From assembly GCA_003427395.1 (NCBI GenBank), contig BFEA01000029.1, forward strand, positions 3,692,366 to 3,756,365: a DNA stretch of 64,000 nt, read 5' to 3'. Below are positions 1 through 64,000 of the stretch, piece after piece. Positions within the stretch are counted from its first letter, which is position 1. Each line of letters opens with the position of its first letter. Under the pieces are notes generated by a model. The model was given only the letters and a program-made list of their open reading frames with translations. It had not been told where the DNA came from and made no database searches. The position numbers and the translations under genes were made by a program. This stretch comes from Chara braunii (Eukaryota; Plantae; Charophyceae).

Positions 1-14
1 AAAAGGTCGCGCGT

Positions 15-260
15 TTGTGTGTGTGTGTGTGTGTGGGTGTGGGTGTGGGTGTGTGTGGGTGGGTGTGGGTGTGGGTGTGTGTGTGTGGGTGTGTGTTCGC
101 GGGGGGGGAGGCGACCCCCCCACTGCCAATCAATCAATCAATCTTTTAAATGGATTTTTTTTTTTTTTCGTTTTTTTTTTCACGCTCGATCAATCAATCA
201 ATCAATGTGCACATGTTAATCAATCAATCAATCAATCAATCAATCAACCAATCAATCGTC
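15..260. repeat. (GT)n / (ATCA)n microsatellite-rich segment, related to the 20265-21015 block
   Basis: GT/GGT run at 15-96, then GGGG-GGCGACCCC, then ATCA tandem runs at 128-256. The same GT + GGCGAC + (ATCA)n order occurs at 20850-21015. Confidence 0.85.
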
Positions 261-289
261 CGGGCGTGCGGATGGGCCGTATGTGTACG

Positions 290-382
290 GCGGTATACAC
301 AGGGTACGTCTATACGATAGGAAGGTCCATCTTCACCTCCAATCACTTTGAGAAGTTCCGAGGGTCCGTAGTAGACAGGTAG
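290..382 (-). pseudogene. Displaced C-terminal GPY/F piece of the Ty3/Gypsy integrase
   Basis: Removing 383-7361 and one TSD copy joins this segment to 7362+. The minus strand then reads QKLLPVYYGPSELLKVIGGEDGPSYRIDVP, following FQEGDFVWVK (frameshift between), which matches the GPY/F module of Ty3 integrases. Confidence 0.8.
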
Positions 383-879
383 CTAGGTTTCCTTCCCCGG
401 GCGCCCGGGGCACCCGGGCCCGCCCGGAATGGCGCTCGGGGCGCTCGGTCGTGCAATTCAACCGGCCAGGCACCCGGACCCCCTTAGCGCCGTACCGAAA
501 ATGGCGTCAAAAAAAAAAATTTGCGTCGCCGCTCATTGGCCTGCAGGGCTAAAAAAATTTTCGCGCCGAAACTTTAATTTTTTGGGGCCCAGTAGGCCCC
601 TTTTCAATTTATTTTTTTTCAATCGTTTTTTGTCGTTGATCACCAGCGATCAACGGCGCGCGTAGCTTCCAGAATTTGAATTCGAATCCTGGGCCGATCT
701 GCCCCCCCCAAGTGCCCACTCCGCCCTCCTCTCTTCGTCGTCCCACCCTTCGCGGAGCTCATCGTCGTCCCGTGCCGTCACTGTCCTCCTGCAGCAAACC
801 TGCCGCGCCGTCGTGGTCCTCCTGCTGCCTTCCCGCGGACTCCCTTGAGTGCTGTCGTGCGCCATCTTCACGAAGGTAA

Positions 880-2490
880 GCTTTGTTTTTGTTTTTTTTT
901 TTCTTCTTCGTTTCTTATTCTTCTTCTTCTTCTTCTTCGTTTCTTTTTCTTTTTCTTCTTTTTCTTCTTCTTCCTCTTCTTCTTCTTCTTTTCTGCTTCT
1001 TTTTTTTTTTTTTTCACTTCTTCTTCTCCTTTGTCTCTTCTTCTTTGCTTCTTCTCTGTGTTTTTCTTCTTCGTTTCTTCTTTTTTATTTGTTCTTCTTC
1101 TTCTTCGATTTTTCTTCTTCCTTTTCTTCTTCTTCTCCTTTGTTTCTTATCCTTCGTGTTCTTCGTTTTCGTTTCTTCTTCGTTTCTTCTCCTTTGTCGT
1201 TTTCTTTTCGATTCTTCTTCTTCTTTTTCTTCCTCTTTTCGATTTTTTTTTTTTCTTCTTCTTCTTCAACTTCTTCACGGGTCGCCATCGCCTCCTCCTC
1301 CCCTCTCTGTGGCACCCTCCCTCCCTCTTCCGCCGTACCCCCTACCAGCTCCACGTCATCGGCCGCCATACTAGCCCCCCTCCTCTCTCATAGCGGCCCT
1401 CCCTCTCCCCTCTCCATCGCCTCGCTTCTCCTCCTCTCTTCATGCCGCCCTCCCTCCTCCCTCTTCCTCCCTCCTACCTCCTTACCCTTCGCCCCTCCTT
1501 CCTCCTTTCTCTTAGCGCATCCCCTCCCGACATTTACTCCCTCCTACCACCTCCCTCCCCCCTCGCCATAGCCTCCCTCCTTCCTCCTCCCTCTCCCCTC
1601 ACTATTGCTTCCCTCCTCCAGACTCCTACCTCCTCGCTCCCTCTCACCATAGGCTCCCTTCCTCCTTTGCCGCCATAGCTTTCCTCCTCCCTCCTCCCTC
1701 CTCCCTCCCCCCTCCTGAGTCCTTTCTTTACTTTTTTTTTTTTTTTTNNNNNNNNNNNNNNNNNNNNNNNNNNNNNNNNNNNNNNNNNNNNNNNNNNNNN
1801 NCTTCTTTTTTTTCTTCTTCTTCTTCTTCTTCTTCTTCTTCTTCTTCTTCTTCTTCTTTGTCTTCAACTTCTTCTTCTCGCGCCTACCTCCTACCTTCTC
1901 CCCCTCCCTCCGTCGCCATAGCTTTCCTCCTCCCTCCTCCCTCCTCCCTCCTCCCTCCTCCCCCCTCCCTCCTTTCTCCTAGCGCTGTTGCCGCCATAGC
2001 TTTTCCCCTCCCTCCGCCGCTGCCACAACTTTCCTCCTCCCTCCTCCCTCCTTTCATACGGCACTGTGTCAGGCTGTTAGCCTGACTTAAAGTGACTTGC
2101 GATTTTTTTTATTTCTTCTTCTATTTCTTTTTCGTTTCTTTTTATTTTTCGTTTTTTCTTCTTCTTCTTCTTCTTCTTTTTCTTTTTTTTTCCCTTCTTC
2201 TTTTTCTTCAACTGCTTCTTTTCGTTTCTTCTTCTTCTTCTTTTTTTTTTCCTTCTTCTTCTTCTTCTTCTTCTTCTTCTTCTTCTTCTTCTTCTTCTTC
2301 TTCTTCTTCTTCCTCCTCCTCCTCCTCCTCCTCCTCCTCCTCCTCCTACCACCTCTCGGTCTCCATAGACTCCCTGCCTCATTACCATAGCCTCTGTTCA
2401 CATCAAGCTCTTCTTCTTCTTCTTCTTCTTCTTCTTCTTCTTCTTCTTCTTCTTCTTCTTCTTCTTCTTCTTCTTCTTCTTCTTCTCCTC
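880..2490. repeat. (CTT)n/(CCT)n pyrimidine low-complexity tract in the 5' part of the hAT
   Basis: Long TTC and CCT runs with an N gap at 1748-1801. A splice-donor-like AAG|GTAAGC precedes the tract at ~876. Confidence 0.9.
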
Positions 2491-2510
2491 GTTCGTAAAC
2501 CTTGTGCAAG

Positions 2511-5500
2511 ATGGCATCTTCAAGCGGGGCAGGCACTTCGAGGGGGAAGGAGGTGGCAGGTTCGGATGATGAAGCCACGCGCGTGAAGGAACCATTTCAG
2601 CCACAGCCTGAGGCAAGGCAGTTGCAGCTGCAGGCAACGAAGGTGGCATTCAGGTGGGTGACGCAGGGGCAAATGATCCCGTCACTGGCGAAGGGGCAGT
2701 ACAAAGTGAAGTGCAATCTGTGCGGCGCAGATTGGGTCGCGTCGTACATGCGTGTGTGGCCCCATTTCACTCAGAAAACTAATCCACGCCCCTCGCATTA
2801 TCCGGAGTTGCTTCACATCCTTGCTGCGAAGGGGCATGCGATTGAGTGCAAGAAGAAGTTGCGGTTCATCCAATTGTATCGGATGGAGCAAAACAGCCCC
2901 CTGGACGGTTTGGTTCCCGCAATTCCGGAGGTGGAGGCACAAGGGAACATAGTGGATGCGTTCATAATGTCACCGACAGCACGGCATAGCAGAACGGTAT
3001 CGACTGTGGAAGTTGATGAAGAGGCAAGAGAGGGGGTTGTGGAAGAAGGTGGTGGAATGCTGAGGACGTATGCGCAAGGATCCGTTGCGGGCAAGAAATG
3101 CGGGAACTTGACACAAACATCGATCAAAAAGTGGGCAACCAACGGTTCACAACAAAGACTGGATGTGGCATGGGGGATGCACCTTCAAGCAGGAGCTGCA
3201 CGCCTTGTACCTCGAGTTGGGGGAGAAAAGACAGCAGGTGAAGATGCCTTCCTTGGAGGTCATCTGAACTGTTGTGTTGGACATCATCTACAATAAGGTG
3301 CAGGAAGACATGCATCTGCTGAAAGCGAAGTGGGACAACACAGGTTGCACCCTCCTCACTGATGGGTGCATAGATCGAAGGTACAAACCTGTGATGAACT
3401 TCATCGGGGCCCGCGAGAGTGGTGCGATCCTCTTGAAGGTCGTGGATGTGTCCAACAAGAAGAAGACTGCAGTTGCTTTTGGCAATGATGTGGGAGCAGA
3501 TGATCAGGGACATTAGGGTGCATCGGGTTAATGCAATCTGCACAGACAATGCGGAAGTCAACAAGCAAGCTGCACGGATCCTGCGAAGGCGTACAGATCG
3601 TGACATATCAAGCATTCCATGGGTCCCGTGCGCAACTTACTGCTTGAACTTGTTGATGAAGGATATCTGCGAGCTCGACTGGGTGAAGGAAGTGGTGCAC
3701 CGTGATTTTGTCCATGGAGGTCCGGTTTGCTTCCGCATACATGATGATGAACCGGATTTAGGGAAGGAGGTGTGTGCTTGAGGGGATGATGGACGAGGGG
3801 TGGAGGCAGTTAAGATGGAGCACAAGGAAAGATTGAGACAAGACCTGACGTACCAGACTGTTACTGCGCCCGAATGGTGGGAGAGGCTGCGCACGATTTT
3901 GGATGTGTTGGAGCCGATATACGAGTTATTAAGGAAGATGAGCCGCAACGGCACAGCCCCCCCAAGCCTTTCACACTTCGATGAAGGGTTGGGCAAGGGT
4001 CTGAAGACACTTACGTAGTTGACCGATGACCAGCGGCGGGCAATCATGAAGGCCGTTAACCAGCGGCGGGCAATCATGAAGGCAGTTAACCAGCTCACGA
4101 AGATGATGAGGCAGCCTGTTCATGCAACGAACTTTCTTTTTGACCCAAGGAGGAGAGACAACAAGTGGTTGATGGACATGCACTCCCCGCTGGTCCAAAA
4201 CACCCTCAAGTTTTTCTTATCACAGTGCAAAGAGAACGTCGCTTGGGGATGCAACGAGCAGCTAGATCTGTGGGCGGACTTGCAAGCTTTCCACAAGGAG
4301 CCAACTAAACATATGTCGGTAAATGATCCAGTGACAGGGAAAGTGGTGGAGGAGAGCTTGTGGACCGACTTCGCGAAGTTCGACAGCACCCTTGCTCAAA
4401 TGTCAGCCTCTGAATTGTGGAACCGCCATGGGGCCTCTCATAAGAAGTTGCAAGACATTGCCATGAGAGTGACAACGATGTGGAGCACTGCGACCCCTTG
4501 TGAGAGGAACTGGTCCTCTCTCGATCTTGTCCACGACAAGAGGAGGGGGCCGCTGTCGCCTGACAGCCTCGCCAAGTTAGTGTACATCCACTTGAATCTT
4601 CAGCTTTTGGACATCAAGAAGAAGAAAAGTATAGGAAGCTTGGCAGGGTACTTGGACATGTGGGCTGCATTCTTCAACGATGTGGAGGCACCAACGTCAA
4701 ATGATCCTGCGGTGTTCCAAGGGCTGCAACTCTAGCAGACTTGAGTAATGACGAAGTGGCCTGCCGGGCAAATCTAACGAAGACCCCCGGAACTAGAATC
4801 TTGAAGCCTCATGTCGTTGATGGATCAAGCTCATCGGATAGCAGTGATGATGGGGAGGACCTCATTTGGAGAGGCAAAGGCAAGAACAAAAAGGTTGTTG
4901 AAGTTGTTGATGGTGGCAAAGGCAAGACGCAAATGGATGTGGATGCGAGGAAGAGGATATTGAGGAGAGTGAGGAAGATGACGAGAACTTTACGTTGTGG
5001 TCGCCAAGGGCAAATGACATATCCAACGACGACAATGAATTGGATGACGACCTCACACGTAACGTGGAGCGGGGTTACCTTGATAGTGACCTGGAGTTCT
5101 TGCGGCCTCGGGGGATGGACTTCAACGCATGCGTCGAAGTGGACAAGGACTTCGATGATGATGCTGACAGGGCGAGGGCGCAGTCCCTTGCTCATCGTGA
5201 TCGCGCCCTCGTGGAGCAATGGATTCAAGAGGAAACAACAAAATGAAGTGTTGTCCCTCCTCCGAGGAGGATGAACTATACAACGGCGGGAATGGGCAGA
5301 TGTCTACCGGCGGAGGGGGTTCAGCAGCAATGACATATGGAAGGCATGCTATGGGAACAACAAGAGGAAGACGTTCAGCAGCAGCGGCAGCGAGAGGAAG
5401 GACTGCAGGAGCAACAACAAGAGGAAGGCCTGCAACAGCAGATTCAAGGGCGAGTGGATGTGCTTCAGCAACAAAACCACCAGCCACAACACGATGGACT

Positions 5501-6380
5501 ATAGCGGCAGCAAGTGCAGCAGCAGGATGATCGACAACAACAACAACAACAAGAACAACGGGGCGGACCAGAGCAGCAACAACAGCAACAAGATGAACTG
5601 CATCCGCAACAGCAGCAGCATAAGGATGGACAGCAGCAGCAGCAACAGACAAAGCAGGATGGACCACAACGGCATGAGCAGCACAAGGATGGAGCACAGC
5701 AGCAGACAAAGCAAGATGGAGCGCAGCAGCATCAGCAGCACAAGGATGGAGCGCAACAGCAGAAGCAAACAGAGAAGGATGAAACGCAGCAGCATCAGCA
5801 GCAAGAGCACGATAGTCCGCAAAAGCAACTAGAGCACGATCTGCTGCAGTAGACAAAAGAAAACGGGAGTGCAACGGGAGTCGCTCGAGTGTACTCCAGG
5901 CGGCCTCCAGTGCTCGGTGCAGCAGCCGTCCGAGGTGTGGTTCAAACCCTTCCTTTCCTTGCGCAGGTCGAGGGCGTGCAACACGATAACTTGGACGTGA
6001 GCCTGGCAGGAAGGAAGAACAAGGTGCAGCCTGACACCGGTCCAAAAGTGGCAAGGAAAAGGGGGCGCCCGCGAAAGTACCCACTTCAGCCAGTTGTATC
6101 AGCATGCGCTCCGGTCGGCGACGATGGTGGTGACGAGGGTGAGGTGGAAGAGCATGTGACTCGGGGGAGGAAGGTGCAAGGGGGCCCTGCACTCACAATG
6201 GACGGTGCGGAGACACGCCTGTTGAAGTGGCTGAAGAGGAAGGCGGCAAGGAAGGTGAGAGCCGTGGAAGATGATCCGACGGATACGGAAGAAAGCAACA
6301 ATGAGAGTGATAAAGACGGTCGGGAAAGCGACTGGGAAAAGGGTTCGGCGGGGGAGGATCGTACACTTGCACTGGTCTAA
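2511..6380 (+). pseudogene. hAT transposase pseudogene (BED-like finger, DUF659-type catalytic region, hAT dimerisation domain, long Q-rich C-terminal tail with AT-hook)
   Basis: Motifs across frames: VKCNLCG..VWPHF; GCTLLTDG..PVMNFI; VNAICTDNA; PWVPCATYCLNLLMKDI; WNRHG..LQDIAMRV..STATPCERNWSSLDLVHDKRRGPLSPDSLAKLVYIHLNL; KRGRPRK near 6060. There are several frameshifts and stops and a 30-bp tandem duplication at 4031-4090. Confidence 0.9.
5280..5850 (+). repeat. CAG/CAA-rich coding minisatellite (Q-rich repeats such as KQDGAQQHQQHKDG) in the transposase tail
   Basis: Repeated GGATGGA(G/C)C..CAGCAGCA units. ORF 5514-5852 is poly-Q rich. Confidence 0.75.
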
Positions 6381-6530
6381 GGGCTGATGATGTTCAATGG
6401 TCATAGTCGAAGTGGTGTTTTTTTTGCACAGTTAATCCCTTGGGTTTTCCAAGGCAATCAATGTTGTGTCTCTTCCTTCTTCTTCTTCTTCTTTTTTTTC
6501 TTCTTCTTCTTCTTCTTCTTCTTCTTCTAG

Positions 6531-7130
6531 TGTTATGACTGTCAATCTGTTACCATATTATGTCAATGGAGGCGCACTTTCGATTACAATTCATAAGACC
6601 TCTAAGTCCGTGCAACAGATTCTGTGAAACTGTCGGTTGCACTTTGCCACTTACGTTGTTTACAGGTTGCGGTTCCTTAGAACATGACTTCGAGTCTGAA
6701 TTTGGTGCTTCTGTTTTGTTTGTGCCTAAAAAGGGAGGCAAATTCCGCATGTGTTTTAATTACCGCGGTCTAAACCGCATCACAAGAAAGAACGCCGTTT
6801 GCTTGCATGGCTCCTTTGAATCACGGAAGCAGCGGACTGAGTCTAAGTGTGGACTGGAACCGGGTCTGAATGTTGAGTCCACACTCATACCGAGTCAGCA
6901 TTCGGAAATCAGGGGATTTTTGTTTGCTGCTTGTGAGTGCTACAACCTGCTTTGCTTTTGCGAGTCCACTGGGGATGCAGAAGTTGTTGTATCAGCCTGT
7001 CTTTCAGCAGCTGGTGCATGCTACCAGCAGCAGCTGCTCAAGTACAGGCGGGACACAGCAGCTACTGCATCCCCGGTCCTGCAAAACAGACAACCCATGA
7101 TCCACCCCGCTCCTGCACCCCCTCCCCTCA
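6531..7130 (+). mobile_element. Rearranged Ty3/Gypsy fragments (including an RT N-terminal piece) inside the hAT
   Basis: About 6690-6797 translates as SEFGASVLFVPKKGGKFRMCFNYRGLNRITRKNA, a Ty3 RT domain-1/2 motif. The segment starts with TGTTATG, an LTR-like start. Confidence 0.65.
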
Positions 7131-7361
7131 GCCTCCTTTCTCTACCGCTGCCCCCAAAACACACAAAAATCCACATCAATAAAAATAAGAAACGAGGCCG
7201 GGTATAGGCAGTACTCGGAATGCACAGAAAAGCACCAAAAACCAAAAAAAAAAAAAAAAAAAAAAAAAAAGTATTTTTTGCATGCCCGGGGTACCCCGGG
7301 CGTGGTTCCCCCCCCCGACAAGGCGCCCAAGACGCCCGACCAGGCACCCCGGGAAAGCTAG

Positions 7362-8330
7362 ACAGGTAGCAGTTTCTGAGATACATTTTTTCTTTAAGGA
7401 AAACTCTATAGACTTGACCCAAACAAAGTCTCCTTCTTGGAACTGTGAAGGACGACGATGTTTATTAGTTTGTTCTATCATTTGCAACTGGGATTTCTGT
7501 ATGTTTTCCTTCACTTTCTTAATGTCAACTTTGTACAAAACTGCGAATTCGCGCGTACCTGGGGGTAACCTCTGAATCTGGTCCCTGGTTAGTGCATCAA
7601 TGAGACGCCTAGGCTTTCATCCTTTATGCAGTGCGCTAGGCGTTCTACCTGCTACAGTATATATACTTTTATTCTACACACTAGCAATTTTAGACAAGTT
7701 CTCATCCCAATCAATCTAGTCAGAATGGACATACATTCGCAAAAGTTATTGGCAGAGACGATTCATTTGCTCAGTTTGGTCATTCCTTTTAGGATGTCCG
7801 CCTAACGACATGGTCAACCTGGTCCGATAGACTCCCATTAACTTCTGCCATTGTAGACTGGTGAATCAAACATCTCTATTAGATACGATTGTTTTAGGAA
7901 ATCCATACTCAGAGACCCATCACATTTGAAACTTTTGAATGACTAGTTCAGTTATAACTTCAGCAGGTAAAGGAATGAACATAGCATACTTAGAGAATCT
8001 ATAGACGATGACCATTACCTAATTGTTGATATTTCAACTCTTAGTGAGGCTCATAAAGTCAATAGAGATAGACTCACTCGACTCACTTGGAATAGGCAGT
8101 GGTCTCAGTAGTCCCATTGGATTCTCATGTGAGGGTTTGTTCCTCTGACAAACAAGACAAGTCCGCACATAGGTTAGTACATCTTCTTTCATTCTTTTCC
8201 ATTCAAATCGTTATCGCACACCGGCATACGTCTTCTTAAAATCAAAGTGACATTCCGCATTATGGCATTCCCCAATGATTAAACTCTTGATTGATTCTAA
8301 GTGAGGAACACACAATCTTTCTTCGATTTT
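7362..8330 (-). pseudogene. Integrase remnant
   Basis: ECHNAECHF..YVRTCLVCQRNK (HHCC), GLLRPLPIP, SISIDFM, GFPKTIVSNRD, GHPKRNDQTEQMNR, FQEGDFVWVK. Confidence 0.9.
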
Positions 8331-8447
8331 ATTCAACAAAAAGAGTAAGTCATATGCCATTCGATATTCTGGAAACAACTCAGGGATCTTTCGTAGAGTC
8401 TCAATGATAGGACTCCAAACAGGATCATTCTCATAACCCTGGCGGAT

Positions 8448-8900
8448 CTATTTTTCCAGTTCATTTCCGATATCGACATAAGAAACAATAGTTCCAAAGA
8501 AATCTGCACGTTTGGACAAAGCATCCACAACCACATTAGACTTACCTTTGATGGTTTTCACCTCAAAGTCAAAGGTGTGAAGGAATGTGGACCACCTTAT
8601 CAACTTGTCGGAGAGCTTAGGCTGAGTCTTTATCCACTTCAACGTAGTGTGGTCAAAATAGACAGTGAAATGTTTCCCCAACAGGTAGTGCTTTCAGATA
8701 TCTAGTGCAGTTACTAAGGCATACAGTTCTCTTTTATATGTGGAATTTGCAACTTTTTCTTACGGAAGTCTTCTGGACATAAACTCAATAGGTCTATAGT
8801 CTTTACCGTCATCTTGTTGTAGCACAACCCCAATCCCGTACTAACTTGCGTTAGTTGTGACTATGAAAGCAAGAGAAGGGTCAGCAATCTTTAGGACAGG
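8448..8900 (-). pseudogene. RNase H remnant
   Basis: VLKIADPSLAFIVTTNAS*YGIGVVLQQ, RPIEFMSR, ELYALV, GKHFTVYFDH..LIRW..GKSNVVVDALS. Confidence 0.88.
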
Positions 8901-9850
8901 GTAGTGAGTCAGAGTATGTTTTCACTTTCTGAACAACGACACACAATTTTTGTCCCACAACCAAAAATTTTCTTTTTTAAGTAATCTTCTCATAGGAGCA
9001 GCAATCAAGGAAAAATTTATAACGAATTTCCGGTAGTAGCTAGCAAGTCCTAGGAAAAATCTTTGTTCAATTATAGTTTTGGGTTATGGTCAATCTCTGA
9101 TTGTTGTAATCTTCTTTTTTTCATACCTTAGTCCTTCCTCGTTTACTATATGCCCTAAGTACACGACTTCAGGCTTAGCAAACTCTAACTTCTTTAGAGT
9201 CACTTTGAAAATGTCCTCGCGCAACTTCTGCAAGACCATTTGTAAATGTTTTTCGTGATCTTCTAGTGTCTTACTATACACTAGAATGTCATCGAGGTAG
9301 ACTACTATGAACTAATCAAGCCATTGATGAAACAACTCATTCATTGACCTTTGGAATGTTGCAAGCGCATTGGTCAACCTGAAAGGCATAACCACGAACT
9401 CATAGTGACCATACCTATTTCGGAATGCCGTCTTGTATTGATCCTCGGGAGCTACCTCGATCTGGTGGTACCCTGACTTGAGGTCAATCTTACTAAAATA
9501 CCTACATCCCTGCAACTAATCCAGTAAATCATCAATGCACGAAAGAGGCTCTGCGTTTTTGACAGTGATGGAGTTCAACCCACGATAATCTATACAAAGA
9601 CACAATTCACCTTCCTTTTTGGGCACAAATAAGACAGGCGCACCATAAGGAGATGAGTTAGGGCGAATCCATCCTTTGTCAGTAAGTTATTGGAGCTGCT
9701 TTCGCAGTTTCTCAAGTTCCCTAAGAGACATTCGGTAGATGGAACCCTTGGGAATCTTGCTTCCGGGAATGACCTCAATGGTGTGTTTGATAGCACGCTC
9801 AGTAATTCCCGTCGGTTCAAACTGCAAGTCCTTGTACTCACCAAGAAGTA
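8900..9850 (-). pseudogene. Reverse transcriptase remnant
   Basis: [56 protein letters not shown] (about 9283-9300), YLGHIV. Confidence 0.93.
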
Positions 9851-9910
9851 TTTCAATAGAAGGTGGATAAGCTGAGGAACACTCACCTACTCGCTTGACA
9901 AGTACCATCA

Positions 9911-10300
9911 TCATCTCCTGATCCAAACTTCTGGGTTGGCTTCCTCATGCCAATCCATATCCAGAATTATGTCAAAGGGTAAATTCTTCTCAATTAGGAA
10001 GGATATCTCTTGCAGAATTTTTTTACCTTCCTTTGTTCTGAAATAACATTTAACATGATCGACGTATTGAGAGACAGTGATCGTGCTCTTGTCAGCCAGT
10101 ATAGATGTAATAGGTCTACGTAAATCCTTTACTTTCATTTCCAGATGCAACTTACAAATTACTTTCTCTGATATATAAGACCTCGTCGATCCCGGATCTA
10201 ACAGGGCAACTACTCGCGTGTGCACAATCTCAATATCCGCGATTATCAACTCACCCTTAGACTTTGCTTTCTTCGTCCACGAACTCCGTAGTGCTATCGG
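9911..10300 (-). pseudogene. Retropepsin protease remnant
   Basis: VVALLDPGSTRSYIS (degenerate D-S/T-G) and LPFDIILDMDW flap/C-terminal motif in ORF 9911-10435. Confidence 0.8.
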
Positions 10301-10449
10301 TTCATTGCCGATCTCGTCAAGGGAATCGTCCAGTGGGACAGACCAAAGTACTGTGTCAGGGTGGTCTGGACGACGGGCGGAAGAAGAGTCATCCTTTGCC
10401 TTGAGAATCGAAGGGGTAGAAGGGATTGTAGGCACCTTACCTTTATCTT

Positions 10450-12180
10450 AGTTTAAACCCTTCGACTCAGTAAGAGCAAATGTTACTCCTAATGGCTGCT
10501 CGCTTTTGGGTTTCGAATAAGTGGGCACCAAGCTATCACGTGCCTTACGGTGCCACACTTGAGGCACTGGCGGTTGTCCCATTTTGGACTGCCACTCCTC
10601 CTGAGTCATGTTCATCTTTTTCCAAGGTCTCCCGAACGCAATGCCGGAATGCTCGGGAAACGAGCGTGCCCTCTTCTTCTTCTTCCACTGACTTTGGCCT
10701 CCCTTGTTGGCCATTACGGCAACAACGTCACCCTTCCCGGACTCGCTACCACCATTACCTCCTTCTCCCTCAGACTCGTCAAGGGGTAACTTTTCTACTA
10801 TTTCATCGTCAAATAGCACAAACATATGGTCCTGATGCTTTTGCCGCCAAAGGACCCGCTTGCCATACCCACCAACCGGTGCTTATTTGACTACCGAAGT
10901 GTACGTACCTTTGACTTGCGTGGTCATCTGCTCTCTTTGCAGAGCGAGATCGCAGAACTGCCGGTAATTGTACTTACCAGACTTTGACTCTGGCACGAGT
11001 TGTCCACGAATGGGCTCCGGCTCGTGAGTAAATGTACAGGACCTGGTTATCCTGCAAATTCAACCCAGGTACCTACAAAAGACGGTCAACTTCACGAGAC
11101 AACGCATCCACTGAAGTCAAACGTTTCGGACCGATGGTGGTGAGTTCGTCGAAGGTCTTATCGGTCGTCGTTTTGTCGACAAATCTCTCCTTTATCTTTT
11201 GGAAAAACTGTCTCAACGTCAAGGTCTTTACCCACTCACCGATATCCTCAAAGTCAGCGGCGTTGGCTTCGACCAACACCCATTCCTTGGCCACTCCTCC
11301 CAAACAAGACGTGGAGAAAGCAACGTGACTTTCAGGCTCCACGGGTGTTGTCCCTACGTAAGTTTGTATATCCATAACAACAAGTTTTTTTCTTTCTTGT
11401 TGCTATACGTAAATGGCAGTTTCATTTTGACTTTTTCTTTGTTCTTCGGTTTTTCTGTTTCCTTCATCAATTCTTCTTTATTTTCGGTGGGTGATTCCTT
11501 TTTTCTCAACTTGTCTCTCGGATTCTTTCTTCGAAGTTTCGGGTTTCTCATGTGTGACTCGTTTCATTGCATCCTTCATTAATTTCTCTTGGGGTTCCTT
11601 TTTGTCTTCTCCCCTCTTAGCCACCTTCTCATACACCACCTGTTTTTTTCCCTTCTTCATTCTGATCACTATCTCCATAGCGGCGGTGTTACTGTCAATT
11701 TTTTTCTCGAGATGAACGAGGTAGACCATAATAGACTGAAGAATAGATGCAACCTCACTATCTGCTCTTCGTAAAGAAACTTTTGCCTCAATTCATTCAT
11801 CATTTTTTCTTCTTTTTCTTCTTGTTCTCTCAATCTCCGGTACTCCTCGATCTTCCTTCTCTCATCTCTTAATGTATCCTCTTACTGTCTGATGTTTTCC
11901 TTCATTATTTCCACAGAAAATTGTGGTTCCTTTCTTTCTTTCCTTTCTTTTTTCTTTTCCTCTTTCCTTTCTGGTCCATCTTTTTCAAAGCTCTCAGCGA
12001 CATATTGATCAAGGATCAATCATTCTTGCTTTATGAGGTCTTCGACCCTCTTGCTTGTTTCCATCATCTAAATAGCACTCTTAGCGGCATGTAGATCTCT
12101 TTCTGCATCTCGCAGATTGATGTGTTCGTGAACGTGCCGTTCAACATTTGGACCGACATCATGTACCGCACCAAGAAGCT
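10450..12180 (-). pseudogene. Gag remnant with CCHC zinc knuckle
   Basis: KMKLPFTYSNKK..HVAFSTSCLGGVAKEWVL..FFQKIKERFVDKTTTDKTFDEL (retrotransposon gag-like). CLKCGTVRHVIAWC (CX2CX4HX4C) at ~10525-10570. Confidence 0.8.
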
Positions 12181-12516
12181 GGTGAAGGAGGCCGACCAAA
12201 GTTTGTCTCCTTGCATTAATCTGACAACGGGTTTTTAGTTTCACTCTCTCTTCATCGGCAAAGACGGTAAGAGGAATGAGGAAGAAAAAAAAGCGGTATA
12301 AACCGAGTCAAGATAGAGGCACGCAAACATTTCCATAGAGAATTTATTTTACCAAATGTGCAGACGCCGCACAATAAATAAAATTAGAAGACAAAAATAA
12401 TTCCACGACGGCAAGAATTATTCAAAACAAATAAAAAAAAACAGATGTTTTACTAAGTCTAACTTCAATGTCTGTTTTTTTCTATGTGATGACGTCCTAT
12501 AGCATGTGTACAGGTA

Positions 12517-12531
12517 CCGCAGCCACGGCCA
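12517..12531 (-). promoter_or_regulatory. Candidate primer-binding site
   Basis: The minus strand reads LTR end ...GATCACA, one base C, then TGGCCGTGGCTGCGG. TGG is complementary to tRNA CCA. The cognate tRNA is not identified. Confidence 0.45.
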
Positions 12532-12532
12532 G

Positions 12533-13390
12533 TGTGATCAAGACAACAACACACAAGTGAGTATGCAAGGACACCACAGATCAACCAACACTCTAACACA
12601 ATCAATTGTTAGCTTTCTCTCTTTATGGTTGTACTATCTACAACAACCAAACACATTACACACTCAATACCTCACTCAGCCACGCAGGCCACGTATCACC
12701 CCTGGAATGCCAACACAACACGTTAATGGAGTCTGCCACGTCAGCACATCAAGAACCCGTAGGGTGTACAAGGGGGATGCCACGTCAGCAATGCGTGTCT
12801 GTCACACATATTACACTGGCATGCCACGTCAGCGCCTATTCAGCAGGTACTCACGACACAGGTGCGTTCCACGTCAGACCATGCCCTGCCAAATACCATG
12901 TCAGCATTCCATATTATGCCACGTAGACACTATGCCACATCAACGGTCCAATTCATACACTTTATCTGTTTGGACCGCGCCACGTCAACCTGTTGTCAAT
13001 GAAGCTCTCGCAGGTATCTTCAACGCAGCTACATCATCATCTTCAAGGGACAGTTGCTCACAAGTGCATTACTACAATGTCTAGACTTGCCGTATGACCT
13101 CGGGCATTAATAAACGCGTTTCGTTTTGCACATGCGCCACCTCCAATTTACACACTTTATCAGAAGTCGTCAAATACTTGTAGAGTCGGTATCTGCAGCA
13201 AAGTCTCCAACTCATGAAGAAATATCTCAAACAGTATCTCATTATTATCAATAGAAGAGAGTGGAGGGGGAACAAACAAAGGAGAAGATGACGATTCACA
13301 CAATAATCCCTTCTGAACCCTCTCTGAGTCCTTCTCCGGGTTTTTTCTCTCTCAACATCAGTAATGATAATCAGTATATTCCTGATCACA
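12533..13390 (-). repeat. Candidate 5' LTR (858 bp)
   Basis: Perfect 8-bp terminal inverted repeats TGTGATCA (12533-12540) and TGATCACA (13383-13390), adjacent to the PBS-like TGG. No partner LTR is in the window, and the true LTR may extend further right. Confidence 0.5.
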
Positions 13391-13745
13391 CACGGAAGTG
13401 CCACGTGTCACTCAATCTCATGAAGACCATGAAGACATTGCAGATTCTAGTATCGACTTCAACCTCAGGTGAGTACCCGTTCTTCTTTAACCACAGATCC
13501 CTATCTTCCTCCTCCTCGCAATCAGTCACCTCATGTACACAGCGTGGACAATGCCACATCCCCAATGAAGACCAATAGCAGCACCACGTATATCAGAGGC
13601 AGCACCACATCAACATGCCACATAGACCAGAGGCAGCGCCACATCAGCATGCCACATAGACCAGAGGAAGCACCACGTAAACCAGAGGCAGTGCCACATC
13701 AACATGCCATGTAGACCAGAGGCAGCGCCACGTCAGCATGGCGTG
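12685..13745. promoter_or_regulatory. Cluster of GCCACGTCA/GCCACATCA (G-box/Hex-like) motifs
   Basis: More than 15 copies of (T)GCCAC(G/A)T(C/A)A, including a ~33-bp tandem unit ATGCCACATAGACCAGAGGCAGCGCCACATCAGC at 13580-13745. Confidence 0.6.
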
Positions 13746-15564
13746 ACGCACTGTAGAAGCGCCAGCATGCTGCCTCTACCTCGTTTCGTCATCCGCAACG
13801 CTTGTACACAGCCAACATGAAGCCAGCGTCGTGTTTAAAGTCGAGTCAGTGTCAAAGCAGCATAGCAAGACTGAATGCTGACCACCTCGAGGCCAGTCTT
13901 TAAGTAGCGTTGACAAGACTCTCTGGCCTCGGGTCTCCTCCCCTCGGTTGTCCAGATTGCTTCACAGTCGAAGGCCTGGATTGTGCAGTTGCAGATTTTC
14001 CCCTTGGACCTGATGCTGTCTGGGTACCTGCATACAAGCAACTGTGTGTGTCCGACCGGCGCCCTGGGCTGGGTACACTTAACTTTGACTGTTGGAATTT
14101 CTAGCAGTTGACTTAGTCAACTGTTCCTCGTCCAGACCCTGAATCTTTGTTGGGGTTTATTCCCCCGTTATGGCCTGGGCCTGAGTGTGGTCTGGCGAGG
14201 CTTTCAAATTCCACGAGGCTTACTACATGGGTTATTGCAATCTCTGCATAAGAGCACATTCAGATTCAGATGCGGAATCCTTTTTTTTTTCTTCTTTTCT
14301 TCTTGCAATTTTGGTTTCCTTTCCTTGTTTTCGACTTTTGTTTCTTTTTTTGTTCCTTTTCTTTTTCTTTCCTTTTCCTTTCATTTCTCTTCTCTTCTCT
14401 TTTCTTTTCTTCTCTTCTCTTCTCTTCTCTTCTCTTCTCTGCATAAGTCTGTTCTGCCTGACAGCGGGAAGAGAGAGTAGGCAAGCTGCGGCTAAACAGC
14501 TCGTGCAGCCATAGCTAATCCAGACTCGAGATCCAACACACGCAAGCGTAAGTCAAAATCAAATGCAAACTGTTTGCAAACTGCCAGAGAGCAACGTGTG
14601 GATCCCCCGAACGGTTTCAACCGCCCACCATAGGTATCATCAGGAGCGTGACTCCAACAAGTCTTCGTGCTAAAAGGGGGTGCTTAAGCCTTGCACCCCG
14701 TCTTAGTGCTTCGCCATGGAGTCATATCTCGCCGGAGGTCGAAGTAAAATACAATAAAATAGTATTGTATCCCTCAACGACCAAGACTGAATACCATGGA
14801 CTGTTGACTGTACCACACGGCTTTTCCATCACTCGGTATCAGGGCTTATACAGGTCTAGATACACCGTTCCAAAATCGCAGAATAAGTCTCGACTCCCTT
14901 TCTTGGTATCGACGAGAACTCTTCAAGTTTGCACCCACGAAACTAGCAACTCTCAGCAATCTCTTGCTACCCGAATCCGAGTCAAATCGGGAGAAGACTG
15001 CGTCCTGAGTTCGGTCACAAGAAACCCTAAACCATATACATCTCAGACGTACGCGTGTTCATCTGCGTCCTCCGGATGACCTAAGAGGCCCCTAAGCATG
15101 GCTAACCAAAATGGGTCCCAGTGAGGTGTTCAAACACAAAAAACATATCCAGTAAAAAATAAATAAAACAAGTCTCAGTCCGCCGATCCAAACTACTAGA
15201 ATCAACAAGGGTCAAAACAAGGAGGACCAAAAATAGAACAAGCATGTCAGTATTGCCTAGACCCAAAAGAGAAAAGGGACGCCACTATCTAAAACAAGAT
15301 AATAAAAAGGCAAAAACAAAATGTTATTATTGCCTATAGCAAAAGACGAAAGGACCAAAAGGGTCGTCGTTCTCTAAAACAAGAGAGATACAAAACCAAC
15401 TACGCTACTAACATTCCATGTGTTTTTCTTTCTATCCTCGACCGTACTCTTATGGCATCCTTTGGTGAAGTTTGGTCTCCTCGTCCAGTCAGCAGGGGAT
15501 CTAAAGGCTGCCAGCAGGTAACTTAGTGTCTGGTTCGACAATGCCTTGGCCAAATTGGCCATGG

Positions 15565-15646
15565 CAGAGAGAGAGAGAGAGAGAGGCGCAACCCTCCCTC
15601 CTGGCGTGTTTGTATTTTTGCAAAGAAACAAAGAGAGAGAGAGAGA

Positions 15647-15730
<84 letters not shown>

Positions 15731-15925
15731 NNNNNNNNNNNNNNNNNNNNNNNNNNNNNNNNNNNNNNNNNNNNNNNNNNNNNNNNNNNNNNNNNNNNNN
15801 NNNNNNNNNNNNNNNNNNNNNNNNNNNNNNNNNNNNNNNNNNNNNNNNNNNNNNNNNNNNNNNNNNNNNNNNNNNNNNNNNNNNNNNNNNNNNNNNNNNN
15901 NNNNNNNNNNCTCTCTCTCTCTCTA
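15565..15925. repeat. (GA)n/(CT)n microsatellite with gap
   Basis: Direct observation. Confidence 0.95.
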
Positions 15926-18900
15926 AGAGAACAAAAAAAAAAACGGAGAAGGAGGGAGAGATGGGGGAGGAGGGAGGGGAGGACACGCTGGAATGACCAA
16001 GTTATCAGCGCTTAAATTATCTTGTGAACCGTTGAGACGAACGAGGTTGCGTTGCCACTTTATCGCTCTACCCGGGTGCGTCAACCGTACTTCTTACGGT
16101 TTTCTTTGACAGGATAGGTTTTCGTGAGGCACAACTTACCTTCCCTTAGGGATTGTCACCACATCTAGGGGTGTGTACCTACCGAGTCATTGACCCACGT
16201 ACAAAAACTTTTATATGCAATCGCAGAGGTGGACCAGGTGAGGGTGTTTGCTCGTTTCGGTAAAGCGTAGGCACATGTGGTTACAATGTCATATGAACCG
16301 GCACGTCGACTGTTCCCTAGGGAGTTGATCTCATAGGTACAGAATGCACGTCGGTCGACTAAGTCGGTCTCAACCAAGCGTGGAACCCCATAGGTAGTCC
16401 CTTATTCACAATTCAGTAAAGAATAATGATAATAAATATGCAACTCAAAAATAGATCGGTTGCGGTCGATAGAAAGATAAATATATTTATGCAGATAAAT
16501 AATCTCATAATCATCGCGCGCTCATGCCACCGGCAAAATAAATTTGTCGGGAGTCACACAGTTTGAAGGGCATAGATATATATATTAGATTCAGTCATGC
16601 GAGGCCGACTTGATCCATGTTGGAAAGACATACCACTTTGATGCGGGAACCAACCTCAATCGAGCTCTTGACTTAACGAGGTGGTTTGCTAAAGCTATTC
16701 ATTCCATGTTGGATAAGGTGCGCATGCACCCGTCTCTTTAATTTTCTAACCTCCTTGGCTGGCAGACTGCTTTGTGGATGATTATCGATCAAGGATATTA
16801 CTCAAAGTATTGCATTTCTAACAATGATTTTTATCCGCATGTTTCAACCACTAACTCTGTCACTCTCCCACTATTAACATTTACTAACACCCTTATCCGG
16901 TTGTCGGTCGACCGCGAACCATTTAGCCTTGGCCTGCAATCCTTTTATTTTCCCATCTGCTAACTCCATTGGGTTTCTACAACCCTTTGTCATTGTAAAA
17001 GGTGTCTTAGCTTTGACCAACACATGCGCGTGATCCTTATCTTTCGCGTGTGCGATCACCCCTCAATGTTGAAGCATGATAGCATCGTCATCGGGGCTAT
17101 CTGAATATTATCCATTCGGTTGGTCCTAACTTAATTTTTTTTTAAATTTTATTACCCCATCGAGCCAAGGGTAGAATGACCTTGCTAATAGTAACATCTA
17201 GATTAAATAACCGTTGTAGATTCAGTGAAACCGACAGAAGGTCACACATAGGCATGATATAGTTGATGCCCTTCTAGTGTCTGAGTCTCCAAAAGATCAA
17301 GGCGTGCGAGCTCGGTATCATCGAGAATCAACATCGAGACATGAATGTCGTGCACAATCCACATCGTTCGAACATCGTAGAGAGCGGTCATTTGAGAAGC
17401 TAGCCTCCACACTATGGTCTGGGAAGGACGACTCATCCTGATAAGGTGTCGTGTCATGGTGTTCCTAATCTGGACGACACCAAAGCGGTCGCCAGATGGG
17501 GTGTTTTTTACACTCACAATGACTCGAGAGAGACATTGAAGGTTACTCGCGCGGTAAAAATATAAAGCATATCCATAAAAATCATTTGGGAGTCGAGCCA
17601 CATTGACCCGAACATCGGCACGCGAGCTTAGGAAAAGTCTCGGGCCATCTCTGAGCGTGCCAATAAAACCGATTCACCGAGTCGGCTGCAACATCTCGTA
17701 CCAACAAAAGTTGTTCTGCTCGCCGGATTAACTCCTCGTCGGAAGTGTCGTGAACCAACAACTACCACGCCTGTATCAGATACCGGTGACTGTCATTCAT
17801 CTGTCCATAGAATGGAGTCACACTACATGTCAATAAGTAGTTGCTCCAACGCAGAGCGTTACTCCTTTCCATCCCCTTTTCTAGACTGATGTTTTTTATT
17901 GCATGAGTTTTCCACGATAGTGGTGCTTACTCGTACCCCACTCAAGCTAGTAATTTCACGAACTGGGTTTCGTATGGCGCCAGTTCCCTATCTGCTAGTG
18001 GCGCCTAAGTTAGTCACTTCCCAGGCTTACTAAAACAACCCTTTTTTTTATCGAGACTCGGGGGGTTGCCATTTTGCCAAGACTTCCCTTAGTTCGCACA
18101 TCCCCAACTCTTTTGGAGGTAGGTTGAGGTACTCCTCCCCCTTGCCCAAGCACGAAGCCCGGATCTCAGAGATCGGGCCGTCACCACCGAATCGGCACAG
18201 TACCTCCCCTGATATTCGGGTCCATGTGGGTAGACCCACACCTTGAGCCGTTAATGGGGCCGTCTCCTAAAGTCACTATCTCCCGACTCAGACCCTTTTT
18301 GGAGAGATGGATGCGCACCAGCCATAGGCGGCCTTGCCTGTTTCCCTTCCTCCCTCACCAAAGGAACCTTAAACAAATTGTGACGTAGGGAGCAACGAGG
18401 AAAGGGCTTTATTGAGACTGGGCTCAAATCAAGGTGAGGCATTTGGGAAAGAATGGGTTGCCAAGGGGAAAAAGTTAAATCTAATTAATTTTTTCTTCTT
18501 TATACTTGTAAGTTCTTTTACGGCGCCCATTAATTTCTCCCTTTGCAAAGCACGTCCATTTGACATGCGGCCGGGCAAAAGGTTGGAAAAATTTCATCAT
18601 CCCTTGTCGATACCATTAAAAAAAAATTCTCATACATCCTTTTACCTACCTGCACATAATACAAAAGACAAATCCAAAGCTCATTCCAGTCTCATCTCTA
18701 CGTCAGATTTTACCTCTCTCATGCATGACCCACAAAACTTTTACGCTACCTTCCCCCTTTTCAACAAAAATAAAGCAAAGGTCAAGCAAAGTGTAGATTC
18801 ATACAGGTGTCAGGGAACATCCGAGTCAATCAACTGACCTTGAGTGAAGTTTGGATTGACTCGCTCAAGAAAACCAAGTAATTTTCCAATCAAGATAATT

Positions 18901-19986
18901 GTCACTGAAGTTCAAATTACTTGACCCCCAACTCCACAAGCCGTGGTTTCCCCCCAACGAATGACGAACCTGTCCTTCCTCAAATACCCAAATCGGCAAT
19001 TGTTGAACCACAAAGAAAACTCAATTGAGCTAATCCTCTAGAAGGGTGTTCCCTAGAGTAAATCACTTGTGGTTCAATATCTCAATGCAGTCCAAATTGC
19101 AGTCCAAATGCAGTCTCAATTGTCCATCAACCTCTACGGACTGCCTTAATTCAATCGCCATCCAAATCACTTCCAATTATCGCGCCCACATAAGGTAACC
19201 TCAACAACCGCTTGCGCGCCAACCTCAAATTGGTCCCCAAATTGGTCCCCAAATGGCTCCACACAGCCTCCCACTGACACCACATCAATAAAAAGGTTCC
19301 CAAAATAGTCCCGGGTAGTTCCTCACCGACCTGCACCGCACTGGATGGTTCCAAAAGCATAACAGTTTGCGCCGCACGTCCCCAAAAAAATAAGGGAGGC
19401 CTTTCAATACAAATACTGAAACGGCACCACCTCAACCACCATACCGTTGCTGTCATGCCGCCAAACGGTCACGGGTTACCACTGACGTTTTAGCAACATC
19501 GCCATTCGATACGAGAAAACAATCAATATACCTCATAATTTCGGCAGGACCATCGCTCGACCCAAAACAAATTCACTTCGCCGCACAATTTCAGAAGCAC
19601 CTCCGTTTTGGATGTTGTCGGCGTGATGAAAAGTTTGTCCAGCATGGTCCCCCTTAGCATGCCACCATTGCCACTTTTCCAAACGGACAGCACCTCCCTT
19701 CATGGTAAAAGAAATCGACGTTACACTGCCAAATGGACAACTCTTCCCCGACGTGTGCCGCTTACCGCACAACCAGATCCTGACGCAGCCTATCGGTCGC
19801 GACACCAACGTAGGGGCAGGGCAATGTTCTCCCAGCCTCTGGCTATGGTTGCCCTCTTTCCACTCTCTATTTCCCTTGCAGACCACCAAGCCTTCCTCGA
19901 CAACCTCTCCCCTTGTTCAATAAACAAAGATGTTATAAGTTGACCAATACTTAAATGAGTAGAGTCAGAACAACATCTACGCAAGT

Positions 19987-20265
19987 CAGTGAATCCCCCT
20001 CGGCGGCGGACAGGCGCAGCCAAGTCCGCGGCCGCGGCCGAGTCCGCGACCCCGCGAATGCGTCCTCGCGGACGCGTGGCGGCCGCTGGGGAAGGGGGTT
20101 TGGGAAACGGGAAGCGCCACGTGGCGGCGCAACCCCAGCCCCACCCCATCAGGCAAAAAAAAACGAAAAAAATCTAATTTTTGGTTGGGGGGGGGTAAGG
20201 GCGAAATCGAAGAAAATAGGGAAAAAAAACGCGTTTTTTTTTTTTTTTTTTTTTTTTTTCTTCCG

Positions 20266-20316
<51 letters not shown>

Positions 20317-20396
20317 GTTGGTTGGGGCGGGGTCGCCCCGCGCCCCTTTGATTGATTGATTGATTGATTCGATTTTGCTTTTTTTTTTTTGATTCG

Positions 20397-20446
<50 letters not shown>

Positions 20447-20846
20447 CGCGGGGGNNNNNNNNNNNNNNNNNNNNNNNNNNNNNNNNNNNNNNNNNNNNNN
20501 NNNNNNNNNNNNNNNNNNNNNNNNNNNNNNNNNNNNNNNNNNNNNNNNNNNNNNNNNNNNNNNNNNNNNNNNNNNNNNNNNNNNNNNNNNNNNNNNNNNN
20601 NNNNNNNNNNNNNNNNNNNNNNNNNNNNNNNNNNNNNNNNNNNNNNNNNNNNNNNNNNNNNNNNNNNNNNNNNNNNNNNNNNNNNNNNNNNNNNNNNNNN
20701 NNNNNNNNNNNNNNNNNNNNNNNNNNNNNNNNNNNNNNNNNNNNNNNNNNNNNNNNNNNNNNNNNNNNNNNNNNNNNNNNNNGTGTGTGTGTGTGCGCGT
20801 GTGTGTGTGTGTGTATGCGCGCGCGATTCCAAGATCGCCGCGCGAA

Positions 20847-20909
<63 letters not shown>

Positions 20910-20955
20910 ACGTGGTGGGTGGCGGGGGGGTGGGGCGACTACTCACCCACCACCG

Positions 20956-21017
<62 letters not shown>

Positions 21018-21460
21018 CCCTTTTTTTTTCTTTTTTTTTTAATTTTGCATCTGCATTTTTTCAAAACACCTCATACTTCTGCAAAAAACATAAATTCATT
21101 TCTAAAAAAATACAGGTAAACTCACGAACCATATATCTCATGATAAAAAATGACCAAAAAAAATTCCTGCTTTTCTTTATATATATATTTTTTAATTTTC
21201 TTTAAATCCAATTTCGTTTTTGATTTTTTAAAAATCCTAAATAAAATCGGATTCAAAAAAAAAAAAAATGGGGTTGTAGGGCTCAAAATTCCCTACAACC
21301 CCATATTTTTGTATTTTTTTTTACCTATTATTTAATTCAGGAAAATTCGTGTAAAATCGGGTCCGCGGTGCGGACCAGGTAGGCCGCGGATGCGGACCCA
21401 TTTGGGTCCGCGATCCGAGCTCGACCCCGCGGACGCGTCCGCGGGTGTTTCCCCGATGCA
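19987..21460. mobile_element. Candidate non-autonomous DNA element with GTCCGCG subterminal repeats enclosing (TGAT)n, (GT)n and (ATCA)n
   Basis: GTCCGCG/CGCGGAC clusters at 20020-20080 and 21360-21445 flank inverted ATCA tracts. Clean TIR/TSD not resolved. Confidence 0.4.
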
Positions 21461-22037
21461 ATTATGAGGCTGCGAGGGGAAGAGTTGCCCTTTTATAGTT
21501 ACTAAAAGGAAGTGGGCAACACCTCTTACCCCCTGGTGAAATTGCGAGCACAATCTGAGCCCTTGATCTAAGTCGAGATCAAGGGTCCAACGAGGTCGAG
21601 CTTAGGCCACACACTTAGGGAGGCAGTTACTTTCAACTGCCTCCTTTTTATTTTCTTTATTTGAATTTTGAACTAAGCTATCTCATAATTTCACGAGACG
21701 GTTGAAAGCCTGCCATTTCCAAAACATCTTTTCTTTTATTCTATTCGATTTTTCTTTGAAGAGCTATGGCTCAGTTTGACGTACTCGACACACTTTCCAG
21801 CACAGGTACGTCACAAAAATGGTTGCACCAGGCCATTTTTGCAGAGGGACTTTTCAGTTTAGGTGGCCTCTCACTCCCTGGTCACACTCGACCTCTGATT
21901 GTGTGCACCCAGGTTACTTTACGACCACGTTCACGTGGTAGTTCTTTTTCCTTGTTTTTTTTTTTCCCCTTTGACAAATCCCTCATTTTTTCCCAGTGAT
22001 GGAGGGTAGTCCACTCGTTTCAAACGAAATGCCAGTG

Positions 22038-22086
22038 CTTTCACAGTGCCAAACTAGAGTCAAGCTCAACAGGGTCATCTTTCCCC
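22038..22086 (-). rRNA. ~50-bp 28S (LSU) rRNA fragment, not a functional gene
   Basis: The minus strand GGGGAAAGATGACCCTGTTGAGCTTGACTCTAGTTTGGCACTGTGAAAG matches the conserved eukaryotic LSU domain V motif GGGGAAAGAAGACCCTGTTGAGCTTGACTCTAGT with one mismatch. Confidence 0.8.
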
Positions 22087-22789
22087 CATGCCCGGCGCCT
22101 GTATTTGGTGCAAGAGGAGCGCCAGGTCCAGGCGCCCGTTCACAACTCGCTTTGAGCAAACAGGCGAAAATTAGGCTCTCCCTAAGAAATAAAAATCATA
22201 AAGAAAAAAAAAAAGTTAGTAAAAAGCAAAATAAAGAAAATACCGAAAGAGAAGAAAAAAAAAAACTCACCTTCGTTGTCACGGCTGCCCGTAAAAAAAC
22301 ACCACTCCAATTCACAAGAGGCTGAAGCCCTCGTTTTTATCGATCGCACCATATGGCGCTTAACTCCCTCTCCCCTTCTTTTTTTCTCTTATTATTATTA
22401 TTATTTTCGTCGCTGCAGCCAGTTCAACGAAATAAGGGGCGCCAAAAAAAAAAAAAGGAAAAAATAAAATAAAATCTAAAGCAGAATCTAAAAAAAAGTA
22501 AAATAAAAACAAAAAGAGAAAACGGTTGCCCATAGTTTCGGGCGCCTACAGAGCTCACTTCCCTTCTGCTAGTTTCTGCCCGCCATCTGGCAGGTCACTT
22601 CTCCCCCTCTTTCTTTTTGGTCCGCCCCCCCGGCCCCTACCCCGTTGGCTTACTAGGCTAACGGTCATATCAGTCACGTGACTCTCAGCCACAGATTGTT
22701 GAAATATAAACCTGAGTTCAATCCTTCACGGGATTGAAAAAAAACAAAAAAAATCAAACATTTTTCCGATTTTTATGTGTCACCCTCGT

Positions 22790-23396
22790 TGTCGGCGCGA
22801 ATACCCTTACAAGGGTATCCGCCCTGGTTTTTGCAAGTGACAGAAAGGCTCGGTTAACCTGGATTTGAAGTGCCCGCGCGGGGAAATGCGAGGGTCGTTC
22901 GCACGCGGGCAGAGGCCTGCCTTGCCCCGGTAGGGAGTACGTGGGTGCGCAATTTGTAAGGCGCGCGTGTGATTCTTCTGATTGAGTGAGCGGTCGGGGT
23001 AGGTGACCGACCCGGACCATGTTATGGCCTTGGTTAGGGAATGAAAGTTTGTTCTTGATCGGTGTGCGCGGCCCAGCGGTAGGATTGGCGCGCCGATAGG
23101 CGTATGGGATGGCCCGAGCACAGGCTGGTAGGCCGGCGCGGACGCTTAGGGGCCGTGAATGTAGATGGGGGCCGGAATAGTGGCCCGAGGCGGTATCTTG
23201 GCCCGAAACCGCCACGCGATACCACTGTACATGGGAAGCTGCGCCTGCTGGTTACAGGCTTGGGCTTAGCCCTATTGGTTACGGCGTTGGACTATTGCGG
23301 CGAAGGTACGGAGATCGAGGCTAGCGGACTACGGTGCGGGAGCGGCGAAAGGATTGAGGGGTTGATGGGCCCGTGGGACTATCCCCCTCGCCTTTT
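22790..23396 (-). repeat. LTR-like terminus (22790-23381) preceded on the minus strand by a polypurine tract (23382-23396)
   Basis: Minus strand: AAAAGGCGAGGGGGA, then TAGTCCC..., ending ...GGATACCCTTGTAAGGGTATTCGCGCCGACA. The terminal ~100 bp is homologous to 44760-44857, and the terminal ~45 bp to 55682-55727. Confidence 0.5.
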
Positions 23397-23499
23397 ACAG
23401 TTGTGGCAGCCGCGATTCCCGCCCGATTGCCGCATGTTGCGGGGTTATAAATATGTTTATCTATGTATAATTTATTTATTTCGGATTTTGTTACTGTTA

Positions 23500-26300
23500 T
23501 TTCTCACGCCCGTATGTGGGCGCGAAACCGTGGTAGGTACATCCGCGAACTACCGAAACGTGGATCGGCGCCTGGACCCAGATGATGGAACTTGGTGGGT
23601 AAAGCCACATACTCCGAATCGCCTTGGGTCGGGTGCCTCCGCGGCCCAGGCTGTGTCCTTCGGGGCACCCTATAGAACTGGGGCGGTGAAGGACGACGGT
23701 AGTACTGGCAGGTTAAGTCGTCATTTCGGCGAGCATGGCGTTTTTTGCTGGAATGGAGCTCGTCGAAGATGCGCCTGTTTGGACCCGGCCTCGAAGGGGG
23801 GCCAGGTTCGTCCTGACACGGCGAAGGTCGGGGCGATGCGGAAGTTTTTCGTAAGGCCTGCATAGGGGTGGCATGTATAAGCAGAGGAAAAAGGAGGGCC
23901 CCGGAGGCCTGCTGGCGTTAAAAAGTCCGAAATCGCCTGAACCGGTTACGAACGAGAGCCAAGTCCACGCGAGATAGAGCGTCGTGGGGCGCTGCCTCGG
24001 ACAGGTCGGCCGGAATGACCCGGCACAGGGAAGACCCGTGTGGCTGCTATATACGAATGGCACGCATAAACCGAGGGAGGGGGTGAGTACGGCTACTGCG
24101 TGAGGAAGGTATGCGTGAGTCCGGGAGTGAACCCGGACAGGAAAATGGGCTGGGGGCGTGCAAAAGGGCTGCGTGGCCCTTGGGGCGACCGCGGGGCATT
24201 ACCGCGGCAGAAGTCCTCCAGGTCATCCGCAAAGGCTGAGAGGGTACGGGGATATTCGTAAGCCCGCGGCATGAGGATCGCGTGCGAAGATCAGGGACGA
24301 ACCCGGACGCGAATCAGGCCGGAGGCGGGCGACGGGTGAAAAGGTTCAGCGGCTTTGGAAGTGTTGCAGGGGACGGTTTTAATCCAGTCCTTTGGGGCAT
24401 CCGTTAAAAAATTGGAATGACACGGAGGCGATCAGCATGGCCTCTGCGTGAGGGTGGTATGCATATATAGTGTGAGGGTCCGACAGCCAAGCGTTTCTTT
24501 CGCTCTTTGGTGTCCGGTTGCTATCGGACCGTGTGGCGTTGGAAAGGCGGGATGACGTCAACGGGGGCTGGAAAACGGAGATGGCGGGTAGACAGGTGGA
24601 GTGCCGCGGGAGAGAGACGGCGCGCTCGTTCCTTGATGGTTTTAGGCCGGGGGAAAGGCTGCATGGGGTTTTTCGGGCGAGGTGACCTCGATTATGAGGT
24701 CAGTTTTAGAGGAAGGTAGGCGAGAAGGGAGGCGGAAGAGAAACGGGCTGTGCGAAAGCGACGGAAAAATAGTATGGCGGGAGGGTGAACCGGTAACTTG
24801 CTCACACTTCATCAGAATCGGGTAAGGGAAAGTGTTAACTGGGGGTTTCGGATGCGGGCGAGCTATTTGGCACAGTTGGTCCGAGGAGCGGATTAGCAGG
24901 GCAGGAGTTGGAGTGAAGGGGTAATGTGCGGAGCCAGGGCGGAAGCGGTAGTGAAGGGGGCAAGGGCTAGCTAGTTCGGACGTCCCCTACCTGTCCTCGG
25001 TGAAAATACAAGGCGGATTGAAGGCTCCTTGCTACGACGAAGTGAGCGATGACGTTACGGAAAGAGGGATTGAGGATGCGTTGGGGAGGAAGGGTCTCGG
25101 GATGTTAATGCACTTGATCGGGATCTTACGAAAGAGTCATTCCGATTTTGCTCGGTCATTCGGATAGGAGCAGCGGGAGGAAGGGGCTCACCTACCTGCC
25201 ACGTGTTCAACTCAATGATTCTCGTCGCCATGGGCCCACCTGCGTCCGTCACCATGGGTCTGATTGGCTTGTGGCGGCCACCTCTCTGAGTCTCTGTGTA
25301 TGACCAATTGGACTCGATTGGGCTGCATGGGAGGCCGTTTTTCCGTCCGCAACGACCCTGTAGCCGTAGTCAGTACTCAGGTGGCGGCTTACCTGCCCAC
25401 ATGAGACTCGAGTTGTTTGACCCGCTCTGGGGGCCGGGTAGGATACGTATCCGGCTTGACTGGAGGTCTGTGTACCTCTGCTGAGAACTTCTTAGGCGGC
25501 AGTTACAGGAACCCCCCGTTGCTGCAGTCGGAACCCATGGTTGGCACCGAGTCGCCGTATGTTTGGAGTCTGGGCACTGCGCATGGCTGAAGGGAGAAGC
25601 TACCGTTGCCCTGAGTATGTTACTGCAATGTGGGTTGTGGCTTGACTGCAATGGGCACGGTACCTTATCGAGTTCTACCGGGCTTGTTGCCAGGTGCCTG
25701 TACGCGTTGGGTTGGCTACGAAGTGGGGACCAGACTAATGATAGGTTGATTGGCGGGGCAACAGCGAGCAGCCCATGGGTTTGTGTGACATGTTTGATGC
25801 CTAGTGTACTGTTCATTGGTAGGGGAAAAGAAAGAGGTGGACTGCTAAGCTGCAACATTTTGGCCGCTCCTGCTGTAGGCGCTGCGGGTTGATTCGGCTG
25901 TTGTGCTACAACAGCGGTTGCTGAACCTGCTGCAGGCAACTACGCTGCATTGGGTACGACTATTTAGGACTGTGTGACTGCAGTCTCATTAGGGGAAGCG
26001 AAGATGTAGTATGGGAGAGGTGGTTGGGTCGTAAGAGGGGTTGTTGTTGCAGCTTGGCGGAGCGGCTGCGAGGGGGGCTATTGCTGCGAACTGGGACTTC
26101 GTCAGGGGACTTTGCAGCTGTTTGACCCGGACTTGATCAAGCTGCAGCTGTTTTTGGTCGCCATTACAGGATCTTCGGGCATTGAGGGCTAGAAGGCCCT
26201 CTCACGCAAGTCTGAGCGCTCCATTCCGAAAAATGAGGGTCTTGGACTTTCTTCTTCTGTCCCTCTTCCTCTGAGTCTGTTCCTTTGGTTCTGAGAGAAA
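23500..26300 (-). pseudogene. Fragmented Pro/Ser/Ala-rich ORF of unknown function inside the retroelement-like block
   Basis: Collinear minus-strand ORF pieces at 25370-25939, 25055-25255, 24379-24561 and 23504-24063. No recognised domain. Confidence 0.3.
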
Positions 26301-26683
26301 GGCGGCAGGCGGGCGTGTGGTCCGTAACCCGCGCCAAGGCCTTGTGCGAGGTTGCCCCACCGATTGCGGGAGCTCTACCGGGATTCAGGCGGAGTCTTGG
26401 AGGCAGGAAACTGGGTGGTAATCCTTTGAATCCCTCTATAAACCCAACTATAACCCATATTTGTACATCTCTCTATGTTTGACTGAGTGTATTGTGTGAA
26501 TCCCGTATGCGGTTTTGAGTTTGACTTTCGGGACATAAGTCAGATTGAAGTAAAAGAATGTATGGGCAAATCTCAGTTTCAGATTGTTGATTGTCTGAAA
26601 GCAGATTGTGAATGAAATGGGTTGCATCTGGGGGAAGGTTGGGAGAAAGGTAGTATTGTATGCAGTCTGGTTGGGTCATTGAG

Positions 26684-27620
26684 GCTGGGAGGTCCCCATA
26701 AGTTTGGGGAAGCCCAGCACTTTGTTTATTTTTGGATTGCATGGAGCCTCAGGCCGCTCTATAAGTTTAGGTAGCCTAAAGCTCTGGAGGCTGTGATGTC
26801 CCCATAAGTTTGGGGAGGCCTGGTGCTGTGAATTGCATGGAGGGTCAGGAAGCTCTATAAGTTTAGGTGTCTTGACTGCTCTGACATGGGAGGGTTGATT
26901 GTGCCTGATTTTCAGGGGCTCAGGGCGCTCTATAAGTTTAGGTGCCCTGGGTCGCCTTGTTTATTAGGGGATTCTTTATGTTTCTTTGTTTCTGAACAAG
27001 GAGGTCTGAACCGCTCTATAAGTTTAGATGGTTCAGCCCTTCTCCTGTTTTGTTCTGAGGGAATAACTCTGGCAGGAGGCAGGCCGCTCTATAAGTTTAG
27101 GTAGCCTGTCCCACTGCCTCGCACAGACTGGATCAGAGAGAAGCGAACCTGGCAGAGGGTCACACCGCTCTATAAGCTTAGGTAGTCTGACCCAATGCCT
27201 CACACATGTTGGAACTTAATGGATATAATCTGGCTATATTGTATTACTATGCTATTAAGAACAGGCTAGTCAGACCGCTCTATAAGTTTAGGTAGCCTGA
27301 CTATAGCTTATCACAACTGAAGAGGGTATAACTAAGAGGTATAGCTCAAGGTAAACTTGGGCGGGTTGAGCAGTGTTCTAAGTTGAGCGGCTCAGCCTTA
27401 TGTCCCCTTTAAAGATTAAGTTCAGAGAGGTTTATATAATTTGGTTATTTAAACAGTTTAGGGCGACTAGAGTGGTCTAGTTATACGCCCAAAGAAGAGA
27501 GAAGTAGTTGTGCCCTTTGTTTGTGTCTACCTGGCCAAGTCAGAACGCTCTATAAGTTTAGGTGTTCTGACTGTGGGTCTGGCTAAGTTGGGCGCGCTCT
27601 GTAAGTTAAGATGCCCTGAC
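26684..27620 (+). repeat. Array of ~12 stem-loops with a conserved TAAGTT loop and covarying stems
   Basis: Core GCTCTATAAGTTTAGGT (or CCCCATAAGTTTGGGG) flanked by copy-specific inverted repeats, e.g. AGTCAGAAC/GTTCTGACT, CTGAACC/GGTTCAG, CAGGGC/GCCCTG, GCTGGG/CCCAGC. Confidence 0.85.
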
Positions 27621-27899
27621 CTATGCCTTATGTAAGTTGGGTATAAAGGGGTAACTCACAAAGGAAGCACGAACTATTGCTTGCTAAAGGAGCTTGGGAT
27701 TGGTGAGAGTATTTACCCTTGTAGTTTGGCCTGCATGTGGCTGAGTGAGACTATTACTTGGCCTAAGTTTTAGGTTGACAGGTAGTTGCTTTAGAGGCTC
27801 GCCACGTGCTAGAGCGATAGGAGTTAGGTCAATTCTTGCATTTTTTGAGTTGACATTATTTTACTTAGATCGATTCTTGCATTTTCTGAGGCTTGCTAT

Positions 27900-28490
27900 T
27901 ATACTTGGACTTGTATAAATTTTGGTAAGCTACTTTCTCTACGGGAATCGCTGGCGAAATTTCTACAGATTCAAGGAGTTAGATAAATTTTGACTTGTCA
28001 AAGTTTAACTTGTCTTTTCATTATATCTGACTTAGTAAAAATCTGAAAAACCTCATTTTATAAAGGGAATGCTGCCCAGTTTTTTGCTAATTTAGGGAGT
28101 TGGACAAAATTGGGCCTTGGGAAGTCAAAGTTAGTCTCAGGTTTCAAACTTAGCCTTGCATAAATTTTGGGAGAACACTTTTTTAGGGGAGTGCTGCCGA
28201 AATTCCTGCAAAGACTAAGGAGTTAGTCGGATTTTGTCTAAGTTGAACTCAAGGTTGGGGGTTGAGTTCAAATTCGACTTGGTATAAATCTGGGAAATCC
28301 TCAATTCCAAACGGGGTGCTGCCTAAATTTCTACTAATTCAGAGAGTTAGACAAAATTTGACTTTCGAGAGTCGTAGACTACTCCTGCTTTTGATATTTG
28401 AGCTTGTATAAATTCTGAAAAGGCACTTTTCCTACGGGAAGCGCTGCCAAATTTTTTTTAAATTAGAGGAGTTAGACTTTATTTTGTCAG
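27900..28490. repeat. Diverged ~123-bp tandem repeat, 5 copies
   Basis: Recurring CTTGTATAAAT...GGGAA(T/G)GCTGCC..AATTT...GGAGTTAGAC blocks starting near 27910, 28030, 28155, 28278 and 28403. Confidence 0.75.
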
Positions 28491-31379
28491 GTGGCGATTT
28501 TTGCGATCCACCCTGAGTAGGGGAGATTCAGTCATTAGTCTACCTTTGCTTGGGCACTGGCTTAGAGGCAGGCTTGAACTTAGCTGGTAGGTGGCTTTGA
28601 GTAAAAATGTGTTATTGAGGTTTATCCCCCATATGCTGATGATTTAGCTTGGGCATTTGACCTATCTTGTGTTACAGGTCCTTTGGGACGTCTAATTCAA
28701 GATCGGGACTAGACTCAGCTTGATCCCTTGAGGATCACCTTCTGTTATCACTGATAACATGTCGGTTGCCGATTCGTCGGTTTACGACTCGATTTCAACC
28801 CACTCTCCATACTCAACCTAAAAGGCTTTAGCCCTGGTGATTTTACTGTTTGTTAAGGGTTTTACCCGGACTTTTATTGAATGGTCATTTAACAAAGGTA
28901 CTGAGTATTTAATTGCGGTTGGTCGGATCGGCGGTTGGGGCTTGCATGGCTAAAGCGAAGGGGTATGAGCATAGAGAATGATTGGGGTTGACTCCGTGTA
29001 GTGCGTGTTTGTCGCTTGATTCTTGGTGTGATTGCAGGTATGTCATGTAGCTCGGATTATGGATTTGGACTACTTGCCATCCCATATACATATACATGGT
29101 TGTGAGGAGTCTCACTATGCCTGTGAGAAGTGATCGTCGCATCTCTATTTTTCCTTGTGCATGTATGCGTAGGTATACCTAGGATAAGCGTTCGAGAGGC
29201 CTAAGAGGCCATGTTAAAACCCGTTTAAAGGTTGAGGTCGAAATGCGCAGGGGAGACCCTCCCTTCTGCCTATTTGCGTCTTGGGGCTTTCATAGTCGGA
29301 CGTTGGTCCTGGGCCAGGATTCAAGGCCCTTATCCAGGACATCCCAAACCCTAGACTCTGTAGGGAAGGGGTTTCCCCTCGTACAGAGCCTATTTACTTT
29401 GGCCGGCGAGACACCCCACCTTGAAGGCGGAGATGCCGCGAGGGCCGAACGGCCTGTCCTTCAACCGTTCAATATCACGAGGGGTGACCCATCGCGATGT
29501 GTTCCTTCAACCATTCAATATCGCGAGGCCGGGGCCGCGATTACCACGTATGATTGGCATCGATGGTTGGCATAGAATTGGTCTGTGGGCATGCTGCTTT
29601 ATGTTAGAATATCGCCGCGACGCTTCGTCGCCCCGGTGCCTAAAGGTTATGGGATCGTCAGGCTCGCACGTAGACGCAGCGCTTGGGATTATTGTAGGCC
29701 GCTGGTACCACCCATAGAGGGGAAGGGTGCTTTAAGGCTATGAGTTTTATTAAAGCCAGGGGACCTTTGCCCTATTCCCTCTTCTTGGGTTCGTGCGTGT
29801 CTTGTTTGCTTTTTAGAGATTTTTATGGTTGGACGTTGTAGTCTGTGGCAGCCGTCAAAGTCAAACCCCTTGACTTTCGTCCAGGCCCGGGGAGGACTTA
29901 CCCCTAGGGCCGCGAGAGACGACTACCACCACAGGTTCTGGACCTGTGTACCACCCGCTCTGCACAAGGGTGCAGAAGAGGGTGTGTGGCATTCAACCGC
30001 GCATAGCGGTTGTCTGGCGTCGAGAGATTAGCCCTCAAGGCGCGTGTCAGCCGACACTTGAGTGTCGAACGTGACCCTCGAGATTAACGAGGGTTGCGCG
30101 AGTATGGGTACTACATAGTACGCCATCACTGCGACTGCTTGTGTACACTCGCATTGCGAGTCGATATGAGCTAGCCCTGCGTCCGCGCGGTTTTGTACTA
30201 AGTCTCGCGCAAGATGCCTATCCGACTTCCGCTTCGGAAAGTTATGGGTTGGCTACCGAGGGGCTAGGAGCGTTGTCGCGTTGTTTGTGTTGCGTCGCGT
30301 CGTAAGCACGTGTGTGCGTGTGTCTTATTTTCGTGTTCGTAGAGTGGTATGCGCGTGGTGTGTGGGATGCGTCCTAGTCGACCGACGTCGGGCCGCGCTT
30401 GGGACATCAGCCCCCCAAGATGTCGGGTCGCGTGCGGGTCCGACAGGCGTATTATCGCGCGTACCCCCTATGCTACAACGAACGAGAAACGCCATCGGCT
30501 GGTCCACCTCTACGATTGCAACCGAGTAGCTTTCGTATTGTGGACTGGTAGCTCGGCGGGGATATGCCCACCGATGGGAGGTGATAGCTCTCGTAAGGTG
30601 GAGTTAAGTCGTGCCTCGCGTAGGCCCTATCCTGTCGTAGGGACGCGCGAGAGGTATGGCTGGCGCACTCGGCCGGAGCGGCCTAAGGAAGCTCCACTTG
30701 CGCGTTCGTGTCGAGGTTGGTCCATCTCCTGCGTGACGCGGCCGAGAGGGTCCCGCGCTGCCACAAGCGGTGCCGGACCAATGCGCACGACATCGTGCAG
30801 GGGTCTTTTCCATCCGCACGATTGATCCCAGCCTCGCGATCTTATCGATCGCACGGTCGAAACCGGTCACGCCCGATTGTCGCCGATCACCCCTACACGA
30901 TGACCAGCTCCAAAAGGAGTTAGCCTAGTGGTGCAAGTCAATTTCAATCCCTTAGTCTCCAGGGTGAGACTCTAACGCGATAACCTACTGGGCTAACTAC
31001 TTCTACAGATGGAAAAGGAATTGCTCTTCTCTAGGAAGAACTTACACCCTGCTACTCACCCAACATATGGCTTGGTAGGCCCTACTGGCTACGTCTAACT
31101 ACGGGACTGACCCTTCCTTCCTATATCGCGACCTCGCACTCGTCGCGATTGTCCTTACCAGCCGCATGCATAGGCTCTGAATCGCGCTACTTCACAGCCA
31201 CACGTTTTTATTTCAAATAGGATAGATTCAAATTTAATAAGTCGATGACCATGCGTCCTAGTGACCCCGCCAAAAACAGAATACAACTGGTCACACTGTC
31301 GGTCAATCACCATTATTGTCGGATGTTCCAGATGTTTGGAGTTAGGTTAAAAAAAGGTCCTTAGCCTATCAGTCATCGG

Positions 31380-33425
31380 TAGGTCTGATTAGACTTCTGG
31401 CAAGCACGTCAATCTCATAAAGTCAAAAACTTTTACAACCGTCGGATAACGTTTGACATTTAAAAATATCGGGCAGATACCCTCATAAGGGTTGTCGATC
31501 CAACATCGTGCAAAGAGGGATACAACAATATTTATCAACAAGCATCTATAGTTCTCGTTGATACAACTTGTTGACTCCTTGGGAAGATGGGTGTAACTCA
31601 CAACCAATATTGAAGGAACAATCTGTTTTTTTGCATTTGTTTATGCTCTGAGTCTGATAGAGTACAGAGATAAAATGCAATTTTTTTACACCCTCCCCTT
31701 CGTTCTTCTTGGAGAGAAGGTTAACTGACCCCCCAATTTCCACCCCCATTTATAAGAAAACCAAACGGTCATTTTAACCATACTTCACACCAATCTGTAG
31801 AGTGCACTCCTTACTAACTTATTGTAAAACGAAAACCGAAAAAAAACAATTCAAAACATATAAAACAGCAAGCCAAAAGTGCACTTTCATGAAATTTCAA
31901 CAACATTTTAATTTGTCGATTCTTACAATTTTCACCACTACCCAAAACAACCATCTCCAGGAACCCAACAAACATCAAACTTCACAGAACCTAGTCCTCG
32001 TGGGGGACTGAAACACAATTGTAAAACCAACCTTAAACTCCTCCTCAAGGGACCCTTTGAAATCGGACTTCAAGGTCATGACCAGGTTCACAGAAGAAAT
32101 GAACCTTGTGGAGCCATTGAAAACAATCTATCTGGATGGTAAAAATTTATTGTGGGTCTCCTCATCCGCCAGATCAAATGACTCTCAAGTCATACAAAGC
32201 TTAGGGTGGAGTACTTCCTGATGAGAGGCCGACCAGTCGAGTGAATAATGAAGATCTCTATGCCCATTTACCCTTTATCTAATCATAGACTAGTGTTAGC
32301 TACTCTTGTTCCAGACAGTAAAATCAAGAGACAAAGATGCTACTATAAGCTCAACACTACGGTGTTAAGGGATAAATGGCTAGTGAAATCGATTCAGGAA
32401 TTTTTGAACCAATGGAAAAACTTCAAAGCTTACTTTGAATACGAAGGTCAGTGATTGGACGCAGGTAAATTGGCTTAGCAACTGCATCCCTTAGTTTTGT
32501 CTTACGGATTAAAGCCTTCAATCCAAAAATGGATCAAAAAAATTTCAAAAAACACCGAGTGGACTAAAAATGTAATAGGCGAAGACCCAAAATGTGATGA
32601 TTGTTGGGGGGGATAAAAAAAAAATGTTTGGAAGGACAAATTGGAAACAAAACAATTTAAAAAAGAAAAGATATGTGCAAAGATGGTCAAAATTATATGA
32701 GTTAAAGTGAGAGAGAGACTCGCTAAGGAAAACTTCAAGATACTCTCTTCTAATTGAGTTTTCCTTCATCATTAAGTTTTTATTGGTTGCTTTATCACCC
32801 CTTTTACCCATTCGGTTCAAAACATTTTGATATCCACCCGACCCACTATTTTGTCCCAAGAGGAATTGGGGCTACAAGAGAAACTCTTCCAACATTTCAG
32901 AGCCAGAATCTCAGTTGTTCGCAGGTTGGACCTAAATCGGCTGGTCTCAAATAAACGAGCCGGAGGTCGCTACTAGGAGCATGCCGAAGGCAAGTGCCCC
33001 GACTACAATGGACTTCTGGTCGAGTACTACCTACAATTTTGGATCTCCCTCGGACTCAAAGTGAAATCTCTATGTAATGGCCTATTAGAAGGAAAATAGT
33101 TATGGGAGACCAGTTGAACGTGAATTATTTCTCTACTATATAAAAATGAGATAAAATGAATGTGAGAAACTAAAGGCATATTTCACTTTGAATACATCGT
33201 ATAAATTACTGAGAAATAAGTCGGCTATAAGGCTATAAAGGTGCCTACCATAGTTGATTGGAATAAAGCAAGCTTTGTAAACTTGAAGGTCTGGAACATC
33301 GTTCACAATGTTCTCACAACAATAGAAGCACTAGAGGTAATTAAAGAATATAAATTTGAATATGTATCCCTACTCTGAGATATAGAAACGACGTACGATA
33401 GGATCAATTGAGACTTTGTTCTCAC
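31380..33425 (+). pseudogene. Decayed non-LTR retrotransposon ORF2 (L1/Tx1-like): APE endonuclease plus N-terminal RT, 3'-truncated
   Basis: DSLGRWV, LVLVGD*N (GDFN), PLSNHRLV (SDH), YYKLNTTVL (WKLN), MPKASAPDYNGLLVEYYLQFW (KAPGPDG..EFY..FW), VRN*RHISL (WRPISL), HNVLTTIEALE..LL*DIETTYDRIN*DF (DLEKAYDRV.W). Confidence 0.85.
31710..31817 (+). repeat. Dispersed repeat inserted in the LINE; second copy at 58318-58424
   Basis: GGAGA(G/A)AAGGTTAA..GACCCCC..ATTT..CAC....ATTTA.AAGAAAA...GGTCAT...ACTTCACACCAATCT.TAGAGTGCACT.CTTACTAA is shared by both loci. Confidence 0.75.
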
Positions 33426-33790
33426 CCCCCCATTGCCCCGACGTCGACCGCTCCCCGTTTCGATCCCGTTAGATCCAGCTAACTCCCGCCACCCCACGCC
33501 GTTCCCGCCCACCTCCACTACCGATCCCGATTTTCCCCCCAACTCCGATCCCGGCTTCCCTTCCCTGCAAGGATCGCGCCCAATTGTAATCGCCATTCCC
33601 TGAACCTCGTCCCCCACCCGCTGCGCCCCACTCCGACCCTGACCGATTCCCCACCCCCCGCCTTTGCTCCGCCGATCCTGATCCCGCCTTTCTCCGCTCC
33701 CGATTTCGACCCCCCCTGCGCGCACGTTGTCGGAGGGCGCGGTGTCCCGACCCTCCGCGGCATACCAGGCTCCCTGCTCATGAACCTCCG
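33426..33790. repeat. C-rich CCGAT(T/C)CC element end, related to 40350-40835
   Basis: Repeated CCGATCC/CCGATTCCC motifs. GCGCGCACGTTGTCG at ~33718 occurs inverted at ~40355. Confidence 0.45.
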
Positions 33791-35339
33791 CGGTGTGTCA
33801 ATTTGCCATACCAGTTTGGGGGTCTGACCCGCTCTGTGGTAGTAATCGGTCTAACCAAAGAGGACTGATCACACTTTTGGTCAGGATGATCATTCATGAT
33901 TGTCCCGGGTTTAATCGCATTCCTTTTAATTTTATTATTGTCTATTATTATTATTATTATTTAAACCTGATTGTGAGTCAAGGTATGGTTCTCATAGGGT
34001 TCGGCGACCTGAACCACTTGGAGTGGGATTGGTGAAAGTTACCGTTGATTTTTTTTGTGGAATATTTACCCAGTTCCGAACGAAAAATAAAAAAAGATTA
34101 ATAATAATAAAAAATAATTTAATAGATGCGGCCCTAACTCGCAGTTGTGTGCATATTGGCCCACCGTTAACCCAGACTAAGCGATATTCCATAGACCCAC
34201 ATCTGTATGAACAGGCCTGTAGTGGGATAGTTGTCGAAAAAACTTAGTCCACTGCAGCAAGCTACTGGGCCTGGAGCCAGTACCAACAACGGTACCGCGG
34301 GGTCGTGCGTGCGATTGGTGCCACATGTCGGTGAGCACAGCGGGCATCTGTCAGCCCAGGGAAACGGCCACTGGGCCGTTACATGAGAACTAGGGTTTTG
34401 ACTTGTGAGACAGATGAGACGCACAGAATGGGAGCACGGGTTGGCGCACGGAGCGTGCAGGCTCGCTTGAACTCAGGTGGAGACGCGCCTGCAAGCTACA
34501 CGCACAAGCGAACAGATACGATCGTGCACCGAAAATGCACGAGAGCGACACACAGGCGCAAAAGGATGGACTTGGCACATACGCACTTTGGGGGAGAAGC
34601 GCACGGGGGTTGGCGAACGGGCTAGCCAGTTGCGGCTAGCTCATGCGAGCTTGAGTGTGTGCACACAGGGGGGGAGTGACAACTCCCAATCAGCGCACAA
34701 AGAGGTCCCTTTTGGGGAGGCGCGCAAACAGGCGCACAGGGACAACACATGCATGAGTAGAGGGAGAGGTGTGTTTCCTTTGGAGCGCAGGAACCAGGAC
34801 AAGGGCTGGTTCGATCAGTGGGCGGTCGTCTGCGCACAGGAATCGCCACGTGGTACTTAGTGCACAGTGGCCAGCGCACGGAAATCAGGGCATGGAAATC
34901 AGCACACGGTAATTAGAGGACGGTAATTACACGTCGTTAATCAGTGCTCAATAAGGACCCACTCATGGCGATCAGCGTGGGGGAAATCAGCGCACAATAA
35001 GGATCCGAGCATGGCGAACAGCGTGGAGATCGACACACAATAATTAATGCACGGTATTCGAGCGCGCGGAAATCCGTGATGAACAGCGAACGGGAACTAT
35101 CGAATGGTATTCATCGTACAGCGACGTTGGACGGTAATCAGCTGGCGGTGGTCAGCGCCGTGGTAATGATCCTTGCACTATTTTCAGCGCATGGTAATCA
35201 GCATTGAACCACGTACGAACTGGGACATTTCTCAGAAACAATGCACGAAGGCGATAGGATTGCCCACCAATTAGCGCTCAACCCATCAACACGCCATTCT
35301 CTGTTCCCTGCTTTGGTTGCGGCGCACTCAGTCCGTGCG

Positions 35340-35346
<7 letters not shown>

Positions 35347-35435
<89 letters not shown>

Positions 35436-36190
35436 NNNNNNNNNNNNNNNNNNNNNNNNNNNNNNNNNNNNNNNNNNNNNNNNNNNNNNNNNNNNNNNNN
35501 NNNNNNNNNNNNNNNNNNNNNNNNNNNNNNNNNNNNNNNNNNNNNNNNNNNNNNNNNNNNNNNNNNNNNNNNNNNNNNNNNNNNNNNNNNNNNNNNNNNN
35601 NNNNNNNNNNNNNNNNNNNNNNNNNNNNNNNNNNNNNNNNNNNNNNNNNNNNNNNNNNNNNNNNNNNNNNNNNNNNNNNNNNNNNNNNNNNNNNNNNNNN
35701 NNNNNNNNNNNNNNNNNNNNNNNNNNNNNNNNNNNNNNNNNNNNNNNNNNNNNNNNNNNNNNNNNNNNNNNNNNNNNNNNNNNNNNNNNNNNNNNNNNNN
35801 NNNNNNNNNNNNNNNNNNNNNNNNNNNNNNNNNNNNNNNNNNNNNNNNNNNNNNNNNNNNNNNNNNNNNNNNNNNNNNNNNNNNNNNNNNNNNNNNNNNN
35901 NNNNNNNNNNNNNNNNNNNNNNNNNNNNNNNNNNNNNNNNNNNNNNNNNNNNNNNNNNNNNNNNNNNNNNNNNNNNNNNNNNNNNNNNNNNNNNNNNNNN
36001 NNNNNNNNNNNNNNNNNNNNNNNNNNNNNNCTGTGCACAGTGCATCTGGCCAAGTTCTAGCGGAAAGCTCACTCTCATTTTGTACACTCGCTGTGCACAG
36101 TGCATCTGGCCAAGTTCTAGCGGAAAGATCATCCTCATTCTATGCAATCGCTGCGCATAGTGAATCTGGTCAAAGCTCTTGCGGAAAATT
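35347..36190. repeat. (GA)n, gap, then a 60-bp tandem repeat (at least 2.5 copies)
   Basis: CTGTGCACAGTGCATCTGGCCAAGTTCTAGCGGAAAG... at 36031 and 36091, with a diverged copy at 36151. Confidence 0.85.
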
Positions 36191-37479
36191 CATTTTTAAT
36201 TTTTTGGCTTGGTTGAACGATCGAGCAGCAGTATACAAGGGGCAACGAAAGTGGCAGTGCGTCTCTCCATGTTCTAGCGGAGGGATCGTCGTCCTTCCTA
36301 CATCGGGTGAGTGACCAGGGGGGGGGGACCCACACTGCACAAAAGAGGGAAGGGCGCATGATTGGAGATGAAAGGCAGCGAACAAATAGGCACGTATACA
36401 CAAACAGAACTGCGGGAAGAGTGTGAATGAATATGGCCGCTCCCTTGAGCCAGCTTCGTTCAGCCGCCACTTAGCCTCACGAGACAGATATGCCATGTCA
36501 TGGTGGAGTGTTGGTTCAAGCGCATATTAGGTGATCTGAAGCGGGGGAGGAACGCTATACTCATCATGATCGTATCTGGCCCAAATCGCGAAAAGAGACG
36601 TTCCCTTGATGGGCTTATGATTGATCAGGTTGATTAATGATGACTGGCCGCCTCGCTTTCACTGAGTGCGACACCGGACCATCTTTATGAAGGTTGGAAA
36701 CAAGGATATGTACGTTTATGCTGGGAGTGTGTTTTGTCCGTGTCCGAGTGTTGATGAGTATCTGACGACAGAAAGCACATTCGAGCCGCAAAAGAAACTG
36801 GTAAATTCTGGAACTGCCATTGATTTTGCTGCGAATTCTGAAAATGCCCCTCAACTTGCACCCGCCCCAATATTGCTCCCGTGAGTAAGTTTTTCTCCAG
36901 GCACTCAGCTGCAGGTGAGAAAACGAACCGCATGTGACTTCCCAACAAAGGAAGAGAGCGAGTGAGGGATGGTGACGGCCAAACTCGAGGTTTCAAGGGT
37001 GAGGCTTTGATAGAAGAACTACGCACCATTTTGGCACGGAAAGCGCGACAGATTCAAGCACTGACAGGCATGATTTCGAAGGGGAAAAAAGATATGAAAC
37101 TACCCATCACAGTGCACTAGATTCTAATGGACTCTGTAATCCTGATGCTCGGACTCCATCCTAGGAGGGTTGATGTTCGGGGAGAGTCAGGGTACTCTGG
37201 GGACATGCGACTGAAATATCAGGGAATTGGAATGAATCTGGGCGTGCCTCTGTCCAGATCCATTGGTCCAAAATTTATTCCAAAACAAAACAAAATAAAA
37301 TAAAATAAAGGTACAGATCATAGTGACCTTCGAGGGTCCGGAGCTGATTGTGAATTGGAGCAGTACTTGACTGCAGACTTAATTGTCACTTTTCTTTCAA
37401 TCCCTTTTAAGTTGAACATTGCTTGTCAACCACACCCGGCTCAAGACGATTGAACCAAGCCATTGCAACTCTGAGAAGG

Positions 37480-39360
37480 CTTGAGGATCCTGCTAAACAG
37501 ACTAAGTATAGAATCAAACACTCGGGTCTGTAGATCCCAACAGACGTTGAGACAGAATGATACGGACTCGACAGAGCCAGCAAAGGCTCAGCGAACAGCT
37601 ACTCGGCAGAACAGGAGACCCACGGACGCAAGGGATATCTGTACCAGCAAGTCCCGTACAGGCACATAAGGACACGGAAAGCCGCGTCCAGACTCAACGA
37701 ATAACTGTCAGACTCAGGCCACAGTTAAGACCAGACGCAGACTCTGAGCAGACCAGATGAGACCAGACTCTGGGCAAACCAGATGAGACCAGGCAAACCA
37801 TATGAAACCAGACTCAGGCCTGGCCGGATGAGGCCAGACTCAGACTAGAATCGGACCGGGTCAGATCAGACCGGATCAGATCACACCGGGCCAAGCTCAA
37901 CTCAAACTAGAATCGGACCGAATCAGATCAGACCGGATCAGATCACACCGGGCCAGGCTCAACTCACACTAGAATCGGACCGGATCATATCACACCGGGC
38001 TAGGCTCAACTCAGACTAGACTATACAGGATCAGACTATACCAGACCGGATTCAGACAAGACCGGACTTGACTCGGACAAAGCCAGTTCAGAACGGATAA
38101 CACATCAACTCAGACCAGTCCGATCCAGACACAGACGAGACCAGACTCAAGCTACAGATGAGAGCGGACTCATACCAGAACAGACTATCCCGGACCAGAC
38201 CAGAATCAGATCGGACCAGACTGGGACCGGACTCGGTTCAGACCAGGCCTGCTCAGACCAGCTCAGGCCAGATCAGACCAGACTGCGTCATAACAGACAG
38301 ACCACTGCTCAGACCAGCTAAGGCCAGATCAAACCAGACGAAGTGAGTTCAGTTTCATCTCAGAAAGTTCAGTTCAGATTCCAGTTTCCAATTGCGAACG
38401 AGTTCACTTCAGTTCAGTTCAGTTTTCAGTGTATTCAATAAACTTTGACCGAACTCAATGATTCCACTTTCATCTCAGAATGTTCAGTTCAGCTTGAGTG
38501 AGTTCGTTTCAGATTCTGTGAAAACAGTTCGGTCTCAGTCAGTTCATATCAGATTCAGTGAAAATCAGTCTGATCTCAGAAAGCTCGAATCAGTCTCAGT
38601 GAGATCAGTTCAGTTCCAGTGAGATCAGTTCAGTTCCAGTGAGATCAATTCAGTTCTTCAATTTCGGTAAGTTAGGATCCATTTTCAGAGTGAATTTCAA
38701 ATTTAGATTAGACGCAGTGAGTTCAATTTCATCTCAGAAAGTTCAGTTCAATTTCAGTAAGTTCACTTCAGACTCTGTGGAAACAGTTCAATCTCAGTTA
38801 ATTCATACTAGATTCAGTGAATCCAGTTTGATTTCAGTAAGCTCGAATCAGTCTCCGTGAACTCAGTTCAGTTCCGGTAAACTCAACCCAGCCTCTGTCG
38901 GCTCGGATCAACTTCAGTGGACTCAGTCTCTGTAAGTGAAGTGCAGCATCAGTGGACTCAGATCAGTTTCAGTGAATTCATTTCAGATTCAAAGAGATCA
39001 GATCAGTATCAGTGAGTTCATTTCAGATTCAAAGAGATAAGATCAGTATCAGTGAGTTCATTTTAGATTCAGAGAAATCAGATCAATCTCAGCAAGCTCA
39101 CTTTGGACTCTGTGAAGTCACCCTGGTTTTTCTTCAAGTTCAGTTCGATTTCAGTAAGTTCAGTGAGACCAGTTTCATTTTTTTTAAGTTCAATTCAGTT
39201 TTCAGCAAGTTCAGTTCAGATCTGATTTCAGTTATTTGAGTGCAGCCCTCAGGGAGAGCATCAACTCAGCTCTCAGTTTGGTCTCAGTGACCCCGATTCC
39301 AGTGAGTTCAATTCTCAGTCTCAATGAGTTCAGATTAAGTGGAACTTTATCGATGATTTC
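37480..39360. repeat. Pentamer-based low-complexity array: CAGAC-type then TTCAG-type, with a ~59-bp higher-order unit at 37843-38020
   Basis: Direct observation. ACTAGAATCGGACCG recurs near 37843, 37906 and 37968. Confidence 0.8.
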
Positions 39361-39397
39361 AGTTTGTTCTCAGAAGGTCCCATTTTCATGGGACATA

Positions 39398-39650
39398 ACG
39401 CTGGTCACAACGGGCAGTTCCGGTGACAACAGCGACAGAGCTGGCCACAGCGGGTGGTCCCGATGGTAGCAGCAGCGACGCTGGTCACAACGGGCAGTTC
39501 TTATGACAGCAGCGATAATGTTGGCCATAGCGGGAGATCCCGGTGGTAGCAGCAACGATGCTGTCACAGCAGGCAATCCCGGAGACAGCAGTGATAGCGC
39601 TGGTCATAGCAGACTCTCCTGGTGACAGTAGCAACAGTTATGTCACAGTA
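39398..39650. repeat. ~39-bp tandem repeat
   Basis: GCTGGTCACAACGGGCAGTTC..TGACA(A/G)CAGCGA alternates with GGCCA(C/T)AGCGGG.G.TCCCG.TGGTAGCAGCA. Confidence 0.75.
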
Positions 39651-39689
39651 AGTGCTCTTAGTGACATCAGTGCTCAGCAAGACTGATCA

Positions 39690-39972
39690 GATGATAAGTG
39701 AGCAGCTTCAAAATCAGCGAGCATATGAGTGCTGCAGACTCAAGGCAAAACTTATCGGGTATGACATACATATTGCGAAGAGCATAATCAAGATTCGAGT
39801 ACAGTCATTAGATACATACCGAGCAGACCTTCTCAAGATGTACTTTGACGTGGTGTCAGATGCTCTGAAAGATCGGGATTGACGTTGAAAGTGAGAGGGG
39901 AGAGTGAGAGCAGAGGCACTGAGCACTGACCATGTCCTTGTCATTGTACTCTTGAGATGATACGAGCTCTCA
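39690..39972 (+). mobile_element. Possible chromovirus 3' end: chromodomain-like remnant, PPT and very short TG...CA LTR-like piece
   Basis: RLKAKLIGYD..VQSLDTYRADLLKMY loosely resembles the chromodomain YLVKWxGY..L...ADLL. It is followed by GAGAGGGGAGAG and then TGAGAGC (39905-39911) ... GCTCTCA (39966-39972). Confidence 0.35.
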
Positions 39973-40898
39973 CTTTTCCCTCATTCATCTTGTCTTTGCC
40001 TTGAGTCGGTCAATTTTGATTATTTCTTCTTGCATTGCTTGATGATTGTGTTTTTTGCTGATCATGTCACAGTTCTCAACCTCTAAATTGGCAAACTTGG
40101 CACATACATGGCCTATTCAGTTTAATTTTAATTTATTACTTGCATCATCATTGCTGTTCCGAATCAAAATAAAAGATTCCTAAGACCGGGGACCGGCGAA
40201 GACCGTAATTGAAGGGTCTTGCTCGAAGCCAGATGCACACAACAGGAAGAGATTTGCATTATTTTATTTATTTTATTTATTGCAATCAACATCAAATCCT
40301 GCGTGACATCCTGTTGGCTTTCTGGTCGCCCGAAGTGCCCGACTGGAAAAAGTGCGACAACGTGCGCGCGACTGATCCGCTTCCTCCAATCCCGACCCTG
40401 ATCCCCCCCTTCCCCCCNNNNNNNNNNNNNNNNNNNNNNNNNNNNNNNNNNNNNNNNNNNNNNNNNNNNNNNNNNNNNNNNNNNNNNNNNNNNNNNNNNN
40501 NNNNNNNNNNNNNNNNNNNNNNNNNNNNNNNNNNNNNNNNNNNNNNNNNNNNNNNNNNNNNNNNNNNNNNNNNNNNNNNNNNNNNNNNNNNNNNNNNNNC
40601 CTTTCCCCCCGCCGATTCCCTCCCGGCTCCGCTCCACCCAATCCCACTCTGTTCCCCGCACCGCCCCTTTACCCCCCCGCTCCGTTCCGCCCTGCCCCGC
40701 GGGGGAGGCGGGGGTGGGGGTGCGGGGCCTGGCGGGGGTGCAAGGGGCGAGGCATCGGCGGGGGTGTTTTGCGGTGGGCGGGGGTCCGAGGGTCGAACCC
40801 CTACCCCGGCTTTGCCCCCGGGGACCCTCGCCTGACAACCCTGGTCTCAGCGAAAGTTGCGAGTTTGGAAGCATGAAATACAGGGGGTCATCCATGGT

Positions 40899-40957
<59 letters not shown>

Positions 40958-41189
40958 TAACCCGCTTACCTTGGCACTGGCAGGGGACCGCGATGGGTGT
41001 CAGTGGCGGGCAATGGTGGGCGTTGGCGGGATTCATCGGAGTTGCAATCGACAACAGTGACAACGGAGAGAGGCGTCGTGGGGAGGAGGAAACTGGGAGA
41101 CATGGGGGGGAAGAGTGTTCATGTGAGGGAGGGAACGGGGGTCAACAGTTCCCGCCCTCACCGATTTCAAAGCGTTGACCGTATTTCAG

Positions 41190-41620
41190 GAAATTTATAT
41201 CATTGTCACAAATGTATACTCTCATAATTACAAGTTAAAAAAAATAAACAAAGTGCGACATACGTGCACGGGGTGTATGTGTGTGCGTGTGTGTGTTAGG
41301 GGGAGTGAGGGGGGGCCTACTCCCCCACAGTCAATTAATTAATCAATAAATACAATAGTTCTATAAAACAAAGTGTGATGTGTGCATGGTCGGGGGCGTC
41401 GGGGGTCAGAAGGCGACTTACCTACAATCGAGGAAGTGAAATATATGTGAACATAGAGATCAAACTGTCCAATAGTAATGTGGTATAGTTTCAGTTTTAA
41501 TGGTCGATGGGTGCATATTAATTTTTGCACAATCGATGCGTTTAGAGACAAAGTAGGAGGCACCTACTACCTTTCCTACATGATACCTATTTTGGAAACG
41601 CTGACCTTATTTTAAAAAGT

Positions 41621-41713
<93 letters not shown>

Positions 41714-41761
41714 CANNNNNNNNNNNNNNNNNNNNNNNNNNNNNNNNNNNNNNNNNNNNNN

Positions 41762-41829
<68 letters not shown>

Positions 41830-42200
41830 CACTTAAATTGTATCATTGTTTTATGTCATTGTCCCAGATATATACACACATAAAAACTTGAAAAACAAAA
41901 TGCGGCTTATGTGCGTTGTGTGTGTGTGTGTCCGCTTAGGGGATTGGAGGTGCGACCTATCCACAGTCATTGAAAAAAAATGTATGTACATGAAGATTAC
42001 ACTAAAGAAATAGTAATCTGTTAATTTTATTTTACTATTGGTCGGTAGGTGCATATTAATTTTTGTACAATATATATGTCTAGCGTTAATGTAGTATGCA
42101 CCCACCGACATTCCCTATGGAACATATGTTTAGAAGCACTGACTTCATTTTGAAAGGTTTTGCTATTTGGATGTTTGTTTGTCACAAATATATAAACATA
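41190..42200. repeat. Diverged tandem duplication (two ~400-bp units) separated by a (GT)n tract
   Basis: Both units share CATTGTC.CA.AT.TATAC..., (TG)n TTAGGGG..CCACAGTCA and TGGTCG.T.GGTGCATATTAATTTTTG.ACAAT. Confidence 0.65.
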
Positions 42201-43528
42201 CATTAACATGCAAAATTAAATAAGTGTTTGATAGATTATCCGAAATGAAGGACTATTTTTCAATGGGTTCATACTAATATCGCCGCACTTGATGCGTCCA
42301 ACCTTCAATTTGTATATTCGTCCCGACTCTCTCTCACTAATATTATTTTTCAATGTCTTAAAGTAGTTTATATAGTGTATTAAAGATATGATATCAACGA
42401 GAAAGAAAAACGAGTAGCGGTGTTGACGCTGTTCATTTTCATTGATGTCTCATTTTGTTTTGCTATGAAATGTGCATGTTATTTTTGCAGGACGACGAGA
42501 CTGTAAAACAAGAAGTTGAATGGGGACCTTCTTAGGCATGCAAATGTTCTTGGTTCCGCCCCCAACAAGCCTCATACCCACCCTGGCTATGGACGTCGTG
42601 CGCCCACTGCCACTGCAGCCCCCTCACACCTCTTGCGCCCACGTGCGCCCCAGCCTGTCTGCTTAGCGCAGTGTTGCGCAATAAAGCAGCAGCGTGGCAA
42701 TGCCTGCTCAGGCCAAAATGTCGTGCCCCTGAGCTCACACTTTCTTATATGGAAAGCGCTCCCTACCGCTGGTCTGCCTGTGCCTGGTGTGGGGCCCAAT
42801 AGCTTCAAGTTGGCCCAAAGTGTGTGCGCCTCAAGCCTAGTTTCAAACACTGGTCCGGACTTTGTGCAGCTGGGCACGTTCAGAGAGCCCTCCAGGCTCC
42901 AAGTGTTTGCCGCATTTTTGTTGGCCCGTGGAGATGTGTGACGACAATGCTGCATTGTCATTGGTCCACTGCTACTACGTGTTGTGTCGGCCTCCCACTA
43001 TGTGTGCAGAGGGTGCAACCAACTAAGCCCCGATTTCAATTGTACAATGCAGTTGTTGCTTCTGAAATGAGCCACAAAAGGCTCACGTTGTTCTGTAACC
43101 TACTGGCGTTCGGCATTTTGATGGCATCACGTACATTGGTCTTCAGCTTCGATGCGATCTGGTTGCAAGAACGTAGGCAGACGTAGATAAGCTGAGTAGC
43201 GTAGGCTGAGCGTTGGGAAGAAATCAGTAGGAGTGAAAACTAATAATGTGTTGGTGAGGTCAGAGAGCGTTGATATTGACATACGAGTTCATTGTATTGC
43301 TGTGAGTTGGATGGTATCTTGGTGCATTGTGCTCTCTACTGGCATATAAGTATCTAGACTACTTCCCGATTCCACTCCCGATTATTTGGATGGTATCTTA
43401 TGTGGGCGGGTGTGTGGGTGGGTATGTTGTAGACTACAAACATATCGATAATTATTCATGACAACACAAAAACCTTCATGGTTTTTCATGTTCATAAATG
43501 AAAGTTTACAAAACCGAAGTTTTCATAG

Positions 43529-43529
<1 letters not shown>

Positions 43530-43595
<66 letters not shown>

Positions 43596-43641
43596 NNNNN
43601 NNNNNNNNNNNNNNNNNNNNNNNNNNNNNNNNNNNNNNNNN

Positions 43642-43720
<79 letters not shown>
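43530..43720. repeat. (GA)n microsatellite with gap
   Basis: Direct observation. Confidence 0.95.
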
Positions 43721-43722
<2 letters not shown>

Positions 43723-43725
43723 TGA

Positions 43726-44026
43726 TATAAATTCAATGTTGTTTTTCTAAGGTTGCACAACAAACAAAATGGTGGTCGGTAGGTTCCGTTTGTATTTTGT
43801 TTTTGTAAATATTGATTGTATTTGTTTTACTATGCACCTACCGACCACTTTCCATTTTCTTATTCAAAGACATCTCTATAAATTCAATGTTGTTTTCCTA
43901 AGATCGCACAACAAACAAAGTGGTGGTCAGTAGGTGCATACGAATTTGCCTTTGCAGATATTGATTGTCTTTGTTTTACTATTCATCTACCGACCACTTC
44001 CAATTTTCTTGTTCAAAGACATCTCA
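43726..44026. repeat. 150-bp tandem duplication, each unit containing a long-loop hairpin
   Basis: TATAAATTCAATGTTGTTTT...TTCAAAGACATCTC occurs twice. Arms GTGGTCGGTAGGT (43772-43784) and ACCTACCGACCAC (43836-43848). Confidence 0.85.
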
Positions 44027-44043
44027 TGTTTTTTTCGTGTAAG

Positions 44044-44166
44044 ATATATCAGCCTTCTGATGAGTAGGTGAAACTCCAACGAAATAGTGACCCCACTTTC
44101 GCCCCTACCCGTTTGTTGTCATTTTGCTCCTCTCTGCCTCTAACCCAGGACAACTCTGTTTGACTG

Positions 44167-44170
<4 letters not shown>
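44044..44170 (+). ncRNA. Hammerhead-ribozyme-like core (degenerate copy), possibly a Penelope-like pLTR fragment
   Basis: CTGATGA (44057-44063), stem II GTAGG/CCAAC with one mismatch, GAAA (44081-44084). Followed by (CA)n. Homologous to 47176-47240. Confidence 0.4.
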
Positions 44171-44240
<70 letters not shown>

Positions 44241-44759
44241 GACAAAGAAAGTAATAGACTGAGCCTAACATGCAAAAAAAAAAAACGTCGTTAAGGGTTA
44301 CCAAAAACAAAATTCGAGCTCGAAAAAATTCAGATACATGATATCAATGCGGAGTACATATCGAAGACAATTCATCCCACTCTTAAAATAATCCCTATAT
44401 AAAAAGTTCAACCGATTTTCAAGAGTTTTTTTTGCATAATTTTGCAACATCACCACCGACACTGGATTTCAACATGATTTCAACAGTTTATCAACATGTT
44501 TTCAACAGATAGGAGAGAAGATAAACAACGATGATATCCGATTTGATCATTGATTATAGATATAGGTTAACCCCCTTCATGATTATCAACATGAACATAA
44601 AGATGAACAGTTTATAAACTGATTAAAATATAATGTTATACACAAAGATCCCCGTTAAATTTTTGTGTTAACACACTTTTTTTTTTCTGTTGAAGTATGA
44701 GCGTCCACACACTCTCTACTCTGGTAATTCATTCAATCATTGTAAACCACATACACAGT

Positions 44760-44857
44760 CGCGCCTCGCGCGGGATACTGAAACTTTAAACCGAACCTAT
44801 TTTCTGTTGCTTGCAAAAACCAGGGCGGATACCCTTATAAGGGTATTCACACCTACA
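44760..44857 (+). repeat. LTR-end fragment homologous to 22790-22890
   Basis: CGCGCGGG..ACT..AA...AACCGA.CCT.TT..CTTGCAAAAACCAGGGCGGATACCCTTATAAGGGTATTC.C.CC.ACA. Confidence 0.7.
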
Positions 44858-44859
44858 GC

Positions 44860-45815
44860 GGTTGTAGAGGTAACGATTTCAACGGAGCGGGAAGCAGCGG
44901 TCATCTTAGTGGAAGCTTCGATGTTCGACCGATTCTCCCGGCCTAACCAGAGCAACGTAACGGTGATCCTCGTCTTCAGTGGTCATTTGTGCACTAGCCA
45001 CTTGCAGCAATGCAACGCGGTGATCACCAACCTCTACGAGTGGGGACAAGAGTGGGTGGCAGATTGGTGGCAGCCACTGGCCCGACTAGGCCAACAGGTG
45101 GTGGAAACCGAGTGCATCGATACCTTTTCTCTTCGAACTAGTAGCACTGATCCCCCAACTCATCCCCTTCCCCCTCTTTGTCCTTACCCTTTGCGCAAAT
45201 GAATTGCTTCTTGACCTTTTCCCTCCCTTCAGATCTTCCAACTCTCTGGCCGTTTTGGCCTGACCCCCTTCTAACCTGGAGATTCGCCCCACCCCGATCC
45301 CTCCCTTCCATCCTCTTTACCTTCGCAAGTGGGTTGAATTTGCGTCAGTCAGCGTGTGCATGCTAACAGTGAGGTCTTACTGGGCTTGGTACTACAACAA
45401 TCGGGAGTTAGATATCTACAACGAGATCTCGCTAGTACTATCGCAGGCGTGGCCTACAGAGACGGAGACTTGTGACACTTTATTTGGACTTCTTTGTGGG
45501 GAGATCGTTGAAGGTGGAAGAGCGACTGTTGTGTACGAGATTCTCACGTTTTTGTCTCAACTCATCAATGATCTGCCGACGAACATTATTTTCTTTAATT
45601 CGAGCGATCCTAGTCAAGCCGAACCTGTCACTTTGGAGAGGACGTTGACGCCAACAGTAATTTGGGCGAACTGCACAGAAGACTTATGTCAATACTTGAG
45701 TGATCACGATCCCACGGCTTGGCGTTGTCGCGGGAGGCGGTCCCACACCCAGATGCAAAGTACTTTAGTGTCGGACCTCACGGTCGCATCACGCAGGAGT
45801 CTTGAGTCACCTTAG
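44860..45815 (+). pseudogene. Fragmented ORF, probably a retrotransposon-associated accessory protein
   Basis: Protein-like pieces VADWWQPLARL and LVLSQAWPTE..DTLFGLLCG..EILTFLSQLINDLP..LERTLTPTVIWANCTE. From memory they resemble multicopy hypothetical ORFs of charophyte retroelements; this is not verified. Confidence 0.35.
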
Positions 45816-46335
45816 CGAAATACCACTCCGACCGTGCGTGCGTGCTATACCTCTCGCGAACCCCTACGACAGGTTAGAGATCCCGCAAGGTACAACTTAC
45901 CTCCACCTGCAGGAGCTGTCACCATCCCTTAGGTGGGCGTATCCCTGCTGAGCTACTGTCCCACGTGCGAAAGCTTTTACATGCAGTCGCAGAGGTAGGT
46001 CAGCCAAGGGCATTTTCTCGATCGCCGTAGCATAGGCACACGCGCGGTAGAACGCCTTAAGACTGACCCGTATATCGTGCCCCGAGGTGCTAACCTCCTT
46101 GGACCGACTATCTAATCAGGTCGACTTTCCGGACAGTCTTCCACGCTTAACTACCCATGATAGTGAGTGTACGTTCCTTGCTGACCATGTGAGACAATAC
46201 CAATGTCTGATACCCTTTTGTAATCTCCCACTCTCTCAACAGAATCGTAGACAATAAAACCTACGTAACTTTGGCCAGAGTATGCCTTGTTCATAGATAC
46301 GTATATATCTATATATCTATATTTATATATATATA

Positions 46336-46399
46336 CAGGGTTGCCGGCGTTCGGGATGGGCCGAACTCCCGAACCCAAACGCCCGAACGTTTGGGACCC
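46336..46399 (+). mobile_element. hAT-like terminus inserted in a (TA)n tract, continuing into a gap
   Basis: CAGGGTTGCC start, typical of hAT TIRs, followed by repeated CCGAAC/GTTCGG subterminal motifs. Confidence 0.55.
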
Positions 46400-47175
46400 N
46401 NNNNNNNNNNNNNNNNNNNNNNNNNNNNNNNNNNNNNNNNNNNNNNNNNNNNNNNNNNNNNNNNNNNNNNNNNNNNNNNNNNNNNNNNNNNNNNNNNNNN
46501 NNNNNNNNNNNNNNNNNNNNNNNNNNNNNNNNNNNNNNNNNNNNNNNNNNNNNNNNNNNNNNNNNNNNNNNNNNNNNNNNNNNNNNNNNNNNNNNNNNNN
46601 NNNNNNNNNNNNNNNNNNNNNNNNNNNNNNNNNNNNNNNNNNNNNNNNNNNNNNNNNNNNNNNNNNNNNNNNNNNNNNNNNNNNNNNNNNNNNNNNNNNN
46701 NNNNNNNNNNNNNNNNNNNNNNNNNNNNNNNNNNNNNNNNNNNNNNNNNNNNNNNNNNNNNNNNNNNNNNNNNNNNNNNNNNNNNNNNNNNNNNNNNNNN
46801 NNNNNNNNNNNNNNNNNNNNNNNNNNNNNNNNNNNNNNNNNNNNNNNNNNNNNNNNNNNNNNNNNNNNNNNNNNNNNNNNNNNNNNNNNNNNNNNNNNNN
46901 NNNNNNNNNNNNNNNNNNNNNNNNNNNNNNNNNNNNNNNNNNNNNNNNNNNNNNNNNNNNNNNNNNNNNNNNNNNNNNNNNNNNNNNNNNNNNNNNNNNN
47001 NNNNNNNNNNNNNNNNNNNNNNNNNNNNNNNNNNNNNNNNNNNNNNNNNNNNNNNNNNNNNNNNNNNNNNNNNNNNNNNNNNNNNNNNNNNNNNNNNNNN
47101 NNNNNNNNNNNNNNNNNNNNNNNNNNNNNNNNNNNNNNNNNNNNNNNNNNNNNNNNNNNNNNNNNNNNNNNNNNN

Positions 47176-47240
47176 AACAAACGAGGGGCTGTGACAAACT
47201 GTTTCGTCGGAGTGTCACCGACTCATCAGGAGGCTGATAT
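47176..47240 (-). ncRNA. Hammerhead-ribozyme-like core, possibly a Penelope-like pLTR fragment
   Basis: Minus strand: CTGATGA, GTCGG-TGACACT-CCGAC (perfect stem II), GAAA, CAGTTTG-TC (short stem III ending in a GUC triplet). A local stem I is not evident. Confidence 0.5.
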
Positions 47241-48429
47241 ATATATATATATATATCAGGGGAGATGTATGAGTGGTAAACCTCACTTCACAATTATGGT
47301 GCACCCAGTCAGAATGTCCCAGATGACGACCCAAGTTCATAAGATAATCCACGGCCCAACACCTGTGCCAAAGGAAGAAAAGTCACATACACGCATACAA
47401 ATGCAAACACAGAATGCGCTACAAGCGTCAACCTTTAACCATTCATACCGCATCCCTCACTCCCCAAAACCTTGAAACGACATTTCTTCCTACTCCTGAC
47501 TCCTATTGCCCAGCCCCTTCACTTTTCAAAGACCTATGAGAGTGACTTAGGACATTTCAGGCTTAGACACGGAGGAAGATTCATCCATTCCTTTTATGGG
47601 TTTTGTCTTAGGTGCGGGTATCAAGCCATGTGGAAGTTGAGTTGGAATTCTACCGACCTGTTATCTAATGATAACAAAATTGTAGTTCCTTACGGTTCTC
47701 TTCCCTAATTCTCTCCAAGAGTGATGAAACCTGTAGGCACAACACAGTCCGAAAGAAACTTAACATATTTTTTCCTATGTTGGGGTCTAGAAGATTCCTC
47801 CTAGGTTTGTGACCACGAGATCGACACTCATCGGTGACCCACTGTCTAGCCTCTATCCTTATCTAACTGTCAGGTTGTTGCCCTATTGGTTTAGGTAATG
47901 AATAAAGTTCATTCTCAACTCCTCCAGCTCAGTGATTCTACATAAGTCTCCTTTTAAGATTGTTTACCAAAGTCTCATTCTTGGTTCTTTTTCTTGGCAA
48001 ACACATGCAATATCGTCAATTCATCTTAGAGAAGAATCATATGATAGAAATCAAATCAGAAGTTCCAAGATAGAGTGATAAGTCTCTCAGGGCCAAGGTC
48101 TCACTTATCCTCTCCTTAATAGAATTAGAAGCAGTCTGTTAGTAATCGATTGATCCAATTTCATTGAGAAGGTTAGTAATAATAGGGTAGACCGCTCGGG
48201 ATCTACCCATCTTTTATTGTTGACTGTTTGTGAAAGGGCAGATCTCGAGGGTCTTGCTTCTTCTATTCACTGTCCTGCATTAGATCAAGGCCAGATGGTA
48301 ATAAGGCGGTTTCTCGAAGCCTCGCTCCTCTTACTACCACTTCCTTCATCCATGCGGCTGGGCAATAGGGCAGGCATCTCGGTGCCTTGCTCCTCCTACT
48401 GCAGTTTCGTATTGCAGCACCGCTGGCGG

Positions 48430-48880
48430 GTAATAAGGCAGGTTTCTCGGAGCCTTGCTACTCTCATTACATCGTTCGTGTTATTATTGCGATAAGACAG
48501 GCTTCTCGGAGCGTTGCTACTCTTATCAATGTTCGTGTTATTAGTGTGATAAGGCAGGCTTATCGGAGCCTTGCTACTCTTATCACCGTCCATGTTATTA
48601 ATGTAAGGCAGGCTTCTCGAAGCCGTGCTACTCTTATCACCGTCCGTGTTATTAGTGCGATAAGGTAGGCTTCTCGGAGTCTTGCCACTCTTATCATTGT
48701 TCGTGTTATTAGTGTGATAAGGCAGGCTTCTCGGAGCCTTGCTACTCTTATCATTGTCTGTGTTATTAGTGTGATACGGCAGGCTTCTCGGAGTCTTGCT
48801 ACTCTTATTAATGTTCGTGTTATTAGTGTGATAAGGCAGGTTTCTCAGAGCCTTGCTACTCTTATCACCGTCCGTGTTCG
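48430..48880. repeat. 60-bp tandem minisatellite (~7.5 copies), open on the minus strand (DKSSKAPRSLPYHTNNT repeats)
   Basis: Unit GGCAGGCTTCTCGGAGCCTTGCTACTCTTATCA..GTTCGTGTTATTAGTGTGATAA. ORF 48396-49019. Confidence 0.9.
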
Positions 48881-50689
48881 TTTTTTCGGTGATTCGGTTG
48901 TTGCTTTCGACGTCAATTGAGCCCAGGGTCATTTGGAAGCCTTTAAGATTATGCGTGTAGGTCATACGAGGCTTATACCCCACGTCTTCAACTTGGAGGC
49001 TTGTACCCCACGTCTTCAACTTGTTCGGCTAATCCCCAACTGTGTTAGTTTTATATTTTTTAGAGGATGTAGGGTTAAGTCATTGTGGAACAATAATAAG
49101 TTGATGTAATCCATCATCACAGTATCCGAGCACAACACACACAAATCTTCAATCCTCTGTGAACCCCTTTTATTATTTGTCAGTTGGTCTATTAAGTAAG
49201 GGAAGACTACACGGAGTAGATCCCCTTGTAGCCACATCCCCAAAGAAACATTCATATAGCGAGACAGTTACTCGGAACTTCTTTTTCTTGCTATGTCTTC
49301 CAGCGATAGTTAGTCAAACTCCAATCAAATATCTTTCATACAATCAGTCTCTCCATGGTTATTCTTTCTTTATACAAATATTTTTTTATTTTCCTTGTCT
49401 TAAGTTCAGTTCTGAAGAATTGTTGACTCAAATTATTAGATGCAAAGACAATTACCTGGAGGTTATAGATTAAAGGTTTATGGGTTAGGCAGAAGTGTGC
49501 GTACCTCGTTGTTCCCTGCCTCCAGAGTTCCGCCTGAACTCCGGCAGAGCTCTCGCAATCGCCCTGTCTTTTGTATATGTCTAAGCTGGATGAAAGAGGA
49601 TCTGAGGTCCCTCAAATTAAGACCTTTCCCTCATAGTCACTTGGTATTAACATTTTTTTTTTTGTGTGAGAGGTTTAGACATGAGAGAAGAGTCGAGGGC
49701 GGAGGAAGTAGGTTTCCATTGTGATTCATAATGACTCTCCTTTCCATTTCCAACCCCTTTCTTTCCCTATGTTGCCAGAAGTAATAATAATAATATACCA
49801 ATAAGAATGATAACAATAACAATAACAATAAATAAATAATAATAATAAGAGAATAATCATGATATAATAGCAGCAACAATAATAAATAACACCAAATAAT
49901 AAACGGACAGTGATAGGCTAATGACATTTTAATTTGGACATAAAAGTATCCACATGACTCGGGGCTCATAAATCTGGTCAGAAACACTATCCGATTTAGT
50001 CTTTCTTTGACATAGTTATGGTGCCCAACACTCCAACAGAACCTCATCCCTGATCGCGGTATCCTCAGTAGCTTGTCTGTGCATGCTCACAACACATTCT
50101 CATCCAACTAGGATCTATCCTAGATGCCTTATATACTTACACATACACACTCATCCTCGCACATATGTTTGTTGTTTGTGGTAGCTATGGCCACCCCCTT
50201 TCCTTACCCTGTACCGTAGTCGCGTGCCCAACCGGCATTGATCAGATCCGAGAGCCAGCCTTTCAAAGGCAATATGAAAATAGCACAACGGAAGGCTGCA
50301 ATGCAAAGATCTAACTCATCATGGTCGATGGCGGAACCAGACCGTATACATCATTGCTCAAAAAAAGGGAGAAGCGACGAAGGGCGATAAGGAGGATCAA
50401 CCACAACAGCCTGACGAGCCCGATCCTCAATGTATCTCCCAATGTCGCTGCTTATACCTTGTCAAGTAGTAGTGTCATTGAACTGAGCAACATTCCAACC
50501 TCACGAGTTTCAACGTTCATTCTCTCCCTCTCTCTCTCTCTTTCTATGTTTGTCTGTGGTTTGTCTGTTGTCTACCCTTTTCCTTTTGTGCCTGTTTCCG
50601 TGTGTGTCACAGTGCGCTGTGTGCCTGTGTGTGTCTGCGTGTGTCATAGTGTGCATCACATTGTCATAGCAATTGTGTGGTGTTCACTG

Positions 50690-51180
50690 TGTCTAACTAT
50701 GTCTGTGTCACCGTGTATGTCACAGTCTGTCTCACTGTGTATGTTACAGTTCGTGTCACACCATGTATGTCACAGTTCGTGTCATATAGTGTATGTCACA
50801 GTCCGTGTCACACCATGTTTGTTACGGTTTGTTTGTGTCACACTTGTGTATATCACAGTCCGTGTCACACTGTGTATGTCACAGACCGTGTCACACTTTG
50901 TATGCCACAGTTTGTGTCACACTTCGTATGCAACAGTCCGTGTCACACTTGTGTATGTCACAGNTGTGTATGTCACAGACCGTGTCACACTTTGTATGCC
51001 ACAGTTTGTGTCACACTTCGTATGCAACAGTCCGTGTCACACTTGTGTATGTCACAGTCTGTGTCACACTATGTATGTTACAGTCTGTGTCACACTGTAT
51101 GTCACAGTCCGTGTCACACTTCGTATGCCACAGTCCGTGTTTGTGTGCTCGCGTGTCACTGTGCACAGTGTGCTTGTGAC
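50690..51180. repeat. ~26-bp TGTCACA-rich minisatellite
   Basis: Unit GTGTCACAC(T)TGTGTATGTCACAGTCC is repeated. Confidence 0.9.
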
Positions 51181-52439
51181 TGTGTGTGTTCCACTGCGTA
51201 TCTGTGTGCTTGTCCTTTAGGACTCCACGCGGGCAAGCTCGCTGTCATGCATGCCTGTTGCTAAGACTGTATGTGCGGTTGTCTGTTTGTACATCTGTCT
51301 CTTCTTCCTCTCTTCTTTCCTCTCTTCTTTCCTCTCTCTCTCTCTCTCTCTATCACACGCTTATGCGCACACGCGTTGAAAGACCCCAAAAAAAAACACA
51401 CAGGAGATCAGAGATGCAAAGTCGGGATATGTGCAGCTTTGAATTTCCAACAAATTATCACTTAAATAGTTTTGGAGACCCAGTCATCAAGTGCTAAATA
51501 GCGCAGCATTTAGATACCCAACACCAGTATCCTCGTCCACGGTAGGTGACTCCCTTCTTTCCCTGGCTGCAACTCTCTCTCTTTCTGTCTTTTCTCTCAG
51601 TCTGCCCTTATTGGTTCTATTAATGTCCGCACTCCCCCTCCTTGATGTGCCTGTCTGTATCTGTTTCTGTTTGTGTGTCTATCACTCTCTGTTTGTCTGT
51701 CTGGTTTTGCCCGTCTCTTTTTGTCTGTTCTGTTTGTCGGTCTATCTCTGTCTGTTTCTGTCTTTCTCTTACTCACATATACACACACCGGATTTACGGC
51801 ACAGAGGACAGCGCTGGAGAGATTCGACCCCGAGATCAGTCAGGGGTTCAAGTCCTCCTGACATGCAAACCCTGCAAATGACGATGAGGCGAAATGTCAT
51901 CATACACACCCACGCATACGCACACACATACACACACACAACCTTACGCGTGCACAACGAGTGCACTTGCGGACAAATGCAGATAGTCTGTGTCGTTTTC
52001 GTCAACCAACCTGTTTCTTGTTCTTCCCCGTGCTTGTTCTTTGTTGGCGTGCTTATCTGTCTCTCTCTCTGTGAGTAAGGTTGTGATCAAGCGATCTTGC
52101 ATGTATGTGTGCCCCATGTTTTGCTTGTCGAGTTTTGATGATGTGTGTGCAGGTGCACGTGCGTGTGAGTAATTCTCAGTTTGGCGGGCTCGGGTGGTGT
52201 TATGGACGATTGGCCCGGGGAAATTGTGTTGGAAGTCGCCTCCAATTATAGGAGTGCCACTGATGCTAAGCTCATTTGGCATGATATGAAGGGGACAATC
52301 AACATTCAATATGTTTGGCAGTTGCTCTTCGTGTGGGGAATTTGGTAGTAGCATCGACACGAGAGCCTTAATGTCAGGCGTGCATCTTGGAACTTAGCCT
52401 AGTAGGAGTCCACGTCAAGGTTCACGAGGGAGCTCTTAG

Positions 52440-52938
52440 CAGGGACACACGATCTACTCAGCACTGATCCATGAAAGCATTAACTCACAACCTACGAAGC
52501 ACAAAAGCACTAAGCACGGAACGTGGAGCATCATGCACCGAATTCACCACGAACCCACGATGCATCAAGCACTGAATTCAAGAAACACGAAGCACAGATT
52601 CCGCAATGCTTCACAGAAGCACCAAGCACATAGCACACCAGATTCACAATGCACCTCGTGAAGTTCGCAGCACCAATTCTACGTAGAACATCGGCCTACG
52701 AACCTCAAAGCACCCAAGCACGACCACATACTACGAAGCACCAAAGCGGAAGGACGCGGTCGGTAGTCGGTGCCACCTGCCAGATAACTTCTCTCTACCG
52801 TGCATACTTTGCACGTACATGGTCGAAATCGGAGGTCAGATCAATCTAAAACAGCGATAGTAATACTAATAGTAATAAAAATCAACAACAATCACCAATA
52901 ATGATAATAATAATCACGATAACAATAACAACAACATA

Positions 52939-52986
<48 letters not shown>

Positions 52987-52990
52987 TGTA
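52440..52990. repeat. CACGAAGCAC-type degenerate repeat followed by (AAT)n
   Basis: Many (C/T)ACGAAGCAC and AAGCAC motifs at 52470-52745. AAT run at 52940-52986. Confidence 0.7.
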
Positions 52991-53399
52991 TACTACTTAA
53001 TTTTTTCGGTCCGGTACAGTCAAGATGAGGGTGTGTTGTTTCTCAGAGAACACTGGTTGCCTTCTGTCGTGATCGATTCCCTCTCTTTGCTGACCCATTT
53101 TTCTCCCTCACTTCTTTCCTTCTCGTCATCTCCGCTCTCCTCCTTCCTGTTGTCCGTTCCTTCTCCGTTTTGGCATTTTATCCTCCTTACTTTGCGAGTT
53201 CCTCTTCTCTCCCCCCTTCACGCTACTCCTTTCTCCACCGTGCTCTACCTCATTTCCCACCATTCGCCAACGAGATCGCCTGTATCCTTTCTCTCTCACT
53301 CTCTTTCACATACGCACACACACAAGTTTGAGCGTACGCACACAAACGCACGCAACTGAACAGATAAGTGTGACAATGTAAATGTTGTTGCTCTAGCCA

Positions 53400-53632
53400 T
53401 AGAGTCACCCGACTTCACTCATCTTATCGATGAAAGTAACGTAAGATCGGTCGCGTTGCTCATCTTATCGATGGAAAACTCTCTCTCTCTCATACCCACA
53501 CACACGTATACACACACATATACGCACGCATACACATACACGTGTAGTAGTGTGTAAACCCACGTTCTAGCATTATATTCATTCGATTATGCTCTCCCTA
53601 TCAGAGGAAGTACCGTGAGATGAGCCGTGGAG

Positions 53633-53694
<62 letters not shown>

Positions 53695-54085
53695 CGCACA
53701 TACACATAGCGACCCCGTGGGCGAGCTCAAGCGAAGGCAATGTATAGCTCCATGTCGTAGCGGGAGATTCATTCGAAGTGCCATGAGAACAGCCGCACTC
53801 GGAGCTTACCTTCCTCTCTCTCTCTCTCACACACACATACACACACAAGTATGTAAATACGTAGTAGTGCACTTTCCCTATTTTTGCAGTAGGTTCATTC
53901 GGCGTTGGCTCAACCTATCCTTGGAGGTTGCACGAAGTTACCGCGGTGTCGACACTCTCACACACACACGTTTATACACTCGCACACACACATACACACA
54001 CACGCTCGTGTGGTAGTGTATATTTCCATGTTTTAGCGATACATTCATTCGTTTTTGTTTATCCTATCGATGGAGGCACCACGAG
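53400..54085. repeat. Diverged units interleaved with (CA)n tracts
   Basis: (CA)n-CGT(GT)AGTAGTG...TTCATTCG...CTATC..(T/A)GGA recurs at ~53540, ~53860 and ~54005. Confidence 0.6.
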
Positions 54086-55257
54086 GCCAGTAGTGGGATA
54101 GGAGACCTACCTGTTCCCCTTTTCTCTCTTCGTTACCGACACGAAAGCCCTCCGAGAGAGATGACTTGCTACTCGAACTTCGCCGCAAAATCACTTGTCG
54201 ACCATCAGAGAGTGGCTCGTCTCTCCTACGTGAGCAGAGAACACACCGAATGCATGTGTAGAGAGTCTCTAGTAACTCGCGCACAAGGTCTCGAAGCCCT
54301 CGCCCGAAACTTTGCGGTCGTCGACTGCAACGCCACGTGAGTTCCCTTCCCCCTTTCTCTCTTCTTCCTCTCCTCGTCCTCCCTCTTCTTCGTTTTCTCC
54401 CTCCACCTTCTTCTCTCCCTACTCACGCATTACCTCCTTTGTCTGCATGCGCTACCTCAGAGCCAATCCCCCTTCTGCACATTCTAGCTCGTCCTTCCTT
54501 CATGCTCCATCCTAACTTCGCGCGTCCTTCACGGTGGATCCCACTGCTGGGCGGATCCCGTTCTACTGGGATTTCTTCGGGATTCTCAGTCTCTCACTGA
54601 ATCTGTCCTGAACTTGGGCCAGATTCACGAGAGCAAGTCTAAGAGCATCTAACTACGGGACCCAAAATTGAANNNNNNNNNNNNNNNNNNNNNNNNNNNN
54701 NNNNNNNNNNNNNNNNNNNNNNNNNNNNNNNNNNNNNNNNNNNNNNNNNNNNNNNNNNNNNNNNNNNNNNNNNNNNNNNNNNNNNNNNNNNNNNNNNNNN
54801 NNNNNNNNNNNNNNNNNNNNNNNNNNNNNNNNNNNNNNNNNNNNNNNNNNNNNNNNNNNNNNNNNNNNNNNNNNNNNNNNNNNNNNNNNNNNNNNNNNNN
54901 NNNNNNNNNNNNNNNNNNNNNNNNNNNNNNNNNNNNNNNNNNNNNNNNNNNNNNNNNNNNNNNNNNNNNNNNNNNNNNNNNNNNNNNNNNNNNNNNNNNN
55001 NNNNNNNNNNNNNNNNNNNNNNGACCTTGACTGTATCTAATCCTGTTACTAAGATCGCGGGTTCAAGCCCCGACCGACCAAGCACGGGCTAAAAAGTTGA
55101 AGAGCCCCTTCTAAAAAGGAGCTAGCTCTGGATTCGGCAGATTCATCCCCTATATCTTTCACCTGATAATCCCATGCTTAACCTACTAAACTAGCTCCCA
55201 CTTCAGACAAAATAGGAGCAAGTAGTCATATATGGAATACTAGTAGCTCAACCCTCC

Positions 55258-55727
55258 TAGTGGCCTGGCCCGTTTCTAAATCTGTATTTGTGCATGCTTG
55301 TTAGGCTGTGTACCTGTCTGGGTGCTTGCCAACTTGAGCGCGTGGTGACCAGCAAGGGCATTTGACTCATGGGAGCCCGATGGCCGGTACTTACCCGTAG
55401 CCATGACATTTGATGGTCACGGCGAGGAAAACACTCAAGTGGCAGGTGGGCCGGTACCACACCAAGTAATAGGTAGATGTGCCTGGATATTCGAGGCCGA
55501 GCAAAGTTGGCATTTTGTGTGCCATAGATGTATCCTGACATAACAGTAACCTAATCAACCCCCGACCTTCCCAGTCGAAGGGTACTAGTATCGATCCTAA
55601 CCATCACAACGTGCGTGCTCATACGAGATTCTAAGTTCGGACTGATTCCGCCATGGTGGTCGGTGCAATCGACGCGTCGACTGCAAAATCATGGCCGAAT
55701 ACCCTTGTAAGGGTATTTCGTCCGACA
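55258..55727 (+). repeat. Candidate solo/terminal LTR-like segment
   Basis: Starts TAGT, like the 23381 terminus, and ends TGCAAAATCATGGCCGAATACCCTTGTAAGGGTATTTCGTCCGACA. No TSD found. Confidence 0.35.
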
Positions 55728-58700
55728 ACGCTTTCTGGACTTGGACGATCTTGCACCGGATAACTCCGATCTAAACGAATTCTGGAACGCTCACCAGGCG
55801 CACGGCGAGGTGCCATCGAACGACGATCCACGTCGCATAGCCATCGCAGGTCTGTCGGCAGAAGAGGAATCGAAAGCCATATCAACATCGAAAGAAGAAG
55901 AAGAGGCATCAGCAGCGGAGCCCCAGGGGGGCCCGCCGGCCCGAGCGCCACCTGCTGCACGGGGAGGATCTGCTCTTATCCCCGAAGTCCCTACCGACGC
56001 CGCCAATCGACATGATGGAGCAAAATCCTCCCGTCGGTGCCGCCGCTCCCGCTCACCATCTCCTATCTCCTCCGCCCCCTCCACGCTTTATCCCCGTCTT
56101 CCTCCCCGCACGGGCACTCCGTCCTCGTCCGATCTACCGCCGCCCTTTTGATTCTCTCTCCTTTTCGCCTCTTCCCCACATCGAGTTCCCTCTAACCTAA
56201 TGCATTTTCGCCAACCAGTTTTTCTGCCACCACTTTGCCGTACGACTCTTATGCACAGTCTTCCCTCATCGCTCCCCCTCCTTCCCTCTCAATGTCCTTC
56301 TCTTCAGTGTCGCCTGAGACAATACAACCATATGGAGTTGTACTGCATTCAAGTTATCTCCGAAACCTTTCCCGCAGTAGAAGACTAAAAGTCCCTACAC
56401 GATAATATCCTCCGCACTATCCCTACCCTATATCCCGATTACCTCCTCTCCCTCTCCCGACCTAACCATCGATTCCCTCGAGCGTACCGAATCGTCCACT
56501 TTGTCGATCTCGGTGACCAAGCATCTGATTACTTCCGTCCGCCCCCGGTCGAGTGGCCTAGACCACTCCATAACCCTCTCCCCGTCGACTACCGTCGAAC
56601 GAAGCAGATCCAGGAAAGCTCCGGCACAACCACCGCCGATTAAAGGAGCAGGAAGCTGCACATGACAGAGCTGGATGGTAGAGATCCCGAAAGCCCGTAG
56701 TCGGCAAATTCGTAAAGATATTGCAATTGAAGTTGGCGTCAACATGACCCCCAACTCTATCTGATGCTTATGCAATACTCTGTTTGTTCTAATACGTTGG
56801 GTTCCTCATTCATCTCCTCACCTCCTCCTCCCCCTCCACCATGTAAATTAGCTTTCGTGCATGCAATTAGGAGATCGCACAATTTTGGAACCCCCTGAGT
56901 GTCACATATGTAACGCGCCAGCTTCCAGACCTACGCCATCTTCCAATCCCTCCCCCCCCGTCTCTTTTTCGAATTTTGGTGTTTTTGCAAACAGGCCGAC
57001 AAGGCCTCTTTTTGTATTTCCATGAATTAATGTACATTGTTCATAATCAGAGAGGCCGGTCCTTTTCAGGACCTTCGTCATTTTTTGATTGGTTTTTGGG
57101 AATTTTATCTTTTGCAATTCGGGAAATGCATGGGAATTACGCGTGCCTTAGCGAGGGAGCTAGGAATTTGGATCGGCAGTTAGGAATTTCGGAATGAGCG
57201 AAACTTGAAGTCTCCTTTCTTGTACATGGATGTTCTCGACTTCGTCCGGGAATTTTCATAGGAATTTCAATAGGTATAAGAATTTTTTTCCACGCTCGCT
57301 CTACACGCGGATATCGTACTTGTCAATTTTGAATTAGTTGTAACTGTTTCGGTGCCCTTTTTGCCTTTGCGTCGACGCCATGCATGCGGACCTCCCCTCT
57401 CCGATCCCCTCGCTACCTTCAACACTCTCTTCTTTGCGCTCACTCTCTTTCTTTCTCTGTAACCGTTTTCCATCTCTCCTTCGCCCCGCGCGCCTTTTTC
57501 TCTTTCTTGATCGTCTGAATTTTGGTTTCGTTGCGCGTTATCCCTTGCGCTCTTCTTCTTCCCGCTCTAATCCTCACGCCGAAATACTATGTCGACTCCC
57601 TCTTTCTTCCCTCTAGCCAAGGAGACGCGCCGTGTAAGAAGGAAATTTATGATACACGATGATTTTGATTGGGTACGGCTGGGCGTTGAAGGATCGACAT
57701 GGCTTTTAACAAGCGATTATCCCCGAACTTTCCCCTACCCCTCCCTACCTCAGTCCTAACCCTTCCTAGCGTCTATCTCATTTTCCGCAACTATAAATTC
57801 TGCAAGCGCTCCCGAAAATCTCTCTCTCAACTCATCTGCCAACTTCCGGGAAGCAGTGGCTAAGGGTGTGTGTGAAAGGCGAGTTGAAGAATCCTGACGG
57901 GTTAACTTTAGTCTTGTCGGCTGTGCGCTGGATCGTCTGCCGGATTGTGGGATCCAGGCCAGATTGTGCAGAGACTAAGTTGGCGGGTGACAATGGCTAC
58001 ATTGGATTAGCACGTGACGACCGGGATCGTCAGTGCTTATGAAAGGTTCGAATCGAGAGTTGAGTGAATGTATGGCCTGGGGCCATTGTGGAATCTTATG
58101 GTGGAAGCGCCTTTTTTTTTTGTCCTTCGAGCGTGAGTTCTGATCACTCGGCTTCTTAGCCGGAATTTCCCTTGACAAAATCACTGGACATTCTGTGATG
58201 CTTTCTACTCTTTCCTCCGCTCTAGTCTGCGTCTATTCTACCTCACTCTCTCCTTCTGTTATGTTTGTTATAATGGATGAATTACAATAACTTTGCTTCT
58301 CTCATTGTGTCACTTGTGGAGAAAAGGTTAATCGACCCCCCATTTTTCACCTCAATTTACAAGAAAATCATAAGGTCATCCCAAACAAACTTCACACCAA
58401 TCTATAGAGTGCACTTCTTACTAAGTGGGTCGTATTAGAGAGTTTGTTGTAACACGGTTGAGATGATGATTGGCTGATTGATTGGATGATGTGGCTACTT
58501 AGAGTGTCGAACGGACGATGTATGATTAGAAAGAATTTTTGCTTTGTTGCCATGTAGACTGATTGCCCCAACCCGACCGGGCGCCAACTTCCTGTACCCC
58601 CGGCGCGCCCCTTCCCGTACAATGAGGAAAGGAGACGTGCATGCAAGTGGGACGTACGAGAAGTTGTTGCTAGGATCGGCCGGCGCTACTACTTTCCTCC

Positions 58701-59299
58701 TGAAAATCGGTGTTCGGGATTCGTTAGTGAAGGTTTTGTTATTGTTGATACACACTTTCGACCCTATTCATTGTTGTTGCCATTTAACGAGTTGATCGTC
58801 GTCCCGTGAACGACAATGGAGCCTCGTTGGCCTAACACTCTGTGCAACGATTATCGCCGCTGTCGGGCGCACTCGGCTGGAGCGGCAAACGCTCTCTGCG
58901 ACAAGTCCTGCATAATCCTGCGTGACGCGGCCGGGAGGGTCCCCATGTGGGACCGATGTGCTCGACACCGCTTCAAACATTACCGGGGGTTTTCACTACT
59001 GCACACGTGGCAAGGATGAGCACAAGGAGAGGGCTGCTCGATTGAAACCCTCCACGTCGGATTCGGAGTTATGTACTGAGCGCCGACGAGAAATCTGTAA
59101 ACGGGATACCACGTGTCTACCCGCCCCTTTTCACGGCTCGCTGGGAAGTTTAGCGATACTTTTTGGATTGAATTTCCCATAGGTGCGAGTCCCGCGTGTG
59201 CCTTTTTCTCCCTTAAACCCGCGCGGCGACATACCTCCTTCTTAGTAAGGTTGGACCAACAAGGGGGATTTCAGTTCTGTCTGTGTCCCCACAGTCAAT

Positions 59300-59630
59300 T
59301 TTCCCAAAATCCTTGGCACACCCCATCTTCGTTGTCTTCTTGTGGCCCTTCCGCGAACCAAAACACTTCGATCGGGAAGCAGCGCAGGGCGTGAGGTTGA
59401 GCGTCACATGCGCACAAAAACTGGGCATCTTGAGTACCCGACCATGAAAGTCATGAATTGAGAAACCCCCCTTCCGTCCGAACGCCTTTGTAGTTCTGTC
59501 CTTGGAACCTTGACACAGGAGATCCCAGTTCCGACCTGGGACTCCACCCCACTTTCCTAAAATCCTTGGCACACCCCCTTTTTGTGACTTCCAGGCCCGC
59601 TCCCACTCCGATCAGGAAGTTGCGCTGACC
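59300..59630. repeat. Two diverged direct repeats ~250 bp apart
   Basis: AAAATCCTTGGCACACCCC...CACT.CGATC.GGAAG..GCGC at ~59306 and ~59559. Confidence 0.7.
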
Positions 59631-62600
59631 CGGGGTTGGACTTAGCCCTGACAGCTGTGGTGCATATGTGGGCCAAGTACTGGTGGTTTAGCAAACAGAA
59701 AAGGTAGAGAGGTGGCAAAAATTGCTCTCGTTGTCGAGTCCCCTTTCTCTTGTCCATTCCGGTAGGCTACCTTCTTCCCCCGAACATAATGCATATACAT
59801 CGTAAGCGAATACAACGCATAGGGTGAGTTCTGTTCGAATACGTTCTATTCGAATAGCACTGTATTTCGAATAGAACGCATATGCCTTCTATTCTATTTT
59901 TTCATATTTTTCAAACTCGAATACAACGCATACACGTTATGTTTGGGGGAAGAAGGTAGGATCTGGGTTGGCCGATGCTTTCCGGGCATCAAGCTATAGC
60001 CTGGCAGGTGGGTCCGGGCCTTAGTGTCCGGCCCCACTACCAGCCCAGGGCTACTGCCCCACACGGAATGATTCCAAGGCTGCCACCAATAGCCCACGGC
60101 CACCTCTCACGGAGGAAGAAGGAATTCTGTATTGTTTTTTCCCGTTTTGTTTTGAAAGGGCGAGAGCACCACGTAATTCATAATTGTTGTATTCTGTTCA
60201 TCTGATGGCAGCTGGATTCGAACTTTCGCTCTGAATTTCAACAGTTCATTGTGTGTACCAACTGAGCTAGGCCCGCTCGTGAATTCTGTGCTGTGTCCGC
60301 ATCACCACCTTTGGTTTTGTTGCCCATGGGCCTCGCTCCACTACACAGCACTTTACATGCCTTCGGACGCATTCTGGACCCCATGCATTTGAAATGTTTG
60401 CCTCGTCCGGATGCATGTAGACTGTTGTGTAGTGGAGCGAGGCGGCATGTGTCAGTGAACCACGTTGGACCAGAGTATGCAACGCGGAGGGCAACCTCAG
60501 ATCGCCAGGTCTGATCACCACCTTGTTTTTTTCTTTTCTTTTTTTTTCCTTTCTTTGCCTTACCACCTCATTGGGCAGTATCGCGTTTGTGGCCGACGTG
60601 TCCCTCCTCTCCTCCCTCCTTCCCTCATTTCTATGTGCCTGTGCTCACACGAAGACCTTCCTTTTTCCCTTCTCTTTCACACGAAGGCCTGAATCCGGTT
60701 CTTAACGACAGCCAGAGCATACTCGCTGTAGTACTACTTCGACTGATTCTTTGCTCCGGTCGTGCTCAAATACATCGAGAGTTGGCTATGATTCCGGTCA
60801 GAAACATGTACGCAAGTCCTTGTGTGCGTAAGCTCCAGGATAAACCCGTGAAAGCCCTGTACTCAGCCAAAAGACACGTATATACCGCGTCTTTTTTCTT
60901 GGCAGAAAAAGCCAAAAACCGTCTGCCTGATGATGTGGATATGGAAGTTGAGAGCTCGAGAGCTCGAGCATTTCTATGTGTGGGTCTATTAAGTGGAGTG
61001 CGAGCGACAGGTGGGATCAGCAATGGGCCTTGTCCTGTGGACTGCGGGTCAGGTCCCACATGGAGCATTGTTTTATGCTCTGGCGATGCTCATGCTTATT
61101 CGGGCGCTATTCTCATTTGGGGCATCGGCCAGTTGGGCCGATGTTGGCTGGTCGCTGGCTTTGCGCCGCGTTGTCCCGACATACTGAATTATAAGGGCTA
61201 TCCCCTGGGCTTCAAGGACGTCTAGGTAAGCTTGGACGCCATCAGCACTTCGTCCCGACCCACAGTGGCGCATCCGAAGAAGGAATTTGCTGACTGTACG
61301 ACAATCGTGCAGTATACTTCGAGCGAGCGGGCGAAGTACTGGTTAGGGTTCAACCCCAAATATAGAAAGTGAAAAGTCAAGTCGGCAGCTGAGACAGATG
61401 AGCGCTCGCGCATGTGAGCTGAGGACGAGGCCGCTCTTTGAGCTCCAAGTGGACGATTTGCCCCGCCGTTGACACAGCGTGGCATTATCCCGGGCGCCGC
61501 CTGCTTCTTGGCCTGGACGGGACCTCTTCTAGGTCCCAGCAAGTGCTGAACGCTGAAAGCGAGTGGAGTACCCCCGTGGGATGGTGCGACGCGCGCCCGC
61601 ACGGGCAGGGAAGAATGGGCGCGGCAGTCCCCCTACCGGTAGCAACTTGGGCGGCGGGGTCGCGGCGCGCGCCAAAGCTATTTGCGATTCGCGATAGTGC
61701 TTCATCTTTTCGAGGCTTTTTTTTCAATTATTATTTTCCCTCTTTTTCTTTTTGAAGATTCGGATTGTGATTTCCTCGTTTTCTGCGCTGTGGTCACTCT
61801 GCTTTGTCGTACGGCGGGAGAAGCGCCCTCAATTTGAGAGCAGCATTCCGCAGGGCGGCGTGGAAGGCCAAGTGGGATCGGCCCGTGGCGCGCTACCTCC
61901 AGCAGTCCCACCCAAAGCGAGCGGCGAGCGCAGTGTGTGACTAGGCCATGCGGAAGAAAGGAAAGGAGGCGCGTGCGACGTGGACGTCCCACTGGCCATT
62001 TGTGGCGCGCCGATCTGTATTTTGGTGCAATGCAAGACGGGGGGGGGACGTGTGGTGTGGTGGAGGCAAGAAAGAATTGAAACGCAGAACGAATGAAGGC
62101 GGGAAGGCGGGAAGCGGTGGTGGCAGCTACCTACGGTAGCCTCGGCTGGAGGGCCGCGAGAGTGTTGACTGGGAAAGAAAAGGGAAGGAAAGGAGGTCGA
62201 TTCCGAAAATCGAAAATCCGAAAAAGAAAGAGGGCAAAAAAAAAGGAAGAATAGAGGCGGGGACTGGGTTCGGCTGGAGGTTAGGAAAGCGTGGGGACCG
62301 TCGGTTGGCGCAATCGACGCCCCTGGACTTGCCTCGTCATCGTTGGGAGCCGTGCAGCGCTGGTTGTCGGGTAGCGGACCAGTCACCAGCCTGGACACCC
62401 ACATCGGACGAATATGGCCAACAAGGCCAGGAAAGAGTGCGCGAGGAGTAATCTCTGGCGTGGCAGCGCGAAGAGGCCGGAAAGCGACTTTCGACAGTGG
62501 CACGTCACCGCCAGCAAGGGCAACAGCGAAGCATCAAGGGGCCACGAAGGCCGCCAGTTCCACCATCCGTCGCCTGGGAGTAGGCACAGTTGGCGCCTCG

Positions 62601-62872
62601 TCACAAGCATGCGGGACGGAGAGAGCGAGAAGAAGAGAAGAGCGGCGCACACGTGGGTAACTGAAAGGACCTGGATACCCGTGCGCGCGATTCGTCCCTT
62701 CATGTCAGCTCGCCGCTCACGAGCTCTAGCTATGGCGTGCGATCCACCCGAACGTTGACAGCGCGGGCATGGAATGTCCCTTTTGCTCTTGTCATCCGAA
62801 GATTGCGTCTGTTTAAGTGGAATTGAGGAATAGCGCGATTTTGAACACTCACTCACACACACACACACACGC

Positions 62873-62892
62873 AGCGAGCGAGCGAGCGAGCG

Positions 62893-62966
<74 letters not shown>

Positions 62967-62967
62967 N

Positions 62968-63050
<83 letters not shown>
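62873..63050. repeat. (GAGC)n/(GA)n microsatellite
   Basis: Direct observation. Confidence 0.95.
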
Positions 63051-63052
<2 letters not shown>

Positions 63053-64000
63053 CCATCCCGATTGGAATTGGGCTAGTGAACGCGGCGTGTTCTGCAGGAA
63101 CGATCCTCGAGACGTCAACCTGAAGGGCACCCTCAATGGGGGAAAGCGGTCGCGAAGATCCTACGACCGGGTTGGAGGCTAGACGAGGTGGGTTCTACTA
63201 TCTTCATATTCATCTCCCTCCGCTCAGGAGTAGTGCAGGCTGTTCTTACGTCTTCGTCTCGTCTTTCTCGATTCGCTATTTTCTCTGTTTCTCTTCCGTC
63301 ATCTGAGGTTCATTTCCTGTCTCTCGTTGTCGCGTCGTTACTTCCTCACCTGTGACAAACTCATCTGGGCTAATGAGCTTCGGGTGAATTTGCACTTGCG
63401 CCTCAACCCCCGAGCTTGCGATCATCTTCAACCCGAATCGGTGTTATTGACAGTGCGATTGAAATAGCTGGGCGAATGTTCAGTAAAGTTCAACTGGGCT
63501 CTCCAAGGGGCATGAATGCAGACAACGTGAGGAGAGTTGGCCGATGTTTATGTGTTCTTTCCATTCTCTCCTCTATGAAGTATGTTTCCCTTCCTTTCTC
63601 TGCCCGGACGTGTCGGAGCTCATAATTGCCGTCCATGTGTTCCAAAACCTCCCGACTTCCCTTCTCCCCAGTTTCCGCTCCGCGCCTCCCGCCTCCATTG
63701 CGCAAGGTTCTTCCTGCTTTTGGCTACCTGATATCAGTATCTTGCGCTATCTCACACATTCGCACTGGTCGTCATTTCTTTCCCCCCTCACCTCTTAATG
63801 ACGCGCAGCAGACCGATTTCTGCCGGTGCTTTTTTCTGCCTCTCCCTACACGCTCTTCCTCCTGTGCTGCCGGCTTCCTTCCTCTCCGTCTTGACAATGT
63901 TTCTTTTTCCTTTCCATCGGCTTTTTTACAACTTTCGGCAGTATAATTTCTGGTGTAACTCATTCTCTGTTATTGGCATCCCGTTCTCAATTCTCTCCCC

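Follow-up and report, generated by a model that had tools for sequence, protein, structure and literature searches.

Twelve two-tier hairpins, eleven of them with an identical six-nucleotide loop, lie in a 940-nt non-coding block (positions 26683-27622) of the 64,000 nt of Chara braunii DNA analysed here (the window). The stems differ from unit to unit while remaining paired, and comparison with a diverged second copy of the array gives good support, at the level of sequence, to selection for a single-strand hairpin with a specific loop. The interpretation that we favour, at a little short of an even chance, is that the array is a putative many-site protein docking platform on the RNA of the element that carries it, most likely serving Gag-mediated packaging.

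Organization of the hairpin array

The loop reads TAAGTT (UAAGUU as RNA) in eleven hairpins and TAAGCT in hairpin 8 only, with loop starts at 26699, 26762, 26805, 26858, 26933, 27019, 27092, 27173 (the TAAGCT loop), 27283, 27379, 27553 and 27602. This hexaloop is carried on an upper stem of 3-6 bp, followed by a one-nucleotide asymmetry on the 5' side, and below the 5' excess lies a lower stem of 4-9 bp whose sequence differs in every unit. Each unit folded alone in a 50-nt window gives the described hairpin, at -15 to -29 kcal/mol. The first-pass annotation had proposed about twelve TAAGTT-loop stem-loops at these positions; all twelve are present and fold as it described, with the upper-stem variants (TCTA/TAGG, CCCCA/TGGGG and GTTC/GAGC) and the lower stems that it listed.

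Three types of core can be distinguished. Type B (GCTCTA-TAAGTT-TAGGT) is common to nine units, type A (TCCCCA-TAAGTT-TGGGGA) is found in units 1 and 3, and type C (GTTC-TAAGTT-GAGC) is restricted to unit 10. The 17-nt core GCTCTATAAGTTTAGGT has nine matches in the array with up to three mismatches, against 0.12 expected over the whole window, and the type A core (CCCCA...TGGGG) occurs twice against 0.04 expected. Three more degenerate TAAGTT sites are present at 27584, 27633 and 27764. The coordinates of the hairpins and of the surrounding features are given in Table 1.

Table 1. Hairpins of the array and associated features of the window. L001 is the diverged copy described below; R1 is a hairpin model trained on 22 hairpins.
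Feature	Position	Strand	Description
Hairpin 1, type A	26683..26719	+	TCCCCA/TGGGGA upper stem, TAAGTT loop, GCTGGG/CCCAGC lower stem; 39.6 bits with model R1
Hairpin 2, type B	26746..26782	+	GCTCTA-TAAGTT-TAGGT core, short lower stem AGGC/GCCT; the L001 stem is longer and different (CAGATC/GGTCTG)
Hairpin 3, type A	26789..26825	+	Lower stem decayed in this copy
Hairpin 4, type B	26842..26878	+	Lower stem GGTCAGGA/TCTTGACT
Hairpin 5, type B	26917..26953	+	Lower stem CTCAGGGC/GCCCTGGG; the upper-stem pair T-A is A-T in L001
Hairpin 6, type B	27003..27039	+	Lower stem CTGAACC/GGTTCAG; family majority G at 27028
Hairpin 7, type B	27076..27112	+	Lower stem GGCAGGC/GCCTGTC
Hairpin 8, type B	27157..27193	+	Loop TAAGCT; one C.C mismatch in the lower stem
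Hairpin 9, type B	27267..27303	+	Lower stem TAGTCAGAC/GCCTGACTA, one A.C mismatch
Hairpin 10, type C	27363..27399	+	GTTC/GAGC upper stem, GGGTTGAGC/GCTCAGCCT lower stem; 24.9 bits with model R1
Hairpin 11, type B	27537..27573	+	Perfect lower stem AGTCAGAAC/GTTCTGACT
Hairpin 12	27586..27622	+	Decayed in this copy (TCTG...AAGA)
Left edge of high-copy repeat	26183..26219	+	Summed DNA word depth about 17 before the edge, about 9,000 and more after it; end of a single-copy contig at 26219
Candidate left terminus	26183-26191	+	TGAGGGCTA
Candidate right terminus	30029..30037	+	TAGCCCTCA; exact inverted complement of 26183-26191; no target-site duplication
Best-conserved stretch upstream of the array	26340..26445	+	About 90% alike in L001; TATAAA at 26437-26442
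Five tandem units of about 122 nt	27868..28490	+	Adjoin the array downstream, within the same high-copy block

Spacing between the loops is irregular, at 43-174 nt. Units 1-2 and units 3-4 are related by a duplication (75% alike by BLAST), and units 7 and 8 are 83% alike over 58 nt (BLAST), from which we conclude that the array is an old, diverged tandem duplication. The spacers had been described as largely unrelated, which in view of these duplicates is only partly true. Tandem Repeats Finder calls no array at the hairpin block because the spacers have diverged.

Conservation of the loop and covariation of the stems

A second copy of the array, referred to here as L001, was found by a gapped two-core DNA pattern scan of public metagenome contigs. 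It lies on contig BFBZ01008522.1, of which the minus strand at 1-1370 is colinear with window positions 26150-27506, with an identity of 75% by BLAST and 82% by alignment column. All ten of the hairpins covered by L001 are present in the same order and the spacers are recognisably the same, so the array predates the divergence of the two copies, which are 75-82% alike. Judging from these sequences, each unit keeps its own identity across copies and the array is not being homogenised.

The twelve hairpins of the window and the ten of L001 can be aligned without gaps as 22 hairpins with a two-tier structure of 15 pairs, giving 330 cells. Standard pairs account for 80.3% of these cells, against 63.1% when the 3' letters are shuffled, a level of pairing that none of 500 shuffles reaches; sliding the partner by 1-3 columns leaves pairing at only 26-48%. 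Double-sided changes are seen among the 22 hairpins in all 15 pairs, and the covariation score, which is based on two element copies of paralogous units and on a structure derived from the same sequences, is 0.584, compared with 0.273 for the shuffled and 0.08-0.18 for the slid arrangements. Among the loop-closing pairs, 16 are A-U, three are G-C and two are C-G; among the pairs next to them, 16 are U-A, five are C-G and one is A-U. Within the loop, positions 1-4 and 6 are invariant across the 22 hairpins and position 5 is variable. Model R1 matches only its own training hairpins in the window.

The comparison of corresponding units in the window and L001 shows the same relationship. Paired stem columns have diverged by 35% and flanks by 34%, whereas the loops differ by 5% (3 of 60 positions; Fisher p 4e-7 against the stems and 2e-5 against the flanks). 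There are 25 double changes between the two copies, of which 15 are standard pairs in both, whereas partner shuffles within units, 2000 in all, average 2.8 such pairs, with 9 as the highest count. In hairpin 6, the L001 lower stem is CTGAGTT/GACTTAG, and a G-C closing pair replaces A-T. Since the stems covary and the loop is far more constrained than its surroundings, the structure appears to have been selected and is not a product of simple satellite drift; this was the position of the first-pass annotation, and the shuffled control that it had suggested comes out in the same direction.

The array might alternatively have no function and represent a tandemly duplicated palindrome whose arms are kept complementary by mutation, through template switching in replication or reverse transcription. 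The array did arise by tandem duplication, template-switch mutations can make compensating changes in one step, and reverse transcription offers many chances for such switches. However, this does not explain why the loop diverges seven times less than the stems and flanks, why the asymmetric geometry and the G.U position are conserved in nearly all units, or why units retain their identity across copies, and the fifteen compensated pairs between the two copies would need many rare events. We regard an absence of function as quite improbable.

Strand and nature of the folded molecule

Imperfect pairing in the alignment consists of 57 G.T, 18 A.C and 47 other mismatched cells of the 330. The earlier statement that most imperfect pairs are G-U on the + strand therefore stands as a count, but as evidence for the strand this excess is weaker than it seems, because the + strand is G+T-rich. 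The pair at columns 15/31 is dominated by the G.T wobble, its commonest state (13 of 22 hairpins); with this pair excluded and shared states counted once, the G.T:A.C ratio is 34:18, which differs from 1:1 (p 0.04) and not from the composition prediction. Single changes between copies give 21 G.U against 11 A.C (p 0.11).

Hairpins of the + strand exceed their complements in stability, with means of -16.9 and -12.1 kcal/mol respectively (Wilcoxon p 0.0007). Folding of the whole array gives z = -8.5 for the + strand and z = -7.5 for the - strand. The energy advantage of the + strand over the whole array is 80 kcal/mol, while shuffles alone differ by 74 kcal/mol, and a strand call from energies was dropped since the gap is almost all composition. 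Taken together the sequences weakly favour the + strand, by about 2:1, a ratio that base composition alone would also give.

Alternatively, the functional form may be DNA, with the hairpins folding in a single-stranded intermediate of reverse transcription or extruding as cruciforms; they could then be, for example, pause, transfer or recombination sites or sites for a structure-specific protein. The complement folds nearly as far beyond shuffles as the + strand does, composition could account for the strand asymmetry, the three RNA runs show no clear transcript, and the regulatory regions of plant retrotransposon LTRs contain palindrome clusters (PMC4728375). Against this, G.T wobble cells are three times as frequent as A.C, and the wobble at columns 15/31 would read as A.C, a mismatch, on the complementary strand. 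We also know of no reverse-transcription step that requires a dozen identical loops, and consider action as DNA unlikely.

The repeat that carries the array

Data for the same organism, from one DNA run and three oligo-dT RNA runs, were mapped on 25001-30000. Summed DNA word depth is 14-20 up to 26002 and 38 in the bin 26003-26169, and then jumps to 9,000-180,000, beginning with the bin at 26170 and continuing to at least 30000, compared with about 17 in the unique flank; word depth is not copy number, and an excess of hundreds to thousands of times over the single-copy level is a rough reading. A total of 23,180 contig pieces were placed on 25001-30000, and one clean single-copy contig ends at 26219. 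The jump in depth shows that the array belongs to a very abundant repeat, the conserved part of which starts near 26183, and dispersal is evident from the depth together with the presence of the diverged copy L001 on an unrelated contig. The location of the array in a non-coding repeat block, as originally described, is borne out, and the neighbouring ORFs have no Pfam match. The host repeat is probably a retrotransposon terminal repeat of the stonewort alga.

The ends of the repeat can be placed tentatively at a TG...CA pair, 26183-26191 and 30029-30037, that matches exactly over 9 nt and with which the repeat would span 3,855 bp, although 102 of 2000 shuffles (5%) give an equal terminal match and the L001 homology continues weakly left of 26183. 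No target-site duplication flanks these candidate ends (GGCAT vs AGGCG), and no second copy of 26183-30037, as expected of paired LTRs, is present in the 64-kb window; a solo or truncated LTR is possible. Inspection by eye after 30037 and after 28489 revealed no tRNA-complementary primer-binding site, and a TGGCGA... stretch at 28492 was rejected for want of a tRNA 3'-end match by eye. The array had also been described as antisense to an adjacent PPT/LTR-like end and ORF remnants. This view is unsupported, because the DNA left of ~26183 is single-copy, so that no LTR lies there, and the pyrimidine run at 26240-26280 is inside the repeat and conserved in L001; the ORFs have no Pfam match.

A Pfam scan of 20 ORFs identified no domain in the ORFs neighbouring the repeat and no gag in the window, and the ORF translations to the left and right of the repeat appear non-coding. 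The sole Pfam match, 22 kb off, is a hAT dimerisation domain (PF05699, E 8e-6) in the ORF at 4019-4735 (+), which by its sequence is a remnant of a cut-and-paste transposon. We also note, by eye, a decayed non-LTR retrotransposon reverse-transcriptase remnant at 32900-33420 (+), with motifs like those of N-terminal LINE reverse transcriptases.

Upstream of the array, the TATAAA at 26437 is conserved in L001 and the stretch 26340..26445 may be a promoter module. A diverged second copy of its core (26340-26420) is found, isolated, 23 kb away at 49490-49565 on the - strand. The ~75-nt conserved core common to 26340-26420, L001 and 49490-49565 (-) contains CCACCGATTGCGGGAGCTCT, and in two RNA runs the 22 nt at its centre are matched by reads of a single orientation, the flanks of which derive from other copies. 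Among the 122-nt tandem units downstream, four of five contain a TATA-like G(T/C)ATAAAT and all five a conserved GGAGTTAGA block; a second structured array in these repeats is unconvincing, the consensus fold being only -5.7 kcal/mol.

Most family copies have G at 26794 and A at 26818 in hairpin 3, giving a lower stem CTGGG/CCCGG, and C at 27608 and G at 27611 in hairpin 12, giving TCTG/CAGG with a G-C closing pair. Together with position 27028, the family majority at these five sites repairs hairpins 3, 6 and 12, and the window copy is thus, on its sequence, old and partly decayed. Elsewhere in the repeat, about 93 nt at 29873-29967 are absent from several DNA contigs of this organism, so the window copy has an insertion or duplication there relative to other family members. 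To the left of the repeat, 22800-26180 is single-copy, non-coding, G-rich and CpG-rich (GC 52-57%, GC skew about +0.08 to +0.26). A stretch of similar composition, which cannot be aligned, occupies the same position in L001, and 22800-26180 may be a fast-evolving part of the same element.

Expression

RNA reads placed on the 5 kb number 99, 2,239 and 167 in the three oligo-dT runs. Almost none is 99% alike; most fit partially, in both orientations, and track DNA copy number. Over the array the reads are few and derive from other copies (mostly 88-95% alike). No transcript starts, ends or splice joints stand out on 25001-30000 in the three runs, nor do these runs reveal detectable expression of, or a dedicated transcript from, the window locus, and the RNA signal of the family may be background or DNA carry-over. 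Between 36 and 66 RNA reads per run, all oriented alike, match a 40-nt stretch at 29434-29475 but are unrelated to the window on either side of it; the stretch may be a short motif shared with a transcript expressed elsewhere.

The identity of the loop raises the question of whether it pairs with another RNA. In the 5' splice-site consensus, UAAGU occupies positions +2 to +6, and where the closing base is G the sequence becomes GUAAGU, which is complementary to the 5' end of U1 snRNA. On this reading the array could titrate or attract U1 snRNP, with suppression of premature polyadenylation or retention of the RNA as possible outcomes, or its loops could pair with a primer or cyclisation partner. 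The invariance of loop positions 1-4 and 6 accords with a U1 target, as does the G-C closing pair that gives GTAAGT in L001 units 6-8 and in the family-majority unit 12. Most units, however, have A and not G before the loop, position 5 of the loop (which would be +6) varies, and the next position is an invariant T that has no U1 partner. A closed 6-nt loop is moreover a poor U1 target, the RNA reads contain no splice joints, and a 5-nt match easily arises by chance. AACTTA, the complement of the loop, is not enriched in the element; loop-loop kissing or pairing with an AACTTA partner within it was rejected on this ground, and the same result counts against RNA pairing more generally. A role in pairing with another RNA seems to us highly improbable.

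Database and literature searches

Rfam has no match in the whole window at gathering score, and the comparison with Rfam proposed in the first-pass annotation leaves the array without an existing annotation there. A permissive Rfam search of 26000-30200 gave a mir-1993 match outside the array, at 27 bits vs a gathering score of 82, which was taken as chance.

It is conceivable that the array is a source of small RNAs or a trigger that silences the family, or a decoy for the silencing machinery. The family is very abundant and apparently silent, and there is an analogy with the palindromes of maize Sirevirus LTRs, which are the main siRNA hotspot (PMC4728375). Nonetheless, at about 13-16 bp and interrupted by a bulge, the stems of the array fall short of the length that Dicer-type processing requires, and an invariant loop on changing stems is the opposite of what a small-RNA guide needs. 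A miRNA or small-RNA precursor would have a stem of about 20 bp or more and belong to a known family; here the stems do not exceed about 16 bp, Rfam gives no miRNA match at gathering score, and the weak hit falls outside the array. This reading is, in our estimation, very improbable.

The metagenome pattern scan returned four loci, of which only L001 is homologous. The other three (L002-L004) are AT-rich, probably bacterial repeats, and are dismissed as chance pattern matches; AT-rich tandem repeats in two of them (L002 2650-3150 and L003 4060-4170) contain TCTATAAGTTTAG without hairpin arms and are unrelated. Five viral scan hits (L005-L009) were judged chance from one 17-mer match each, and a further viral scan and a scan of prokaryote genomes by DNA pattern gave no matches. 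A 72-aa ORF of the window and a 97-aa ORF of L001 that overlie the array have no relatives in the protein collection. The literature yielded no description of such arrays in Chara or in LTRs.

A putative docking platform

An invariant non-palindromic centre with freely changing complementary arms is the signature of a loop that is read in a folded single strand, and the array has what characterises multi-copy protein-binding hairpins, a shared loop motif on varying, still paired stems. Because the same loop recurs in each hairpin, we infer that the array acts as a many-site docking platform. The hairpins would form in a single-stranded + strand copy, most likely the RNA of the element, and every one of them would present the same loop to a loop-reading, multimerising protein, for which twelve identical loops suggest avidity. 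The likeliest partner would be the element's own Gag/nucleocapsid, a host RNA-binding protein being the alternative, and such binding would serve to package or transport the element's RNA selectively. Retroviral packaging signals sit in the 5' leader, and if the TATAAA at 26437 is a promoter, the array would fall in the 5' leader of the transcript.

That a natural array of a dozen invariant-hexaloop hairpins, read by a dedicated protein that is specific for the loop, either Gag or a host factor, constitutes an undescribed retroelement cis-element is a more tentative proposal, which we consider possible and somewhat doubtful. As to its novelty, we would class the array as a variant within two known groups, the cis-acting hairpins of reverse-transcribing elements and multi-copy loop-presenting hairpins. 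To our knowledge, structured cis-elements of retrotransposons are almost unknown outside yeast, flies and vertebrates, and the stonewort lineage is described as the closest to land plants. The comparative evidence for a functional fold is unusually clean, with a loop that changes about seven times less than the sequence around it and stems that are rewritten compensatingly, and the host repeat makes up a visible part of the genome. Should a protein read the loop, the array would reveal the way in which a huge family, non-autonomous or with gag only, labels its RNA for packaging, and RNA tagging could gain a new orthogonal pair of hairpin and protein. Should U1 snRNP or the silencing machinery be the partner, the structure of transposon RNA would be connected to the surveillance of RNA by the host.

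Comparison with known systems

One of the two closest parallels is provided by the packaging-signal stem-loops of single-stranded RNA viruses and HBV (MS2, parechovirus and enterovirus among them), in which many stem-loops with a common short loop motif and differing stems give avidity for a multimerising capsid protein (PMC6281560, PMC4751978, PMC5431903, PMC7612645). The array shares with these the same loop on differing stems of one strand. However, the viral signals, which SELEX or CLIP brought to light, are scattered through coding sequence and their motifs are degenerate, whereas the Chara array has twelve hairpins with a near-invariant hexaloop in one 940-nt non-coding mobile-repeat block, and protein binding to them is putative.

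Palindrome clusters capable of forming hairpins, several per LTR, are also known from the LTR regulatory region of maize Sireviruses (PMC4728375; PMC2829016), where they form the main siRNA hotspot and have been proposed to act as a silencing decoy (PMC4728375). In both cases a hairpin cluster is kept in a very abundant plant-lineage repeat while the surrounding sequence changes. In the Sirevirus palindromes, though, the arms are conserved and the central base varies (PMC4728375), a pattern that fits a double-stranded site, whereas the array has the reverse, an invariant centre and covarying arms, which points to a folded single strand; assignment to the Sirevirus type was rejected accordingly. 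A CRISPR array can be discounted also, given that the arms differ between units, the spacing is 43-174 nt, the spacers are conserved between copies, and the setting is a eukaryotic repeat-rich locus and not a prokaryote with cas genes.

The second close parallel is with iron-responsive elements, of which five in the transferrin receptor 3' UTR are read by one protein. They resemble the array in having a conserved hexaloop, a 5' bulge a few pairs below it, a variable paired lower stem and several copies. The loop of an IRE reads CAGUGN, and a bulged C lies five pairs beneath it; the array differs in its UAAGUU loop, in its geometry, in the lack of an Rfam IRE match and in belonging to a repeat family and not to a cellular mRNA.

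Among reverse-transcribing elements, the purine loop of MMTV is a packaging hairpin in the leader that is bound by Gag (PMC8096270). As in MMTV, the array offers a loop on a stable stem, for which reading by Gag and a leader position are putative here, but retroviruses have one or a few different hairpins and not a dozen sharing one loop. In this last respect the array resembles the engineered MS2/PP7 arrays, in which hairpins that all have one loop and a 5' bulge follow each other in tandem, with stems varied against recombination and irregular spacers. Those tagging arrays are synthetic and use phage-operator loops, whereas the Chara array is natural, and if our interpretation is correct it would be their natural counterpart and provide a new loop-protein recognition pair from a streptophyte alga.
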